Of a DNA stretch of 64,000 bases, positions 1-64,000 are shown one piece after another. The translations under genes were made by a program, and so were the position numbers. The stretch's first letter is position 1; every line of letters begins with the position of its first letter. The notes under the pieces were generated by a model, which was given only the letters and a program-made list of their open reading frames with translations, searched no databases and was not told the DNA's origin. The stretch comes from an uncultured Acidimicrobiales bacterium. GTDB lineage: Bacteria > Actinomycetota > Acidimicrobiia > Acidimicrobiales > VFJN01. The stretch is from NCBI GenBank assembly GCA_963735375.1, contig CAVTKS010000007.1:333585-397584 (forward strand), in the 5' to 3' direction.

Positions 1-5
1 CATCC

Positions 6-1283
6 TCAGCGACGACCTCGGCCTCTTCCGGCGACGTGTCCTCGGGTGAGGCGATGACCTCCTCGGCAACCACCGCACCACCGCCGGTCGTCTCCGCCGC
101 GGCCACTTCCGTGGGCACGCCTTCGGGCGTCTCCGACACCGCGACCCTCGGGCGTCTCCGACACCGCGCCCTCGGGCGTCTCCGACACCGCGGCCTCCCA
201 GTCCTCGGCGGACATGGCAGGGCCGCCCTCGGCGGGCTGCCACACCTGCTCGCCGGTCTCGGCGTCGACCACCCACTCGCCCTCGGCCCAGTCCTGCTGA
301 CCGTAGGCCTCTTCCTCGACGAGCTGGGTCTCGCTCTTGATGTCGACGCGCCAGCCCGTCAGCCGGGCCGACAGCCGGGCGTTCTGGCCCTCTTTCCCGA
401 TCGCCAACGACAGCTGGTAGTCGGGGACGATGACCTCGGCGACGCCGGTCTCCTCGTTGATGCGGACCTCTTTGACCTTGGCCGGCGACAGCGCCTTGGC
501 GACGAACTCGTAGGGGTCGTCGTTGAAGGGGACGATGTCGATCTTCTCGCCGCGCAGCTCGTTGACCACCTGGCGGACGCGTGCGCCCCGGGCGCCGACG
601 CACGCACCCACGGGGTCGACGTTGTTGTCGTTCGACCAGACGGCGATCTTCGTGCGGTGCCCTGGCTCGCGGGCGCAGGCCTTGATCTCGACCACGCCGT
701 CGGCGATCTCGGGCACCTCGAGCTTGAACAGCTCGAGGACGAGGCCGGGGTGCGTGCGTGACACGACGATCTGCGGGCCCTTGGAGGTGCGCCGCACCTC
801 GACGATGTAGGCCTTGAGCCGGGTGTTGGCCTCGGGCCGCTCGTGGGGCACCTGCTCGGCCTGGGGAAGCAGGGCCTCGACCGGGCCCAGGCTGAGGAGC
901 GTGTAGCGGCTGTCGCCCTGCTGGACGGTGCCCGTCACGATGTCGCCCTCGCGGCCCGCGTACTCCTCGTAGCGGAGCTCTCGCTCGGCTTCGCGGATGC
1001 GCTGGGTCATGACCTGACGAGCCGTCTGGGCGGCGATGCGACCGAAGTCCTTGGGCGTCGCGTCGAGCTCGGGACCGTAGGGCTCGCCGTCTTCGTCGAT
1101 CTCCTGCGCGTACACGCGGATGTCGAAGTTGGTGGGGTCGATCGTCACCCAGGCGTACTCGTGGGCACCCGGCATGCGCTTGTAGGCCGACTCGAGCGCA
1201 TCGGCCAAGGCCGCCATAAGGGTGTCGACCGAGATGCCCTTCTCTGCGGCGAGCGCCTGAAGCGCCTCCATCATCTCGCTCAT
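6..1283 (-). CDS. nusA: Transcription termination/antitermination factor NusA (frame of the C-terminal tail is uncertain)
   Basis: Lies in ORF 6..1382. Conserved NusA sequence begins [22 protein letters not shown] at ATG 1283, which forms an ATGA overlap with the rimP stop. S1/KH-like core is present ([38 protein letters not shown]). The tail contains a 25/24/24-nt repeat that changes frame (see findings). Confidence 0.9.
123..195. repeat. Three tandem units tcgggcgtctccgacaccgcg(a)ccc inside the nusA 3' end
   Basis: Units start at 123, 148 and 172, giving spacings of 25 then 24 nt. On the minus strand they encode AVSETPEG repeats. Confidence 0.9.
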
Positions 1284-1846
1284 GACCTGTGTTCCCTCTT
1301 CTCGTTGCTCGTGCCCTGGGTGCGCGGAGCCGGCGTCTGCTGCGTCCGGCGCGACTTGCCCGGCTTGTCGCCCGGTCCCCACTCGAAGACCGTGCGCGCC
1401 CGTTCGATGTCGGCGTACGCGAGGCGGCGCTCGACCGGCGTGCCGTCGTCGTCGACGCCCGTGCGCACGGTGATGCCGTCGTCGTCGGCAGCGCTGAGTA
1501 CGCCCGTAACGCGACGATCGTCGGACGAGTCTGCGGTGGCGCCTGCGACGGCCTTGACCTTGACGGTCTCGCCCACCGCCCGCGCGAAGTGCTGGGGCGT
1601 GCGGAGGACGCGCTCGAGGCCGGGGCTGGTGACCTCGAGGGTGTAGGCGCCGGCAATGGGGTCGGCCTCGTCGAGGGCGTGCGACATGGCGCGGGTGGCC
1701 TTGGCCAGCACGTCGAGGTCGAGGCCACCCGGCCGGTCGACGACGACCTTGAGCACCGGCCCGGACACCTCGAGGTCGTACAGCTCGATGTCGCGCTCGG
1801 CGAGGAGGGGCAGCACCAGATCACGGACACGGTCGGGCACGGTCAT
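1280..1846 (-). CDS. rimP: Ribosome maturation factor RimP
   Basis: Protein reads MTVPDRVRDLVLPLLAERDIELYDLEVSG...YTLEVTSPGLERVLRTPQHF. The ATG at 1846 was verified. It sits upstream of nusA as in most bacteria. Confidence 0.85.
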   Translation of the reverse strand: MTVPDRVRDLVLPLLAERDIELYDLEVSGPVLKVVVDRPGGLDLDVLAKATRAMSHALDEADPIAGAYTLEVTSPGLERVLRTPQHFARAVGETVKVKAVAGATADSSDDRRVTGVLSAADDDGITVRTGVDDDGTPVERRLAYADIERARTVFEWGPGDKPGKSRRTQQTPAPRTQGTSNEKREHRS

Positions 1847-1998
1847 CAGCTGCACACCTCCTTTCTTCATACGAAAGGCGTGGGCCAAAGCCCACGCCTT
1901 CGCTCGAAACTCTCGAACGGGGACGACATCCAATCCGAACGAAACGGACGCTGGAGTATAGCGGGGCAACGGCCGTCACGGACCGTGGCATACCGCAC

Positions 1999-3405
1999 TC
2001 AATAGGATCGCGCCACCACCGCGACCAGATCGCCGTCGTCGTCGGACGCCGGGAGCCCCCCGTCCGGGGTCATCAGGCACCTCACGGTGATGCCCTTGCC
2101 CGCCAGCTGCGCCTCGCCGTCGCCCCGCACGAGGTGCCAGGGCAGCCGGGCGAACCCGGTCTGGGCGGCCGTGGCCGCGTCCTCGATCGTGGCCACCTCT
2201 GCCGTCGCGGCGTCGCGCCGCTCGACGGCGCGGGCGAGGAGCTCGGCCTGGATCTGCTCGACCAGCGCGGCGACGCGTGCCGCGGCCTGGGTCACCGCCA
2301 CCTGCTCCTTGTCGCCGGTATCGCGACGGACGACCGTGACGTTGCCCTCGGCCAGGTCACGGGGGCCGACCTCGACCCGGATCGGGACACCCTTCAGCTC
2401 CCAGTCCGTGGCCCGGCGACCGAAGCTGGTCGCCACCTTGGCGTCGAGCCGCACCCGCACGCCGGCGCCCCCGATCTCGTCGGCCAGCGCGGCAGCCTGC
2501 TCGCCGGCCCCGTCGCCGTCCTTGACCAGCAGCACGATGGTCTGGATGGGAGCGAGGCGCGGCGGCACCACGATGCCGCGGTCGTCGCCGTGGGTCATGA
2601 TCAGGCCACCGATCATGCGCGTGGTCGAGCCCCACGACGTGGTCCAGCAGTACTGGGTGACACCCTCGGCGTCGAGGTAGTCGATGTCGAAGGCCTTGGC
2701 GAAGTTCTGGCCGAGCTCGTGGCTGGTGCCCATCTGGAGGGCCTTGCAGTCGCGCATCATGGCCTCACACGTCATGGTGTTGATGGCACCGGCGAAGCGC
2801 TCGGCCGGCGTCTTGTGCCCCACCAGCACCGGCATGGCCAGCACGTTGACCATGAAGTCCTCGTACACGTCCCGCAGGATGCGCGTCGCGTACGCGGCGG
2901 CGTCCTCGCGGGTGGCGTGCGCTGTGTGGCCCTCCTGCCAGAGGAACTCGGTGGTGCGCAGGAAGAGCCGGGGCCGCAGCTCCCACCGCACGACGTTGTT
3001 CCAGCTGTTCAGCAGCAGCGGCAGGTCGCGGTAGCTCTGCACCCACTTGCCCATGTACTCCCCGATGACCGTCTCGCTGGTGGGGCGCACCACGATGGGC
3101 TCGTCGAGCGGCTTGCCCCCGGCGTGGGTGACGACGGCCAGCTCGGGGCTGAAGCCCTCGACGTGCTCGGCCTCGCGGCTGAGGTAGCTCTCGGGGATGA
3201 AGAGCGGGAAGTACGCGTTCTCCGCGCCGGCCGCCTTGATGCGGTCGTCGACCTCCGACTGGATGCGCTCCCAGATCGAGTAGCCGTACGGCCGGATGAC
3301 CATCGTGCCGCGCACCGGGCCGTTCTCGGCCAGCTGCGCCTTGGACAGCACGTCCTGGTACCACCGGGGGAAGTCGTCGGCCTGCGCCGTGAGCACCTTC
3401 GCCAT
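1999..3405 (-). CDS. proS: Prolyl-tRNA synthetase, short archaeal/eukaryote-like type
   Basis: Protein reads MAKVLTAQADDFPRWYQDVLSKAQLAENGPVRGTMVIRPYGYSIWE... It is 468 aa, has no insertion/editing domain and ends in the conserved C-terminal Tyr (VVARSY). The ATG at 3405 is in frame with ORF 1999..4200. Confidence 0.9.
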   Translation of the reverse strand: MAKVLTAQADDFPRWYQDVLSKAQLAENGPVRGTMVIRPYGYSIWERIQSEVDDRIKAAGAENAYFPLFIPESYLSREAEHVEGFSPELAVVTHAGGKPLDEPIVVRPTSETVIGEYMGKWVQSYRDLPLLLNSWNNVVRWELRPRLFLRTTEFLWQEGHTAHATREDAAAYATRILRDVYEDFMVNVLAMPVLVGHKTPAERFAGAINTMTCEAMMRDCKALQMGTSHELGQNFAKAFDIDYLDAEGVTQYCWTTSWGSTTRMIGGLIMTHGDDRGIVVPPRLAPIQTIVLLVKDGDGAGEQAAALADEIGGAGVRVRLDAKVATSFGRRATDWELKGVPIRVEVGPRDLAEGNVTVVRRDTGDKEQVAVTQAAARVAALVEQIQAELLARAVERRDAATAEVATIEDAATAAQTGFARLPWHLVRGDGEAQLAGKGITVRCLMTPDGGLPASDDDGDLVAVVARSY

Positions 3406-3493
3406 AGGGGTCGGATCGTACTGGTCGGAGGCGGCGCGGCTGGCAGGCGTAAACGCCCCGCGGCCGTCGGGGGCCGCGCCGGTCGGGCCCGAG

Positions 3494-4207
3494 CTACTGC
3501 TCGATCGGGCCGATGACAGCGTTGCCGACGGCCTCGAGGCCGTCGTCGAGCTCGTACGTGACGACCGCCTGCTCGGTCGGGCAGCAATGCGGCGTGCCGG
3601 CGGCGTAGCGCGTGAACGTGACCGCGAGCTCGGAGCCGTCGACCTCGATGTCGCGCACCGCGGGCGGGAACTCGCTGTCGTCGGCCACGTCGTCGGGCGC
3701 GCCGGTGATCGTGGCGACCAGCTTGGGGACCCGGACGTTGACCGTCCACACCTGGACCGAGTGCTGGGCGCCGTTGGCGCCGTAGTTGCACACGGCGTGG
3801 ACCACGGCCTCGTCGGCCCCGTCGCCGTCGAGGTCGGCGTAGAGCACGTCGCCGTCGACCTCGAGCCGCGTGAACGACGGCTCGTCGAGGAGCAGGCTCT
3901 CGCCGTGTTCGACCTGGATGAGCCGCGGCGCGTCCGGCAGCGCCTCGGTGCAGCCACCGCCGGGCTGGGCCACGGTCGTGAAGTCGATCGAACGGACGAT
4001 CTCGGACGGTGTCTCGTCGCGGGCGTCGGCCGCGGCGGGGCGGGTCGGCTGGGCATCGCTGGCGAGCGCGACGAGGGCGGCCATGACGCCGAGGCCGGCG
4101 AGGGCGAGGCGGGAGTTGTGGGAGCGGGAGTGGGTGCGCACGACCGGCGGACGGTACCCACCGTCGTGTGACGGTTTCGTTGCGTCGGGGTTCCGATCAC
4201 GAGGCAC
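3494..4207 (-). CDS. Hypothetical secreted protein
   Basis: ORF of 237 aa. A signal-peptide-like stretch is present (RLALAGLGVMAALVALASDAQ) and the protein-like composition continues to the stop. The start is uncertain: GTG 4207, or GTG 4141 giving VRTHSRSHNSRLALAG. Confidence 0.6.
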   Translation of the reverse strand: MPRDRNPDATKPSHDGGYRPPVVRTHSRSHNSRLALAGLGVMAALVALASDAQPTRPAAADARDETPSEIVRSIDFTTVAQPGGGCTEALPDAPRLIQVEHGESLLLDEPSFTRLEVDGDVLYADLDGDGADEAVVHAVCNYGANGAQHSVQVWTVNVRVPKLVATITGAPDDVADDSEFPPAVRDIEVDGSELAVTFTRYAAGTPHCCPTEQAVVTYELDDGLEAVGNAVIGPIEQ

Positions 4208-4245
4208 TGTCGACCGCCCTTCGGGCTCGCTCGAACCTCGCCAGA

Positions 4246-4301
4246 CTAGTGCCCAGCTCCGACCCGGTGAGCACGCATTGCGGCTAGTGCCAGGGCACTA
4301 G
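4246..4301. repeat. Cluster of three CTAG-GTGCC termini, including the hairpin CTAGTGCC-AG-GGCACTAG
   Basis: CTAGTGCCC at 4246, CTAGTGCC at 4284, GGCACTAG at 4294-4301. The last CTA (4298-4300) is the TAG stop of the small membrane-protein gene. The termini match those of the 46603-46770 element. Confidence 0.7.
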
Positions 4302-4495
4302 TCGCGGCGTCCGGGCAGCCCGACGAGCACGATCCACGCCACCACCGCGAACAGGGCGATGAACAGGACCGATCGGATGATCGAGTAGACGAACCCGACG
4401 ACCCAACCGAAGACGATCCAGGCGACCAGCAGCAGGACGATGCCCACCACGACTCGGGTGGTGAGGCTCTTACTGGGTGCCGCCGGCCGGGACAT
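4298..4495 (-). CDS. Small membrane protein with two predicted TM helices
   Basis: 65 aa: MSRPAAPSKSLTTRVVVGIVLLLVAWIVFGWVVGFVYSIIRSVLFIALFAVVAWIVLVGLPGRRD. It fills the gap between ispG and the secreted-protein gene. Confidence 0.55.
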   Translation of the reverse strand: MSRPAAPSKSLTTRVVVGIVLLLVAWIVFGWVVGFVYSIIRSVLFIALFAVVAWIVLVGLPGRRD

Positions 4496-4600
4496 GTTGG
4501 CAAGCGTACGACCACGGACGCCCCCCGCGATGTCGCGGCGCGCGGATCGTCACAATCGGCGACCGGGCGAGGCGCGCCGGTGGCCTGCGCGCCCGGGAGG

Positions 4601-5830
4601 TCAGAGCTTGCGGATGACCTCGACACGCTGCTCGCTGCGGTTGGCGTCGGCGCCCTGCTCGTCGAGCAGCTCGGCCCTGTCCCGCTCGGCCGCCCGCCGC
4701 GCCGCGTCGCTGGTGGACCTGGCCCGATCGAGCGCGGCGTCGATGCCGTGCTCGTCGATATAGGTGGCCCACTCGACGAGCGCGTCGACCATCTCGTCCT
4801 CGGGTACGACCGCCACGTTCTGGCCGCGCACGAAGAGATGGCCCTTGTTCTTGCCGGCGGCGATGCCGATGTCGGCGTCGCGGGCCTCGCCCGGGCCGTT
4901 CACCACACAACCCATGACCGCGACCTGCAGCGGGATCTGCTTGTCGCCGAACGCGTCCTGCGCCTGGCGCGCCACCTCGATGACATCGATCTCGGCCCGC
5001 CCGCACGACGGGCAGGCGATGAGGTCCACGTTCTTGCGCTCGCGCAGGCCCATCGCCTCCAGCAGCGCCCGGCCGGCGCGGGCCTCTTCGACCGGGTCGG
5101 CGGTCAGGCTGTAGCGGATCGTGTCGCCGATGCCCTCGGCCAGCAGGGTGGCGACGCCGGCGGTCGCCTTGATGACGCCGCCGGGCGGCGGCCCGGCCTC
5201 GGTGACGCCCAGGTGCAGCGGGTGGTCGACGGCGTCCGAGAGCTGCCGGTAGGCCTCGATCATCAGCGGCACGGACGAGGCCTTGACCGAGATCTTCACA
5301 TCCTCGAAGCCCACCTCGTCGAAGAACGCCAGCTCCATCTGGGCCGACTCGACCATGGCCTCGGGCGTGACCTTGCCGCCGTACTTCTTGTACAGGTCGG
5401 GGTGCAGAGAGCCGCCGTTGACGCCGATGCGGATGGGGACGCCCCGGTCCTTGGCCTCCTGCGCCACCAGCTTGATGTGCTCGGGGCGGCGGATGTTGCC
5501 GGGGTTGAGCCGCAGGCAGTGGACACCCGCCTCGAGGGCGGCGAGGGCCATGCGGTACTGGTGGTGGATGTCGGCCACGATCGGCACCGGCGAGCGCGGC
5601 ACGATGCGGGCCAGGCCCTCGGCGGCCTCGACCTCGTTGCACGTGCAGCGCACGATGTCGCAGCCGGCCATCGCGAGGTCGTAGATCTGCTGCAGCGTGC
5701 CGTCGACGTCGGCCGTCTTGGTGGTGGTCATCGACTGCACCGTCACCGGTGCGTCGCCGCCGACGGCGACGTCGCCCACCATGATCTGGCGGGTCTTGCG
5801 GCGGGGGTACGAGGACTGTCCGAGCTCCAT
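4601..5830 (-). CDS. ispG: 4-hydroxy-3-methylbut-2-en-1-yl diphosphate synthase (IspG/GcpE)
   Basis: Protein reads VGDVAVGGDAPVTVQSMTTTKTADVDGTLQQI...LIACPSCGRAEIDV...AVMGCVVNGPGEA. This is a typical GcpE. Confidence 0.93.
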   Translation of the reverse strand: MELGQSSYPRRKTRQIMVGDVAVGGDAPVTVQSMTTTKTADVDGTLQQIYDLAMAGCDIVRCTCNEVEAAEGLARIVPRSPVPIVADIHHQYRMALAALEAGVHCLRLNPGNIRRPEHIKLVAQEAKDRGVPIRIGVNGGSLHPDLYKKYGGKVTPEAMVESAQMELAFFDEVGFEDVKISVKASSVPLMIEAYRQLSDAVDHPLHLGVTEAGPPPGGVIKATAGVATLLAEGIGDTIRYSLTADPVEEARAGRALLEAMGLRERKNVDLIACPSCGRAEIDVIEVARQAQDAFGDKQIPLQVAVMGCVVNGPGEARDADIGIAAGKNKGHLFVRGQNVAVVPEDEMVDALVEWATYIDEHGIDAALDRARSTSDAARRAAERDRAELLDEQGADANRSEQRVEVIRKL

Positions 5831-5835
5831 CGGCG

Positions 5836-7089
5836 TCAGATGTCGATCGGGTTGACGATGTCGAGGTACAGGCTGGTCACGCCGAGCAGGACCAGGCCCA
5901 TGACCACGGCATAGGTGAGCGGCAGCAGCTTGGCCACGTCCGCGTGGTAGCGCGACCCGCCACGCGAACGCACACGCTCGTAGATCGCCACCGCCGCATG
6001 ACCGCCGTCGAGAGGCGGCAGCGGGACCATGTTGAAGATGCCGATGAACACGTTGATCTGGAAGAAGAACAGCAGCAGGAACGCCAGACCGCCGATCTCG
6101 GCCCCCTGGCCCGCCAGCCGCACCGCACCGAAGATCGACAGCATGCGGTTCTCGGCGCCGTCGCTCTGATTGCTCGACGACGACCCGCCGGACGACGCGA
6201 CGGGCTCGTCGTTGGCCCGGCTGACGTTGTCGGCGTAGTCGGTCAGGCCGTCCGGGCTGAAGAAGCCGGTGAGGGCCCCGACGCTGTCACCCATGAAGCC
6301 CACCATCTCGCCCGGCGCCCGCACGAGCGCGGTACCCAGGCCGATCGGGTCGTCGGGCCGCAAGGCGGCGGTGCCGACGCCGAGGAACGCCGAGCCCTCG
6401 CGGCCTCCGGGAATGTCGGCCGGGCGGGATCCCAGCTCGGCCTCGACCGTGCGGACGTCGCCGTCACGCTCGACGGCGAACGTCACCGTGTCGCCCACCT
6501 CGTAGCCGGTGATCGCGTCGGCGAACGAGTCGAACTCGCCGGCGGCGCCGCCGTCGACAGAGATGATCTTGTCGCCGTTCTCGAGCCCGGCCTCGGCGGC
6601 GGCGCTGCCCTCCGTGACGCTCGTGACCTCCCATTCGGAGATGTCACCCGACGGATCGGTCACGCTGCGGCCCGGCACTCCGATCACACCGAGTGCGACG
6701 ACGAGCAGCACGAACGCCTGCAGGAAGTGCATGATCGACCCGGCCGACACCACGAGCAGGCGCTTCGGGAACGACTGCTGGCGATAGGTGCGGGGCTCGT
6801 CCGCCGGGTCCGCCTCGTCGAGGTTGTTCATGCCGACGATGCGCACGTACGCGCCTGCGGGGATGACCTTGAGCCCGTACTCGGTCTCGCCGCGCTGGAA
6901 CGACCAGATGCGCGGCCCGAAGCCGATGAAGAACTCGGTGACCTTCATGCCCGACCACTTGGCCGTGGCGAAGTGACCCAGCTCGTGGAGGAAGATCATG
7001 AGGACCACGCCGAGCACGATGCCGACGTAGAGCCAGCTCGCGAGCAACCCCAGCGCGACGACGGAGGCAACGAGCAACGCGAGCCGCAA
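5836..7089 (-). CDS. Site-2 (M50) zinc metalloprotease, RseP/Rip1-like
   Basis: HELGHF motif in TM1, a PDZ-like middle region and a C-terminal NMVPLPPLDGG motif. The first canonical start in this frame is TTG 7089. A different frame carries an ATG coupled to the dxr stop at 7210 (see findings). Confidence 0.85.
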   Translation of the reverse strand: MRLALLVASVVALGLLASWLYVGIVLGVVLMIFLHELGHFATAKWSGMKVTEFFIGFGPRIWSFQRGETEYGLKVIPAGAYVRIVGMNNLDEADPADEPRTYRQQSFPKRLLVVSAGSIMHFLQAFVLLVVALGVIGVPGRSVTDPSGDISEWEVTSVTEGSAAAEAGLENGDKIISVDGGAAGEFDSFADAITGYEVGDTVTFAVERDGDVRTVEAELGSRPADIPGGREGSAFLGVGTAALRPDDPIGLGTALVRAPGEMVGFMGDSVGALTGFFSPDGLTDYADNVSRANDEPVASSGGSSSSNQSDGAENRMLSIFGAVRLAGQGAEIGGLAFLLLFFFQINVFIGIFNMVPLPPLDGGHAAVAIYERVRSRGGSRYHADVAKLLPLTYAVVMGLVLLGVTSLYLDIVNPIDI

Positions 7090-7206
7090 CCCGCCCGTCT
7101 CGTAGCTGACCGGCTCGTCGCTGCCGGGCCCCGCCGCGGGCGGTGCGACGTGAGTCGTCCGAGGGCGCGCCCGAGGTGTCGGCCTGGTCGGGGCGGCGCA
7201 TGTCGG

Positions 7207-8388
7207 TCATTCAGCGATCCTCTCGATCTCGCGTCGGGCCGCAGCGCGGCCCCGGCGATCGGCATCGATCACGGCGTCGACCCCGTCGGCACGCCCTCCA
7301 TCATGCCGGTCGAGAACCGCTTTGAGGACGTCGGGGATGGTCACCCACGCGATCCGGCCCGCGAGGAAGGCGCCCACCGCCTCCTCGTTGGCCGCGTTCA
7401 GGACCGCCGGGGCCAGCTCACCGGCCCGGCCGGCCTGGTACGCCAGGCCCAGGCACGGGAACGCCTCATGGTCCGGTGGCTCGAACTCGAGCGGGCCGCA
7501 CGCGGCCCAGTCGATGCGCCCGAAGGGGGTGGCGATGCGGTCGGGCCACGCCAGCGCGTAGCCGATGGGCAGGCGCATGTCGGGTTGGGAGAGCTGGGCG
7601 ATGGTGGAGCCGTCGCTCATCTCCACCATCGAGTGCACGATCGACTGCGGGTGGACCACCACCTCGATGCGGTCGTAGCCGATCCCGTGGGCGTCGCCGA
7701 ACAGCTCGTGGGCCTCGATGACCTCGAGGCCCTTGTTCATGAGCGTGGAGGAGTCGACGGTGATCTTGGGGCCCATCGACCACGTCGGGTGGGCCAGAGC
7801 GTCCGCGACCGTGACCTGGGCGAGCTCGGCGCGGGTGCGCCCGCGGAACGGGCCACCGCTGGCGGTGAGCACGATGCGGGACACACGGCCAGGGTCGCCG
7901 GTGGCGTTGGCAGCCAGGCACTGATGCACGGCACCGTGCTCGGAGTCGACCGGCACGATGTGGCCCGCACCCGCCTGGGCGAGCGTGGCCCGCACCACCG
8001 GGCCGCCGGCGATGAGCGACTCCTTGTTGGCCAGCGCCAACCGCTTGCCGGCCGCCAGCGTGGCCAGCGTGAGGCGCAGGCCCGCGAAGCCGACGACGCC
8101 GTTGACGCACACATCGGCCACGGTGCCCATCTGGGCCAGGGCTCGGGGGCCGGCATGGACCTCGGTGCCCGGAGGAACGCCGTCGGCCACCTCTGTCGCC
8201 CGCCGCTCGTCGCCGATCACCACGAGCTTGGGGTGCAGGTCACGGGCCTGGGCGATCAGCACGTCGGCCGATGACCATGCGCCCAGCGCCACGACCTCGA
8301 ACCGGTCACCCTCGGCCTGCACCACGTCGATGGTCTGGGTGCCGATCGACCCGGTCGAACCCGCGATGGCGACGGTCGTCACGGCCAC
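7207..8388 (-). CDS. dxr: 1-deoxy-D-xylulose 5-phosphate reductoisomerase
   Basis: Protein reads VAIAGSTGSIGTQTIDVV...LANKESLIAGGP...VDSEHGAVHQCL...TVDSSTLMNKGLEVIEAH. Confidence 0.93.
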   Translation of the reverse strand: MAVTTVAIAGSTGSIGTQTIDVVQAEGDRFEVVALGAWSSADVLIAQARDLHPKLVVIGDERRATEVADGVPPGTEVHAGPRALAQMGTVADVCVNGVVGFAGLRLTLATLAAGKRLALANKESLIAGGPVVRATLAQAGAGHIVPVDSEHGAVHQCLAANATGDPGRVSRIVLTASGGPFRGRTRAELAQVTVADALAHPTWSMGPKITVDSSTLMNKGLEVIEAHELFGDAHGIGYDRIEVVVHPQSIVHSMVEMSDGSTIAQLSQPDMRLPIGYALAWPDRIATPFGRIDWAACGPLEFEPPDHEAFPCLGLAYQAGRAGELAPAVLNAANEEAVGAFLAGRIAWVTIPDVLKAVLDRHDGGRADGVDAVIDADRRGRAAARREIERIAE

Positions 8389-8525
8389 GGCGCCAGGGTA
8401 CCCGTCGACCCCGCGGAGCCCGGCGTCGGGGGTGTTGACGTCACGGGCCGTCCATGGCGTCGCCGTACGTCGCCGACGCGACGACCAGCGCAGCGCCGCC
8501 CCAGCTCGTTCTCGTCACTTGGGCG

Positions 8526-10154
8526 TCACAGCAGGAAGAAGTCGCTGACCCGAGCGAGGTACCAGACCGCGGGGAGCACGAACAGCAGCGCGTCGAACCG
8601 GTCGAGCAGCCCACCGTGGCCCGGCAGGATGCTGCCCATGTCCTTGATGCCCAGGTCGCGTTTGACCAGTGACTCGGCAAGGTCGCCGAGGGGGGCCACC
8701 AGGGCCACGAGCAGGCCGAGCTTCAGGCCCTCCTGCCACTCGTCGAACGGGTGAACGCCGACGATCGAGAACACGACCGCGGCGACGACGGCCAGCAGCA
8801 TGCCTCCGGCCAGGCCCTCGATGGTCTTGTTGGGGCTGGCGGCCGACAGCGGGCGCGACCCGGCGCTGCGCCCGACGAACAGGGCGCCGACGTCATAGCC
8901 GATGGTCGGGATCACGGCGGCGAGCAGCAGGGCCACGCCGTTGCCGGCCGGGTCGGCCAGCAGCAGGCCGGCGAACGCCCCGAACAGGCCGATCCACCCG
9001 ATGCCGAGCAGCGTGACGCCGACGTTGGCGACCGGACGGTCTCCGCCCGCGCCCACCAGGTACCAGAGGAAGCTGACGGCCACGGCCAGGACGAGCACCA
9101 GCGGGAGGGCGCCCTCGCCGTAGTTGTACGCGGCGATGGCGAGGCCGACGGCCGCCGCCACACCCACCGGCATGGGTGCCTCGAACCCGGCGGTGTTGAC
9201 CGCCACGAAGTACTCGTACGCCGCGTACGCCAGCACCGGGACGACGACGATCATGCCGCCCAGGGGCCCGAGCACGGCGAACAGCGCGAGCGCTGCGGCC
9301 AGGAAGCCGACACCGACGAGCACGGCGGTGCGCAGGTCGCGGTCGGGCGGACGGCGGGTCGAGCGGCGGGGCGCACGGCCCATGCGCGGGCCGGGCTCGC
9401 CACGCTGGGACGCCGGGTAGCCCGCCGCGGGCTCCTCGTAGACCTCGTCGTCGTAGACGTCGCCGTAGCCGTCGTCGCCGTAGGCGTCGTCCTCGTAGCC
9501 GTACCCGTCCTCGGCGTACTCGTCGCCGTAGCCGGGCTGGTCGGTCCGCCCGCCGGCGGGAGGCGCAGCCGGCGGATCGTCGAACACCGACCGTCCCGGC
9601 GCCGGGTCGACACCCTCGTCGAAGCTGACCGGGGTGCCCTGCATCGGACCGGACCGGCCGGGCGGCGCGGGATCGGGCCACCCGCCCTGTCCGCCGGGGT
9701 CGCCGCCCTGTTGGCCGCGCGACGGCAGCGGTGGCTGCGCACGCGTCGGCTCCGGCGCCGGCTCGTCGCGCCACCGGGGATCGGCGTCGAACCCCGACCA
9801 CGTGTCGTCACCCTGACGGGGATCGCGGCGGTTCATGTTCGGTACCTCCTCGGCGGCCGAGCCCGCCCAGTGGGACAGCTCGGGCGCCTCGGCCCGGCGC
9901 TCCACGGGCACCACGGGGGGCCGCTCGATGGTGTTGGGGTCGTCGTACGATCCGAGCGGGAAGCGCAGTGCCGGACGTGGTCCTTCGGAGGATGGCGCGG
10001 CGGGACGGTCTCCGAAGCGCGGTCGATCCTGGTCGAAACGATGGCGGATGTCGTCGCGCTCGAGCGCTTCGGCGGCCTCGTCGGCACCCAGCAGCCGCAC
10101 ACCCTCGGTGGGATCACGGTGACGCTTGTCGCGGCGGTCATCCCGATCGGTCAC
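8526..10154 (-). CDS. cdsA: Phosphatidate cytidylyltransferase CdsA with a long disordered N-terminal extension
   Basis: The C-terminal half is a typical CdsA (SPNKTIEGLAGG...LVKRDLGIKDMGSILPGHGGLLDRFDALLF). ORF spans 8526..10208. GTG 10154 is preceded by GAGAGGAAG. The N-terminal ~270 aa are low complexity but show coding-like GC3. Confidence 0.85.
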   Translation of the reverse strand: MTDRDDRRDKRHRDPTEGVRLLGADEAAEALERDDIRHRFDQDRPRFGDRPAAPSSEGPRPALRFPLGSYDDPNTIERPPVVPVERRAEAPELSHWAGSAAEEVPNMNRRDPRQGDDTWSGFDADPRWRDEPAPEPTRAQPPLPSRGQQGGDPGGQGGWPDPAPPGRSGPMQGTPVSFDEGVDPAPGRSVFDDPPAAPPAGGRTDQPGYGDEYAEDGYGYEDDAYGDDGYGDVYDDEVYEEPAAGYPASQRGEPGPRMGRAPRRSTRRPPDRDLRTAVLVGVGFLAAALALFAVLGPLGGMIVVVPVLAYAAYEYFVAVNTAGFEAPMPVGVAAAVGLAIAAYNYGEGALPLVLVLAVAVSFLWYLVGAGGDRPVANVGVTLLGIGWIGLFGAFAGLLLADPAGNGVALLLAAVIPTIGYDVGALFVGRSAGSRPLSAASPNKTIEGLAGGMLLAVVAAVVFSIVGVHPFDEWQEGLKLGLLVALVAPLGDLAESLVKRDLGIKDMGSILPGHGGLLDRFDALLFVLPAVWYLARVSDFFLL

Positions 10155-10323
10155 GTCGTCTTCCTCTCGTCGAGCCCACCCTGGGGTGTGTCCCCACGTC
10201 GGTCGCATCGGTGGTCACGCGGTCTGTCGCGCCTCAATCCTGCACGCCCAGCCACCTCAGGTGGTGGCAAAGGCCGCGAACCGCGGTCGCGGCACCCGCT
10301 GCGGACGTTCGGCGAGGCCATCG

Positions 10324-10881
10324 TCAGACCTCGAGGAGCTCCTGCTCCTTGTGGTCGAGCGCGGCCCCGACGTCACCCTCGTACTGGTGCGTGAGCTTGT
10401 CGAGATCCTTCTCGGCGCGGGCCAGGTCGTCAGCGGAGATGTCGCCGTCCTTCTCCAAGCTCTCGAGGTCGTGACGGGCGCCCCGCCGCGCATGGCGGAT
10501 GCTCACCCGACCCTCCTCCGCCATGCCCCGCACGACCCGCACCAGTTCCTTGCGGCGCTCCTCGGTGAGCGGCGGGAAGTTGAGGCGGATCACCTGGCCG
10601 TCGTTGTTGGGCGACAGGCCCAGACGACTGTTCTGGATCGCCTTCTCGATCGCCCCCATGGCGCCCTTGTCGTACGGGCTGATCACGAGCAGCCGAGCCT
10701 CCGGCACGGTGAAGCCCGCGATCTGTTGCAGCGGCACCTCGGTGCCGTAGTAGTCGACGGGCAGCTTCTCGACGAGCGCGGGCGCGGCGCGCCCCGTGCG
10801 CACGCCGGTGAATTCGGCCCGGGCGTGGTCGACCGCCTTGGCCATCTTGTCTCGGGCGTCGTCGAGGACCATCGCGATCAT
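10324..10881 (-). CDS. frr: Ribosome recycling factor
   Basis: Protein reads MIAMVLDDARDKMAKAVDHARAEFTGVRTGRA...LTEERRKELV...HKEQELLEV. It is 185 aa and colinear with mycobacterial Frr. Confidence 0.93.
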   Translation of the reverse strand: MIAMVLDDARDKMAKAVDHARAEFTGVRTGRAAPALVEKLPVDYYGTEVPLQQIAGFTVPEARLLVISPYDKGAMGAIEKAIQNSRLGLSPNNDGQVIRLNFPPLTEERRKELVRVVRGMAEEGRVSIRHARRGARHDLESLEKDGDISADDLARAEKDLDKLTHQYEGDVGAALDHKEQELLEV

Positions 10882-10968
10882 GTCGTCGGACACGGGTGCT
10901 CCTGGGTCGAGGTCGACGGGGTCAGGCGCAAGCCAGGGCCGGCCAGCCGGCTGACCCCCCGCCGCCAA

Positions 10969-11682
10969 CTAGTGGATCAGCGTACCGATCGCCCGGCCGC
11001 CCACGATGGACCGTATGTTGCCCTTGCCGAGCAGGTCGAACACCACGATGGGCAACTTGTTGTCCATGCACAGCGTGATGGCGGTCGAGTCCATGGCCTT
11101 GATACCCCGGTTGAGCACGTCGAGGTAGCTGACCTCGTCGAGCTTGGTGGCATCGGGCTCGGTGCGGGGATCGGCCGTGTAGAGCCCGTCGACACCCGAG
11201 TGGGTGCCGCGCAGCATGCCGTCGGCCTCGATCTCGACGGCGCGCAGCGCTGCGGCCGTGTCGGTGGTGAAGAACGGATTCCCGGTGCCGCCGGCGAAGA
11301 TGACCACGCGCCCCTTCTCGAGGTGGCGGATGGCCCGACGCCGGATGTACGGCTCGGCGACCTGGGCCATGTGGATGGCCGTCTGCACGCGAGTCGGCTG
11401 GCCGATGCGCTCGAGCGTGTCCTGCAGCGCGAGCGCGTTGATGACCGTGGCCAGCATGCCCATGTAGTCGGCCTGGGCGCGGTCCATGCCCGCGCCGGCC
11501 CCGGTCATGCCGCGCCAGATGTTGCCGCCGCCCACCACCACCGCGATGTCGACGCCCGCCTCGCGGACATCGGCGATCTCGGTGGCGATGAACTCGGCGA
11601 AGGTGCCGTCGATGCCGTAGCCGACATCGCCGGCGAACGCCTCGCCGGACAGCTTCAGCAGGATCCGGTTGTACTCGGTCAC
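10969..11682 (-). CDS. pyrH: Uridylate kinase
   Basis: Protein reads [18 protein letters not shown]...[11 protein letters not shown]...[20 protein letters not shown]. The GTG start at 11682 was verified. The remaining 5' part of ORF 10969..12471 overlaps tsf in another frame. Confidence 0.9.
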
Positions 11683-11764
11683 GAGTGCCCGTTTCTGCTG
11701 CGTCGCAGCGGCTCGTCGGTTCGTCTTCCGGGACCTTCGCTGAGAGCGGTCACCGGCGTGTCCC

Positions 11765-12565
11765 TCACCCGCCGATGAAGAGCTGGGCGAAGCGGACGAC
11801 GCTGGCCCCGCCGCTCTCGGCGAGCTGAGCGACCGTCTGCTTGTCGTCGCGGACGAACGCCTGGTCGAGAAGCACCCGCTCTTTGTACCAGCCGTTGAGC
11901 CGGCCCTCGACGATCTTCGGCCAGGCCGCCTCGGGCTTGCCCTCGGCCTTGGTGATGTTGAGCAGCGTCGCACGCTCGTCGGCCACCACATCCTCGGGCA
12001 CCTCGTCGCGGTCCAGGTACTGCGGCTTGGCGAACGCGATGTGTACCGCGATGTCGTGGGCCAGCTCCGGAGACCCGCCCTGCATGACCACGACCACGCC
12101 GTTGACGCCGCGGCCGTCCTGTCGGTGCAGGTAGGTGTCGACGGTCTCGCCCTCGGCCAGCTTGATCTGGAGGGCGCGACCGACCTCGATGTTCTCCTTG
12201 AGGGTGACCTTGAGGTCGTCGATCGAGGTGGCGTGGCTCGCGACGCCGTCCTCGCCCCGAGCGGCCACAGAGTCGGCCAGCTCCTGGGTGAGGCGGATGA
12301 AGTTGTCGGACTTGGCCACGAAGTCGGTCTCGCACTTGAGCTCGACCAGGCCCACGGTACCGACGTTGGTGGCGATGGCGATCGCGCCCTGGGCGTTCTC
12401 GCGACCGGCACGGTCGTCGGCCTTGGCCAGGCCCTTCTCACGCAGGAGCTTGCGTGCCGCGTCCATGTCACCGTCGGTATCGGTGAGCGCCTTCTTGGCG
12501 TCCATCATGCCTGCGCCGGTCGACTGGCGCAGGGCTTGTACATCCTTGGCGGTGAAGTCGGCCAT
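11765..12565 (-). CDS. tsf: Elongation factor Ts
   Basis: Protein reads [49 protein letters not shown]... An AGGAG lies 11 nt upstream. Confidence 0.93.
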
Positions 12566-13557
12566 CGGGGCTCAGGACTCCTGGGTGTCTGAAGGGGCGG
12601 TCTCGGTGGTGGTCTCGGGCGCGGCCGTCTCGGGCTGCGGCGTTCGGTGGCGGGCTGCGCTTCGGTGGCGGCCTCGGCCTCGGCTTCGGCCACCTCGGGG
12701 GCGATGCTCTCGGTGAGCGGCGCGACGGGCGGGGCCGGGACCGGGCGGGCGCCGGCCACGCGGGCCTCGCGCTGCTGCGACTCGAGCAGCGCCTGACGAC
12801 GGGCCTCGGCCTGCTCGGCGGCGACCCGCTGCTCGTCGGTGGACGTGCGCGGCGCGACGGGCGCCTTGAGCGAGGCCATGTGCTTGCCCTCGATCACGGC
12901 GTCGGCGATGACGCGGCACAGCAGGGTGCCCGAGCGGATGGCGTCGTCGTTGCCGGGGATGACGTAGTCGATGACATCGGGGTCGCAGTTGGTGTCGACC
13001 ACCGCCACCACGGGGATGCCCAGCTTGTTGGCCTCGGTGACCGCGATGTGCTCCTTCTTCGTGTCGAGCACGAAGACGGCCTGGGGCAGCTTCTCCATGG
13101 AACGGATGCCGCCGAGGTAGCGGGCCAGCTTGTCGAGCTCGCGCGTCTTGAGGAGCGCTTCCTTCTTCGGCATGGCGGCGAACTCGCCGGAGTCGCGCTG
13201 GCGCTCGAGCTCGAGCATCTTCGCGACCCGCTTGCTCATCGTCTGGTAGTTGGTGAGCATGCCGCCGAGCCAGCGCTCGTTGATGAACGGCATGCCGCAC
13301 TTCTCGGCGTACTGCTCGATCGGGTCCTGCGCCTGCTTCTTGGTGCCGACGAACAGGACGTTGCCGCCCTTGGCCGTGACGTCGCGCACGAACGTGTAGG
13401 CGGACTCGATCCGGGTCAGCGTCTGCTGGAGATCGATGATGTAGATACCGTTGCGCTCACCGAAGATGAAGCGCTTCATCTTGGGGTTCCAACGGCGGGT
13501 CTGGTGTCCGAAGTGGACACCGGCCTCGAGGAGCTGCTTCATGCTGACGACAGCCAC
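12505..13557 (-). CDS. rpsB: 30S ribosomal protein S2 (tail frame suspect; the natural stop is probably 12572)
   Basis: Protein reads [49 protein letters not shown] 13557 is preceded by GGAAAGGA. As assembled, the ORF runs 61 nt into tsf with an R/P-rich tail (see findings). Confidence 0.9.
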
Positions 13558-13745
13558 GTGGTGGTCCTTTCCCATCGGTTGACGTGGTCGGCCCGGCGCC
13601 CGAGGGCGACCGTGGGTTGGGCCGACTGCGGAGTGTGAGGACGGCCAGGAGTTCCTGACCGGCGTGACAGCCTATCGGCGGCGCTCGCACAGGCGCACGT
13701 CGGTCGGTGGCGGCCGTCCGACGGGCGGCCCGGGCAGCCAGGTCG

Positions 13746-15572
13746 TCACCCGCCTGCGGTGGCCATCACCGCGCCCAGGTGGTCCTCGAGTGCGGAGATG
13801 CCGTGACCGGCCAGCACGTCGGCGACCGCATCGTCCCACGTCTCGCAGCCGGGGTGCTGCCCGGCCAGCGCCCTCGCCATCTCGTCGGTCGCCGCGTCCG
13901 AGCCGACGAGGTCGCCGTGCGCGGCGCGGCCGCCGACCGGCACGGTGACGTTGACCGCCCCGGGCACCTCCGTGCGGGGCGCCGCCACCACGACATCGCC
14001 CCGGGCGGCGATCGAGACCAACCGCACCCCGTCCGGGGCGCCGTGCGCCGCCAGGAGGGCCACGACGCCGGAGTGCTCGGCGAGCTGGGCGATCGCCGGT
14101 GCGTCAGGGTCGAGGCCGGTGCCGAGCACCCCTTCGGCGGCGTCGAGCGCCAGGTTGGGCACCAGCCGGGTGTTGGCGGCGACCACGGCGGTGGCCGCAT
14201 CGGCGCCCCGGTGAGGCGAGCCGAGCGTGGTCACGACGCCGAGCCGTCCGAGGTCGAACCCCCGCTCGTCGAGCTCGACGAGCGCGAGCCGCGTGACGAG
14301 CCCGCCGAGCGAGTGGGCGAACACGTCGACGCTCGCGTGGGGGTCGGCGTCCGCGACCCGCTCCACCAGGTCGGCCAGTCGGCCGGCCACGACCGCCATG
14401 TCCCCCTGGGTGTCGGCGGAGACGTAGTCACGGGGTTCGACCGAAAGGAACGCTTCGCCCGTCGACGGCGTGCGGCCGCCGGCGTAGCTGAAGCGCACCA
14501 CACGCTCGGGTGCGTACCCGAGGTCGTCGAGCCGGAGCTCGTCGATCGATCCGCTGTCGCTCGACGAGCCGAGCCCGGCCACGGTCACCGCCACCCGCCG
14601 CTGCCCCGCCACCGGGCGGACCGGGACCGGCGCCGTCGAGCACGGCCCCGGGAGCACCACCCGGTCGACCAGGTCGCCGGCCACGGCGAGGCCACGCCCG
14701 ACCGGGCTGAGCTGGGCGGCGTAGGTGATGCCCGTGCGGGCGCGGGCGCGCAGCCAATCCAACGTCGGGTCCAGGCCCGGAAGGCTCGGCCCACCGCCCT
14801 CCGCCATCGCGAGCACGGCGAGCGCGCGGGCCTCGGCCTCCGCTGTGCTGCCCGGTGGCACCTCGAACGGCAACAGCTCGACCTCGGCGACCGTGCCGGC
14901 GAAGAGCGCCGCCGGGTCGAAGTACGCGTCGCCGGTGCGGGCGCCGAAGTGCAGCGTGGGCCCGGACGATCCCAGGCGACGGCCCTGCCGGACCTGCTGG
15001 CCGAGCACCACCTCGACGGTGGCCAGGAACGAGTAGCTGGTGCGCACCCCGTCGGCGTGCAGCAGCGTCACGTGGAGTCCGCCCCCGACCTGGCCGGCGA
15101 ACGTGACGGTGCCGTCCGCGCTGGCGTGCACCGGGGCGCCCGGAACGGTGGCGTACTCGAGGCCCCGGTTGCCCGCACCGTACGGACCGGCGGGAGGCCG
15201 GAACGGGTCGGCGACGGGGACGTCCACCGGCGGGACGTACGAGACGACCGTCGGCTGCCTCCGGTGGACCCGGGACTCGCTGTTCCCGGCCGACCCGGCG
15301 GCGGGCGCGGCGTCGCCCACCACGGCGACGGCGGCGACGAAGAGGACGGGGACGACGACGAGCAGGGCCAGCGGTGGCGCGACCAGCCGCGGGAGACGGC
15401 GACGACCACAGCGACCGACCGCGAGGCCGATGAGCAGCGCGACCACCCCAGCACGGGAAGGACAGGGACGACCGGCAGCGAGATCGATCGGGCGCGGGTG
15501 GTGACGGCGCTGGTGGCGCCGGCGACGTGGCCGCAGGCGCACGTGCGCCGGCGGCCGGTGGACGGGCAGCAT
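13746..15572 (-). CDS. Membrane-anchored M23 peptidase fused to a lipase/esterase-like alpha/beta-hydrolase domain
   Basis: The N-terminal part has a TM segment (LALLVVVPVLFVAAVAVVG) and an M23 core (GLEYATVPGAPVHASADGTVTFAGQVGGGLHVTLLHADGVRTSYSFL...LHFGARTGDAYFDP). The C-terminal part has GxSxG (DVFAHSLGGLVTR). An M23 gene next to rpsB is syntenic with Mycobacterium and Streptomyces. The start is uncertain. Confidence 0.7.
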   Translation of the reverse strand: MLPVHRPPAHVRLRPRRRRHQRRHHPRPIDLAAGRPCPSRAGVVALLIGLAVGRCGRRRLPRLVAPPLALLVVVPVLFVAAVAVVGDAAPAAGSAGNSESRVHRRQPTVVSYVPPVDVPVADPFRPPAGPYGAGNRGLEYATVPGAPVHASADGTVTFAGQVGGGLHVTLLHADGVRTSYSFLATVEVVLGQQVRQGRRLGSSGPTLHFGARTGDAYFDPAALFAGTVAEVELLPFEVPPGSTAEAEARALAVLAMAEGGGPSLPGLDPTLDWLRARARTGITYAAQLSPVGRGLAVAGDLVDRVVLPGPCSTAPVPVRPVAGQRRVAVTVAGLGSSSDSGSIDELRLDDLGYAPERVVRFSYAGGRTPSTGEAFLSVEPRDYVSADTQGDMAVVAGRLADLVERVADADPHASVDVFAHSLGGLVTRLALVELDERGFDLGRLGVVTTLGSPHRGADAATAVVAANTRLVPNLALDAAEGVLGTGLDPDAPAIAQLAEHSGVVALLAAHGAPDGVRLVSIAARGDVVVAAPRTEVPGAVNVTVPVGGRAAHGDLVGSDAATDEMARALAGQHPGCETWDDAVADVLAGHGISALEDHLGAVMATAGG

Positions 15573-15740
15573 GATGTCCCCCTCGGGGGCGTGGAGGTGC
15601 GTGAGGGGGAAGGGGTGGTGGCGCTGCCCGAGGGAGCGCGAGCGCGCCGCCGCTCAACCGTGCGAGACCACGAGTGGTGCCCGCGTCAGGGCGGGGAGGT
15701 GCGTCGTGCGGGACGGGCGCCGGGGCACCCGTCGCGATGT

Positions 15741-16520
15741 TCAGACAGGCTCGCGCTCGGCCGCCGTGAGGCGCCGGCGCAGCTGTTCGACTGCCTTGCC
15801 GTGGATCTGGCAGGCCCGGCTCTCGGTCACCCCGAGCACCTCGCCGATCTCGGCCAGCGTGAGGCCGTCGTGGTAGTAGAGCGCCACGACGTCGCGCTCG
15901 CGGTCCGACAGGCGGTCGATGGCCGACGACAGTGCGCGGCGCAGCTCGTCGAGCTCGACCTGGTGCCCGGGGCCCTCGTCGGGGGCGACGAGCACCTCAC
16001 CGACGGTCAGAGCCTGGCCGCCCTCGACCGCCGCGCCCAACGCGGCATCGAAGGTGACCAGGTTGACGAGCGCGACCTGTGACTGCGCTCGCTGCAACTC
16101 GCAGTCGGTCATGCTGAGCGCACCGGCCAGCTCGTGATCGGTGGGCGCCCGGTGCAGCTCGGCCTCGAGCGACCGGAGCGCCGCCTCGATGGACCGGGCC
16201 TTGGCCCGGACCGAGCGGGGCACCCAGTCGTACTGGCGCAGCTCGTCGACGATGTGGCCCTTGATGCGAGCGATCGCGTAGGTCTCGAAGCGGTGGCCGA
16301 GCTCGGGGTCGAACTTGTCGATGGCGTCGATGAGGCCGAACACGCCGTAGCTGACGAGGTCGGCCCGGTCGACATGGCTGGGCGCGCCCGCCGCGAGCCG
16401 GCCGGCCACGATCTGGACCAGCGGTGCGTAGTGGATGATCAGTTCGTCTCTCGCCGGTCGCTGGCCAGCACGCTTGTAGGCGTGCCATGCCCTGGCGATC
16501 TCGACATCGACGTGCGTCAC
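15741..16520 (-). CDS. whiG: FliA/WhiG-family RNA polymerase sigma factor
   Basis: Region 2 reads DLVSYGVFGLIDAIDKFDPELGHRFETYAIARIKGHIVDELR. Region 4 reads LTLAEIGEVLGVTESRACQIHGKAVEQLRRRL. Its position beside rpsB matches Streptomyces whiG. Confidence 0.8.
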   Translation of the reverse strand: MTHVDVEIARAWHAYKRAGQRPARDELIIHYAPLVQIVAGRLAAGAPSHVDRADLVSYGVFGLIDAIDKFDPELGHRFETYAIARIKGHIVDELRQYDWVPRSVRAKARSIEAALRSLEAELHRAPTDHELAGALSMTDCELQRAQSQVALVNLVTFDAALGAAVEGGQALTVGEVLVAPDEGPGHQVELDELRRALSSAIDRLSDRERDVVALYYHDGLTLAEIGEVLGVTESRACQIHGKAVEQLRRRLTAAEREPV

Positions 16521-16530
16521 GTACGCGTCC

Positions 16531-17502
16531 CTATGCCCGCGGATGGGTGGCGTCGAACACTGTCCTCAGCCGTTCCTTGGAGACGTGAGTGTAACGCTGC
16601 GTGGTGGCCACATCGGAATGACCGAGCAGTTCCTGGACGACCCGCAGGTCAGCGCCCCCATCGAGCAGGTGCGTGGCGAACGTGTGCCGCAGTGCGTGGG
16701 GGTGGGTGGGCTCGGTGGCACGTCGGTCGAGGATGCGCCGGGCGTCACGCGGGGTGAGCCGTCGCCCCCGCCGGTTGAGGAACACGGCGCCGGCGGGCGT
16801 GGCCTCGGTCGTGAGCGCGCCGCGCCCATCGGCCAACCAGCGGCGCAAGCCGAGGACGGCAGGCTCGCTGAGCGGGACGGCGCGCTGCTTGGCCCCCTTG
16901 CCCCACACGACCACGCGCGCTCTGGCGAGGTCGAGCTCGTCGACGTCGAGCGCCGTCGCCTCGGCGATGCGCAGCCCGCTGCCGTAGAGCAGCTCGAGCA
17001 ACGCCGCGTCGCGCAGGGCCACGGCTGCGGCAGTGGCGCCCTCGCCACCGGCCGATCGCCCGGGGTGGGGCGACGCGGCACCGTCGCCCGGAGGCCCGAG
17101 AAGATCCCGCAGCTCGTCGGGCCGCAACACCCGGGGCAGCCGCGCCTCGCCCTTGGGCGCGCTGAGCCCGGCCGTGGGGTCGTGGTCGATGCGGCCGGAA
17201 CGCTGCAGCCAGCGAAAGTAACGGCGGAGCGCCGAGGCGCGCCGAGCGATGGTGCGACGGGCCTGGCCCCGGGTGGCCATGTAGGCGAGGTAGCGCCGCA
17301 GGATCTGGCGATCGACGGCTGCAGGATCGTCCAGCCCCAGGCGTGCGGCCCAGGTGGTGAACGCCCGGAGGTCGCGGTCGTAGGCCTCGACGGTGGACGA
17401 CGCCACCGCGGTGAGCGAGCGCGTGAACCCGTCGAGGTGCCATGCCACGAGGCCCACCGTACCGACGGGTGCACCCACCGGCGGTGGACGGGGCGGCGAC
17501 AT
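16531..17502 (-). CDS. xerC: Tyrosine recombinase XerC
   Basis: Protein reads RRYLAYMATRGQARRTIARRASALRRYFRW...HALRHTFATHLLDGGADLRVVQELLGHSDVATTQRYTHV. ATG 17502 overlaps the dprA stop by 1 nt. Confidence 0.85.
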   Translation of the reverse strand: MSPPRPPPVGAPVGTVGLVAWHLDGFTRSLTAVASSTVEAYDRDLRAFTTWAARLGLDDPAAVDRQILRRYLAYMATRGQARRTIARRASALRRYFRWLQRSGRIDHDPTAGLSAPKGEARLPRVLRPDELRDLLGPPGDGAASPHPGRSAGGEGATAAAVALRDAALLELLYGSGLRIAEATALDVDELDLARARVVVWGKGAKQRAVPLSEPAVLGLRRWLADGRGALTTEATPAGAVFLNRRGRRLTPRDARRILDRRATEPTHPHALRHTFATHLLDGGADLRVVQELLGHSDVATTQRYTHVSKERLRTVFDATHPRA

Positions 17503-18701
17503 CACGCGCCTGCGCCGGACGTTGCCGCCACGCGTTCGTACCAGCCACCGCGGCGCGCCACCCACCCGGCATCGCACAGGCGGTCGAGCGCGGGGGCGAG
17601 TCGGGCCAGGTCGAGCCCCGTGCGCAGGACCAGCTGGTCGAGTGTCGCGGGCTGCCAGCCCACGGCCTCGAGGACCGGCCGGTCACCATGGTCGGGCTGC
17701 GCCCGACGGTCGCGGGGCCCACGGGAGCGAGATGCGCCGAGGCCCAGCGCCACGAGCAGGTCGTCGACCGAGCAGACCGGCGCCCGGCCCTCGGCGAGCA
17801 GTTCGTTGGTGCCCGCAGCGGCCGGGTTGCGCACCGAGCCGGGCACGGCCAGCACGTCGAGGCCCCGCCGGTCTGCCTCGTCGACGGTGTGCAGCGACCC
17901 GCCGCGCCGATGGGACTCGACCACCACCACGATGTCGGCCAGCGCGGCGATGATGCGGTTGCGTGCCGGGAACCGCCACCGCTCGGGACGCGCGCCCGGC
18001 GGTGCCTCGGACAGCAGCAGCCCAGCGGCGGCGACCGCCTGCCACAGGTCGGACTGGCCGCGCGGGTACACGACATCGAGCCCGCTGCCCACCACCCCGA
18101 TCGGCGGCGCGCCATCGGCCGCGAGGGCACCCCGATGGGCGGCACCGTCGATGCCCGACGCCAGGCCCGACACGACCGCCACCCCGGCGGCCGCCAGATC
18201 GCGCCCCAGCTCGAACGCGACCCCGGCACCGGTCGGCGAGCAGCGCCGGGTGCCGACGATGGCCACCCGAGCGCCCGCGATCGCCTCGGTCGTGCCCCGG
18301 TGGAAGATCACGGCCGGAGGCTCGACGTCGCCGACCAGCGCGGGCGGGTACTCGGGTGCGCCCAGCAGGCACACGCCGACCCGGGCGTCGACGACCCCGC
18401 TCCACGTGTCTGCGAGGTCGACCTTGGCTGCCGCCGTCCGCCACTGCTCGACGATGTCGACGTGCTTGTTGCCCAGCGCCTGGAGAACAGCTCTGTCCGA
18501 CCATCCCCGCCCGGCGAGGACACGGTGCCACACCACCTCCGGCGGCTCGCCGGCCAGGATGGCGGCGAGGCGTGACGGCCCCATGCGGGGCAGCCCGGCC
18601 AGCGCGGTGGCGTAGGCCCCGGGCGGCAACGCCGTCGCCGAGGCACTGGCTGTGGTTCTGGTCGACGCCGTGGCCCCCGACGTGCCGGGGTCGCCCGTCA
18701 T
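17502..18701 (-). CDS. dprA: DNA-processing protein DprA (Smf)
   Basis: Protein reads VAIVGTRRCSPTGAGVAFELGRDLAAAGVAVVSGLASGIDGAAHRGAL. ATGA overlap with the yifB stop. Confidence 0.88.
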   Translation of the reverse strand: MTGDPGTSGATASTRTTASASATALPPGAYATALAGLPRMGPSRLAAILAGEPPEVVWHRVLAGRGWSDRAVLQALGNKHVDIVEQWRTAAAKVDLADTWSGVVDARVGVCLLGAPEYPPALVGDVEPPAVIFHRGTTEAIAGARVAIVGTRRCSPTGAGVAFELGRDLAAAGVAVVSGLASGIDGAAHRGALAADGAPPIGVVGSGLDVVYPRGQSDLWQAVAAAGLLLSEAPPGARPERWRFPARNRIIAALADIVVVVESHRRGGSLHTVDEADRRGLDVLAVPGSVRNPAAAGTNELLAEGRAPVCSVDDLLVALGLGASRSRGPRDRRAQPDHGDRPVLEAVGWQPATLDQLVLRTGLDLARLAPALDRLCDAGWVARRGGWYERVAATSGAGA

Positions 18702-20212
18702 GCCGCACGCCCGTCGAGGAACGCTGGCTCGGCGCGCAGCGCCAGCGCGGCGCTGACGTGCCCGACGCCGAGCGGGCCTTCGTGTCCACCCAGGTCCGCG
18801 ATCGTGCGCGCGACACGGCGCACCCCACCCAGCCCTCGCCCGGTCAGCCGCCCGTTGCGCAGCACTCGTTCGACCAGTCGCGTCGCCGGGCGGTCGAGCG
18901 CCGCAACCGCGTCGAGACGCCAGGCGGGCAGCTGGGCGTTGGCGACGACGTCACGATCGTGCGCGACGGCGCGTGCACCGGCAACGCGGCGTGCGACATC
19001 GGACGTGGTTTCGCCTGTCTCGCTCGACAGCAGCTCGACCACATCGGGACGCCCGACCTCGACCCGGAGGTCGAACCGATCGACCAGCGGACCCGAGAGC
19101 CTGCGGGCGTAGCGGGCGCGAGCAGACGGCGTGCAGCGACACGCGCCCGGTGTCGCGCCGTCGCCGCACGGGCACGGGTTCATGGCGCCGACGAGCAGCA
19201 ACCTGGCAGGGAAGGCCACCTTGGCCGCGGCACGGGCCACCCGGATGACACCCTCCTCGAGCGGCTGTCGCAGGTTGTCGAGCACCGCCGGCTCGAACTC
19301 GCCCAGCTCGTCCAGGAACAGAACACCGCGATGGGCCAGGCTGACCTCGCCCGGCTGCATGGTGTGGGACCCGCCGCCGACCAACGACACCGCCGACGCG
19401 CCGTGGTGCGGCGCGCGGAACGGTGGACGGCGGATGAGCCCTCCCTGAGGGAGCGGCAGCCCGGCCGCGGAGTGGATGCAGGTGGCTTCGAGGGCGTGCT
19501 CGGACGTCAGGTCCGGGAGCAGGCCGGGCAGGCGACGGGCGAGCATCGTCTTGCCGGCGCCCGGGGGCCCGACGAGCAGCAGGTGATGACCACCCGCGGC
19601 CGCCACCTCGAGGGCGTAGCGAGCCGCCGGCTGGCCCCGCACGTCGGCCAGGTCGGGACCGGGCGGCGGCGCGGGCGGCTCGACGGGTTCGGGCGGATCG
19701 GGCCAGGGGCCACGGCCCGTCAGCGCTGCCGCCAGGGCGGCCAGGGTCGACACCGGCCGCACCAGGTGGCGATCGACGAGCTGGGCCTCGACCGTGCATC
19801 CTTCGGGCACGACGACCTCGGGCTCGACCAGGGCGTCGATCAACGGCAACGCGCCCGGCACGGCGCGCACCGACCCGTCGAGCCCCAGCTCGCCCACGAA
19901 GGCCCGCCCCGCCAGGCAACCGAGGGGGATCTGCTCGCTCGCGGCCAGCAGGCCCGCGGCGATGGCCAGGTCGAGCCCCGCGCCGACCTTGCGGAGCCCC
20001 GGCGGCGCCAGGTTGACCGTCACCCGGGCGTTGGGCCACTTGAGGCCCGAGGACATGAGCGCCGCCCGCACCCGGTCGCGGGCTTCGCGGCAGGTGGTGT
20101 CAGGTAGCCCGACCACGGTGAAGCCGGGCAGGCCGGACGACACGTGGACTTCGACCCGGACGGGACGGCCCTCGACGCCGAGCAGCGTCGCGGAGCGGAC
20201 TGATGCGAGCAC
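18698..20212 (-). CDS. YifB/ComM family Mg-chelatase-like AAA+ ATPase
   Basis: Protein reads MLASVRSATLLGVEGRPVRVEVHVSSGLPGFTVVGLPD...LLLVGPPGAGKTMLARRLPGLLP...GVLFLDELGEF. Confidence 0.9.
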   Translation of the reverse strand: MLASVRSATLLGVEGRPVRVEVHVSSGLPGFTVVGLPDTTCREARDRVRAALMSSGLKWPNARVTVNLAPPGLRKVGAGLDLAIAAGLLAASEQIPLGCLAGRAFVGELGLDGSVRAVPGALPLIDALVEPEVVVPEGCTVEAQLVDRHLVRPVSTLAALAAALTGRGPWPDPPEPVEPPAPPPGPDLADVRGQPAARYALEVAAAGGHHLLLVGPPGAGKTMLARRLPGLLPDLTSEHALEATCIHSAAGLPLPQGGLIRRPPFRAPHHGASAVSLVGGGSHTMQPGEVSLAHRGVLFLDELGEFEPAVLDNLRQPLEEGVIRVARAAAKVAFPARLLLVGAMNPCPCGDGATPGACRCTPSARARYARRLSGPLVDRFDLRVEVGRPDVVELLSSETGETTSDVARRVAGARAVAHDRDVVANAQLPAWRLDAVAALDRPATRLVERVLRNGRLTGRGLGGVRRVARTIADLGGHEGPLGVGHVSAALALRAEPAFLDGRAA

Positions 20213-20408
20213 GGCGGCTGCTCCTCACAACGGTGTGCGTGAGGTGGCCGGCTCTGGTGTATCCGTTCGGCCACGAGCGCCGCCGCTGCCCGGTCGTCGC
20301 CGGCTCGGTGCGTGGCAACACCTTAGCGGGGCGGTATGGCACCCAAAGACGCGGGAACACCGCTCGCTCGATCTGCGCATCACCCGGCGGGCGCACGATA
20401 CTGAGCCC

Positions 20409-20519
20409 GTGGGCCTGAACCCGTTCCGCCAACAGCGCCGCTCCCCCGCAGACATCCTCATGGTGGCCGGTGCCCTGCTCGTGTGCGTGGCGCTCGTCGC
20501 CTGGGCGCTCTTCGCCTAA
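20409..20519 (+). CDS. Possible small membrane peptide (36 aa)
   Basis: Protein reads VGLNPFRQQRRSPADILMVAGALLVCVALVAWALFA. A -10-like GATACT lies 6 nt upstream of the GTG, so the transcript could be leaderless. There is no homology support. Confidence 0.3.
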   Translation: MGLNPFRQQRRSPADILMVAGALLVCVALVAWALFA

Positions 20520-20540
20520 GCCGCTGGCGAGCATGCGCCC

Positions 20541-20774
20541 GTGACCCGCGACCTCTTCGACGACGGCGCCGAAGTGCGCCGCGTCCAGCCGTACCAGGCC
20601 ACCAAGCGCTACATCTGCCCGGGCTGCAACCAGGACATCCCGCCTGGCACGGGCCACGTCGTCGCCATCCCCGCCGCGTCTCCCGAGCTGCGTCGCCACT
20701 GGCACCACGGCTGCTGGGCCCACCGCGACCGCCGCCGTCCCGGTCGGGTCCGACGACCGGGCTCGAGGTCATAG
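20541..20774 (+). CDS. Small Cys/His-rich (zinc-ribbon-like) hypothetical protein
   Basis: 77 aa: MTRDLFDDGAEVRRVQPYQATKRYICPGCNQDIPPGTGHVVAIP...RRHWHHGCW. GC3-rich codons. Confidence 0.55.
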   Translation: MTRDLFDDGAEVRRVQPYQATKRYICPGCNQDIPPGTGHVVAIPAASPELRRHWHHGCWAHRDRRRPGRVRRPGSRS

Positions 20775-20813
20775 GTCCTGCACAGCCGGTCACCGCGGCG
20801 TAGGTGATGCCCG

Positions 20814-21206
20814 TCAGAATGCGGCCTCGATGACCTCCACCTTGCCGCTCATGACAGAGGCGACGTCGAAGCGGATGCCCCGCCGAGCGGCGGAAACGGA
20901 CGTCGGCTGGTCGGCCAGGAACCGGGTCGCCAGTAACCGCAGGCGGCGCTGCTTGGCGAACGTCACGGCCTCCGCCGGCACGCCGAAGCGGCTGGACGAC
21001 CGCGTCTTGACCTCGCAGATGACCAGCTCACCGTCCCGCGCGAGCACGAGATCGATCTCGCCCTCGCGGCACCGCCAGTTGCGGGCCAGGACCTCGTAGC
21101 CGCGGACGACGTACCAGTCGGCCGTGAGCTGCTCGCCACGAGCACCCAGCCGTTGGCGATGGCCCTGCGCCGCGGGCGGTCGGCCGGGCCGTGAGCTCGA
21201 TGCCAC
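20814..21206 (-). CDS. YraN family (UPF0102) endonuclease-like protein
   Basis: Protein reads GEQLTADWYVVRGYEVLARNWRCREGEIDLVLARDGELVICEVKTR. Syntenic with yifB and dprA. Confidence 0.85.
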   Translation of the reverse strand: MASSSRPGRPPAAQGHRQRLGARGEQLTADWYVVRGYEVLARNWRCREGEIDLVLARDGELVICEVKTRSSSRFGVPAEAVTFAKQRRLRLLATRFLADQPTSVSAARRGIRFDVASVMSGKVEVIEAAF

Positions 21207-21218
21207 GACGCCGGACCC

Positions 21219-21512
21219 CTACCCGTCCTTGGTGGGGAGCTCCTCGACGTTCACGTCCTTGAACGTGACGATGCGCACGCTCTGGACGAACCGGCTGGTG
21301 CGGTACATGTCCCACACCCAGGCGTCACGCAGGTCGAGCTCGACGTACGTGCGCCCGCCGGCGTCGCGAACGGTCTGCTTCACCTCGTTGGCCAGGTAGA
21401 AGCGCCGCTCGGTCTCGACGACGTACGAGAACATCGGGCTGACATCCTTGTACTCCTTGTAGAGCTGGAGCTCGATGTCGGCCTCGTAGCGCTCGAGGTC
21501 CTCGGTGCTCAT
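21219..21512 (-). CDS. DUF2469 family protein (Rv2901c-like)
   Basis: Protein reads MSTEDLERYEADIELQLYKEYKDVSPMFSYVVETERRFYLANEV... 97 aa. The ATG at 21512 was verified. Confidence 0.85.
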   Translation of the reverse strand: MSTEDLERYEADIELQLYKEYKDVSPMFSYVVETERRFYLANEVKQTVRDAGGRTYVELDLRDAWVWDMYRTSRFVQSVRIVTFKDVNVEELPTKDG

Positions 21513-21543
21513 GACCCGCACCCTATAGGGCGGGGGGCACGGC

Positions 21544-21891
21544 TCAGTTCTCGCGCTTCTCCTTGACCTTCGCGGCCTTACCGATGCGGTCGCGGAGGTA
21601 GTAGAGCTTGGCGCGGCGCACGTCGCCACGGATGACGCGTTCGATCTTGGCGATCGTCGGCGCGTGCAGCGGGAAGGTGCGCTCGACACCCACCCCGTAG
21701 CTGACCTTGCGGACTTTGAAGGTCTCGCGGACGCCCGAGCCGGAGCGGCCGATGACCACGCCCTGGAAGACCTGGACACGCTCCTTCTGACCCTCGACCA
21801 CTCGCACGTGCACCTTGAGGGTGTCGCCGGGCGCGAAATCGGGGATGTCGCTACGCAGGTTTGTCTGATCGACCAGGTCGGTGGTGTTCAT
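21544..21891 (-). CDS. rplS: 50S ribosomal protein L19
   Basis: Protein reads [47 protein letters not shown]... Confidence 0.93.
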
Positions 21892-21970
21892 CGCGCGTCG
21901 CTCCGGCGGAGGCGTCATTCAGGCGGACGGAAGATCGTATCCGGCGACCCGCAACCGACACAAAGCGAGG

Positions 21971-22726
21971 TCAGCAGCCACCGGAGGCCGACGGAGGGAG
22001 ACCGTCGTCGAGATCGAACTCGGCCAACAGCTTACGGTCGTCGGGGCCGATGCCCCCCCGGTTCCCGATCAGATCCGGGCGCCGGTCGATGGTGCGTCGC
22101 AACGCCTGGGCCCGCCGCCAGCGGCCGACACGCCCGTGGTCGCCGCTGCGCAGGATCTCGGGGACCGCCCACCCACGGAACTCGGCCGGTCGGGTGTAGT
22201 GCGGGTACTCGAGCAGGCCGTCGCTGAACGACTCGTCGTCGGCCGAGGTCGTGTTGCCCATCACACCCGGCACCAGGCGCCCGACGGCCTCGATGACGGC
22301 CATCGCCGCCACCTCGCCGCCCGACAACACCACGTCGCCGATCGACAGCTCGCCGTCGCAGAGGTGGTCCCGGATGCGCTCGTCGACGCCCTCGTACCGG
22401 CCGCAGAGCAGGCTGAAGCCGTCGAGCTCCGCCAGCTGTCGAGCCACCGGCTGGTCGAACCTGCGGCCCGCCGGGCTGAGGTAGAGGAGCGGACGGGGAG
22501 GGTCGATGGCCTCGACGGCCGCGAACACCGGCTCGGGCATCAGCACCATGCCCGCTCCCCCGCCGAACGGTGCGTCGTCGACCGACCGGTGCGGGTCGGT
22601 CGCGCACGAGCGCAGGTCGTGGACCCTGACCTCGAGCGCCCCCGTCGACCGGGCCTTGCCGATCAGGCTCTGCTCGGCGAAGTGCTCGACCATGTCCGGG
22701 AAGATCGTGAACACGTCGATGCGCAT
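21971..22726 (-). CDS. trmD: tRNA (guanine37-N1)-methyltransferase
   Basis: Protein reads MRIDVFTIFPDMVEHFAEQSLIGKA...LLCGRYEGVDERI...SIGDVVLSGGEVAAM. Confidence 0.93.
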   Translation of the reverse strand: MRIDVFTIFPDMVEHFAEQSLIGKARSTGALEVRVHDLRSCATDPHRSVDDAPFGGGAGMVLMPEPVFAAVEAIDPPRPLLYLSPAGRRFDQPVARQLAELDGFSLLCGRYEGVDERIRDHLCDGELSIGDVVLSGGEVAAMAVIEAVGRLVPGVMGNTTSADDESFSDGLLEYPHYTRPAEFRGWAVPEILRSGDHGRVGRWRRAQALRRTIDRRPDLIGNRGGIGPDDRKLLAEFDLDDGLPPSASGGC

Positions 22727-22751
22727 CGTGTGCCGTCCTGCGACGCCCTGG

Positions 22752-23231
22752 TCAGAGATCGAACAGCCCGGCGGGCGGATCGATCGTCAGCTCGGACGCC
22801 GTGTGGTCGACGACGAACACGACGGGCACGAGGGCTCCGCTGTCGAGCTCGATCAGGTCGGCGGCGGGGTTGGCGATGACCCCGACGCAGCGGCCGACGG
22901 CGTCGCCTCCCACGGTCACGACCGACGCGCCGACCATGTCGTGGACCCACAGCTCGCCGGGGTCCTCGACCGCCTCGGCGCGCAGGACCAGCCCGCGCAG
23001 CTCGTCGGCCTGCTCACGGGTTGCACAACCGTCGAAGGCGACGATCCAGCGGTCGTGATGGCGCCGCGACGCCACGACGAGCAGCTCTCCACGGTCGGTC
23101 GCCAGCACGGCGCCGTGGTCGAGGCGCTCGTCGCGATCGGTGACCAGGTTGACGAGGACCTCGCCACGCAGGCCGTGAGGTTTGGTGATGCGTCCGACCT
23201 CGAGCAGCGCGGGGCGGGCCGGGCCCGTCAT
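22752..23231 (-). CDS. rimM: 16S rRNA processing protein RimM
   Basis: Protein reads LLEVGRITKPHGLRGEVLVNLVTDRDERL. It lies between trmD and rpsP. Confidence 0.88.
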   Translation of the reverse strand: MTGPARPALLEVGRITKPHGLRGEVLVNLVTDRDERLDHGAVLATDRGELLVVASRRHHDRWIVAFDGCATREQADELRGLVLRAEAVEDPGELWVHDMVGASVVTVGGDAVGRCVGVIANPAADLIELDSGALVPVVFVVDHTASELTIDPPAGLFDL

Positions 23232-23320
23232 CCGTCGGCCCTGGCGGGAGCGGAGTCCGCCGGGCGCAGGCCGGACGTCAACGACCGTGTCGCGTCAGCG
23301 GCCATGCCCGCGGACCCCCT

Positions 23321-23587
23321 TCAGTCCTCGAACTCGACCTCGACGTCGCTGCCGTCGCGCGCGGCAGCGGCACGCACGACAGTGCGGATCGCCTGCGCGA
23401 CCCGGCCACGCTTGCCGATGACCCGGCCCATGTCGGACGGGCCCACGCGCACTGTGAGGCGGGGCAGCGAGCGGCCCTCGGACAGGTCGATGCGCACGGC
23501 GTCGCGGTCTTCGACCAACGAGCCGACCAGGTGCTCGAGCACCGCCTGCGCGGTGGGAACGGCGACAGGTGAGGCGGTGTCGCTCAC
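23321..23587 (-). CDS. KH-domain RNA-binding protein (UPF0109)
   Basis: Protein reads VLEHLVGSLVEDRDAVRIDL...VGPSDMGRVIGKRGRVAQAIRTVV. The GTG at 23587 forms a GTGA overlap with the rpsP stop. Confidence 0.8.
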   Translation of the reverse strand: MSDTASPVAVPTAQAVLEHLVGSLVEDRDAVRIDLSEGRSLPRLTVRVGPSDMGRVIGKRGRVAQAIRTVVRAAAARDGSDVEVEFED

Positions 23588-24045
23588 TCGGAGCCCTCGG
23601 CGGGCTCGGTCTCGGCGGGCGCGGCGGCGTCGGTCGCGGGCTCGTCGACCTTGGCAGCCTCGGCCTTCGCCTCGGCGACCTTGGGCTTCGCGGCCGGCTT
23701 GGGAGCCTCGGCCTTGGGTGCCTCGACCTTGGGAGCCTCGGCCTTGGGTGCCTCGACCTTGGGCGTCAGGACCGGGCGGGTCCGCGGCTCGCCGCTGAAC
23801 TCCTCCCAGGCACCCGAGATCTCGAGGAGCTTGCGCACGGACTCGGTCGGCTGGGCGCCCTTGCGGAGCCAACCGAGAGCCTTGTCGTTGTCGATGCGGA
23901 CGGCGGAGGGGTCGGGACGGGGGTCGTAGATGCCCACGATCTCGATGAAGCGCCCGTTGCGGGGCGACCGGGCATCGGCCGCGACCACGCGATAGGTCGG
24001 CTGCTTCTTCTTGCCCATCCGCATGAGGCGGAGCTTGACGGCCAC
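23584..24045 (-). CDS. rpsP: 30S ribosomal protein S16 with a repetitive Lys/Ala/Pro/Glu C-terminal extension
   Basis: Protein reads VAVKLRLMRMGKKKQPTYRVVAADARSPRNGRFIEIVGIYDP. The GTG at 24045 was verified. The tail reads PKVEAPKAEAPKVEAPKAEAPKPAAKPKVAEAK. Confidence 0.9.
   Translation of the reverse strand: MAVKLRLMRMGKKKQPTYRVVAADARSPRNGRFIEIVGIYDPRPDPSAVRIDNDKALGWLRKGAQPTESVRKLLEISGAWEEFSGEPRTRPVLTPKVEAPKAEAPKVEAPKAEAPKPAAKPKVAEAKAEAAKVDEPATDAAAPAETEPAEGSE
23701..23760. repeat. Perfect 2 x 30-nt tandem repeat (gggagcctcggccttgggtgcctcgacctt) in the rpsP tail
   Basis: Read directly: 23701-23730 equals 23731-23760, with degenerate copies on both sides. It is coding (KVEAPKAEAP units). Confidence 0.95.
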
Positions 24046-24177
24046 TCGTGTCTTCTTTCGTGTTCGGGGTGTCACCCGGCCGCGCGACTCGTGCGGAGCG
24101 GCGCGGCCTCTAGCGGAGCGACCGAAGATGATGCGCTGTTCGCGCCGGTCGGATCAAACCGCGGGCCGGTGACCAGG

Positions 24178-25599
<1,422 letters not shown>

Positions 25600-25680
25600 G
25601 AGTCGTGCAGCCTATCGGGCGACGGCCGGGTCGCTCAGGCCGCGGAGGCGATCGCCCGTCGCTGCCCTAGCTTTGTCGGA

Positions 25681-26359
25681 ATGAGTCCCAGCGACGTACC
25701 CGCAGCGGTGGCGAACCTCGCCAAGCCGTTGCTGCGCGGCTGGCTCCACCTGGTGTGCTTCTTCCTGGCGATCCCTGCCGGGGTGCTCGTCATCGCGCTC
25801 GCTAGCTCGCCCCGGGCGCGGGTCGGTGCCGCCATCTACGCCGCCGGCCTGATCGCGCTGTTCGGCGTCAGCGCGGCCTACCACCGTGGGCCCTGGTCGC
25901 CGACGTGGCGGCGCCGCATGCAATGCCTCGACCACACGACGATCTTCGTGATGATCGTGGGCAGCTACACACCGCTGTGCCTGCTGGTCCTCCAGGGCTG
26001 GGTGGCGGTGGCCACCCTGGTGACGGCCTGGGCCGGAGCCGTGCTGGGCGGCGTCCTCGCGTGGAGCGAGGGGCGCCGCGGCTCGACGCTCCGCAGCGGC
26101 CTGTACATCGCGCTCGGGATGGTTCGCCCTGGCGGCGACGCCGCAGCTGGTGCGCCACCTCAGCGTGACCGAGATGATCCTCATCGCCGTCGGCGGCGTG
26201 CTGTTCACGGCCGGAGCCATCTTCCTCGCCACCCGGTGGCCCGATCCGTTCCCACGGGTGTTCGGGTACCACGAGGTGTGGCACACGTTCGTGGTGGCGG
26301 CCGTCGTGTGCCACCTCGTCGCCATCGGCTCGGTGGTCAGCGGGGCGGGCGCCGCCTAG
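25681..26359 (+). pseudogene. Hemolysin-III / PAQR family membrane protein, frame broken by one extra nucleotide near 26119
   Basis: Frame A (25681-26118) ends ...RSGLYIALG. Frame A+1 continues WFALAATPQLVRHLSVTEMILIAVGGVLFTAGAIFLATRWPDPFPRVFGYHEVWHTFVVAAVVCH. Joined, they give a normal protein of about 225 aa. Confidence 0.85.
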
Positions 26360-26377
26360 AGCCAGCTCCCCGGTGTG

Positions 26378-26863
26378 TCAGCTCGAGGTGTCGCCGTTGC
26401 CCGTGGCCCCGATCACCAGGTGGCTCTCGACCTCGGCGACGCCCGGCACCGCGGCCGCGGCACGCTCGATGTCGGCCTTGCCGGTCTCGTGCGGCGCCCC
26501 GCCGCTGAGGATGGCCGTGCCACCAGCCACCTCGACGGCCGGCTGGGGCAGGTGCCAGGTGCGCGGCGAGTGCGACAGCTCGTAGCGCACGCGCTCGGCC
26601 ACGGCCTCGTCGCTGGCCGGGGCGCGACGCGCCGCCAGCGTGCGACGCAGGCGGTCACGTAGCTCCTGGCCGGTCGTGGGCGCCACCAGCAGGCCGATGG
26701 CGACACCCGTGCCCAGCGCCAGCACCCGCGTCAGCCCCACGAAGCGGCCGACCTTGTAGGTCGAACCGACCGAGAGCCTGCCCGCCGTGTAGCCGACCTT
26801 GGTTCCGGCCTTGCCCACTGCGTACGTCATGCGCACGGGGAACATCACCGCTCGAACAACCAT
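26378..26863 (-). CDS. BON domain protein with YtxH-like N-terminal helix
   Basis: Protein reads GVAIGLLVAPTTGQELRDRLRR... then VEVAGGTAILSGGAPHETGKADIERAAAAVPGVAEVESHLVI. Confidence 0.65.
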   Translation of the reverse strand: MVVRAVMFPVRMTYAVGKAGTKVGYTAGRLSVGSTYKVGRFVGLTRVLALGTGVAIGLLVAPTTGQELRDRLRRTLAARRAPASDEAVAERVRYELSHSPRTWHLPQPAVEVAGGTAILSGGAPHETGKADIERAAAAVPGVAEVESHLVIGATGNGDTSS

Positions 26864-26927
26864 GCCCTCGCCTCCAGTCAGACGGTCAGACGATAGGTCA
26901 GGACGTCACGACGGGCAGTCGACCCGC

Positions 26928-28083
26928 TCATGCGAACAGCGCGTCGACGAACTCGTCGGGATCGAACTCCACAAGATCATCCACCGTCTCGCCCAGGCCC
27001 ACCAGCTTGATCGGGATGCCGAGCGTGGCCTGGATGGCGAGCGCGATGCCGCCCTTGGCGGAGCCGTCGAGCTTGGTGAGCACCACGCCGGTGACGTCGA
27101 CGGCATCCGTGAACTGCTGGGCCTGCGCCAGGCCGTTCTGACCGGTGGTGGCGTCGAGGACGAGCAGCACCTCGGTGACGTTGCCCGGGTCGCGATCGGC
27201 GACCCGCCGCACCTTGCGCAGCTCCTCCATCAGGTTGGTCTTGGTGTGCAGCCGGCCGGCCGTGTCGCCGAGCACGAGGTCGTTGCCGCGGGCGGCCGCA
27301 CGCTCGACGGCGTCGAACACGACGGCCGAGGGGTCGCCCCCCTCGTTGCCGCGCACGAGGTCGGAGCCCGTGCGTTCGGCCCACATGCCCAGCTGCTCGG
27401 CGGCCGCGGCGCGGAAGGTGTCGCCCGCGGCCATGACCACGGAGCGGCCCTGCGCATGCTGCTGGCGGGCGATCTTGCCGATCGTGGTGGTCTTGCCCAC
27501 CCCGTTGACGCCGACGAACAGCCAGACGTTGGGGCTGCCGGGCTCGTGGTGGAGCGTGCGGTCACCGGTGACCAACAGGCCCTTGAGCTGGGACTTCAGG
27601 CGATCGAGCAAGACCTCGGGGTCGGTGATCGACTCGGCCTTCGCCGTCGTGCGCAGCTCGTCGAGGATCTGCTGCGTGATGACGACGCCGACATCGGCCC
27701 TGATGAGGGCCTCCTCCAGCTCGTCCCAGGTCTCCTCGTCGACCTTGCGTGAGCGGATCGACCCCAGGTAGCCGCCGAGGGTACCCCGGGCCTTCGCCAG
27801 CCGGTCGCGGAAGCTGGGCCTGACCGGCGCCGGCTCGACCGGAGGGGCGCGCCTCGACCGGGGCGGCCTCGGTCGGTGGGGCGACGGCGGTGCCGGCGCT
27901 CGCCCCGGTCTCGGTGGGTGCGACCTCGGGCCGTTCGGCAGTGACCGTGCCGGACCGGCCGCGTTCGACCGGCGGAGCCGGGGGCGGTTCGAGGTCGGTG
28001 CCCCCACGGGAGCGGAGGCCGACGTAGGCGAGGCCGCCGACGACGAGGACGGCGAGCACGACGAGCAGGATCACGATCTCCAT
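26928..28083 (-). CDS. ftsY: Signal recognition particle receptor FtsY (N-terminal TM/linker and NG domain lie in different frames as assembled)
   Basis: The NG domain is in ORF 26928..28007 (FVGVNGVGKTTTIGKIA, DTAGRLHTK, LTKLDGSAKGG). The TM start MEIVILLVVLAVLVVGGLAYVGL and a Pro/Ala/Glu linker are in ORF 27562..28083. The frame change lies between 27842 and 27853. Confidence 0.88.
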
Positions 28084-28109
28084 GGCGGAGTCGGAGCCTA
28101 CCGGCCCCC

Positions 28110-29240
28110 ATGCCCCGCCCTTCAGACACGGGGTCGTCCCCGATCCCGCCCGGCAGCGGCATCCGTACCGTCGGGCCCATGCCCGCCACCGGTCCCACCT
28201 CCGACGACGCCACCCTGCTCGAGCAGGCGCTGTTCGAGGTCCGCAAGGTCATCGTCGGACAGGACCGCCTGGTCGAACGCCTGATGGTGGCCCTGCTCGC
28301 CCGCGGCCACATCCTGCTCGAGGGCCCACCTGGCGTCGCCAAGACGCTGGCGGCCGAGACGTTGGCCACCGTGGTCGGCGGCAGCTTCGCCCGCGTGCAG
28401 TTCACCCCCGACCTGCTGCCGGCCGACATCACCGGCACCCGCATCTACCGGGCGTCGACCGAGGAGTTCGACGTCGAGCTCGGCCCCGTGTTCGTGAACC
28501 TGCTGCTGGCCGACGAGATCAACCGGGCGCCGGCCAAGGTGCAGTCGGCGCTGCTCGAGGTCATGTCCGAGCGCCAGGTCTCGATCGGCGGAACCACCTA
28601 CCCGGTGCCCGCCCCGTTCCTGGTGGTCGCCACACAGAACCCCGCCGAGTCCGAGGGCGTCTACCCCCTGCCGGAAGCGCAGCGCGACCGCTTCCTCATG
28701 AAGATCACCGTCCACCACCCGAGCCCGAACGACGAGCTGGAGATCGCGCGGCGCATGGGGGTCGAGCCGCCGACGCCCGTCGAGCGGTTGAACCTCGACG
28801 ACCTCATCCGGCTGCAGACGGCGGCCCGCACCGCCGTCTACGTCGACCACGGGGTGCAGCAGTACGCGGTCGACCTGGTCAGCGCGACCCGCGACCCGGC
28901 CAGCTACCACCTCGCGGAGCTCGCGCCGTTCATCGCCTGCGGGGCGTCGTCCCGGGCCACGCTCGGGCTGATCGCCGCAGGCCGGGCGCTGGCGCTGCTG
29001 CGCCGTCGATCCTACGTCCTGCCCCAGGACGTCTGGGACGTCGCTCCCGACGTGCTCACCCACCGCCTCGTGGTGTCCTACGACGCACTGGCCCAGGGGG
29101 TCGAGGCCGACCACCTGGTCACCAAGCTGCTCGCCACCGTCCCCGCGCCGCGGCTCACGCCCACCCAGGACGCCTCGGCCCAGCCCGTCCCGCCCGCGCC
29201 CCCCGGCGGCGACGGTCCCAAGCTGGCCTGGTCGGCGTGA
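28110..29240 (+). CDS. MoxR-like AAA+ ATPase
   Basis: Protein reads IVGQDRLVERLMVALLARGHILLEGPPGVAKTLAAETLA...LLADEINRAPAKVQSALLEVMSERQVSIGG. An alternative ATG at 28179 is possible. Confidence 0.88.
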   Translation: MPRPSDTGSSPIPPGSGIRTVGPMPATGPTSDDATLLEQALFEVRKVIVGQDRLVERLMVALLARGHILLEGPPGVAKTLAAETLATVVGGSFARVQFTPDLLPADITGTRIYRASTEEFDVELGPVFVNLLLADEINRAPAKVQSALLEVMSERQVSIGGTTYPVPAPFLVVATQNPAESEGVYPLPEAQRDRFLMKITVHHPSPNDELEIARRMGVEPPTPVERLNLDDLIRLQTAARTAVYVDHGVQQYAVDLVSATRDPASYHLAELAPFIACGASSRATLGLIAAGRALALLRRRSYVLPQDVWDVAPDVLTHRLVVSYDALAQGVEADHLVTKLLATVPAPRLTPTQDASAQPVPPAPPGGDGPKLAWSA

Positions 29241-30233
29241 GCCCGCCCACCCCACCGGCCGTCGTCGCCTCCGGCCCGGCGCCTGGCGCCCCAAACGCCG
29301 CCGAGGTCGTCCGCCGCCTCGACCTCGCCCTGGCGCGGCGAGTCGACGGCCTCCTCCACGGCGACCACGCCGGACGGGTTCCCGGACTCGGCAGCGAGGC
29401 CGGCGAGTCCCGCCTCTACGCCCCCGGCGACGATCCCCGCCGCATCGACTGGAACGTCACGGCCCGGTCGCAGGCGCCCCACGTCCGCGACGCCGTCGCC
29501 GAGCGGGAGGTCGAGTCGTGGCTGGTCGTCGACCTGTCCGCGTCGACCGACTTCGGCACGGCGCGCTGCACCAAGCGCGACCTGGTCCTGGCGACCGCCG
29601 GCGCCTTCGCGCTGCTCGCGTCGCGCTGCGGCGACCGCGTGCGGCGCGCACGTGCTCACCCACGACGGCATCGCCACCTTCCCCGCGCGGTCGGGTGGCG
29701 TGCAGGCCCGGGCGTTGATCGATGCGATCGCACGGGCCCCTCGCCCTGACCCCAGGGCACGCCCGGACCGCAAGGGGCCCGACCTCGGCGACGCGCTCGA
29801 GCGGCTGTCCCGCCAGACCCGGCGGCGCGGCTTGGCGGTGGTGGTGTCCGACTTCCCGGGACCCGGCGCCTGGGTGCCCGCGATGCGATCGGTCGCCACC
29901 CGCCACGAGGCGCTGGCCGTCGAGGTGCTCGATCCCCGCGAGCTCGACCTGCCCGACGTGGGCCTGCTCGTCGTGGCCGACGCCGAGACAGGCGAGGAGC
30001 GCGAGGTCCGCACCAACGACGCCGGCCTGCGCCGGCGCTACGCCGAGACCGCCCGCGCCCGGCGCGCGGCCACCGCGGCGGCCCTGCGTGAGCGGGCCGT
30101 CGATCACCTGGTGCTCCGCACCGACCGTGACGCCACCGCCGACCTGGTGGCGTGGATCGCCCAGCGGCCACGCCGCATGGCGCAGCTCCGACGGCAGCAG
30201 ATGGTCGGTACCGGACGCGGAGGACGGTCATGA
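29237..30233 (+). pseudogene. DUF58 (MoxR-associated, VWA-like) protein, frame broken by an extra C at about 29642
   Basis: Frame 1 reads ...YAPGDDPRRIDWNVTARS...LLASRCGDRV. The +1 frame continues GAHVLTHDGIATFPARSGGVQARALIDAI...AVVVSDF. The GTG at 29237 overlaps the moxR stop. Confidence 0.8.
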
Positions 30234-31181
30234 GGTTCCTGGTCGAGTGGCGGTTGTTCCTGCTCGTCGGTGTCGGCGCGATGGCCGGATCGTGGGTGGC
30301 GGTCGCCCTACAGCGCCGCCGGCACGTGGTGCGGTTCACCAACGTCGAACTGCTCGACGTGGTGGCGCCCCGCGAGCCGGGCTGGCGCCGGCACGTGCCT
30401 GCGGTCCTGTTCCTGGTGGCGCTGGCTGCCCTTGTGGTCGGCTTCGCCAAGCCCGTGCGGGCGACCCGCGTGAGCGAGGAGCGGGCCACGGTCGTCCTCG
30501 CCATCGACACGTCGCTGTCGATGGAGGCCGACGATGTCGCGCCCCTCGCGGCTCGAGGTCGCCCAGGAGGCGGCGCGCACGTTCGTGGCGGACCTGCCCG
30601 ACGAGCTGTCCGTCGGGCTCGTGACCTTCAACGGCTCGACCACCATCGCCGTCCCGCCCAGCCAGGATCGTGAGGCCCTGGTCGCCGGCATCGACGCCAT
30701 CGAGCTGGGCGAGGGCACGGCCATCGGGGAGGCGATCTTCACCTCGCTGGAGGCCGTCGAGGCCGCGCCGCGGGGCGACGACGACGAGCCCGCACCCGCC
30801 CGCATCGTGGTCATGTCCGACGGTGAGACGACGATGGGACGCGACGACGCCGACGGGGCGGCGGCTGCCGGCGACGCCGGCGTGCCGGTCGACACCATCG
30901 CCTTCGGCACCCCGGACGGCACGATCGTCGGCGAGCTCGGCGACGCCCAGCCGGTGCCCGTCGCGCCGGAACCGCTGGCCGAGATCGCAGCGTCGACGGG
31001 GGGCACCGCCTTCGAGGCCGAGTCGCTCGACGAGCTCAGCATGGCGTACACCGACATCGGCAGCGTGGTCGGCTACGAGGACGCCGAGAAGGACGTCAGC
31101 GGGTGGTTCGTCGGCAGTGGCCTGGCCCTGCTGGCGCTGGCCGGATCGTCATCCCTCCTCTGGTCACAGCGCCTGCCGTGA
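30230..31181 (+). pseudogene. VWA-domain membrane protein (BatA-like), frame broken in a CCCC run at 30542-30545
   Basis: Frame 1 reads MRFLVEWRLFLLVG...ATVVLAIDTSLSMEADDVAP. The +1 frame continues SRLEVAQEAARTFVADLPDELSVGLVTFNGS...IVVMSDGETT...FGTPDG. GGAGGA lies upstream and there is an ATGA overlap with the DUF58 stop. Confidence 0.8.
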
Positions 31182-31358
31182 CGCCTCAGGACGGTGCTCC
31201 GCGCCGGAGCGCCGGCCGCAGGCGCATCGCCATCCGCTCCGGCAACGCGGCATCGGTGACGTCAGGGTGAACTCTGCCCGACCAGCCGGTGTTGGGCGGG
31301 TGGCGGGGCGCCGAAACCTCACGCGGCGCGGCCTCGTGGGCTTGATCCGTCGGCACGG

Positions 31359-33431
31359 GTGACGAAGCCTCTGCGCACACAGACCGTCGCCCCCAAGGAC
31401 GGTCTGTGGCTGGGAGCCATGCGACGCGCCGTCTCGATCCGAACCAAGCTCGTCTCTCTGGTCGCCGCCCCTCTGGTCGCGCTCGCGCTCCTCGCGGGCC
31501 TGGGGGTGCGCTGGTCGTCCGACGCCGCCGCCCGCAGCAGCGCCGCGGCCCGCACGACCGAGGTCGCGTTGGCGTCGACCACAGCCGCGCTCGACGCATC
31601 CCGCGAGCGTGGGCTCGCGATGGCCGTGCTGGCCGACAACGCCGACCGCGAGGGCGCCGAGGCCGGCGACGGCACCGAGCTGCGGTTCCAGCGCGGCCAG
31701 ACCGACGTGGCGTTGGACCGGCTCGACGCCACGATCGCCGACTCGGGCGACGGGTTCGGTGTGGCGCTGGTCGTCGACGACGTCCGCGTCCGCCTCGGCG
31801 ATCTCCGCGAGCAGGTCGACGGCGCCCGGACCACCGTCGACGCCGTCCTGGCCGAGTACACGACGGTGGTCGACCGGTTGCTGCAATCCGTCGACGCCGA
31901 CATCGCCGCCATCGGGGACGCCGACCTGCTGGCGACGGCGCAGTCGTACGGCGCGCTGGTCCGAGCGACCGAAGCCGTCGCTCTGCAACAGACGCTGCTC
32001 ATGTCGGCGTTCGCCCGCGGCCGGCTCGACCCGGCGGTGCACGAGCGGATGGTCGGCACGGTGGCGACGGAGCAGCTGTGGCGCCGCCAGTTCGAGCATG
32101 GCGCGACCGCGACCCAGGTCGAGGACTACACGGCGGCGCTCCAGTCCCCGTCCGTCGACGCCGCCGACCGGGTGCGCGGCGACGCTCTCGCGTTGGGGCC
32201 GAACGGCGTGGTGCCCGACGACGGTGACCTGTGGTTCAGCGCGATGACCCGCAAGGTCGACCTGCTCGACACCGCCGCCGACGACATCGCGTCGGACCTC
32301 GCTGCCCAGGCCGACGCCCACCGACGCGCCAGCGACCGCCAACGCAACCTCCTCCTCGGCCTGGGCGTCACCGCCCTCGTGTTGATCGGGGGGCTGCTGG
32401 CGCTGCTGCACCGCATCGTCATCCGGCCCATCCGCAGGCTGACGGCCGCGGCGCACGACGTCGCCACCGACGCGCTCCCGCGGGCGGTCGCCGTGGCGCA
32501 CAGCCACGGGCCCGAGGCGGCCTACAACGTCGCCAAGCCGCTCGTGGCACCGGCCGACGACGAGCTGGGCGAGCTCACCGAAGCGTTCAACGCCGTGCAG
32601 CGCACCGCCGTCGCGCTCGCCGCCGAGCAGGCATCGCTCCGCCGCAACGTCAGCGATGTGTTCGTCAACCTCGGCCGGCGCACGCAGAACCTGATCACGC
32701 GGCAGCTCGACCACATCGACCACCTCGAGGCCCGGACCGACGACCCGGACGGACTGGCCGACCTCTTCCTGCTCGACCACCTCGCAACCCGCATGCGCCG
32801 CAACGCCGAGAACATGCTGGTCCTCGCCGGTGCCGAGTCGCCCCGGCCCTGGGCGCGCCCGGTGTCGATCGTCAACGTCGTCCGGGCCGCGCTCGCCGAG
32901 TCGACCGACTACTCGCGGGTCGACATCGAACGCCTCGCGCCCGTCGGCGTGCTCGGCGCCGCGGTCAGCGACGTGTCGCACCTGCTCGCCGAGCTGGTCG
33001 ACAACGCCCTCGCCTTCTCGCCCCCGACCGAGCGGGTGTCGATCAGCGGGCGGTGGACGGTCGACGGGCGCTACGGGCTCGCAATCGCCGACGCCGGGCT
33101 CGGCATGCCGCCGGACCGGCTCGCCGCCGCCAACGCCCGCATCAGCGATCCTCCCGTCGACGACTTCGCCGTGTCCCGGTTCCTGGGCCTGTACGTCGTG
33201 GGACGCCTCGCCGCCCGCCACGGCGCGGCCGTGACCCTCGCCCACTCGCCGCTCGGCGGCATCACCGCTCACGTTCTGCTGCCGGCACGCCTCATCGTCG
33301 CCGCCACCGGGTCCGGCCCGGCGGGGACTGCCCTCTCCCCGACGACGACGTCCGGCCCGCCCGCACCACCCTCACCGTCGCCCGCCTACGTCCCGGCACC
33401 TACTCCCGCCGGCGGCGCACCCGATGGCTGA
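31359..33431 (+). CDS. Conservon CvnA-like sensor: NIT (nitrate/nitrite-sensing-type) + HAMP + HATPase_c
   Basis: N-terminal TM (LVSLVAAPLVALALLAGLGV), a long helical sensor region, a second TM plus HAMP (IRPIRRLTAAAHDV), then the ATPase (HLLAELVDNALAFSPP...IADAGLGMPPDRL...GLYVVGRLAARHG). An alternative ATG at 31419 is possible. Confidence 0.75.
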   Translation: MTKPLRTQTVAPKDGLWLGAMRRAVSIRTKLVSLVAAPLVALALLAGLGVRWSSDAAARSSAAARTTEVALASTTAALDASRERGLAMAVLADNADREGAEAGDGTELRFQRGQTDVALDRLDATIADSGDGFGVALVVDDVRVRLGDLREQVDGARTTVDAVLAEYTTVVDRLLQSVDADIAAIGDADLLATAQSYGALVRATEAVALQQTLLMSAFARGRLDPAVHERMVGTVATEQLWRRQFEHGATATQVEDYTAALQSPSVDAADRVRGDALALGPNGVVPDDGDLWFSAMTRKVDLLDTAADDIASDLAAQADAHRRASDRQRNLLLGLGVTALVLIGGLLALLHRIVIRPIRRLTAAAHDVATDALPRAVAVAHSHGPEAAYNVAKPLVAPADDELGELTEAFNAVQRTAVALAAEQASLRRNVSDVFVNLGRRTQNLITRQLDHIDHLEARTDDPDGLADLFLLDHLATRMRRNAENMLVLAGAESPRPWARPVSIVNVVRAALAESTDYSRVDIERLAPVGVLGAAVSDVSHLLAELVDNALAFSPPTERVSISGRWTVDGRYGLAIADAGLGMPPDRLAAANARISDPPVDDFAVSRFLGLYVVGRLAARHGAAVTLAHSPLGGITAHVLLPARLIVAATGSGPAGTALSPTTTSGPPAPPSPSPAYVPAPTPAGGAPDG

Positions 33432-33801
33432 TCCGCCGCTGTCGGACGATGCCTGGGAGCTCGACGCCGGCATCGTCCGCCCCTACCTGTTCACCGGCGG
33501 GCGCACCCGGCCGACCCGGGCGACCGCCCTTCCCATCGAGGCGATGCTCACCTCGACGCGCCTGGCCCGCGCCACGGCGTCCACGCTGCCGGGCGAGCAG
33601 CGCCAGATCGTCGAGCGTTGCGCTGCGCCCCACTCGGTCGCCGAGGTCGCGGCGGCGCTGCGCACGCCACTGGGGGTCGTGCGCGTGCTGGTCACCGACC
33701 TCTACACGGCCGGCCTGATCGACGTGCACGAGACGAGCGGCCCCGGCGACGACATCGTCCTGCTCCAGCGGCTGATCACCCGGGTGAAGGCCATCGCCTG
33801 A
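33424..33801 (+). CDS. DUF742 protein (conservon CvnC-like)
   Basis: Protein reads VRPYLFTGGRTRP...EQRQIVERCAAPHSVAEVAAALRTPLGVVRVLVTDLYTAGLIDVHE. It overlaps the end of the CvnA-like gene by 8 nt. Confidence 0.75.
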   Translation: MADPPLSDDAWELDAGIVRPYLFTGGRTRPTRATALPIEAMLTSTRLARATASTLPGEQRQIVERCAAPHSVAEVAAALRTPLGVVRVLVTDLYTAGLIDVHETSGPGDDIVLLQRLITRVKAIA

Positions 33802-33922
33802 CGGACGCGGGAAGCACGGCACGACCCCTCCGTCGACACCTGGACCGTGACGACCCTCGCCCTGGATCGGGGCGGTACAGTCCGCCGCGCCCGTCGAACG
33901 ACGCGGCGGAACGGGGGGCGAC

Positions 33923-36586
33923 GTGGGGACGGTCCGCAAGACGGCGGCAGTGCTGACGGCGGTCATCGGCGCGCTCGCTGCGGTGCACCCCGCGGGCGCT
34001 CAGCAGCCCGACCCTGAACCACCGTCCATCACGGTGGCCATCTCGCCCGCGGAGGGCCTCGTCGACGACCAGGAGGTGACCGTCACCGGAACGTCGACGG
34101 GCACCGAGTGGGTGCAGATCTCGCAGTGCGCCGCGGACGTGGCGACCACGTCGGTCTGCGACTCCGACTACGGCTCGTGGGTCGAGACGCAACCGGACGG
34201 CTCGTACAGCACCCGGCTCACCGTGAAGATGGTGATGCGCACGGAGGCGGGTCGGGACGTCGACTGCCGGCAGGGTGACGGGTGCGTGGTCGTCGCCATC
34301 GGCGAGGAGTCCGACCTGCGGGACGCGGCCACCGCTCCCCTGGTCTTCGCCCCCGGCGCCGAGCCGCGTCCTGCGCCGACGATGGCCGTCGACCCCGCGG
34401 TCGGCCTCGTCGACGGCCAGCGGCTCACCGTCACCGGCAGCGGCTTCTCCCCCGGCTACCTCGCGCTGTTCCAGTGCGCCCCGGGCCCGGACCTGGCGTG
34501 CCGGTTCCTCGACGATGCCCAGGCCGCGGCGGACGGCACGCTGGCGACCACCGCGGTCGTCTCGGCGCGGGTGGTGTCCTGGTCCAGCGAGCCGGTCGAC
34601 TGCCGCTCGGCGCTACCACGCTGCGAGCTGGTCGCCACGCCGGCCGGCCTGCAGTCGTCGCGCGCCGCCCGTGCCGAGCTGGCGTTCGATCCAGACGGCC
34701 CGCTGCCGCCCCCGCCCGCCATCACCGTCGGTCCGACGGCCGACATCGTCGATCCGGCGCCGGTCACCGTGGCGGGGACGGACTTCACCCGCGACGGCTC
34801 CGTGAGCGTCGCCCTGTGCCGCGATGACGGCCCCGACAGCTGGGCGTGCGAGGCCGAGACCACGATCTTCACGTCGGCGGACTCGACCGGGGCGTTCACC
34901 GCCTCCCTCGACATCGCCTCCACGTTCGGTTCCGGAGACCTCACCAACGAGCTGATCGACTGCCGCCAGCCGCCCGGCTGCGCTGTCGTCGCCCGCGACG
35001 ACGAGACGGGCGTGTCAGCGAGGGTGCCTGTGACGTTCGGCGCACTCGCCCCCGGCCGGGGCCGCTACCTCGACCCCGTGTTCGCGGCGGTCGACATCAC
35101 CCACGACGTGGTCTACCGGCAGACCACCCGGCACGACGGCACCGCTGTCGACCTGCGGATGGACATCTTTCAGCCCGCAGGCGACACGGCGACGGAGCGC
35201 CCGGTCGTGATGGGAATGCACGGCGGCTTCTTCATCTTCGGCGACGAGAACCAGTTGGCGGCGTCATCGTTCGAGTACGCCAGGCGGGGCTACGTGGCGG
35301 TGTCAATCTCCTACCGCTTGCGGCCCGACATGAGCGTCTCGGACGTCGCCGGCCAGGTCGCGGCGTCGTACGACGCCTACGACGACGCTCTGGCCGCGGT
35401 GCAGTGGTTGCGCGACAACGCCGCGGAGTACCGCATCGACCCGGATGCGATCGCTGCGGGCGGCTACTCGGCGGGCGGCGCCCTCGCCTTCCACTTCGCC
35501 TACATGCCCGGCCAGTACGGCCCCGACACCCCGGCGGTCGCGGCCGCGCTGCCCATGGCCGGGGCCAACATCGGCGTGCCCGAGCCGGGCGAACCGCCGG
35601 TGCTCGCGCAGCACGGCGTCGACGACCCGCTGCTCTCCATCGCCAACCCCCGCGACGCGTGTGCCCGGGCGACCCAGGTCGGCAACGTGTGCGAGCTGGT
35701 GGAGTACCCCGACGAGGGGCACATCATCTCGCAACGCCGCGACCTGCTCTCCCGTGCCGTGGACTTCCTGGCCGAGCACATGCTGACCCCGCGCGGGTAC
35801 TTCGACGCCCCGACCGCCCATGGCGGCCCCGACGTGACGGTCACCGAGGGCGCGTCGGTCGCGCTCGGGGGCAGCGCTTCGCCCGACGCCGGCGACGACG
35901 CGCTCACCTACTCCTGGCAGCCGGCCGACCGCCTCGACGACCCCACCTCGCCGACGCCGACGTACACGGCGGTGGACGACGGGGCCGAGGTGCTGACCGT
36001 CACGGTCGCCGGCGCCCACGGCACCTCCGCCTCGGACCAGGTGATGGTGACCACGACCAACGCCGCGCCCGTCGTCGCGGCGGTCACGCCGGCGAACGCG
36101 CCAGGGTCGTCCGACCTCGCCCTCGCTGTCGATGTGACCGATCCCGGCGCCGCCGACACGCACACGGTGGCGGTCGACTGGGGCGACGGCACGGTCGACG
36201 CCGTGGCCCCCGACCCGGCGCACACCTACGCCGAGCCGGGGCGCTACGACGTGGCGGTGACGGTCACCGACGACGATGGCGGCACCGCGACGTGGGCCCG
36301 ACGCGTGGTGGTCGGCTGCACCAGGGTCGGCACGGAGGGCGACGACCTCCTGATCGGGCTCTGGCGCGACGACGTCATCTGCGGCCTCGGCGGCGACGAC
36401 CTCGTCATCGACCTCGCGGGCGATGACCAGGTCTACGGCGGTGCAGGCGACGACTGGATCCACGGCGGCCGCGGCGACGACCTGCTGGTCGGCGGCGAAG
36501 GGCGTGACCGGGCATGGGGTGGCGCCGGCCGCGACACCTGCACCGCGGAGACCACCCACTCCTGCTCGCCGGAGCGCCCACGCTGA
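33923..36586 (+). CDS. Secreted multidomain protein: 3 neocarzinostatin-like Ig repeats + HSL-type esterase + PKD + Ca-binding (RTX-like) repeats
   Basis: Signal peptide TAAVLTAVIGALAAVHPAGAQ. Three ~105-aa Cys-paired repeats (ITVAISPAEGLVDDQEVTVTG.., MAVDPAVGLVDGQRLTVTG.., ITVGPTADIVDPAPVTVAG..). Esterase motifs MHGGFF, GGYSAGG and EGH. PKD-like VDWGDGT...YAEPGRYDVAVTVTDDDG. GDD-rich nonapeptide-like repeats at the C-terminus. Confidence 0.8.
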   Translation: MGTVRKTAAVLTAVIGALAAVHPAGAQQPDPEPPSITVAISPAEGLVDDQEVTVTGTSTGTEWVQISQCAADVATTSVCDSDYGSWVETQPDGSYSTRLTVKMVMRTEAGRDVDCRQGDGCVVVAIGEESDLRDAATAPLVFAPGAEPRPAPTMAVDPAVGLVDGQRLTVTGSGFSPGYLALFQCAPGPDLACRFLDDAQAAADGTLATTAVVSARVVSWSSEPVDCRSALPRCELVATPAGLQSSRAARAELAFDPDGPLPPPPAITVGPTADIVDPAPVTVAGTDFTRDGSVSVALCRDDGPDSWACEAETTIFTSADSTGAFTASLDIASTFGSGDLTNELIDCRQPPGCAVVARDDETGVSARVPVTFGALAPGRGRYLDPVFAAVDITHDVVYRQTTRHDGTAVDLRMDIFQPAGDTATERPVVMGMHGGFFIFGDENQLAASSFEYARRGYVAVSISYRLRPDMSVSDVAGQVAASYDAYDDALAAVQWLRDNAAEYRIDPDAIAAGGYSAGGALAFHFAYMPGQYGPDTPAVAAALPMAGANIGVPEPGEPPVLAQHGVDDPLLSIANPRDACARATQVGNVCELVEYPDEGHIISQRRDLLSRAVDFLAEHMLTPRGYFDAPTAHGGPDVTVTEGASVALGGSASPDAGDDALTYSWQPADRLDDPTSPTPTYTAVDDGAEVLTVTVAGAHGTSASDQVMVTTTNAAPVVAAVTPANAPGSSDLALAVDVTDPGAADTHTVAVDWGDGTVDAVAPDPAHTYAEPGRYDVAVTVTDDDGGTATWARRVVVGCTRVGTEGDDLLIGLWRDDVICGLGGDDLVIDLAGDDQVYGGAGDDWIHGGRGDDLLVGGEGRDRAWGGAGRDTCTAETTHSCSPERPR

Positions 36587-36610
36587 CGCTCGACCGGCTG
36601 ATCGGCCACC

Positions 36611-39600
36611 TCAGGCGCCGGCGCCGACCGTCTCGCTGACCACCCGCGACGAGCCACCCGGCTGCATCGTGACCCCGTAGAGGCAGTCGGCGGCCTCCAT
36701 CGTGCGCTTCTGGTGGCTGACGATGATGAGCTGCGCTTCCTGGCGGAACTCGGCCACCAGGTCGAGGAACCGGTGCAGGTTCACGTCGTCGAGCGCGGCC
36801 TCGACCTCGTCCATCACGTAGAACGGCGACGGCCGGCTGCGGAACACCGAGAACAGGTAGGCCAGCGCCGTCAACGACCGCTCGCCGCCCGACAGCAGCG
36901 ACAGCTTCTTGACGTTCTTGCCTGACGGCTTGGCCTCGATCTCGATGCCCGTGTTGAGCAGGTCGTCGGGGTCGGTCAGGCGCAGGCGCCCGACACCGCC
37001 AGGGAACAACGTGGCGAACAGCTGCTCGAAGTTCTCGCTCACGTCCGCGTAGGCGGCCGCGAACACCCGCACGATCTCCTCGTCGATGGCCCGAATGACC
37101 TTGTTGAGCTCGCGCCGGCTGCCCTTGACGTCGTCGAGCTGCTCGGTCAGGAAGGTGTGGCGCTCGGACAGCGCCTCGAACTCCTCGAGCGCCAGCGGGT
37201 TGACGGGCCCCATCACCCTCAGCTCGCGCTCGAGCTCCCGTACCCGCACGGTGGGTGTCATGCCGTCCGCCAACTCGGGCTGGGGCGCGGCGACGGCGGC
37301 CTCGGGCTCGACGTCGAGCTGGGTGCGGCACAGCTCGATCGCCTGCTCGAGCCGGAGGCGGACCTCGGCCTCGTCCAGCTCGATGCGCTGGAGTCGCTCG
37401 CGCTTCTCGGTCAGCGACTTCTCGGCGGCGGCCCGCTCGCGCCGCTGGGCGTCGAGCTGCGCCGACAGCGTGCGCTGGGCGGCCGTCTCGCGCTGGCGGC
37501 GTTCCTGCATCTCGGCCAGGTGTTCCTCGACGAGCGCCAACCTGTCGCCGACGAAGGCCGAGAGCCGGTCGAGCGCCCGCTCGGCGGTGTCGAGCTCACC
37601 CCGGCGCTCCTCGGCCTGGCGACGCGCCTCGACCGAACCGGCCAGCCGCTCCTCCACCTCCGCGAGCCGGCGCTGCAGGAAGGTGTTGCGGTCGGACAGC
37701 GCGGTGCGCCGCTTGTCGAGGTCGGTGCGCCGGCCGGCGACCTGGTTGGCCTGGTCGTCGAGCCGACGCCGGGCCTCGGCCATCGCCTGGGCCCGCTGGC
37801 GCAGCGCCGTCTCCTCGGCCTCGAGTTGAGGCAGCTCGGCATCCAGCTCGGCGGCACGGTCGCGGTCGCGGGCCAGCCGCTCGGCCGTGTCACGCTGCTG
37901 CTCGGCGAGCAGGTCGAGCTCGCCGAGGGTGTCGTCGCGGTCGCGTGCGGCGCGCTCGCGCGCCTGGGTGGCCGCGGCAAGCGTGCGCTGGCGCTGGTCG
38001 AGTGCCTTGGCCGCCGCGGCCTCGGCAGAGCGCGCCTGGTCGAGCGCGGCCTTGGCCTCACGATGGTCGGCAAGCGCGGTGTCGGCGGCCGCGGACGCCG
38101 CCCCCGACCGCCCGCGCGCTTCGTCGAGTGCGGCGCCCGTCGCACCGGTGGTGGTGGTCGAGACCCGCCAGCCGCCGGTGCCGAAGCGGCCGCCGCTGCG
38201 GGTGACGACGACGGCGTCCGGGTGCGCGAGCGCGGTGTCGACGGCCTCGGTCCAGCCGCCCTCGACGGCGACGGCCGCGCCGAGCAACCCGTCGAGCAGG
38301 GCGGCGACCTCGGGACGGCGAGGGCGGACGTGGTGCAGCACGGGTTCGCCGACCGGCGGTGGGGTGCGGCGGGTGGGGGCGACGCCCATGGCGAGCACCG
38401 CGCCCGGCACGTCACCGTTGGCGAGCACCTGCAGCGCTCGACGGCCCGAGGCCACCGAGTCGACGACCACGGCGGCCAGCGCCTCGCCGCACGCGGCCTC
38501 GGCGGCGGCCTCCCACCCCGGGTCGATGTCGACCAGGTCGAGCAGGGTCCCGATCACGCCCTCGACCGCGGAGAGCCGCTCGGCCCCGGCCCGCGAGCGC
38601 GCCTCGTCAAGCGCCATGGCCAGCGCCTCGGTGCGGGCCGTCCACGTGTGGCGCTCGGCCTGGGCGGCGTCCCGTCGCTGCTCGGCAGCCTGGGCCGCTT
38701 CCTCGGACACCGCACGCCGCTGCCGGGTCGACTCGACCTCGGCCGCGAGCGCGGCTTCGTCCGCCTGCCCCTCGATCTGCCCGGTGGCCTCCGCCGCCTC
38801 GGTGTCGAGGCGCTCGAGCTTCGCCCGCAGGTTGGCGACACGGTTCTCGGCCCGCTGGGCGTCCGCGTCGGCGCGGTCAAGCACCTTGCGCAGCGTGCCC
38901 AGCTCGCCCCGCACCTCGGACGCCCGGCCCGACGGCGACGGCACGCCCTCGCCCCACTCGGCGTCGAAGGCCGCCCGGGCCTCGGCGAGCACCGACTCGG
39001 CGGCGGTCAGCGCCTCGGCATCGGGGATCAGCCCCTCCGACTCACCGGCCAGCCCGGCGATGTCGGCGGTCAGGCGGGCGGCGTCGGACTCGAGGCTGGC
39101 GATGACCCCTTGGTCGACGAACGCCGCCCGCTCCCGGTCGACGCCGCGGCGGCGCTCGGTCAGCAGGGCGAGCTGGCCCCGGGCCTTCTCGCGAAGGCCC
39201 TGCACCTGCACCAGCGCATCGCCGACCTCGCTGCCCCCCAGCGTCGCCAGCTCGGCCTCCGCGGCCATCACCGCGATGTCGAGGTCGGTCAGCCGGCGCT
39301 TGAGCAGCGTCTCCTCGTTGCGCAGCTCGGCCTTCGCCGCGGTGCTGTCGCCCAGGCGGCGCTTGAGCGTCGTCAGCTCGCGTCCGGCGACGAACACGTG
39401 GAGCGCCTGCAGCTCGGTGACGAGGTCGCCGTGGCGGCGGGCGGCGTCGGCCTGTCGCTCGAGCGGGCGGAGCTGGCGTCGCACCTCGCGCAGCAGGTCG
39501 CCCAGGCGGGTGAGGTTGCCCTCGGTCGCCGTCAGCCGACGCTCGGACCGCTCCTTGCGCTTGCGGTGCTTGAGCACGCCGGCGGCTTCTTCGATGATGA

Positions 39601-40076
39601 GCCGTCGGTCCTCGGGGCGGGCGTTGAGCACCGCGTCGATCTGGCCCTGCCCCACGATGACGTGCTGCTGGCGACCGACGCCCGTGTCGCTGAACAGCTC
39701 CTGCACGTCGAGCAGGCGGCAGGGCACGTTGTTGATGGCGTACTCGCTCTCACCCGACCGCCACAGCGTGCGGGTGACGGTGACCTCGCTGAACTCGATG
39801 GGCAGCAGGCCGGCGCCGTTGTCGATGGTCAGGCTCACCTCTGCCGCGACCGAGCGCCTGGCGCTTGGTCGTACCGGCGAAGATGACGTCCTCCATCTTC
39901 TGGCTGCGCACTGCCGAGGGTGCCTGGGCGCCGAGCACCCAGCCGATGGCGTCGACCACGTTGGACTTGCCCGAGCCGTTGGGGCCCACCACGACGGTGA
40001 CGCCCGGCTGCATCTCGAGGACGGTCGACTCCGCGAAGGACTTGAACCCCTTGAGGGTCAGCGCCTTGAGGAACAT
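36611..40076 (-). CDS. smc: Chromosome partition protein Smc (frame broken by an extra nucleotide at about 39845 as assembled)
   Basis: The N-terminal head [44 protein letters not shown]...KRQALGR is in ORF 39750..40076. The +1 frame continues [18 protein letters not shown]..., then coiled coils, a hinge and the C-terminal head ([29 protein letters not shown]). Confidence 0.9.
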
Positions 40077-40152
40077 CGGACTCCGAGGCTAGGTGAGAGC
40101 CCTGGCCAGGCCGTGGATGCCACGGGGAGCGACGCGCCCCGCGCCGTCCGGG

Positions 40153-40992
40153 TCAGACCTGGCAGCTCGGGCACCAGTAGGTGATGCGACCGCCGCCGCG
40201 CTGCTTGGTGACCGTCTGGCGGCAGCGGCGGCACGGCTGGCCGTCGCGGCCCCACACCTGCAGCTCGTCCTGGAAGCTGCCCGGGTTGCCCTGCAGATCG
40301 GTGAAGGGATGCTCGTCGGTGGAGGTGCCGTGGTGCTTGGTCGCCTCGTGCAGGATCTCGACGAGCGAGCGGTACAGCCGGCGGATCTCCATCGTCGACA
40401 CCGTCGACACCTCGCGGTCGGGACGGAGCCCGGCGTCGTGCAGGATCTCGTCCGCATACAGGCCGCCGAGGCCCACGACGAACGACTGGTCGAGCAGCAG
40501 GGGCTTGAGCTTCTCGGTGCGGTGGTTGACCAGCGACTGGGCGAACGCGGTCCACGACACGGGCGACGCCACCGGATCGAGTCCCAGCTCGCCCAGCTCG
40601 GGCGCCTCCTCGAGGAGGAGGTCGGGGGTGACGACGAAGGCCTCGGCCACGCTCTCGGGGTCGACCATGCGCATCTGGCCGCCCTGGGTGAACGTGATGA
40701 TCACCTGCGTGTCGGACGTGGTCTCGTCCTTGGGGGTGGTGCGCAGGAGCTGACCCGACGACCCGATGTCCAGCACCAGCAGCTCGCCGCTGTCGAGGAC
40801 GAACACGATCAACGAGCCGCGCCGGTCGACGCTCTTGAGCTTGACGCCCTCGAGCCGGGCCTGGAACGCCTTGCGCGAGCCGTTGCGATGGACCGTCTTG
40901 GCCACGGGGACCTCGACGGACTTGACCCGCCGCCCGACGGTGTCGCGCTCGAGACCGCGTCGGATGGTCTCGATCTCGGGCAACTCAGGCAT
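40153..40992 (-). CDS. mutM: Formamidopyrimidine-DNA glycosylase
   Basis: Protein reads MPELPEIETIRRGL...C-terminal zinc finger CRRCRQTVTKQRGGGRITYWCPSCQ. The ATG at 40992 was verified. Confidence 0.9.
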   Translation of the reverse strand: MPELPEIETIRRGLERDTVGRRVKSVEVPVAKTVHRNGSRKAFQARLEGVKLKSVDRRGSLIVFVLDSGELLVLDIGSSGQLLRTTPKDETTSDTQVIITFTQGGQMRMVDPESVAEAFVVTPDLLLEEAPELGELGLDPVASPVSWTAFAQSLVNHRTEKLKPLLLDQSFVVGLGGLYADEILHDAGLRPDREVSTVSTMEIRRLYRSLVEILHEATKHHGTSTDEHPFTDLQGNPGSFQDELQVWGRDGQPCRRCRQTVTKQRGGGRITYWCPSCQV

Positions 40993-41701
40993 CTTCGCTC
41001 TCCAACTGGGCCACCAGGGTGGCGTAGGCGTCGCGTGCTGCGACCTGTTCGGCCTGCTTCTTCGATCGACCGTCGCCGGTGCCCCGGGGCTCGCCCCCGA
41101 CCGCGACGGTGACGTGGAAGCGGCGGGCGTGGTCGGGGCCCTCGGCGAGGGTCTCGTAGCGGGGCGACTCGTCGAAATGACGGGCGGCCAGCTCCTGCAG
41201 CCGGCTCTTGTAGTCCTGCCCGCCGGGACCACCGGCGTGGGCCTCGGCGACCCGGCTGCCGAGCAGGCGCAGCACCAGGTCGTGGGCCTCGGGCATGCCG
41301 GCCGACACGTAGACCGCGCCGAGCACGGCCTCGAGCGCGTCAGCCAGGATCGACGGCTTCTCGCGGCCGCCCGACTGCTCCTCGCCCTTGCCCAGCAGCA
41401 GGTAGTCGCCGAGGTTGAGCTCGTCGGCCACCTCGGCCAGCGTGACGGCGTTGACCACCGCCTTGCGGACGTCGGTCAGCTCACCTTCGCTGAGCGTGGG
41501 ATACGCGTGGTAGGCGTGATCGGTGATGATCACGCCGAGCACGGCGTCGCCGAGGAACTCGAGCCGCTCGTTCGAGTCGTGGCCCGGGTTCTCCGCGCAC
41601 CACGAGCGATGCACCAGCGCGGGCGCCAGGACGTCAGGGCTGTCGACCGTGACGCCGAGGCGCTCGGCCAGCTCGTCGAGTCGGTTGACGGGAAGTGGGA
41701 T
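40985..41701 (-). CDS. rnc: Ribonuclease III (start codon unresolved; proposed ATC at 41701)
   Basis: NERLEFLGDAVLG signature, the catalytic region and a dsRBD (GPDHARRFHVTVAVGGEPRGTGDGRSKKQAEQVAA). The first canonical start (GTG 41614) would cut off the conserved N-terminal helix LDELAERLGVTVDSPDVLAPALVHRSW (see findings). Confidence 0.85.
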   Translation of the reverse strand: MPLPVNRLDELAERLGVTVDSPDVLAPALVHRSWCAENPGHDSNERLEFLGDAVLGVIITDHAYHAYPTLSEGELTDVRKAVVNAVTLAEVADELNLGDYLLLGKGEEQSGGREKPSILADALEAVLGAVYVSAGMPEAHDLVLRLLGSRVAEAHAGGPGGQDYKSRLQELAARHFDESPRYETLAEGPDHARRFHVTVAVGGEPRGTGDGRSKKQAEQVAARDAYATLVAQLESEDA

Positions 41702-41710
41702 GGTGGTGCC

Positions 41711-41965
41711 TCAGAGCCTGGCGAGGACGTAGTCGACGGCGTCGCGGACGGTCTTGATGTCCTCGAGGTCTTCGTCCTCGATGCGGAACCCGACGCTGCG
41801 CTCGCCGAGCTCCTCCTCGAGGGCCTCGGCCAGCTCGATCAGTGCGAGCGAATCGGCGTCGAGGTCGTCGGTGAACGAGTCGCCCTCGTGGATCGTGGAC
41901 GGCTCGACCTCGAGGATGTCGGCCAAGCGGTCACGGATCAGGTCGAAGACCTGCTGGCGATCCAT
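41711..41965 (-). CDS. acpP: Acyl carrier protein
   Basis: Protein reads MDRQQVFDLIRDRLADILEVEPSTIHEGDSFTDDLDADSLALIELAEALEEE. It has the phosphopantetheine Ser motif DSL and lies between plsX and rnc. Confidence 0.8.
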   Translation of the reverse strand: MDRQQVFDLIRDRLADILEVEPSTIHEGDSFTDDLDADSLALIELAEALEEELGERSVGFRIEDEDLEDIKTVRDAVDYVLARL

Positions 41966-42082
41966 CGGACTACGCTCGACATGGGTCTCGGCGGGCACGC
42001 TCAACTACTCCTGGTCACGAACAAGAACGGGCGGCAGTGTAGCGAGGCCCGACTTTGTGCGCTTGTGAACGACAGGCGGGGC

Positions 42083-43102
42083 TCACGCCGGCGCGACGGC
42101 CGCACGCAGGCGCTCGACCAGGTCGGCCTCGATCATCTCCTTGGCCACCCGGGCGGCGTTGACGATCGCCGTCGCCGAGGACGAGCCGTGGCTGATGATG
42201 CACACCCCGTCGACGCCCAGCAGCATGGCGCCGCCGGTCGAGTCGGGGTCGAGCGTGCTGTACAGGGGCAGCAGGGCCTGGAACGCCTGGTCGGCGACAT
42301 CGGTCGCACCCAGGGCATCGAGCACGCTGCGCACCAGGGCCTTCATGCCGCCCTCGAGGGTCTTCAGCGCCACGTTGCCGGTGAAGCCGTCGGTCACGAC
42401 CACATCGACCTCGTCGGTCATGATGTCGCGACCCTCGACGTTGCCGACGAACCGTGCGCCGGAACGCTCCAGCGCCGCCGGCTCGGCCAGCAGCGCGTGC
42501 GTCTCCTTGACCAGCGGGTTGCCCTTGGTCGACTCCTCGCCGATGGAGAGGAGGCCGACCCGGGGCTCGACGAGGCCGTAGCGCTCGCGGGCGAACACGG
42601 CGCCCATCTGGGCGAACTGCACGAGCCATGCGGGCTGGCACTCGGCATTGGCGCCGGCGTCGAGCAGCACCGTGGGCGTCGAGCCCGGCACCGGGATCGG
42701 CGTGGCGATGGCCGGGCGGGACACGCCCTTGACGCGGCCCATGCGCAGCAGCGCCGATGCCATGGTCGCCCCGGTGTTGCCGGCCGACACCATGGCCGAC
42801 GCCCTGCCGTCGCGCACGGCTTCGGCGGCGCGCACCAGGGACGAGTCCTTCATGGTGCGGACGCTGGACCCGGGGTCGGCGTCCATGCCGATGACCTGCG
42901 AGGCCTCGATCAGCTCGAGGTCGCCGCGCAGGGGATCGATCTCGTCGGGTCGGCCGACCAGCACGACGGGCACACCCAGCTCGGACGCGGCGCGCTGGGC
43001 GCCGTCGACGATGGCGGCGGGCGCGTTGTCACCACCCATGGCGTCGATGGCGATGGGCAGCGTCACGGCGGCAGGCGCGTTCACGATGTCTGCGTGGCTC
43101 AC
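42083..43102 (-). CDS. plsX: Phosphate acyltransferase PlsX
   Basis: Protein reads LPIAIDAMGGDNAPAAIVDGA...GNVEGRDI...DVVVTDGFTGNVALKTLEG. Confidence 0.92.
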   Translation of the reverse strand: MSHADIVNAPAAVTLPIAIDAMGGDNAPAAIVDGAQRAASELGVPVVLVGRPDEIDPLRGDLELIEASQVIGMDADPGSSVRTMKDSSLVRAAEAVRDGRASAMVSAGNTGATMASALLRMGRVKGVSRPAIATPIPVPGSTPTVLLDAGANAECQPAWLVQFAQMGAVFARERYGLVEPRVGLLSIGEESTKGNPLVKETHALLAEPAALERSGARFVGNVEGRDIMTDEVDVVVTDGFTGNVALKTLEGGMKALVRSVLDALGATDVADQAFQALLPLYSTLDPDSTGGAMLLGVDGVCIISHGSSSATAIVNAARVAKEMIEADLVERLRAAVAPA

Positions 43103-43125
43103 CGGAGTGACCGCAGGCTCAGTGC

Positions 43126-43305
43126 TCAGTCGACCTCAATGGCCACGCGGCCGCCGTACCAGCCGCAGTTGCCGCACACCACGTGGGGCAGCTTGGCCGA
43201 GCTGCAGCGCGGGCACACGCTGCGAGCAGGGCGATCGAGGCGCCACGCGCTCGCCTTGCGGCTGCGGCTCTTGGCCTTGGAGGTCTTCTTCTTGGGGACG
43301 GCCAT
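43126..43305 (-). CDS. rpmF: 50S ribosomal protein L32
   Basis: Protein reads MAVPKKKTSKAKSRSRKASAWRLDRPARSVCPRCSSAKLPHVVCGNCGWYGGR. The ATG at 43305 was verified. Confidence 0.92.
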   Translation of the reverse strand: MAVPKKKTSKAKSRSRKASAWRLDRPARSVCPRCSSAKLPHVVCGNCGWYGGRVAIEVD

Positions 43306-43442
43306 GGGAGTCTTCCTGCAACGTCTCGATGGGGGGCGCCGCGGAACTGGCGCGAGAACCGCCCGCCTGGCGGGCACAAGGGGGAAAGACTAGCGGCCCG
43401 TCGTCGGAACCGTCGAACCGCCCGGGTCGGCCACCGTCGGCA

Positions 43443-43943
43443 TCAGTTGTCGAAGTGAAGAGCGTCCAGGGCGCCCCACCGGGGGTCGGCGGCAGGGACA
43501 GCGTCGTCGTCCGTTGCCGTGGTCACCGGGTGAGCGTCAGGGTCGGGGCCGGGGCACGCCTCGTCGCAGAGCGGGGCGAGCGGCAGGGCCAGCGCCAGTG
43601 CCTCGCGCAGCGCGGGCTCGACGTCGAGGTCGTCGCGACCCAGCGGGTACGTCTCGCCCTCGACGGGGTCGGGCTCGAACACCTCGCTCACCTCGATGAC
43701 CACGTCGCCGCCTGTCACCTCGAGGCACCGACGGCACTCGCCTGTCCATCGTGCCGTGACCGTGCCAGTGACGGTGACCGTGTCGCCCTGCGCCTCGACC
43801 ACGAGGTCGGCGACCACGTCGTCGCTGGTGAGGCCCGTGGTCGACAGGGCCAGCCCCGGCAACGGGCCGACGAGGGAGACCTGGTGGCGGGCGCCTCGGT
43901 GACGAAACAGCTCACCGGTCGGTACGAGGAAGGGGCGGGCCAC
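43443..43943 (-). CDS. YceD/DUF177 family protein
   Basis: It has CRRCLE ... PLCDEACPG motifs and sits directly upstream of rpmF, as is usual. Confidence 0.85.
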   Translation of the reverse strand: MARPFLVPTGELFRHRGARHQVSLVGPLPGLALSTTGLTSDDVVADLVVEAQGDTVTVTGTVTARWTGECRRCLEVTGGDVVIEVSEVFEPDPVEGETYPLGRDDLDVEPALREALALALPLAPLCDEACPGPDPDAHPVTTATDDDAVPAADPRWGALDALHFDN

Positions 43944-44018
43944 GCCGCCCAGGCTACGAGCCGGGGCATCTCACGGCGACACCGAGTTCACGGCTCCGCC
44001 ACCACCGGGGGTAGGGGC

Positions 44019-44645
44019 CTACGAGCGGTCCTGGTCGAAGAAGCCCGACGGCTGGTCGTCGTCACGATCGTCGTCGTGGCCGTTGACCGACCCCGCCGCG
44101 GCTCCGCCGGCGCCGACGGGCGGGAGCCCCTCACCAGCGGGGCCCCGGAGCTTGGCCCGGCCCGAGGAGATGACGGCCATCGTGCGCTCGAGGACCGTCT
44201 CCATCTGGGCCAGGCGCTTGTCGCAGAAGTCGTCGGCCTCGTTGCGCTGGCGGCTGGCCTCGGCCCGGGCGTTCTCCATGATGCGGCGGGCCTTGGCCTC
44301 GGCCGCCTTCATCACCTCCGACCGCTGCACCATGCGCTCGGCCTGCCCGCGTGCGGCCGCCAGGATGTCGTCGGCCTCACGCTGCGTGCGGTCCAGGAAC
44401 TCGTCGCGGTCCTTGAGCAGCCAACGCGACGCACGCACCTCGTCGGGCAGGCGCTCGATCGCCTGGTCGAGCAGGTCCAGCGCCTCGTCGCGGTCGACCT
44501 TGACCTGGGTCGAGAGCGGAGCCGGGCGGGCCGTGTCGATGAGCTCGTGCAGGTGGCGCAACAGCGCCTCGACGTCACCACCGGGTGCACGCTCGGCGAC
44601 GCGGGCGTCGAAGTTGTGCTCGAACGAATGATCGTCGCCTGTCAC
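44019..44645 (-). CDS. Coiled-coil DivIVA-like protein (Rv2927c/SepIVA-like)
   Basis: Protein reads LLRHLHELIDTARPAPLSTQVKVDRDEALDLLDQAIERLPDEV...READDILAAARGQAERMV. Its position upstream of yceD-rpmF matches mycobacteria. Confidence 0.6.
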   Translation of the reverse strand: MTGDDHSFEHNFDARVAERAPGGDVEALLRHLHELIDTARPAPLSTQVKVDRDEALDLLDQAIERLPDEVRASRWLLKDRDEFLDRTQREADDILAAARGQAERMVQRSEVMKAAEAKARRIMENARAEASRQRNEADDFCDKRLAQMETVLERTMAVISSGRAKLRGPAGEGLPPVGAGGAAAGSVNGHDDDRDDDQPSGFFDQDRS

Positions 44646-45136
44646 GGTGCGCCGTCCCCGTCCGCGTACTTCTTGCCCAGCAGCTCGGCGACGCCCGGCG
44701 GCACCATCGAGCTGATGTCACCCCCGTAGCGGGCGATCTCGCGGATGAGCTTGGACGCGAGGTAGGAGTGCGACGACCCCGAGGGGATGAACAGGGTGTC
44801 GACGCCGGACACCTGCTTGTTCATCTGCGCCATCATCAGCTCGGACTCGAAGTCGGACACCACCCGCAGGCCCTTGACGATGAAGTCGGCGCCGACCTCG
44901 TGGGCCAGGTCGACGACCAGGCTCGAGAACATCGTGATGCGCACGTTCCCCAGGTGCGCGGTCGCCTCGGCAATGAGCGCCTGCCGCTCCTCGAGCGTGA
45001 ACAGGGGCTCGCCCTTCTGCGGATTGCGCACGGCCGCGACGACCACCTCGTCGAACAGCCGCGAGGCCACCTCGATGATCTCGATGTGGCCGTTGTGGAT
45101 CGGGTCGAACGACCCGGGGTAGAGGACGGTGGTCAC
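44642..45136 (-). CDS. coaD: Phosphopantetheine adenylyltransferase
   Basis: Protein reads MTTVLYPGSFDPIHNGHIEIIEVASRLFDEVVVAAVRNPQK. Confidence 0.93.
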   Translation of the reverse strand: MTTVLYPGSFDPIHNGHIEIIEVASRLFDEVVVAAVRNPQKGEPLFTLEERQALIAEATAHLGNVRITMFSSLVVDLAHEVGADFIVKGLRVVSDFESELMMAQMNKQVSGVDTLFIPSGSSHSYLASKLIREIARYGGDISSMVPPGVAELLGKKYADGDGAP

Positions 45137-45243
45137 TGGTCGGGGCTCCTGGTCACGATGCAGGCGGACAGCCGCGAGCGAACGTTGCCACGGTAATCGA
45201 CGTCACCCCTCCGACCCGGACACACCCACCGGGGCCGGCACGC

Positions 45244-45786
45244 TCAGGCGCCGTCGACCGCAGGCGCCGGAGCGGCGAACCCCACCCACGTTCCGCCGTA
45301 GCGGGACTCGCGCGACAGCGACCATCCGTCCGGCAACGCGACCGGCGCCGCCGCCTCGACGACCACGAGATCCGCGGGGATGGCCGCCAGCAGGTCGACC
45401 CACCCGTCGAACGCGTACGGCGGGTCGCAGAAGGCGAGATCGAGGTGCTCGTCGTCGGTGAGCGCGGCGAGCCAACGCTCGACCGGGACGGCCACGATCG
45501 TGGCCCGGTCGGCGAACCCGCACGACTCGACGTTGCGCCGGATGGCCTGGCGGGCCGACCGGTCGCTGTCGACGAACGTCACGTGCTCCGCGCCTCGTGA
45601 CAGGGCCTCGACCCCCAACGCACCGCTGCCTGCGAACAGATCGGCCACGCGGGCGCCGTCGACGGCGTCGCGGCTCCACAACGCGTTGAAGATGGCCTCA
45701 CGGACCCTGTCGGTCGTCGGTCGCGTACGGGCACCCGGAGGTGTCACCAGGGTCCGGCCCCGGGCCGTCCCGCCCACGACTCGCAT
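45244..45786 (-). CDS. rsmD: 16S rRNA (guanine966-N2)-methyltransferase RsmD
   Basis: Protein reads MRVVGGTARGRTLVTPPGARTRPTTDRVREAIFNAL...FCDPPY. Confidence 0.88.
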   Translation of the reverse strand: MRVVGGTARGRTLVTPPGARTRPTTDRVREAIFNALWSRDAVDGARVADLFAGSGALGVEALSRGAEHVTFVDSDRSARQAIRRNVESCGFADRATIVAVPVERWLAALTDDEHLDLAFCDPPYAFDGWVDLLAAIPADLVVVEAAAPVALPDGWSLSRESRYGGTWVGFAAPAPAVDGA

Positions 45787-45818
45787 GGCGGCACGGTAAC
45801 GGGTGGCATCCTCGGTAC

Positions 45819-46541
45819 ATGTCAGCCCCCGTGCGAGTGATCAGGATCGACCAGCCCAAGGTCCGCAACGCCATCAACACCAAGACGGCGCAGCGGCTGC
45901 ACGACGAGCTCGTGGCGTTCGACTACGACGACACCGCCAAGGTGGCGGTGCTCACGGGCGACGTCGCTGCGTTCTGCGCCGGCGCCAACCTGCGGGACCT
46001 GCCCCGGCTTCGTGACAGCGGGCCGTTGGGGCCGACGCGGCTCGCTCTGTCCAAGCCCGTCGTCGCCGCCATCGAGGGCTGGTGCGTGGCCGGTGGCGTG
46101 GAGCTGGCCGCATGGTGCGACCTGCGGGTGGCGGGCGAAGGCGCGCGGTTCGGCTGCCTCGAGCGCCGGTGGGGCGTTCCCCTGGTCGACGGCGGCACCT
46201 ACCGCCTACCGCGGATCGTCGGTCTGGGACGGGCGCTCGACCTCATCCTCACAGGACGCGAGATCGACGCCGTCGAGGCCGAGCGCATCGGCTTCGTCGA
46301 CCGGCTCGTCTCCGACGGCACGGCGCTCGACGCGGCGGTCGAGCTGGCCGAGCAGATCGCCTCGTCGCCGTGGCGATGCGTGGTGAGCGACAGACGAGCT
46401 GTCTACGACGGTCTCGGCCTCGACACTGCCGAGGCCCTGGCCAACGAGGATCGCCTCGGCCGTGAGGTCATCCTCTCCGACGACTTCTCCGCCGGCGTCG
46501 ACCGGTTCGCCGACCACCAGCGGGCGCGAGGCGAGCACTGA
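45819..46541 (+). CDS. Enoyl-CoA hydratase/isomerase (crotonase) family protein
   Basis: Protein reads VAVLTGDVAAFCAGANL...KPVVAAIEGWCVAGGVELAAWCDLRVA. The ATG at 45819 was verified. Confidence 0.85.
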   Translation: MSAPVRVIRIDQPKVRNAINTKTAQRLHDELVAFDYDDTAKVAVLTGDVAAFCAGANLRDLPRLRDSGPLGPTRLALSKPVVAAIEGWCVAGGVELAAWCDLRVAGEGARFGCLERRWGVPLVDGGTYRLPRIVGLGRALDLILTGREIDAVEAERIGFVDRLVSDGTALDAAVELAEQIASSPWRCVVSDRRAVYDGLGLDTAEALANEDRLGREVILSDDFSAGVDRFADHQRARGEH

Positions 46542-46602
46542 CCACTGATCTCCCGATCTCCCGATCTCCGAACCCGGCGGCGGGGTGGCATCGCCGGCGC
46601 GA

Positions 46603-46770
46603 GCTAGTGCCCCGTCAGGCAACGTTCGCCCTTCCACGGCGAGTCAGGGTCGTCGCTCGCAAGGACGCAGGAGGAAGGCGCAGCCGTAGCTGCGGTGACG
46701 ACGAGGACGCAGCGAGCGGCGGGCCTGGCCGGCGTGGAAGGGCGCAAACGCTGTCTGACGGGGCACTAGC
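46603..46770. mobile_element. 168-nt inverted-repeat element (MITE-like, or alternatively a structured RNA) bounded by CTAG
   Basis: The left end is GCTAGTGCCCCGTCAGGCAACGTTCGCCCTTCCACG. The reverse complement of the right end is GCTAGTGCCCCGTCAGACAGCGTTTGCGCCCTTCCACG. The first 16 nt are perfect and about 36-38 nt pair overall. The interior has a second stem, a purine-rich internal loop and an apical hairpin CGCAGC-CGTA-GCTGCG. Confidence 0.6.
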
Positions 46771-46780
46771 GTCCGGAGCA

Positions 46781-46957
46781 GTGGAGGTCGACCGGGTCAT
46801 CACGTGCATCGACTGCGGGGGACGAGCGCACTTGATCTCGTACCCGCCGTCGGAGCGCGACTGGGAGCCCGGTGACCTGGTCGTCTACCGGTGCGAAGAC
46901 TGCCTCGACCGCTGGGACCTGCTGGTTCCCGACGACGACGGTCCCGACGAACCCTGA
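46781..46957 (+). CDS. Small zinc-ribbon protein (58 aa)
   Basis: Protein reads VEVDRVITCIDCGGRAHLISYPPSERDWEPGDLVVYRCEDCLDRWDLLVPDDDGPDEP, with two CxxC pairs. GGAG lies just upstream of the GTG. The 5' part of ORF 46607..46957 is the repeat element, not coding sequence. Confidence 0.5.
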   Translation: MEVDRVITCIDCGGRAHLISYPPSERDWEPGDLVVYRCEDCLDRWDLLVPDDDGPDEP

Positions 46958-47055
46958 CGACCGTCCTCCATCCCTGGGGTCAACCCCCATGTCCCCCGAG
47001 CCGCGCGCGTGATCAGGTACTCGGGACCGCCAGTGACGACAACGGAGACAGCACG

Positions 47056-47466
47056 ATGCACACCACCCGATCCACCCACCTGCTGCGCCGCATGGTCGGC
47101 CTTGCCGCCGTTCCGGCCCTGCTGCTCACCGCCGCCGCGTGCGGCGACGACGACGACAGCGCCGGCGGCGGGGGCGGCGACGGCGCCGAGTTCTGCGAGC
47201 AGGCACGGACGCTCGACGAGCGCTTCGCGGACGTCTCCGATCCCACCGGCGACGAGTTCGGTGCAGCGATCCAGGCCTTCACCGAGCTCGATCCCCCGGC
47301 TGCGATCGCCGAAGACTGGGAGACGATGGTCGCCTCGCTCCAGGCCTTCGAGGACATCGACTTCAGCGACCCCGAGGCACTCGACGAGTCCAACTTCGCC
47401 GATGCCGAGGCGGCCTCCGACCGGGTCACCACGTACATGGAAGAAGAGTGCGGCATCTCCGGCTGA
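47056..47466 (+). CDS. Acidic lipoprotein (hypothetical)
   Basis: Protein reads MHTTRSTHLLRRMVGLAAVPALLLTAAACGDDDD, with a lipobox-like TAAAC. GGAGA lies 7 nt upstream of the ATG. Confidence 0.65.
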   Translation: MHTTRSTHLLRRMVGLAAVPALLLTAAACGDDDDSAGGGGGDGAEFCEQARTLDERFADVSDPTGDEFGAAIQAFTELDPPAAIAEDWETMVASLQAFEDIDFSDPEALDESNFADAEAASDRVTTYMEEECGISG

Positions 47467-47516
47467 CCCGGGTCTTCCCGCTCGAGCCGAGCCGGTCACC
47501 CGCGACGTGATCGACC

Positions 47517-47549
47517 GAACGCCACCTCGGCATTGCCGAGGTGGCGTTC
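47517..47549. terminator. Perfect 15-bp stem / 3-nt loop hairpin between convergent genes (lipoprotein gene and recG)
   Basis: gaacgccacctcggc-att-gccgaggtggcgttc was read directly. There is no U-tract, which is common in high-GC actinobacteria. Confidence 0.65.
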
Positions 47550-47565
47550 GTCGTCTCCCGGGGCA

Positions 47566-50500
47566 CTAGCCCTTGAGCAGGAAGTCCTGGTCGTCCTCGT
47601 CGAGGAAGAGGGCCACCTCGGCCAGCAGGTCGGGGTGGCGCTCGAGGCCTCCGTCGGCGTCGTCGACGATGGCGAACGCCGCAGCGCGGGCCCGATCGAC
47701 CCACTCGCGGTCGCGACGCAGCGACGCCAGCTTGAGGTCGCTGCGGCCCTTCTGCCGCTCGCCCATGATCGTGCCCTCGCCGCGCAGGTCGAGGTCGACC
47801 TCCGCGAGCGCGAACCCGTCCGTCGTCTTCACGAGGGCGCCCAAGCGGGCCTCGGCCTCGTCGGTCTCGGACGTGCTGACCAGGTAGCACCAGGACTGCT
47901 CGCTCCCCCGCCCCACCCGGCCCCGCAGCTGGTGGAGCTGCGCTATTCCGAAGCGGTCGGCGTCGAGGATGACCATGACCGTGGCGTTGGGGACGTCGAC
48001 GCCCACCTCGATGACGGTAGTGGCCACCAGCACGTCGAGGCGCCCCTCGCGGAACTGGTGCATGGTCGCCTCCTTGTCGGCCGACCCCAGCCGCCCGTGG
48101 AGCAGCCCCAGGCGCAGGCCGTCCAGCTCGTCGGCTGCGAGCTGGGCGAACGTGTCCTCGGCCGAGCGCACCTCGAGCTTGTCGGATTCCTCGATGAGCG
48201 GCGTCACCACGTAGGCCTGGCGCCCCGCCTCCACCTCCCGCCGCACCGACGCCCACACGTCGGCCTCGTCGGCCTCGGTCTTGGCCCACGACGTCACGAT
48301 GGGCTGGCGGCCGGCCGGGAGGGAGGCGATGACCGTCACGTCGAGGTCGCCGTAGACCGTCATCGCCGCCGTGCGCGGGATGGGGGTGGCGGTCATGACC
48401 AGCACGTCGGGCACCGGTCCGCCGCCGGCCTTGTCGCGTAGCGCGGCGCGCTGCTCGACACCGAACCGGTGCTGCTCGTCGATGACGACCGCGCCGAGCG
48501 ACCGGAAGTCGACGCCCTCCTGGATGAGGGCGTGGGTGCCGATGGCGATGTCGACCTCGCCGGCAGCCAGGGCGGCGAGGATGCGGCGACGGTCGGCGGC
48601 CCCGACCTTGTTGGTCAGCAGCTCGACGCGGAGGGGCCGGTCGGCGAACAACGAGCCGCCGTCGTCGGGCACGTCGACGCCGTCGAGCAGCGCCCGGATG
48701 CCGGTGGCGTGCTGCTCGGCCAGCACCTCCGTGGGCGCCATGAACGCCCCCTGGTGACCGCCCTGCACGGCGGCGAGCAGGGTCCAGACGGCGACGACGG
48801 TGTTGTGCGTGGGCACAAACCCGTCAGTCACGTACATCTGGCTCGGATGAGCGACCGAGATGCACCGCACGGGCTCACGCCCGACGTGTGTGATCTGTCG
48901 GATGGCACGCGCGGGATTCGCGTACTTCGTCTTGGGACGCAGGAGCCGGGCCTTGCGCTCGAGCCGGAAAGGTGCGAACTCTGCGGGGAGCCGAACACCC
49001 ACCTGGTAATACTGCCCTCCCGCCTTGAGCCGAGGCCTCAGCGTTGCGATGCCTCCGAGCGATGCCACGAGCCAGCGAACGTCGAGCGCCAGGTCGAGCG
49101 AGGCTGATGTGAACGAGACATTCGCGCCGTGTCGACTCAGGGTGCCGTCTGTATCGAGAAGTCCTTGCAGGAGCGCGTGCCGGTCCTTGACCGGTGCCGA
49201 CAGGTAGCTCTCGGGAACGAACTTGTCATGCGACCCTCGTCCTCGAAGTCCCAGGTCCTTCAAGGCCTTGGCAACGGGGTGCGGACGGGCTGGGCTGTGT
49301 CGGAACGAGCAGCGGATCGCGTGGTCGAACCGTCGACTTGTCGACTGCTTGAGGAAGCATCCCTCCGGGAGGAGGCCGTCGACCGCCTCCACCATCTCCG
49401 GATCGCCTGATGAGAATACGATGTTCGCGCGGAAGGTGCCGTCGCCGAGCAGTGCACCCAAGAGGTAGGGATCGAGGGGACGATGGCCGTGGCCGTCGAA
49501 ATCTGCCGCGGTGGCGCGCTCGATGTGCCAACGAGACGCACCGTTCTTCTCGAGCAGGTGCTCTCGCAGGTACCTGGTCGTCACCGTCTTCGGCGCTCGA
49601 CTACGAGAACGCCCGACCGACGTGTTCACGACCCAGAGGTGCTCGTCATCGCAATCGACGGTTGAACCGTCCGACAAGAGCACTCTCCACACCTCGCGGA
49701 CGCCTTGCGGGAAGACACCCGTCACATTGGTGATCTCACCATTCGGCGTGATGACATCGTCGCCCATTACCAGATCCCCCATTCGTCGGAAGCCATCGGG
49801 GGTCAGCACCAGTGAGCGAAGCGGTTGCGCCTTGCCCGCCCCCACATCCCCCTGCAAGAGGCGGTGCATGGGGTGAGGCGCAGTCAGGTCGTGGCCGATC
49901 TCGGCGATGGCGGCCTGCTGGTCGGCGGTCAGGTCGAACGGCAGCCGTCCGACGAACGCGTCGAGCAGCGGACCGTCGGTCGCCTGCGCGATGCCACGGG
50001 TCGTGCGCTCGATGTGGCGCTTGCGCTGCACCAGCGCGAGCTGCACCCGCAGCAGCTCGTCGAGGACGAGGCGTTTGCGGGCGACCTCCTTGTGGGCCAT
50101 CGACTCGGGCGCGTGGATGCCGGCGAACGCCTCCGGCCGGGTCACCAGGTCGTACCGGTCGAGCACCCAGTCGGGCACCGGGTCGGCCAGACCGCGGACC
50201 TGCGAGCGGCGCAGGGCCTCGGCCACCCAGTCGCCGATCTCCCAGGTCGACAGACCGGCCTTGTCGGACTGCGGGTAGATCGGCACGATGCGGCCGGTGC
50301 GGTTGCCGATCAGGTCGACGACCGGGTTGGTCATCTGCCGGCGCCCGTTGAACATCTCGAGCTTGCCGAACAGCGCCACCGTCATGCCCGGGGTGAGCTG
50401 GCGCTCGCGCCAGGCCTGGTTGAAGAACGTGACCCGCAGCTGCCCGCTGTCGTCGTTCACGTCGACGGTGACCAGCGTCTTGGGCGGCCGCCCGCGGGTG

Positions 50501-50739
50501 CGGCGCGACGACGCCCGCTGCACGGTGACGATGACCAGCGCCTCCTCGCCCACGACCAGGTCGCGGATGCGGGCCTCGTTGGTGCGGTCGACGTAGCGGC
50601 GCGGGTAGTAGGTGAGCAGGTCGAGCAGGTTCTCGACGCCCACCTGGGCCAGCGCGTCAGCCTTGCGGTCGCCAACGCCCTTGAGGCGGGTGACCGTCCA
50701 CGAGGCCAGCTCGCCGAGGGTGATGGGCCCGTCGCTCAT
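47566..50739 (-). CDS. recG: ATP-dependent DNA helicase RecG, interrupted by an in-frame intein
   Basis: It has a wedge/OB N-terminus, helicase motifs (GDVGAGK|..|TVVA, VIDEQHRFGV, MTATPIPRT, LHGRLGSADKE, ATTVIEVGVDVPNA, HQLRGRVGRG). It is 1056 aa, of which 343 are intein. Confidence 0.93.
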   Translation of the reverse strand: MSDGPITLGELASWTVTRLKGVGDRKADALAQVGVENLLDLLTYYPRRYVDRTNEARIRDLVVGEEALVIVTVQRASSRRTRGRPPKTLVTVDVNDDSGQLRVTFFNQAWRERQLTPGMTVALFGKLEMFNGRRQMTNPVVDLIGNRTGRIVPIYPQSDKAGLSTWEIGDWVAEALRRSQVRGLADPVPDWVLDRYDLVTRPEAFAGIHAPESMAHKEVARKRLVLDELLRVQLALVQRKRHIERTTRGIAQATDGPLLDAFVGRLPFDLTADQQAAIAEIGHDLTAPHPMHRLLQGDVGAGKAQPLRSLVLTPDGFRRMGDLVMGDDVITPNGEITNVTGVFPQGVREVWRVLLSDGSTVDCDDEHLWVVNTSVGRSRSRAPKTVTTRYLREHLLEKNGASRWHIERATAADFDGHGHRPLDPYLLGALLGDGTFRANIVFSSGDPEMVEAVDGLLPEGCFLKQSTSRRFDHAIRCSFRHSPARPHPVAKALKDLGLRGRGSHDKFVPESYLSAPVKDRHALLQGLLDTDGTLSRHGANVSFTSASLDLALDVRWLVASLGGIATLRPRLKAGGQYYQVGVRLPAEFAPFRLERKARLLRPKTKYANPARAIRQITHVGREPVRCISVAHPSQMYVTDGFVPTHNTVVAVWTLLAAVQGGHQGAFMAPTEVLAEQHATGIRALLDGVDVPDDGGSLFADRPLRVELLTNKVGAADRRRILAALAAGEVDIAIGTHALIQEGVDFRSLGAVVIDEQHRFGVEQRAALRDKAGGGPVPDVLVMTATPIPRTAAMTVYGDLDVTVIASLPAGRQPIVTSWAKTEADEADVWASVRREVEAGRQAYVVTPLIEESDKLEVRSAEDTFAQLAADELDGLRLGLLHGRLGSADKEATMHQFREGRLDVLVATTVIEVGVDVPNATVMVILDADRFGIAQLHQLRGRVGRGSEQSWCYLVSTSETDEAEARLGALVKTTDGFALAEVDLDLRGEGTIMGERQKGRSDLKLASLRRDREWVDRARAAAFAIVDDADGGLERHPDLLAEVALFLDEDDQDFLLKG
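48802..49830 (-). mobile_element. Intein (343 aa) with LAGLIDADG homing-endonuclease domain in the RecG P-loop
   Basis: The junctions GDVGAGK/AQPLRSLVLTPDG and VTDGFVPTHN/TVVAVW were verified at nucleotide level (GCG at 49830-49828, AAC at 48804-48802). The LAGLIDADG motifs are LLGALLGDGTF and LLQGLLDTDGTL. Confidence 0.85.
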
Positions 50740-50751
50740 GCGAACGGCCGG

Positions 50752-52419
50752 CTATTCGACGCCGAACAGGTAGGGGTAGAGCGGCTGGCCGCCGTGGTGC
50801 ACCTCGGGCGACACGCCCGGCCGGTGCTCGCCCAGCCACTCGGTGATGGCGCGGGTGTCGGCCGCGGTGGCGCCCTCGCCCTCGATGACCGTGACGATCT
50901 CGTGGTCGTCGGTGACCAGCAGGTCGAGCAGCCTCGTCGCAGCCGCGGCGATCGACTGCTCGACCGCCCGGATGCCGTCGCGGGCGATGCCCAGGTAGTC
51001 GCCCTCGGCGATGGGGCCGGCGTCGCTGGTGGAGTCGCGCACCGCCTGGGTGACTTCGCCGGCCAGCACGTTGGCCGACAGCGAGGCCATCTCCTTGGCG
51101 TTCTCGTCGGCGGGCGCCTCGGGGTCGTAGCCCATCAGCGCGGCGAAGCCCTCGGCGATGCCACGTGTGGCGACCACCCGCACGGTGCGGGACGTGTGGG
51201 CGTCGACCTGCTCGGCCACGGGGATGATGTTCTTGTTGTTGGGCAGGATGACGACCTGGTCGGCGGGCACGGCCTCGACCGCGGCGAGCAGGTCGGCGGT
51301 GGAGGGGTTCATCGACTGCCCGCCGGCCACGATGCCCTGCACGCCCAGGCTGTAGAAGATGCGCTTGATGCCGTCGCCGGCGGCCACGGCCACCACCGCG
51401 GTGGTGACGGGCTCGGTGGCGTGGGGTGGCAGCTCGACGATGTCGGTGCCGGTGGCCTCGCGGACCCAGCGCTCCTCCTCGACCTCCTCCATCAGGTCGG
51501 TCACCCGGATCTTGCGGGGGCGCCCGGCATCGACCGCGGCCTCGATGGCGGCGCCGATGTCGTCGGTGTGGATGTGGCAGTTCCAGATGCCGTCGCCGCC
51601 CACCACGACGATCGAGTCGCCGATGCCGGCCCACACGTCCTTGAACGCGGGGATGGCCTCGTCGGGCGCCTCGAGGAAGTACATGACCTCGTAGCGCAGG
51701 TCGGACACGCTGTCGTGGGCCTCGTCGCCGGTGTGCTGCACCAGGTGGGCGTCGGGGCGGACCGCGCCCTCCCCCACCCTCGGCTCCGGCACCGGACGGC
51801 CGTCGACGACGTGCAGCAGCACGTCGAGCAGCAAGAGGAAGCCGGTGCCGCCGGCGTCGACCACCCCGGCCTCGGCCAGCACGGGCAGCAGCTCGGGCGT
51901 CTTCTCGAGGGCCACCGCGCCGGCGTCGCGTGCCGCCTCGACGACCACGACCAGCGCCGCGTCCGGCGTGGCGGCGACCGCGGCCTCCGCCGCCTCGGCC
52001 GCCTCGCGGACGACGGTCAGGATCGTGCCCTCGACCGGGCGCATGACGGCCTGGTAGGCGGCATCGGCCGCGGCCCGCAACGCCCGGGCGAACGTCGGTC
52101 CGTCGGCCGACCCGGCCTCGTCGATGACCGACACCATGCCCCGCATGATCTGCGACAGGATGACGCCCGAGTTGCCACGCGCGCCCATGAGCGACCCGTG
52201 GCTGATGGCCTTGCACACCTCGGGCAGGCTGTCGCCGGCGGCGTCGAGGTCGTCGCACACCGACACCAGCGTGAGCGACATGTTGGTGCCGGTGTCGCCG
52301 TCGGGCACGGGATACACGTTCAGGCGGTTGATCGGCTCACGGTGCGCGGCCAACGCCTCCTTGTAGGCATGCACGGTCGCCCGCAGATCGGCGGCCCCCA
52401 GGTGGTCGAGCACTGTCAC
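50752..52419 (-). CDS. DAK2 domain fusion protein YloV
   Basis: Protein reads INRLNVYPVPDGDTGTNMSLT... with a C-terminal DegV-like half. Its position upstream of recG is as in many Gram-positives. The start is uncertain (GTG 52419; the ORF extends to 52494). Confidence 0.85.
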   Translation of the reverse strand: MTVLDHLGAADLRATVHAYKEALAAHREPINRLNVYPVPDGDTGTNMSLTLVSVCDDLDAAGDSLPEVCKAISHGSLMGARGNSGVILSQIMRGMVSVIDEAGSADGPTFARALRAAADAAYQAVMRPVEGTILTVVREAAEAAEAAVAATPDAALVVVVEAARDAGAVALEKTPELLPVLAEAGVVDAGGTGFLLLLDVLLHVVDGRPVPEPRVGEGAVRPDAHLVQHTGDEAHDSVSDLRYEVMYFLEAPDEAIPAFKDVWAGIGDSIVVVGGDGIWNCHIHTDDIGAAIEAAVDAGRPRKIRVTDLMEEVEEERWVREATGTDIVELPPHATEPVTTAVVAVAAGDGIKRIFYSLGVQGIVAGGQSMNPSTADLLAAVEAVPADQVVILPNNKNIIPVAEQVDAHTSRTVRVVATRGIAEGFAALMGYDPEAPADENAKEMASLSANVLAGEVTQAVRDSTSDAGPIAEGDYLGIARDGIRAVEQSIAAAATRLLDLLVTDDHEIVTVIEGEGATAADTRAITEWLGEHRPGVSPEVHHGGQPLYPYLFGVE

Positions 52420-52592
52420 GGAGATGGATGCTAGGTGACGCGCCCCGCGCGTCCGTTCCCGGCGGCGGCCGCGTACGGACGCGGCGGCGTCCACTCCGGT
52501 CGATGGGCAGCCGGCACCTCGATGCCGCGAGCGGGACGATCACGCACGACCGACGCCGGCCTCCGTCACCGCCGGACGCCGGCCCGGGCAAG

Positions 52593-52622
52593 TTGTGACC
52601 TGGCCCCGGGCGCCAGTACAGT
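52593..52622 (+). promoter_or_regulatory. Candidate sigma-A-type promoter for rpmB
   Basis: TTGTGA (52593-52598), an 18-nt spacer, TACAGT (52617-52622). A GAGGTGA Shine-Dalgarno sequence precedes ATG 52662. Confidence 0.4.
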
Positions 52623-52661
52623 CACTCGGTCCTACCAAGCCCAGTTCTGAGGTGACGCGTC

Positions 52662-52856
52662 ATGGCAGCCGTCTGCGAGGTGTGCGGCAAGCACCCATCA
52701 TGGGGCATGAGTGTCAGCCACTCGCATCGGCGTACCAAGCGCCGGTGGAACCCCAACATCCAGCGTGTGCGCGCCCTGGTCAACGGTGCCCCCAAGCGGG
52801 TCTCCGCCTGCACCGGTTGCATCAAGGCCGGCAAGGTCACCAAGCTCGTCCACTGA
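52662..52856 (+). CDS. rpmB: 50S ribosomal protein L28
   Basis: Protein reads [59 protein letters not shown]. Confidence 0.93.
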
Positions 52857-52902
52857 GCCGTCACTGACCCGGTGGCCGCTCAGCGGCACGCCTACCGACT
52901 CG

Positions 52903-52924
52903 AGGGCGCCCGATCGGGCGCCCT
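52903..52924 (+). terminator. Hairpin AGGGCGCCC-GATC-GGGCGCCCT followed by TTGTC, downstream of rpmB
   Basis: A 9-bp GC stem was read directly, 47 nt after the rpmB stop. Confidence 0.55.
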
Positions 52925-53025
52925 TGTCGCGTCCGGCCGTCAGTGCGCTTTGCGCCCCGAACTGAGCGGTCAGATACGGTGACTGACACCCCAACCGCGG
53001 GCCGGCCGAGCAGGGAGCGACATCG

Positions 53026-53289
53026 GTGCAAGGCGTGATCAAGGCGTACGACCCAGGGTCCAAGGACGGGATCGTCGTGCGTGACACGGACCTGTCCGAG
53101 GTCGACCTCGCGCCCGATGCACTCGAGGGCTCGGTGTTCCGTCTGCTCCGCCAGGGGCAGCGCGTGATCTTCGACCTCGACGGCGAGGGTCGTGCCACGC
53201 GGCTGCGGTTGGGGTCGGAGGTCGACATGGGGACGCCGGGGCTCGACCCCGAACGCTTCCCGCCAGGGGACGACTCGACCTCCGCGTGA
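53026..53289 (+). CDS. Hypothetical small protein (possible OB/cold-shock-like fold)
   Basis: 87 aa: [57 protein letters not shown]3-rich. I did not recognise a family. Confidence 0.5.
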
Positions 53290-53323
53290 CCGGCACACCC
53301 AGGACATCGCCGACCGGAGGATC

Positions 53324-55132
53324 ATGGCTGCAACCACCACCAACCAGAAGCTCAAGGACTGGGTCGACCACTGGTCGGGTGTGCTCCAGCCAGATGCGGT
53401 CGAGTGGTGCGACGGCTCCGACGAGGAGTGGGAGCGTCTCACACAGCTGCTGATCGACGGCGACACCTTCGAGCGACTGGCCGAGGACAAGCGTCCGAAC
53501 AGCTTCCTCGCCCTGTCCGACCCCGGCGACGTCGCCCGCGTCGAGGACCGCACGTTCATCTGCTCCGAGCGCGAGCACGACGCGGGCCCCACCAACAACT
53601 GGCGGGCGCCGGCCGAGATGAAGGCCGAGCTCACCGGGCTGTTCACCGGCGCCATGCGCGGCCGCACGCTCTACGTCGTGCCGTTCTCGATGGGGCCGTT
53701 GGGGTCGCTCATCGCGCACATCGGTGTCCAGCTCACCGACTCGGCCTACGTGGCCGCCAACATGCGGATCATGACCCGCATGGGCCAGGGCCCCCTCGAC
53801 GTGCTGGGTGCGGACGGCGAGTTCGTCCCGTGCCTGCACTCGGTCGGCTACCCGCTGGTCGACGCCGGCGGCAACGCACGTGACGACGTCGCCTGGCCGT
53901 GCGACGCCGACAACAAGTACATCGTCCACTTCCCCGAGACCCGGGAGATCTGGTCGTACGGGTCGGGCTACGGCGGCAACGCCCTGCTGGGCAAGAAGTG
54001 CTTCGCGCTGCGCATCGCCTCCACGATGGCCCGCGCCGACGGGTGGATGGCCGAGCACATGCTCATCCTCGGCGTCACGCCGCCGGGCGGCGAGAAGCGC
54101 TACGTGGCCGCGGCGTTCCCGTCGGCCTGCGGCAAGACCAACATGGCCATGATGATCCCCACCCTGCCCGGCTGGAAGGTCGAGACCGTCGGCGACGACA
54201 TCGCCTGGATGAAGTTCGGCGACGACGGCCGCCTCTACGCCATCAACCCCGAGGCCGGGTTCTTCGGCGTCGCGCCCGGCACGGGAGACGACACCAACCC
54301 CAACGCCGTCGCCACGTTCTACGGCAACTCGATCTTCACCAACGTCGCCAGGACCGACGACGGTGACATCTGGTGGGAGGGTCTGTCCGACCCGCCGGCC
54401 CACGCCATCGACTGGCACGGCAACGACTGGACCCCCGAGAGCGACGCCCCGGCGGCGCACCCGAACGCCCGGTTCACCACGCCGGCGTCGCAGTGCCCGT
54501 CGATCGCGCCCGAGTGGGAGGACCCCAAGGGTGTCCCGATCTCGGCGATCCTGTTCGGCGGCCGCCGGGCCACCAACGTGCCGCTCGTGACCGAGTCGTT
54601 CGACTGGGACCACGGGGTGTTCCTCGGCTCGACCATGAGCTCCGAGACCACCGCCGCCCAGGCCGGCGCGGTGGGCAAGCTGCGGTTCGACCCGTTCGCG
54701 ATGCTGCCGTTCTGTGGCTACAACATGGGCGACTACTTCGCTCACTGGCTCGAGATCGGCCAGGCCACCAGCACGGACAAGCTGCCCAAGCTGTTCCTGG
54801 TCAACTGGTTCCGCCGGGGTGAGGACGGCTCGTTCCTGTGGCCGGGCTTCGGCGACAACAGCCGGGTGTTGAAGTGGGTCCTCGAGCGGGTCAACGGCGA
54901 GGGCGAGGCCGTCGACACGCCCATCGGCCGTGTTCCCGCGGCGGGCGCGCTCGACACCAGCGGCCTCGAGATCGACGACGCGACGTTGGCCCAGCTGGTC
55001 GCGGTCGATGCGGAGTCGTGGCGGCAGGAGCTGCCGCAGCTCGACGAGCACTACAAGGGCATCGGCGACAGCGTGCCTCCCGGCCTGCGCGAGCAGCTGC
55101 TCGCGCTCGAGAAGCGGCTCGCCGGCGGCTGA
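53324..55132 (+). CDS. pckG: Phosphoenolpyruvate carboxykinase (GTP)
   Basis: Protein reads [14 protein letters not shown]...[21 protein letters not shown]...[16 protein letters not shown]...[32 protein letters not shown] sequence is upstream. Confidence 0.93.
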
Positions 55133-55172
55133 CCCACGAACCGGGCACGCGTCGCGGCGCCCCAGGACATGC

Positions 55173-55200
55173 CCGGTGCCGCCCTGCGGGGCGGCACCGG
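55173..55200. terminator. 12-bp stem hairpin CCGGTGCCGCCC-TGCG-GGGCGGCACCGG between convergent pckG and the MBL gene
   Basis: Read directly from the sequence. Confidence 0.6.
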
Positions 55201-55295
55201 CGCGTCCCGGGCCTCCCAGGACCGCCGCCCGCCGTCGGACGCCATGAACAACGAGGGTTCCGTCGGGCTCGGGGTACCGCGGCGTCGCGTGACGG

Positions 55296-56291
55296 TCAGC
55301 TCGGATCGGCAGCCCCGTACGCGGCCATCTGGTCGAGCATCGTGAGCGAGTCGGCGGGCACGTCGTGGCCGAGGTCGCGGTACACCGCGATGACGTTGAC
55401 GACGAACCGCTCGCGCTCGCCCAGACCCGCGTAGTCGCCGAGGTCGATGTCGCGGGCGGCCTCGAGCGGGGTCATGCCCGCGGCGGCCCGGACGGTGGCC
55501 TCGCGCTCGACGAAGGCGAAGTAGTCGCGCTCCGCGGCGACGACCGCGGTGTCGCACACGGGACCGTGGCCGGGCACGACCGCGTCGGGCCTCAGGCCGA
55601 TGATCCGGTCACATGCCGCCATCCAGTTCGCGACGGGTCCGGCCCACACGATGGGGTGGCCGCCGTTGAACAGGACGTCGCCCGTGAACACGACGCGTTG
55701 CGCCGGCAGGTGGACGATGACGTCGCCCCGGGTGTGCGCCGGGCCGACCTCGACGAGGTGGACCTCCGTGTCGCCGACCCGCAGGGTGAGCTCGCCGTCG
55801 AAGATGGTCGTGGGTGGCACCACCTCGATGTCGCTGAAGTCGAACGAGCCGAACATGCGCCGCAGCAGGTCGCCCGTCGGACCGCCGGGCGGTGACGCCA
55901 TCACCGCGGCCAGCACCGACGGGGGCAGCTCGGCCATCTCCTCGGCACAACGGCGCGAGGCGACGATCTCGGCGTACTCGACGAGTTGGTTGCCCCAGCA
56001 GTGGTCGCCGTTCGCGTGGGTGTTGACGACGACGTCGATCGCCTGCGCCGCCGGTGTCGCATGCCGCATCACGTCGAGCATCTCCGCCGTGAGCTTCAGG
56101 TCGAACAGGGTGTCGACGAGCAGCGAGGCCTCGCCGTCCACGACCAGCCCGGCGTTGCTCCACCCCCAGCTGCCGTCGGGCTGCAGGTAGGCGAAGATGC
56201 CGTCGCCCACCTCGTGGAGACCGCGGGTGTACGGATGCGACGGCACGCAGCCATGGTCGCGCACGATCGGTGCGACCGTCCGGGTTGGCAT
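55296..56291 (-). CDS. MBL-fold metallo-hydrolase
   Basis: Protein reads VVNTHANGDHCWGN (HxHxDH-type variant) ...GPAHTRGDVIVHLP...VPGHGP. Confidence 0.8.
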   Translation of the reverse strand: MPTRTVAPIVRDHGCVPSHPYTRGLHEVGDGIFAYLQPDGSWGWSNAGLVVDGEASLLVDTLFDLKLTAEMLDVMRHATPAAQAIDVVVNTHANGDHCWGNQLVEYAEIVASRRCAEEMAELPPSVLAAVMASPPGGPTGDLLRRMFGSFDFSDIEVVPPTTIFDGELTLRVGDTEVHLVEVGPAHTRGDVIVHLPAQRVVFTGDVLFNGGHPIVWAGPVANWMAACDRIIGLRPDAVVPGHGPVCDTAVVAAERDYFAFVEREATVRAAAGMTPLEAARDIDLGDYAGLGERERFVVNVIAVYRDLGHDVPADSLTMLDQMAAYGAADPS

Positions 56292-56375
56292 GCGTGTCGC
56301 GACCAGCCAGGTTCGAGGGGACGAATGCGGCGCACTACGATCCGTGGCCAGCCCAGTGGCGTGAGGGAGGCCCGG

Positions 56376-56612
56376 ATGGCAGTCAGTGCATACATCCTCA
56401 TCCAGACCGAGGTCGGCAAAGCGGCCCAGGTCGCGCAGGAGGTCGGCGGCATCGACGGCGTGGTCTCAGCCGAGGACGTCACCGGCCCCTACGACGTGGT
56501 GGCCCGCGCCGAGGCGAACTCGGTCGACGAGCTCGGCAAGATGGTCGTCAGCCGCGTCCAGATGATCGAGGGCATCACCCGCACCCTCACGTGCCCCGTC
56601 GTCCACCTCTGA
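56376..56612 (+). CDS. Stand-alone Lrp/AsnC ligand-binding (RAM) domain protein
   Basis: Protein reads MAVSAYILIQTEVGKAAQVAQEVGGIDGVVSAEDVTGPYDVVARAEANSVDELGKMVVSRVQMIEGITRTLTC. A GGGAGG Shine-Dalgarno sequence is present. Confidence 0.75.
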   Translation: MAVSAYILIQTEVGKAAQVAQEVGGIDGVVSAEDVTGPYDVVARAEANSVDELGKMVVSRVQMIEGITRTLTCPVVHL

Positions 56613-56642
56613 CGCCGGGCCGACGGGCCCGGCCGGGCCCGG

Positions 56643-57011
56643 TCAGCGGGTGGGGCCGATCACCATCGCCCTGATCGCGAGACCCATGAGGAACAGGCTG
56701 CCGAGGCCGTAGAGCAGGTACTTGTGGGCGGCGAGCTGCTGCCGGTAGCTGTAGATGATGCCCACCGAAGCGAGCGCCACGAACCCGTAGAACATGTGGA
56801 ACTGCGGTGCCTCGCGGTCTTCCGAGGTCACCAACAGCACACCCAGGATCACCTCGACGACGATCGTCAGCTCAGCTGCGGCCGTGAACCACCACAGCTG
56901 CTTCCGGCGCAGAGCCGGCAGCCAGTGGGCCCCCAGCGCCCACAGACCGGCCAGTGCGTTCGATACGACGACGACCCACGCCACGACGACGTGGGCGTCA
57001 TGGAGCTCCAC
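56643..57011 (-). CDS. Hypothetical membrane protein with 4 predicted TM helices
   Basis: 122 aa with alternating hydrophobic stretches (VVVAWVVVVSNALAGLWALG, FTAAAELTIVVEVILGVLLV, FYGFVALASVGIIYSY, LLYGLGSLFLMGLAI). Confidence 0.55.
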   Translation of the reverse strand: MELHDAHVVVAWVVVVSNALAGLWALGAHWLPALRRKQLWWFTAAAELTIVVEVILGVLLVTSEDREAPQFHMFYGFVALASVGIIYSYRQQLAAHKYLLYGLGSLFLMGLAIRAMVIGPTR

Positions 57012-57026
57012 CGGCGTGCGTGGGTG

Positions 57027-57365
57027 TCAGGCGTTGCCGGGGGAGGTCGTCGAGATCTCGTATGACCACAGCTCGCTCGACACCGACACCGGGCCACCCT
57101 GGGGGTGAGGCCGGTCGGTGCCCTGGTGGCCGTGGCCGAACGCGGGGCTGTTGACCCAGGCCTGGAACGCGGTCTCGTCGCGCCAGCGGGTGATCACGAG
57201 CCACGTCGTGCGGTCGTCGGTGGGCTTGAGCAGCTCGAAGCCCTCGAACCCCTCCTGGTTGTCGACCGCTCCGGCTCGAGCGGCGAAGCGCTTGCCGAGC
57301 TCGTCGCCCGACCCTTCGGGCACGGTGATGGCGTTGATCTTGATCACGGTCACGCGGCCCATCAT
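57027..57365 (-). CDS. ABM-domain monooxygenase (MhuD/IsdG-like)
   Basis: Protein reads VTVIKINAITVPEGSGDELGKRFAARAGAVDNQEGFEGFELLKP...WLVITRWRDETAFQAWVNSPAF. It is colinear with the mycobacterial heme degrader MhuD. Confidence 0.7.
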   Translation of the reverse strand: MMGRVTVIKINAITVPEGSGDELGKRFAARAGAVDNQEGFEGFELLKPTDDRTTWLVITRWRDETAFQAWVNSPAFGHGHQGTDRPHPQGGPVSVSSELWSYEISTTSPGNA

Positions 57366-57402
57366 GCCGCGCCCACCACCCCCCACGACCAATGCGGTGA
57401 CG

Positions 57403-58146
57403 TCACCCCTCCCGGCGGCGGCGACGACGTTCGAGCCACATCAGCGCCTCGCGGCGGCTCAGCCCGCTCAGCTCGCTCTCGTGGTCGGCCACGAACCCGA
57501 TCACCGCCGCCTCGTCGACCTTGCTGTACTCACGCAGCGCCCAGCCGATGGCCTTGCGGATGAAGAAGTCGCGGTGGTCGGCGCGGGCCAGGCAGGCAGC
57601 GAACAGCCAGTCGGCGTCGGTCGCATCCCGCCACCGGTTCATGTGCAGGAGTGCCGACCGGGTGAGCCACAGGTCGTCGCCCGCCAGCCAGGCGTCCATG
57701 CGGACCCGCAGCTTCGGGTGGACACGCACGAGGTCGCCCACCGCTCGGATGGCGAGCGCGTCGACCGTGTCCCACCAGGGCTTCGTGGTCAGCAGGTGCT
57801 CGACCGTGTCGACGAAGCCGACGGAGGCGTCGGGGGCACGGGCGGGCGTGCCCGCGTGCCGGTTGACGAGCCGGCAGGCGAGGTACTGGTGCTCGCGTTC
57901 ACGCCGCGCCCACAGCGCCTCCGCCGCCTCGACGACCGCCGGCTCGGGAAGGCGCCGGGGCAGGTCGGCCGTCGCGGCCCTCCAGGCGTCAGCCTGCGCC
58001 GGGGCCATGACGCCGAGGAACGGGAACAGGTCGCGCATGTAGCGGGCCATCGGCGCCGAACGGGTGGGCTCGGCGCGCTCGGCCAGGGCAGCGGCGAGCC
58101 GATCGGCCAGCTCGGCGCCACCGACAGGGGGCGCCGAGCCGGTCAC
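57403..58146 (-). CDS. DNA alkylation repair protein (AlkD/AlkC-like HEAT repeats)
   Basis: Protein reads MARYMRDLFPFLGV...WWDTVDALA...FFIRKAIGWALREYSK. The GTG at 58146 forms a GTGA overlap with the upstream stop. Confidence 0.75.
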   Translation of the reverse strand: MTGSAPPVGGAELADRLAAALAERAEPTRSAPMARYMRDLFPFLGVMAPAQADAWRAATADLPRRLPEPAVVEAAEALWARREREHQYLACRLVNRHAGTPARAPDASVGFVDTVEHLLTTKPWWDTVDALAIRAVGDLVRVHPKLRVRMDAWLAGDDLWLTRSALLHMNRWRDATDADWLFAACLARADHRDFFIRKAIGWALREYSKVDEAAVIGFVADHESELSGLSRREALMWLERRRRRREG

Positions 58147-58955
58147 CTGTCCGCGGCGTCGAGCCCGGCGAAGATGTCCTCGTCTCGGTGATCGGACGGG
58201 GCGCCCCGTCGGATGAAGAACTCGGTGCCCATGGTCTCGCGGAACACGTCGAGCGGCATCGCCAGGAACGGCCCGAGATCGCCGACCTGCGTCTCGTGGG
58301 CGCGCATGGCGGCGAGCTTGCGGTCGGCCCACGGGCGCACGTCGACCCTGGTCGTGATGACCTCGTCGGGCATGCCGAACACCAGGTCGGGGTCGTCCAG
58401 GTCGGGCACGTCGTCCCACGTCGCCTCACCGCTGGCCACCATGATCTCGATGAACGTGCGGATGCTGTCCCGGTTGACCGTGGCCTCGAGCACCTGTGGC
58501 GTGCGGGCCAGCTCGGCCGCCCGGACGCCGACCCGGTGTACCTGCACGTGGTCGGGATGTCCGTAGTTGCCGTTCTCGTCGTAGGCGAGCAGCACGTCGG
58601 CCCGCTCGTCCCGCAGGATCGCGGCGAGCCGCCCGGCCGCCTCGTCGACGTCGGCCTGCCAGAACGAGGTGGGGTCGTCGTTGTCGGCCGTGCCCTGCAT
58701 GCCCGAGTCGCGGTAGCCCAGGAACTCGACCCGGTGGACGCCGAGCGCCCGGGTCGAGCGCATCACCTCGTCGTGGCGACGGTCGACCAGCGCCTCGCCC
58801 GGCGCCAGCAACCCGTCGGGCACCTCGCCCACCTCGCCCCGGGTGGCGTAGACGACCACGACACGGTGGCCGTCGTCGACCGCCTTCGCGATCGTGCCGC
58901 CGGTGGTGAGGCACTCGTCGTCGGGGTGGGCGTGGAACGCAACCAGGGTGGCCAT
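58143..58955 (-). CDS. PIG-L/LmbE family deacetylase
   Basis: Protein reads MATLVAFHAHPDDECLTTGGTIAKAV...NGNYGHPDHVQVHRV. An AGGA sequence is upstream. Confidence 0.82.
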   Translation of the reverse strand: MATLVAFHAHPDDECLTTGGTIAKAVDDGHRVVVVYATRGEVGEVPDGLLAPGEALVDRRHDEVMRSTRALGVHRVEFLGYRDSGMQGTADNDDPTSFWQADVDEAAGRLAAILRDERADVLLAYDENGNYGHPDHVQVHRVGVRAAELARTPQVLEATVNRDSIRTFIEIMVASGEATWDDVPDLDDPDLVFGMPDEVITTRVDVRPWADRKLAAMRAHETQVGDLGPFLAMPLDVFRETMGTEFFIRRGAPSDHRDEDIFAGLDAADR

Positions 58956-59048
58956 CGCCGTCGTCCTAGCACGCGCGCCGGTCAGCAGCCGACCGGTTTG
59001 GCGCGGCCGCACCACGCGCTCGGGCCGGGACCGAGCCCTGTGGTGCTC

Positions 59049-59067
59049 CCGTTGGTGTCACCAACGG
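59049..59067. promoter_or_regulatory. Perfect palindrome CCGTTGGTG-T-CACCAACGG abutting the marR start; candidate MarR operator
   Basis: Read directly. The same GTTGG/CCAAC half-sites recur downstream of marR. Confidence 0.5.
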
Positions 59068-59538
59068 ATGGTTAACCTCACGGCCGTGGAGATCGAGACC
59101 GCACCCGCCCGCCTGCGCTCCCTTCCTTCGTGGTTGCTCAACCAGGCCGCCCTGCAGGGGCAACGCATCGGGGCCGAGGCCCTCGCCGCTGTCGGGGCCC
59201 ACCGCACGCACTACGCGGTCCTCGCGGCGCTCGACGAGTTCGGACCGGCAAGCCAGGCGGCGCTCGGCCGGCGTGGCGGCATCGATCCCAGCGACATGGT
59301 GGCCCTGATGGCCGTGCTGACGGGCGACGGGCTGGTGCAGCGCCGGCCCGACCCCGCCGATCGGCGACGCAACCTCGTGTCGATCACGGCTGCTGGGCGA
59401 CGGCGGCTCGACGAGCTGGGCGCGACCGTCGCCACCTCCCAGGACGCGCTGCTCGAGCCGCTGTCCGACGCCGACCGCGCCCGGCTGGCGGCGCTGCTGA
59501 CGCGCGTCGTCGAGCACGCCCGCGATCCCGATCGTTGA
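59068..59538 (+). CDS. MarR family transcriptional regulator
   Basis: Protein reads HYAVLAALDEFGPASQAALGRRGGIDPSDMVALMAVLTGDGLVQRRPDPADRRRNLVSITAAGRRRLDEL. An alternative GTG at 59086 is possible. Confidence 0.85.
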   Translation: MVNLTAVEIETAPARLRSLPSWLLNQAALQGQRIGAEALAAVGAHRTHYAVLAALDEFGPASQAALGRRGGIDPSDMVALMAVLTGDGLVQRRPDPADRRRNLVSITAAGRRRLDELGATVATSQDALLEPLSDADRARLAALLTRVVEHARDPDR

Positions 59539-59582
59539 CATCACCAACGATCAGGCTTACGTTGGTCATACCAACATTGGTA
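59535..59582 (+). promoter_or_regulatory. Candidate promoter (TTGACA-17-TACGTT) overlapped by ACCAACG-N9-CGTTGGT and TACCAA-CA-TTGGTA palindromes
   Basis: TTGACA at 59535-59540, TACGTT at 59558-59563, inverted repeats at 59544-59566 and 59569-59582. It lies upstream of the dehalogenase-like gene. Confidence 0.45.
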
Positions 59583-59605
59583 GCCCCAACGAAAGAGGGA
59601 TCGTG

Positions 59606-60499
59606 ATGCCCGTGACCGACGTCCTCGGCTCGACCATGCACCACGAGGAGGTCGGCACCGGCGTGCCCGTCGTCTTCCTCCATGGCAACCCGACGTCCTC
59701 CTACGCCTGGAGGAACGTCCTTCCCCACGTCGGTGCCGGGGTCCGCGCCCTGGCTCCCGACCTCATCGGCATGGGCCGGTCGGGCAAGCCCGACATCGGC
59801 TACCGGTTCGTCGACCACGCACGCTTCCTCGACGCGTGGTTCGACGCCCAGGGGCTCGACCAGGTCGTCCTCGTCGGCCACGACTGGGGCGGCGCCCTCG
59901 CCTTCGACTGGGCCGCACGTCACCGCGACCGCGTGCTCGGCATCGCCGTCATGGAGACCATCATCCGCCCCCTGTCCTGGACCGACTTCCCCGGCGCGGC
60001 CCGGCCCCGGTACGAGGCGCTGCGCGGGCCTGCGGGCGACGTGAAGGTGCTCGAGGAGAACTTCTTCATCGACCAGGCCCTGCGCGCCACGGTCCGGTCG
60101 GGGCTCAGCGACGACGACCTGGCCGCCTACGCCGAGCCGTACCCGACCCCCGCCAGTCGCCGCCCTCTGCTGGCGTGGCCACGCGAGATGCCGATAGAAG
60201 GCGAGCCCGCCGACGTCGTCGCCCGCATCGAGGCCTACGACGGCTGGCTGGCCGCAAGCCCGGAGGTCCCGAAGCTGCTGCTGACCTTCGACGGCTCACC
60301 CGACACCCTGATGATCGGCCCGGACATGGTCGAGTGGTGCACGCACCACATCGCCGGGCTCGAGCTCGCCGCCTGCGGGCCCGCGGCGCACGTCGTCCAG
60401 GAGGACCAGCCCGCAGCGATCACGGACGCCGTCGCCACCTGGCTCGACCGCCACGGCCTGCGAGCCGGGGTCGCAGAGCGGACGGCACCCGCGCTCTGA
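59606..60499 (+). CDS. Haloalkane dehalogenase-family alpha/beta hydrolase
   Basis: Protein reads VVFLHGNPTSSYAWRNVLPHV...LVGHDWGGALAFDWA... An AGAGGGA Shine-Dalgarno sequence is present. GTG 59603 is an alternative start. Confidence 0.85.
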   Translation: MPVTDVLGSTMHHEEVGTGVPVVFLHGNPTSSYAWRNVLPHVGAGVRALAPDLIGMGRSGKPDIGYRFVDHARFLDAWFDAQGLDQVVLVGHDWGGALAFDWAARHRDRVLGIAVMETIIRPLSWTDFPGAARPRYEALRGPAGDVKVLEENFFIDQALRATVRSGLSDDDLAAYAEPYPTPASRRPLLAWPREMPIEGEPADVVARIEAYDGWLAASPEVPKLLLTFDGSPDTLMIGPDMVEWCTHHIAGLELAACGPAAHVVQEDQPAAITDAVATWLDRHGLRAGVAERTAPAL

Positions 60500-60586
60500 C
60501 GCGCGCGACGAGCCGCCGCTGTCGGCGACACCGCGCATCCACGGTCGTTGTCCGCCGACACCTCGCCTGCGACCAGCGACGAACGG

Positions 60587-61729
60587 TCAGGCGATGGCGC
60601 CGGCCTCGCGCAGCTTGGCGACCCGGTCGGCATCGAACCCGGACCCGGTGAGCACCTCGTCGGTGTGCTGGCCCGGGTGGGCCGGCGGTCGGCTGATCTC
60701 CCCGGGCGTGCGGCTGAATCGGGGTGCGGGCCCCGGCTGGGTGATGCCCGCCACCTCGACGAACGTGCCCCGCTCGACGTTGTGCGGGTGCTCGATCGCC
60801 TCGGGGATGGCGAGCACCGGAGCGAAGCACACGTCGGTGCCCTCCATCAACTCGCACCACTCGTCGCGGGTCTTGGTGCGGAAGATGGCGGCGAAGCGCT
60901 CCTTGAGCGCGGGCCAGTGCGTCCGGTCCTGCTGCCAGGGCAGGTCCTCGCCCTCGAGGCCGGTCAGGCGCAGCAGCTCGGCGTAGAACTGCGGCTCGAT
61001 CGACCCGATCGACACGTACTTGCCGTCGGCGCACTCGTAGACGTCGTAGAAGTGGGCCCCGGTGTCGAGCATGTTGGTGCCGCGCTCGTCGTTCCAGATG
61101 CCCATGGCCCGGAACGAGTGCGTCATCGTCATGAGCGACGCGGCGCCGTCGACCATGGCGGCGTCGATGACCTGGCCGGTGCCCGACCGCTGTGCCTCGA
61201 GCAGCGCGGACACGACGCCGAACGCCAGCAGCAGGCCCCCGCCGCCGAAGTCACCCACCAGGTTGAGGGGCGGCACCGGTGCCTGATCCTTCCGGCCGAT
61301 CGGCTCGAGGGCCCCGGCGAGGGAGATGTAGTTGATGTCGTGTCCCGCGGTCGACGCATACGGCCCGTCCTGGCCCCATCCGGTCATGCGCCCGTAGACG
61401 AGCTTGGGGTTGCGGGCCAGGCAGTCGTCCGGGCCGATGCCCAGCCGCTCGGTGACGCCGGGACGGAACCCCTCGATCAGCGCATCGGCCTGCTCGACCA
61501 GGCTGAGCACGACCTCGACGCCGTCAGGGTTCTTGAGGTCGACGCCCACCGACCGGCGGCCGCGGGCGAGCAGGTCGGCCGGCGGTCGCTCCGGGTCGCC
61601 CCCCTGCACGGCCTGGGCGCGGTCGATGCGGATGACGTCGGCCCCCAGGTCGGCGAGCATCATGCCGCAGAAGGGGCCGGGCCCGATGCCCGCGATCTCG
61701 ATGACCGTGATTCCGGCGAGGGGTCCCAT
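60587..61729 (-). CDS. Family III CoA-transferase (CaiB/BaiF, alpha-methylacyl-CoA racemase-like)
   Basis: Protein reads MGPLAGITVIEIAGIGPGPFCGMMLADLGADVIRIDR...GHDINYISLAG. An AGGAG sequence lies upstream of ATG 61729. Confidence 0.85.
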   Translation of the reverse strand: MGPLAGITVIEIAGIGPGPFCGMMLADLGADVIRIDRAQAVQGGDPERPPADLLARGRRSVGVDLKNPDGVEVVLSLVEQADALIEGFRPGVTERLGIGPDDCLARNPKLVYGRMTGWGQDGPYASTAGHDINYISLAGALEPIGRKDQAPVPPLNLVGDFGGGGLLLAFGVVSALLEAQRSGTGQVIDAAMVDGAASLMTMTHSFRAMGIWNDERGTNMLDTGAHFYDVYECADGKYVSIGSIEPQFYAELLRLTGLEGEDLPWQQDRTHWPALKERFAAIFRTKTRDEWCELMEGTDVCFAPVLAIPEAIEHPHNVERGTFVEVAGITQPGPAPRFSRTPGEISRPPAHPGQHTDEVLTGSGFDADRVAKLREAGAIA

Positions 61730-61752
61730 GGCGCTCCTGTGGTGTGCGGGGG

Positions 61753-62637
61753 TCAGGCGTGAGCCGAGGCGAGGCCGACGAACGCCTCGATCACCTGCGG
61801 CCACAGCGGCCGGGCCAGATCATGGCCCATGCCGTCGATGACGAGCAGCTTGGCGTCGGGGACGACCTCGGCCGTGCGCTCGCCGCCCGACGGCTGCACC
61901 AGCGTGTCTGCCGTGCCGTGGATCACGAGGGTCGGGATGGCGATCTCGGCCAACCCGGCGGACCGGCTGCCGGACGCGACGATGGCCGCGAGGTGCCGGG
62001 CGGTGCCGGCCGGGTTGTAGCCCCGGTCCCACGCCTCGCCGGCGGTGCGACGCAGGCGGTCCCCGTCGTACAGCCCGGGGCTGCCCCACACACCCGCATG
62101 GTGGACGGCGGCGTCCTGCAGCTGCTCGCGGGTCTGTGGCGGCGGTGACATCAGGGCGGCCATGGCCTCGCCGGTGGGCGCACCGACGTCGGAGTCGCCC
62201 GTCGTCGACATGATCGAGGTCATCGTGACGACCCGGTCGGGATGCTCGAGGGCGATGGTCTGGACGATCATGCCGCCCATCGAGACGCCGAGGATGTGCG
62301 CCCGATCGATGCCGAGGTGGTCGAGCAGGCCGACAGCGTCGGCGGCCATGTCGGTCAGCAGGTAGGGCACGGCCGGAGTCTCGCCGGCACCGACAGCCTG
62401 CAACACGGCGAAGATGTCGACTGTCTCGTCGATCCGGGAGGACTCGCCCATGTCGCGGTTGTCGAACCGCACCACGTGGAAGCCCCGGTCGACCAGGCCC
62501 TGACAGAACTCGGCGTCCCAGTGGATCATCTGGCTGCCGAGGCCCATCACCAGCAGCACCGTCGGGTCGGCGGAGTCGCCGAACGTCTCGAAGCAGATCT
62601 CGATCCCGTTGACCTGGGCAGTCGGCATGCCGGCCAT
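61753..62637 (-). CDS. Alpha/beta hydrolase
   Basis: Protein reads VLLVMGLGSQMIHWDAEFC...ILGVSMGGMIVQ...GMGHDL. The start is uncertain (62637 or 62628). Confidence 0.8.
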   Translation of the reverse strand: MAGMPTAQVNGIEICFETFGDSADPTVLLVMGLGSQMIHWDAEFCQGLVDRGFHVVRFDNRDMGESSRIDETVDIFAVLQAVGAGETPAVPYLLTDMAADAVGLLDHLGIDRAHILGVSMGGMIVQTIALEHPDRVVTMTSIMSTTGDSDVGAPTGEAMAALMSPPPQTREQLQDAAVHHAGVWGSPGLYDGDRLRRTAGEAWDRGYNPAGTARHLAAIVASGSRSAGLAEIAIPTLVIHGTADTLVQPSGGERTAEVVPDAKLLVIDGMGHDLARPLWPQVIEAFVGLASAHA

Positions 62638-62807
62638 CGTGTTCGGTCTTGACCGCTCGGTCAAGTCCTCGCCCAACCCCTGCCACGAGCATGCGCGCAC
62701 AGGTCCGGCATCACGGCGAACGGGCGCTGTGCTTCCCGTCTTGCAGCTTCGCTGCGTGCCGCTCGGGCCACGGCCTCGCCTAACGGCTCAGCCTCCGAGC
62801 CCGTAGC

Positions 62808-63716
62808 GTGCGGGGCGTGACGACGTTCGGTGTCCACACCGGGGTGCAGAACACCACTGTGTCCGAGCTGCGCGACATGTGGGTCGGCGCCGAGGAGCTG
62901 GGGTTCGACGCGATCGCGGTCTGGGACCACCTGTACTCGTCCGATCTCGCCACCTACGAGTGCCACGAGGCGGTGTCGATGCACGCCGCGCTGGCGTGCG
63001 CCACGTCCACCGTCCGCTGCGGCTGCCTCGTCTACTGCGCCGGTTACCGGCACCCCGGGATCCTGGCCAAGGCAGCGACGACGATCGACCACCTGTCGGG
63101 CGGGCGAGCCGAGATCGGGCTGGGCGCCGGCTGGGCGCAGGCCGAGTACGACGCGTTCGGGTTCCCGTTCGGGTCGTTGCGCGAGCGGCTGGACCTGCTG
63201 GACGAGACGGCGGCTGCGGTGCGCAGCCTGCTGCGCGACGAGAGCACCACGCTGGCCGGCGCCCACATCCAGATGGCCGAGGCCCGCAACGAACCGGCTC
63301 CCGTCCAGGCGGAGCTGCCGATCTGGATCGGCGGCGCGGGCGAGCGCCGCACCGCCGGCGTCGTGGCCCGGCACGGCGACGGCTGGAACGTGCCCTTCGT
63401 GGCGCCCGACGCGCTCGCGGCCAAGCGCGCGGCCCTGGCCGCACGGTGTGCGGAGGTCGGGCGCGACCCGGCCGAGATCCGCGTCGGCGTCAACGTCATC
63501 GTGTGCGACGACGACGCCTCCTTGCGCGCCCAGTTCGGCCCGCGGGCCGACGCCGTGCGCGCCGGCGCGATCGTGGGCACCAGCGTCGAGCAGACCGCCG
63601 CCGCGCTGAACCGCTACGTTGCCGCCGGCGCCGACACCGTGAACGTCGCGCTGCGCGCCCCCTGGAACGCCGGTGCGCTGGAGCGGGCGGCCGCCGCGGT
63701 CGCCGCGCTCCGTTGA
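62808..63716 (+). CDS. LLM-class (luciferase-like) F420-dependent oxidoreductase
   Basis: Protein reads TTFGVHTGVQNTTVSELRDMWVGAEELGFDAIAVWDHL...LSGGRAEIGLGAGW. An alternative GTG at 62817 lies 7 nt after a TAGCGT -10-like box. Confidence 0.82.
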   Translation: MRGVTTFGVHTGVQNTTVSELRDMWVGAEELGFDAIAVWDHLYSSDLATYECHEAVSMHAALACATSTVRCGCLVYCAGYRHPGILAKAATTIDHLSGGRAEIGLGAGWAQAEYDAFGFPFGSLRERLDLLDETAAAVRSLLRDESTTLAGAHIQMAEARNEPAPVQAELPIWIGGAGERRTAGVVARHGDGWNVPFVAPDALAAKRAALAARCAEVGRDPAEIRVGVNVIVCDDDASLRAQFGPRADAVRAGAIVGTSVEQTAAALNRYVAAGADTVNVALRAPWNAGALERAAAAVAALR

Positions 63717-63749
63717 CCGACAGCCGAGAGCCTGAACCCGCCTGATCCC

Positions 63750-64000
63750 ATGTCCGACGTCCGCACCGACGAGCTGTCCGGAGCCACCGTGGTGGTGGTC
63801 GGCAGCCGGCAGCACCGTCCGAACCGGCCGGCGACGTCGTGCCCGTTCTGCGTCGGCGGCATCGAGGCGCCCGAGCCGTACGACGTCAGGGCGTTCACGA
63901 ACCGGTGGCCGTCCTTCCCCGACGACCGGTGCGAGGTGGTGCTGTACACGCCGGAGCACGACCTGACCTTCCCCGACCTCGGGGTCGACGGCGTCCGCCG
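63750..64000 (+). CDS. galT: Galactose-1-phosphate uridylyltransferase-family (HIT) protein, 5' fragment running off the window
   Basis: My own translation from ATG 63750 reads MSDVRTDELSGATVVVVGSRQHRPNRPATSCPFCVGGIEAPEPYDVRAFTNRWPSFPDDRCEVVLYTPEHD, the typical GalT N-terminus with CPFC. Confidence 0.7.
   Translation, partial: MSDVRTDELSGATVVVVGSRQHRPNRPATSCPFCVGGIEAPEPYDVRAFTNRWPSFPDDRCEVVLYTPEHDLTFPDLGVDGVR

Follow-up and report, generated by a model that had tools for sequence, protein, structure and literature searches.

Both the class 3 mechanism of protein splicing and RecG P-loops as intein hosts have been described (PMC2807308, PMC6195587), and the WCT triplet consists of a Trp at block B position 12, a Cys at block F position 4 and a Thr at block G position 5 (PMC2807308). 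The prototype is the DnaB intein of mycobacteriophage Bethlehem, and it shares with the DnaBi1 intein of M. smegmatis (6BS8), as well as with the recG element that we describe here, a non-nucleophilic residue 1, the WCT triplet, a DxxH block B, a His-Asn end and a Thr or Ser at +1; in all of them the insertion follows the Lys of the P-loop, GK/T or GK/S (a slash marks the junction throughout). For the Actinobacteria, 12 RecG inteins are counted by Novikova et al. 2016 (PMC4760082), and the published actinobacterial RecG inteins resemble the present copy in host protein, phylum and location in the ATPase P-loop. No paper containing the phrase 'RecG intein' was returned by our literature search.

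The element lies on the minus strand of the window, by which we mean the whole stretch of DNA analysed, 64,000 nt long. The recG reading frame encodes 1057 aa, one more than the 1056 aa counted in the original prediction, which had nevertheless placed the intein at exactly the coordinates and residues found here. The gene is divided as follows:

47566-50739, minus strand: recG precursor ORF (1057 aa plus stop codon; N-extein, intein and C-extein), from the ORF list, NCBIfam and Pfam.
49831-50739, minus strand: N-extein (RecG residues 1-303; GC3 0.964), whose C-terminal GDVGAGK is the first part of Walker A.
48802-49830, minus strand: intein of 343 codons, precursor residues 304-646, from boundary mapping, orthologue comparison, the family HMM and AF2.
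47566-48801, minus strand: C-extein, residues 304-714 of spliced RecG, plus the stop codon (GC3 0.964).
48799-48801, minus strand: Thr+1, the first C-extein residue, which is the Walker A Thr (GK/T) and the predicted acceptor nucleophile, from the sequence.

Judged by its domain and family matches, the 1057-aa product is the ATP-dependent branched-DNA helicase RecG holding an intein. The precursor scored 776 bits against a cut-off of 718 with the NCBIfam RecG equivalog NF008168, in two stretches, and the in-silico spliced protein was also above the cut-off of that equivalog; TIGR00643 gave 681 against 659, the Pfam domains RecG_wedge, DEAD, Helicase_C and RecG_dom3_C were present, and the neighbourhood rpmB-fakA/DAK2-recG is conserved. 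The insert is in frame between the Lys and Thr of Walker A (GDVGAGK/T), and the flanks of the precursor read ...HPMHRLLQGDVGAGK / AQPLRSLVLTPDG ... DGFVPTHN / TVVAVWTLLAAV (extein / intein ... intein / extein). When the insert was deleted in silico, a 714-aa RecG with GDVGAGKTVVA restored was obtained, as had been anticipated, and this protein aligned to Thermotoga maritima RecG (1GM5) without a gap across the junction (E=2e-137). Moreover, the alignment to orthologues that had been proposed as a check showed that all 78 Acidimicrobiia RecG relatives in reference genomes (78/78), one of them 90% identical, are uninterrupted and read GDVG[AS]GK/T. Nothing beyond the in-frame position speaks for an accessory domain of RecG that is specific to the lineage, does not splice and is kept in the mature protein, and we give this reading next to no probability, because the Gly-Lys-Thr of Walker A is split by the insert, which would be incompatible with ATP binding, because the insert is missing from every one of these class relatives, and because it has a HINT plus LAGLIDADG fold and is homologous from end to end to inteins of unrelated hosts such as PhoH, DnaB, RecA, SNF2, terminase and CHAP proteins. 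The recG copy is the only one in the window, where comparison of the family HMM with the six-frame ORFs gave no second intein; Rfam and tRNA scans over all 64,000 nt gave no matches.

The residues on which the class of the intein depends were located in the following splicing blocks:

49792-49830, minus strand: splicing block A (AQPLRSLVLTPDG), with Ala as residue 1 and no N-terminal nucleophile; Ala1 is invariant in 57 aligned members.
49633-49650, minus strand: splicing block B (DDEHLW), with Asp61, His64 and the class 3 Trp66; it aligns to D62/H65/W67 of 6BS8.
48802-48873, minus strand: splicing blocks F and G (PVRCISVAHPSQMYVTDGFVPTHN); they align to PVRCVEV...VPTHN of 6BS8.
48862-48864, minus strand: Cys323, the predicted initiating nucleophile, which matches C118 of 6BS8.
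[quoted passage not shown]

Block A was thus present as originally read, although it starts with Ala instead of the usual Cys or Ser nucleophile, and the terminal His342-Asn343 followed by Thr+1 was found where the original prediction had it. In an alignment of 57 family sequences, A1, H64, W66, C323, T341, H342 and N343 are invariant, and the family HMM covers the intein end to end with 456 bits. A search for intein homologues gave 169 at E<=1e-3, and among the best 120 of these 169, almost every one whose alignment spans the key positions has the pattern A1/H/W/D/D/C/T/H/N with Thr or Ser at +1. The intein also matches the solved class 3 DnaB inteins 6BS8 and 6RIX in sequence, with PVRC...VPTHN and H-x-W aligned. 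By these residues (Ala1, Asp61-x-x-His64-x-Trp66, Cys323, Thr341-His342-Asn343 and Thr+1) the intein is assigned to class 3, and its chemistry would be unlike the canonical Cys1/Ser1 pathway; because Ala1 is combined with the Trp66/Cys323/Thr341 triplet, splicing is predicted to begin at the internal Cys323. The general profiles responded poorly, with E=0.2 and 12.5 bits against a threshold of 28.4 for Pfam Hint_2 and 12.9 bits against a cut-off of 15.6 for TIGR01443, so that in the suggested profile check the Hint scores fell short of their thresholds, which comes near to an outcome named beforehand as refuting, and the LAGLIDADG score, given below, exceeded its own. We read these sub-threshold scores as insensitivity to a divergent class, because class 3 DnaB intein homology and the fold match both point to a Hint domain. 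The NCBIfam models that bear inteins (DnaB PRK07773, GyrA_w_intein and RecA PRK09519) match the insert region only. Taken as part of the whole explanation that we prefer, it is highly probable that the insert is a HINT-domain intein, its splicing being predicted.

Both of the LAGLIDADG motifs proposed earlier were found, and the endonuclease part contains:

48931-49530, minus strand: LAGLIDADG homing-endonuclease domain (intein residues ~101-300, limits approximate), from Pfam LAGLIDADG_3 and the fold.
49438-49470, minus strand: LAGLIDADG motif 1 (PYLLGALLGDG) with putative catalytic Asp130; G125 and G131 never vary in the family alignment, where conservation of D130 is at least 90%.
49144-49173, minus strand: LAGLIDADG motif 2 (LLQGLLDTDG) with putative catalytic Asp228; here G223, D226 and G229 never vary, with at least 90% conservation of D228.

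Pfam LAGLIDADG_3 (PF14528) scored 36.5 bits against a threshold of 22.5. An AF2 model of the intein was obtained with a pLDDT of 96.0 and a pTM of 0.93, and when it was compared with known structures by Foldseek, the best E-value was that of the TliVMA intein (2.8e-19, TM 0.62-0.65), PI-SceI was second (E ~5e-16, with TM 0.73-0.78 in most entries) and PI-PfuI came next. The splicing domain is covered by class 3 DnaB mini-inteins with a target TM of ~0.8, the target TM of the mini-intein matches as a whole being 0.73-0.81, and the endonuclease part is matched by the endonuclease domain of PI-SceI and by I-DmoI. In the model, therefore, a HINT fold is interrupted by a double-motif LAGLIDADG endonuclease, for which cleavage activity is predicted.

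By analogy with the Bethlehem DnaB and M. smegmatis DnaBi1 inteins, on which the splicing steps are modelled, the gene would be expressed as a precursor with a predicted mass of 115.8 kDa, in which the split P-loop would prevent proper binding of ATP. Cys323 would attack the Lys303-Ala304 peptide bond to give a thioester-branched intermediate, the N-extein would then be transferred to the side chain of Thr+1, and cyclisation of Asn343 would free the intein, so that after an O-to-N acyl shift RecG would be left with GDVGAGKT intact. The predicted masses of the intein and of spliced RecG are 37.9 and 77.9 kDa, close to the ~38 and ~78 kDa that had been expected. The freed intein is predicted to cleave intein-less recG where the conserved Walker A motif is encoded, and repair templated by the occupied allele would then insert a copy of the intein (homing).

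It may also be asked whether the intein is kept mainly as a conditional protein splicing switch and not as a selfish homer, which is compatible with the preferred explanation; RecG would be kept inactive by oxidation or metal binding at Cys323 (which may pair with Cys60) for as long as the stress lasts, as is reported for M. smegmatis DnaBi1. The class and the type of site (P-loop) are those of DnaBi1, in which a regulatory disulfide links the catalytic Cys118 to Cys48 (PMC6195587), the splicing domain of the recG intein has a second cysteine, Cys60, four residues before His64, and selective retention of P-loop inteins is argued for by Novikova et al. However, Cys60 varies among RecG inteins, being Ala in L082 and L083 and Gly in L001, the rare and patchy occurrence among close relatives is a better fit to a selfish element, and conservation of the endonuclease domain would be needless for a pure regulator; hence we consider a mainly regulatory role distinctly unlikely. 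Likewise, it would be a long shot that the RecG intein works as a class 3 switch sensitive to redox state or metal, with Cys323 perhaps pairing with Cys60, that withholds fork rescue under stress while the intein is still homing in wild Acidimicrobiales, among which occupied and empty strains coexist at 99% identity, but if this were true the locus would be a natural system for measuring selfish spread and host regulation together.

The composition of the intein differs from that of its host gene, with GC 0.638 and GC3 0.746 compared with GC 0.723 and GC3 0.964 for the exteins, in agreement with the earlier impression of an insert that is less GC-rich and has many A/T-ending codons. This GC3 was lower than the minimum of 0.845 found in 3640 comparison windows of 343 codons each, drawn from the remaining likely genes in the 64,000-nt window (mean 0.939, sd 0.024, z ~-8). 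The low GC3 fits a foreign origin, and to this extent the horizontal acquisition previously read from composition stands; the same deficit is present in all five other occupied alleles, including one that is 87% identical, so that low GC3 is the element's own property and not a date stamp, and cannot be taken as a sign that this genome acquired the intein recently.

Occupied and empty alleles of recG, for which a survey had been recommended, were both found, and they are interleaved down to 99% identity. In an NJ tree of the exteins, three occupied alleles are scattered through a clade of 75 leaves of which the rest are empty, and the nearest extein relative of each of the three is an empty allele, at 94.1%, 96.6% and 99.2% identity. 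The exact precursor had no identical record in the assembly index, and the best identity of the intein in the protein collection was 87%; the host was placed in the Acidimicrobiales by its RecG relatives. Outside the class, Embleya sp. NBC_00896 (Actinomycetes) carries an allelic RecG intein that is 56% identical, has the same insertion point and also starts with AQPL, and partial Actinomadura RecG records contain inteins that are 49-52% identical. No phage-borne close copy that might serve as a vector was found by a single-sequence scan, and a profile scan identified at least 590 members of the intein family on viral contigs, with no more than 31-42% identity to the recG intein.

Pairwise comparisons bear on how this distribution arose. 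Between the window and L080 the intein and the exteins are about equally alike (86.9% and 87.8% identity), and this also holds for the window and L082/L083, whereas between the window and L081 the intein is far less alike than the exteins (75.5% and 88.0%); thus the histories of intein and host are discordant. The near-equal values for the window and L080 are also compatible with vertical descent in that pair. The occupied L081 (sample ERZ25039541) and the empty L085 (sample ERZ25039469) are 99.1% identical in extein DNA, and 6 of the 19 differences lie within 13 nt of the junction (p ~1e-9); the empty site of L085/L086 reads ...CAGGGCGATGTGGGCGCGGGCAAG/ACGGTCGTCGCCGTCTGG... We rejected this substitution cluster as proof of gain by homing, because it is partly present, as the GSGK/AGC-GGG patch of L081, in the near-identical empty L168/L169; the cluster is evidence of recombination at the site, whether by gain or by loss. 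A co-conversion reading was also set aside after a crude test: up to 8 codons from the junction, occupied alleles were no richer in codons ending in A or T than the 78 empty ones (Mann-Whitney p=0.20). A history in which the intein was acquired once, long ago, and then lost precisely many times, without homing today and with the endonuclease conserved for some other reason, would suit the near-equal identities with L080 and with L082/L083, and the patch in L168/L169 could then be loss scars. Such a history would nevertheless need very many independent precise deletions to leave three occupied alleles in an otherwise empty clade of 75 leaves, and it is at odds with the discordance between L081 and L080 and with the intein being more alike than the exteins across classes (56.6% compared with 45.4% for the window and Embleya), and we regard it as rather unlikely.

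Compared with the two close alleles L080 and L081, dN/dS was 0.10-0.14 for the intein, 0.11-0.13 for its endonuclease domain and ~0.2 for both exteins, which indicates purifying selection on the element and its host gene alike. Together with the interleaving of occupied and empty alleles, the value of ~0.1 suggests that the element is mobile and functional. Many bacteria can do without RecG, the intein is absent from most relatives and its general Hint scores are poor, all of which would agree with a decaying, splicing-dead remnant that in effect inactivates recG and whose endonuclease no longer works; but all family-invariant splicing residues and both LAGLIDADG acidic residues are intact, the 343 codons contain no frameshift or stop, dN/dS is low across all sub-domains of the intein and in both exteins, and the AF2 model folds with high confidence, making decay very improbable. 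Active homing would account both for the patchy spread among near-identical strains and for purifying selection on the endonuclease domain. Hence we hold with considerable assurance that the Walker A of this chromosomal recG carries a bifunctional class 3 intein, predicted to splice and home as proposed above.

For annotation, the recG product should be labelled an intein-containing precursor, whose likely products are the mature helicase (714 aa) and an endonuclease of 38 kDa, and a class 3 label on the element guards against searching for a Cys1 mechanism. The metagenomic strain pairs L081/L085 and L080/L087, which differ in intein presence at 96-99% extein identity, could serve the study of the homing cycle in uncultured bacteria. 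Moreover, as a class 3 intein of full length whose endonuclease is intact and whose model is very confident, the element is a possible scaffold for protein engineering.

Compared with known systems, the residues D61/H64/W66/C323/T341/H342/N343 align to D62/H65/W67/C118/T137/H138/N139 of DnaBi1, with the similarity to 6BS8 (E ~4e-9) confined to the splicing blocks. The host of the Bethlehem and DnaBi1 inteins is DnaB, whereas here it is RecG, an SF2 helicase; and DnaBi1, a mini-intein, lacks an endonuclease, while the recG intein has a full LAGLIDADG domain. A HINT domain interrupted by a double-LAGLIDADG endonuclease is shared with PI-SceI (yeast VMA1) and the Thermococcus litoralis VMA intein, but these are class 1 (Cys1), larger and only 16-17% identical, their host is a V-ATPase and not a helicase, and PI-SceI has an extra DNA-recognition region. 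Class 3 inteins of PhoH, DnaB, RecA, SNF2, CHAP-domain and phage terminase and portal proteins are 31-44% identical over the full 343 residues and have the same invariant residues, in other hosts and at other insertion sites. The RecG intein alleles are each other's best matches, and on this ground they appear to be a separate allele group. The window copy is set apart from the published RecG inteins by its class, Acidimicrobiia, in which the 78 retrieved reference genomes are empty, though the 12 inteins counted in the published survey may include Acidimicrobiia. Because class 3 P-loop inteins of actinobacterial RecG have already been published, the recG intein leaves current understanding unchanged and adds a member to a known kind, bringing an Acidimicrobiia host to the RecG P-loop inteins of the Actinobacteria.

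The coordinates of recG, its insert and other features of the window are as follows.

47566-50739, minus strand: recG precursor ORF, read from 50739 to 47566, ATG start, 1057 aa in the ORF list
48802-49830, minus strand: intein insert in recG, precursor residues 304-646, 343 residues
36614-40057: SMC, recG neighbourhood
42086-43135: plsX, recG neighbourhood
50752-52494: fakA/DAK2, recG neighbourhood
53168-55129: PEPCK, recG neighbourhood
46891-47466, plus strand: small ORF downstream of recG
31260-33428, plus strand: sensor histidine kinase with an N-terminal NIT (nitrate/nitrite-sensing) domain, HAMP and HATPase_c
33851-36583, plus strand: 911-aa protein of unusual architecture, with two neocarzinostatin-family (enediyne-binding apoprotein) domains, an esterase/alpha-beta hydrolase domain, PKD domains and RTX calcium-binding repeats

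The recG product was recognized, each time in two stretches, by the NCBIfam RecG equivalogs NF008168 (776 bits, cut-off 718) and TIGR00643 (681 bits, cut-off 659), and Pfam detected RecG_wedge, DEAD, Helicase_C and RecG_dom3_C. The junctions of the insert read LLQGDVGAGK / AQPLRSLV...VPTHN / TVVAVWTLL, and mapping of residues 304-646 showed that the predicted coordinates 48802-49830 are exact; the only numerical slip in the original prediction was an ORF length of 1056 aa. Removal of the 343 residues leaves a 714-aa RecG in which GDVGAGKTVVA is whole, as had been foreseen, and this in-silico spliced protein aligned to the intein-free Thermotoga RecG (1GM5) with E=2e-137 and no gap at the junction. 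The SMC, plsX, fakA/DAK2 and PEPCK neighbourhood of recG is conserved in related Acidimicrobiales contigs. The small ORF downstream of recG had no Pfam match; it carries a lipoprotein-like signal from an internal start (LLLTAAAC, then an Asp-rich stretch), and the antisense ORF overlapping it is probably spurious. Across the full 64 kb, scans turned up neither a tRNA gene nor an Rfam family that reached its gathering score.

A database search with the insert alone returned 169 relatives, the best of which were RecG fragments from Actinomadura and Actinomycetota MAGs (47-62% identity), followed at 31-44% identity by copies of the element within PhoH (two sites), DnaB, RecA, SNF2-type helicases, CHAP-domain proteins, terminases and a portal protein. 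Among solved structures, the gp41-1 intein and two class 3 DnaB inteins, those of M. smegmatis (6BS8) and M. chimaera (6RIX/6RIY), matched in sequence, with alignments over the splicing region at the N terminus and over PVRC...VPTHN at the C terminus. An AlphaFold2 model of the intein, built from a 57-sequence alignment and of very high confidence (pLDDT 96.0, pTM 0.93), was closest to bifunctional inteins, with TliVMA first by E-value (2.8e-19), PI-SceI second (E about 5e-16, TM up to 0.78) and PI-PfuI after these; the splicing domain was matched by class 3 DnaB mini-inteins at a target TM of about 0.8, and the endonuclease domain by I-DmoI. The insert is thus an intein, as claimed. That it might be a non-splicing accessory domain of RecG is excluded, because it lies inside GK/T, is absent from orthologues and is homologous to inteins in unrelated hosts. 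An absence of Hint and LAGLIDADG profile hits had been named as refuting evidence, and here the outcome, read literally, is ambiguous: Pfam LAGLIDADG_3 scored 36.5 bits against a threshold of 22.5, and the generic Hint models stayed below significance (Hint_2, E=0.2; TIGR01443, 12.9 against 15.6). General profiles probably miss this divergent class.

Residue 1 of the intein is Ala, neither Cys nor Ser, so the first step of canonical splicing, an N-S/N-O acyl shift at this residue, is impossible. The insert has the class 3 triplet: Trp66, two residues past His64 of block B; Cys323, in the fourth position of block F; and Thr341, which precedes His342-Asn343. Position +1 is Thr. Tori et al. defined class 3 by such a signature (PMC2807308). 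A1, H64, W66, C323, T341, H342 and N343 are invariant in 57 aligned members, and the pattern occurs in nearly all listed relatives that span the key positions. As a refinement of the original prediction, these residues point to a class 3 intein with Cys323 as its putative initiating nucleophile. In class 3 splicing, attack by the Cys of block F comes first and yields a second, thioester-branched intermediate, which is then transferred to Thr+1 (Tori et al., PMC2807308). By analogy, Cys323 would attack the Lys303-Ala304 bond, the N-extein would be transferred to Thr647 (the Walker Thr), Asn646 would cyclise, and an acyl shift would complete GDVGAGKT.

The claimed LAGLIDADG homing endonuclease is borne out by the profile score and by both motifs, which keep their terminal Asp (D130, D228) within invariant Gly/Pro/Tyr surroundings in the family alignment. 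Against L080 and L081, two occupied metagenomic alleles, dN/dS was 0.10-0.14 for the intein and 0.11-0.13 for the endonuclease domain alone, below the exteins at about 0.2, and therefore purifying selection acts throughout the element. A dead intein is unlikely, given this dN/dS of about 0.1, the intact catalytic residues and the open frame. The intein is also lower in GC (0.638; GC3 0.746) than both exteins (0.723; 0.964), as anticipated, and its GC3 is far outside the host range, at z about -8 against 3640 343-codon windows drawn from the remaining likely genes of the window (GC3 minimum 0.845, mean 0.939, sd 0.024). Its foreign look holds. However, GC3 does not date its arrival in this genome, because all six RecG intein alleles (the window, L080-L083 and Embleya) have intein GC3 of 0.73-0.82 and extein GC3 of 0.94-0.97, which makes the deficit a stable property of the element lineage. 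Mobile DNA often behaves in this way; the reason may be a lower-GC reservoir, frequent transfer or weak codon selection. Intein GC3 does not approach that of the host, even in pairs with equal divergence of intein and exteins.

Relatives were surveyed for both alleles, as had been proposed, in 79 RecG loci taken from a reference set with one genome per species. Of these, 78 come from Acidimicrobiia (55-90% identity to the window RecG), hence the host belongs to Acidimicrobiales, and in all 78 GDVG[AS]GK/T[VLI]V is uninterrupted; an insert is present only in the last locus, that of the actinomycete Embleya sp. NBC_00896, where it occupies the identical position and likewise begins AQPL. Metagenomes yielded four occupied alleles, L080-L083 (87%, 84%, 64% and 62% identical), which share the rpmB-fakA/DAK2-recG neighbourhood with the window, and the intein is present in only 4 among the best 120 RecG matches. 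When the exteins alone are compared, every occupied allele has an empty one as its closest relative (window and P0124, 94.1%; P0121 and P0161, 96.6%; P0122 and P0159, 99.2%), and the three close occupied alleles are dispersed within a clade of 75 sequences that has no other occupied member. The intein is patchily distributed down to the finest scale, and an old gain with many losses possibly accounts for part of this pattern. Identity to the window for intein and exteins was 86.9% and 87.8% with L080, 75.5% and 88.0% with L081, and 56.6% and 45.4% with Embleya, and this discordance argues for some horizontal movement.

Occupied L081 (L081:3001-6183) and empty L085 (L085:3001-5154) are 99.1% identical in extein DNA and 99.5-99.7% in neighbouring genes. 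Of the 19 positions at which their exteins differ, 6 lie in the 13 nt just upstream of the insertion point (binomial p about 1e-9); between L080 and empty L087 (extein DNA 96.4% identical), 6 such positions lie in the first 32 nt downstream of it (p about 1e-3). The cluster looks like a co-conversion tract. AGC GGG (giving GSGK), part of the L081 patch, also occurs in the near-identical empty alleles L168 and L169, so the cluster indicates site-focused recombination only, with gain and loss indistinguishable. Viral contigs of IMG/VR carry at least 590 stretches coding for full-length family relatives, so phages hold a large pool of the class 3 family; their identity is 31-42%, too low for any of them to have donated the RecG allele directly.

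The original prediction is thus real, correctly located and correctly interpreted, with the class 3 refinement and the GC3 caveat. No paper in the literature collection searched uses the phrase 'RecG intein', so experimental work on such an intein is apparently lacking. What may be modestly novel is an Acidimicrobiia copy where all retrieved reference genomes are empty, a sequence to which nothing on record exceeds 87% identity, and strain-level presence/absence polymorphism in metagenomes. The signature residues of the intein each have an aligned counterpart (D62/H65/W67/C118/T137/H138/N139) in M. smegmatis DnaBi1, whose structure and matching residue roles were described by Kelley et al. (PMC6195587). 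Conditional splicing with a regulatory role, of the kind described for DnaBi1, is possible, although the candidate partner Cys60 is not conserved in other RecG inteins and rarity among relatives better fits a selfish element. RecG is among the 15 commonest bacterial intein hosts, and its 12 counted inteins all come from Actinobacteria (Novikova et al. 2016, PMC4760082); class 3 inteins are hosted in DnaB, RecG, SNF2 and terminase, mostly at P-loops (PMC2807308); the present intein therefore fits the known pattern in host, site, class and phylum.
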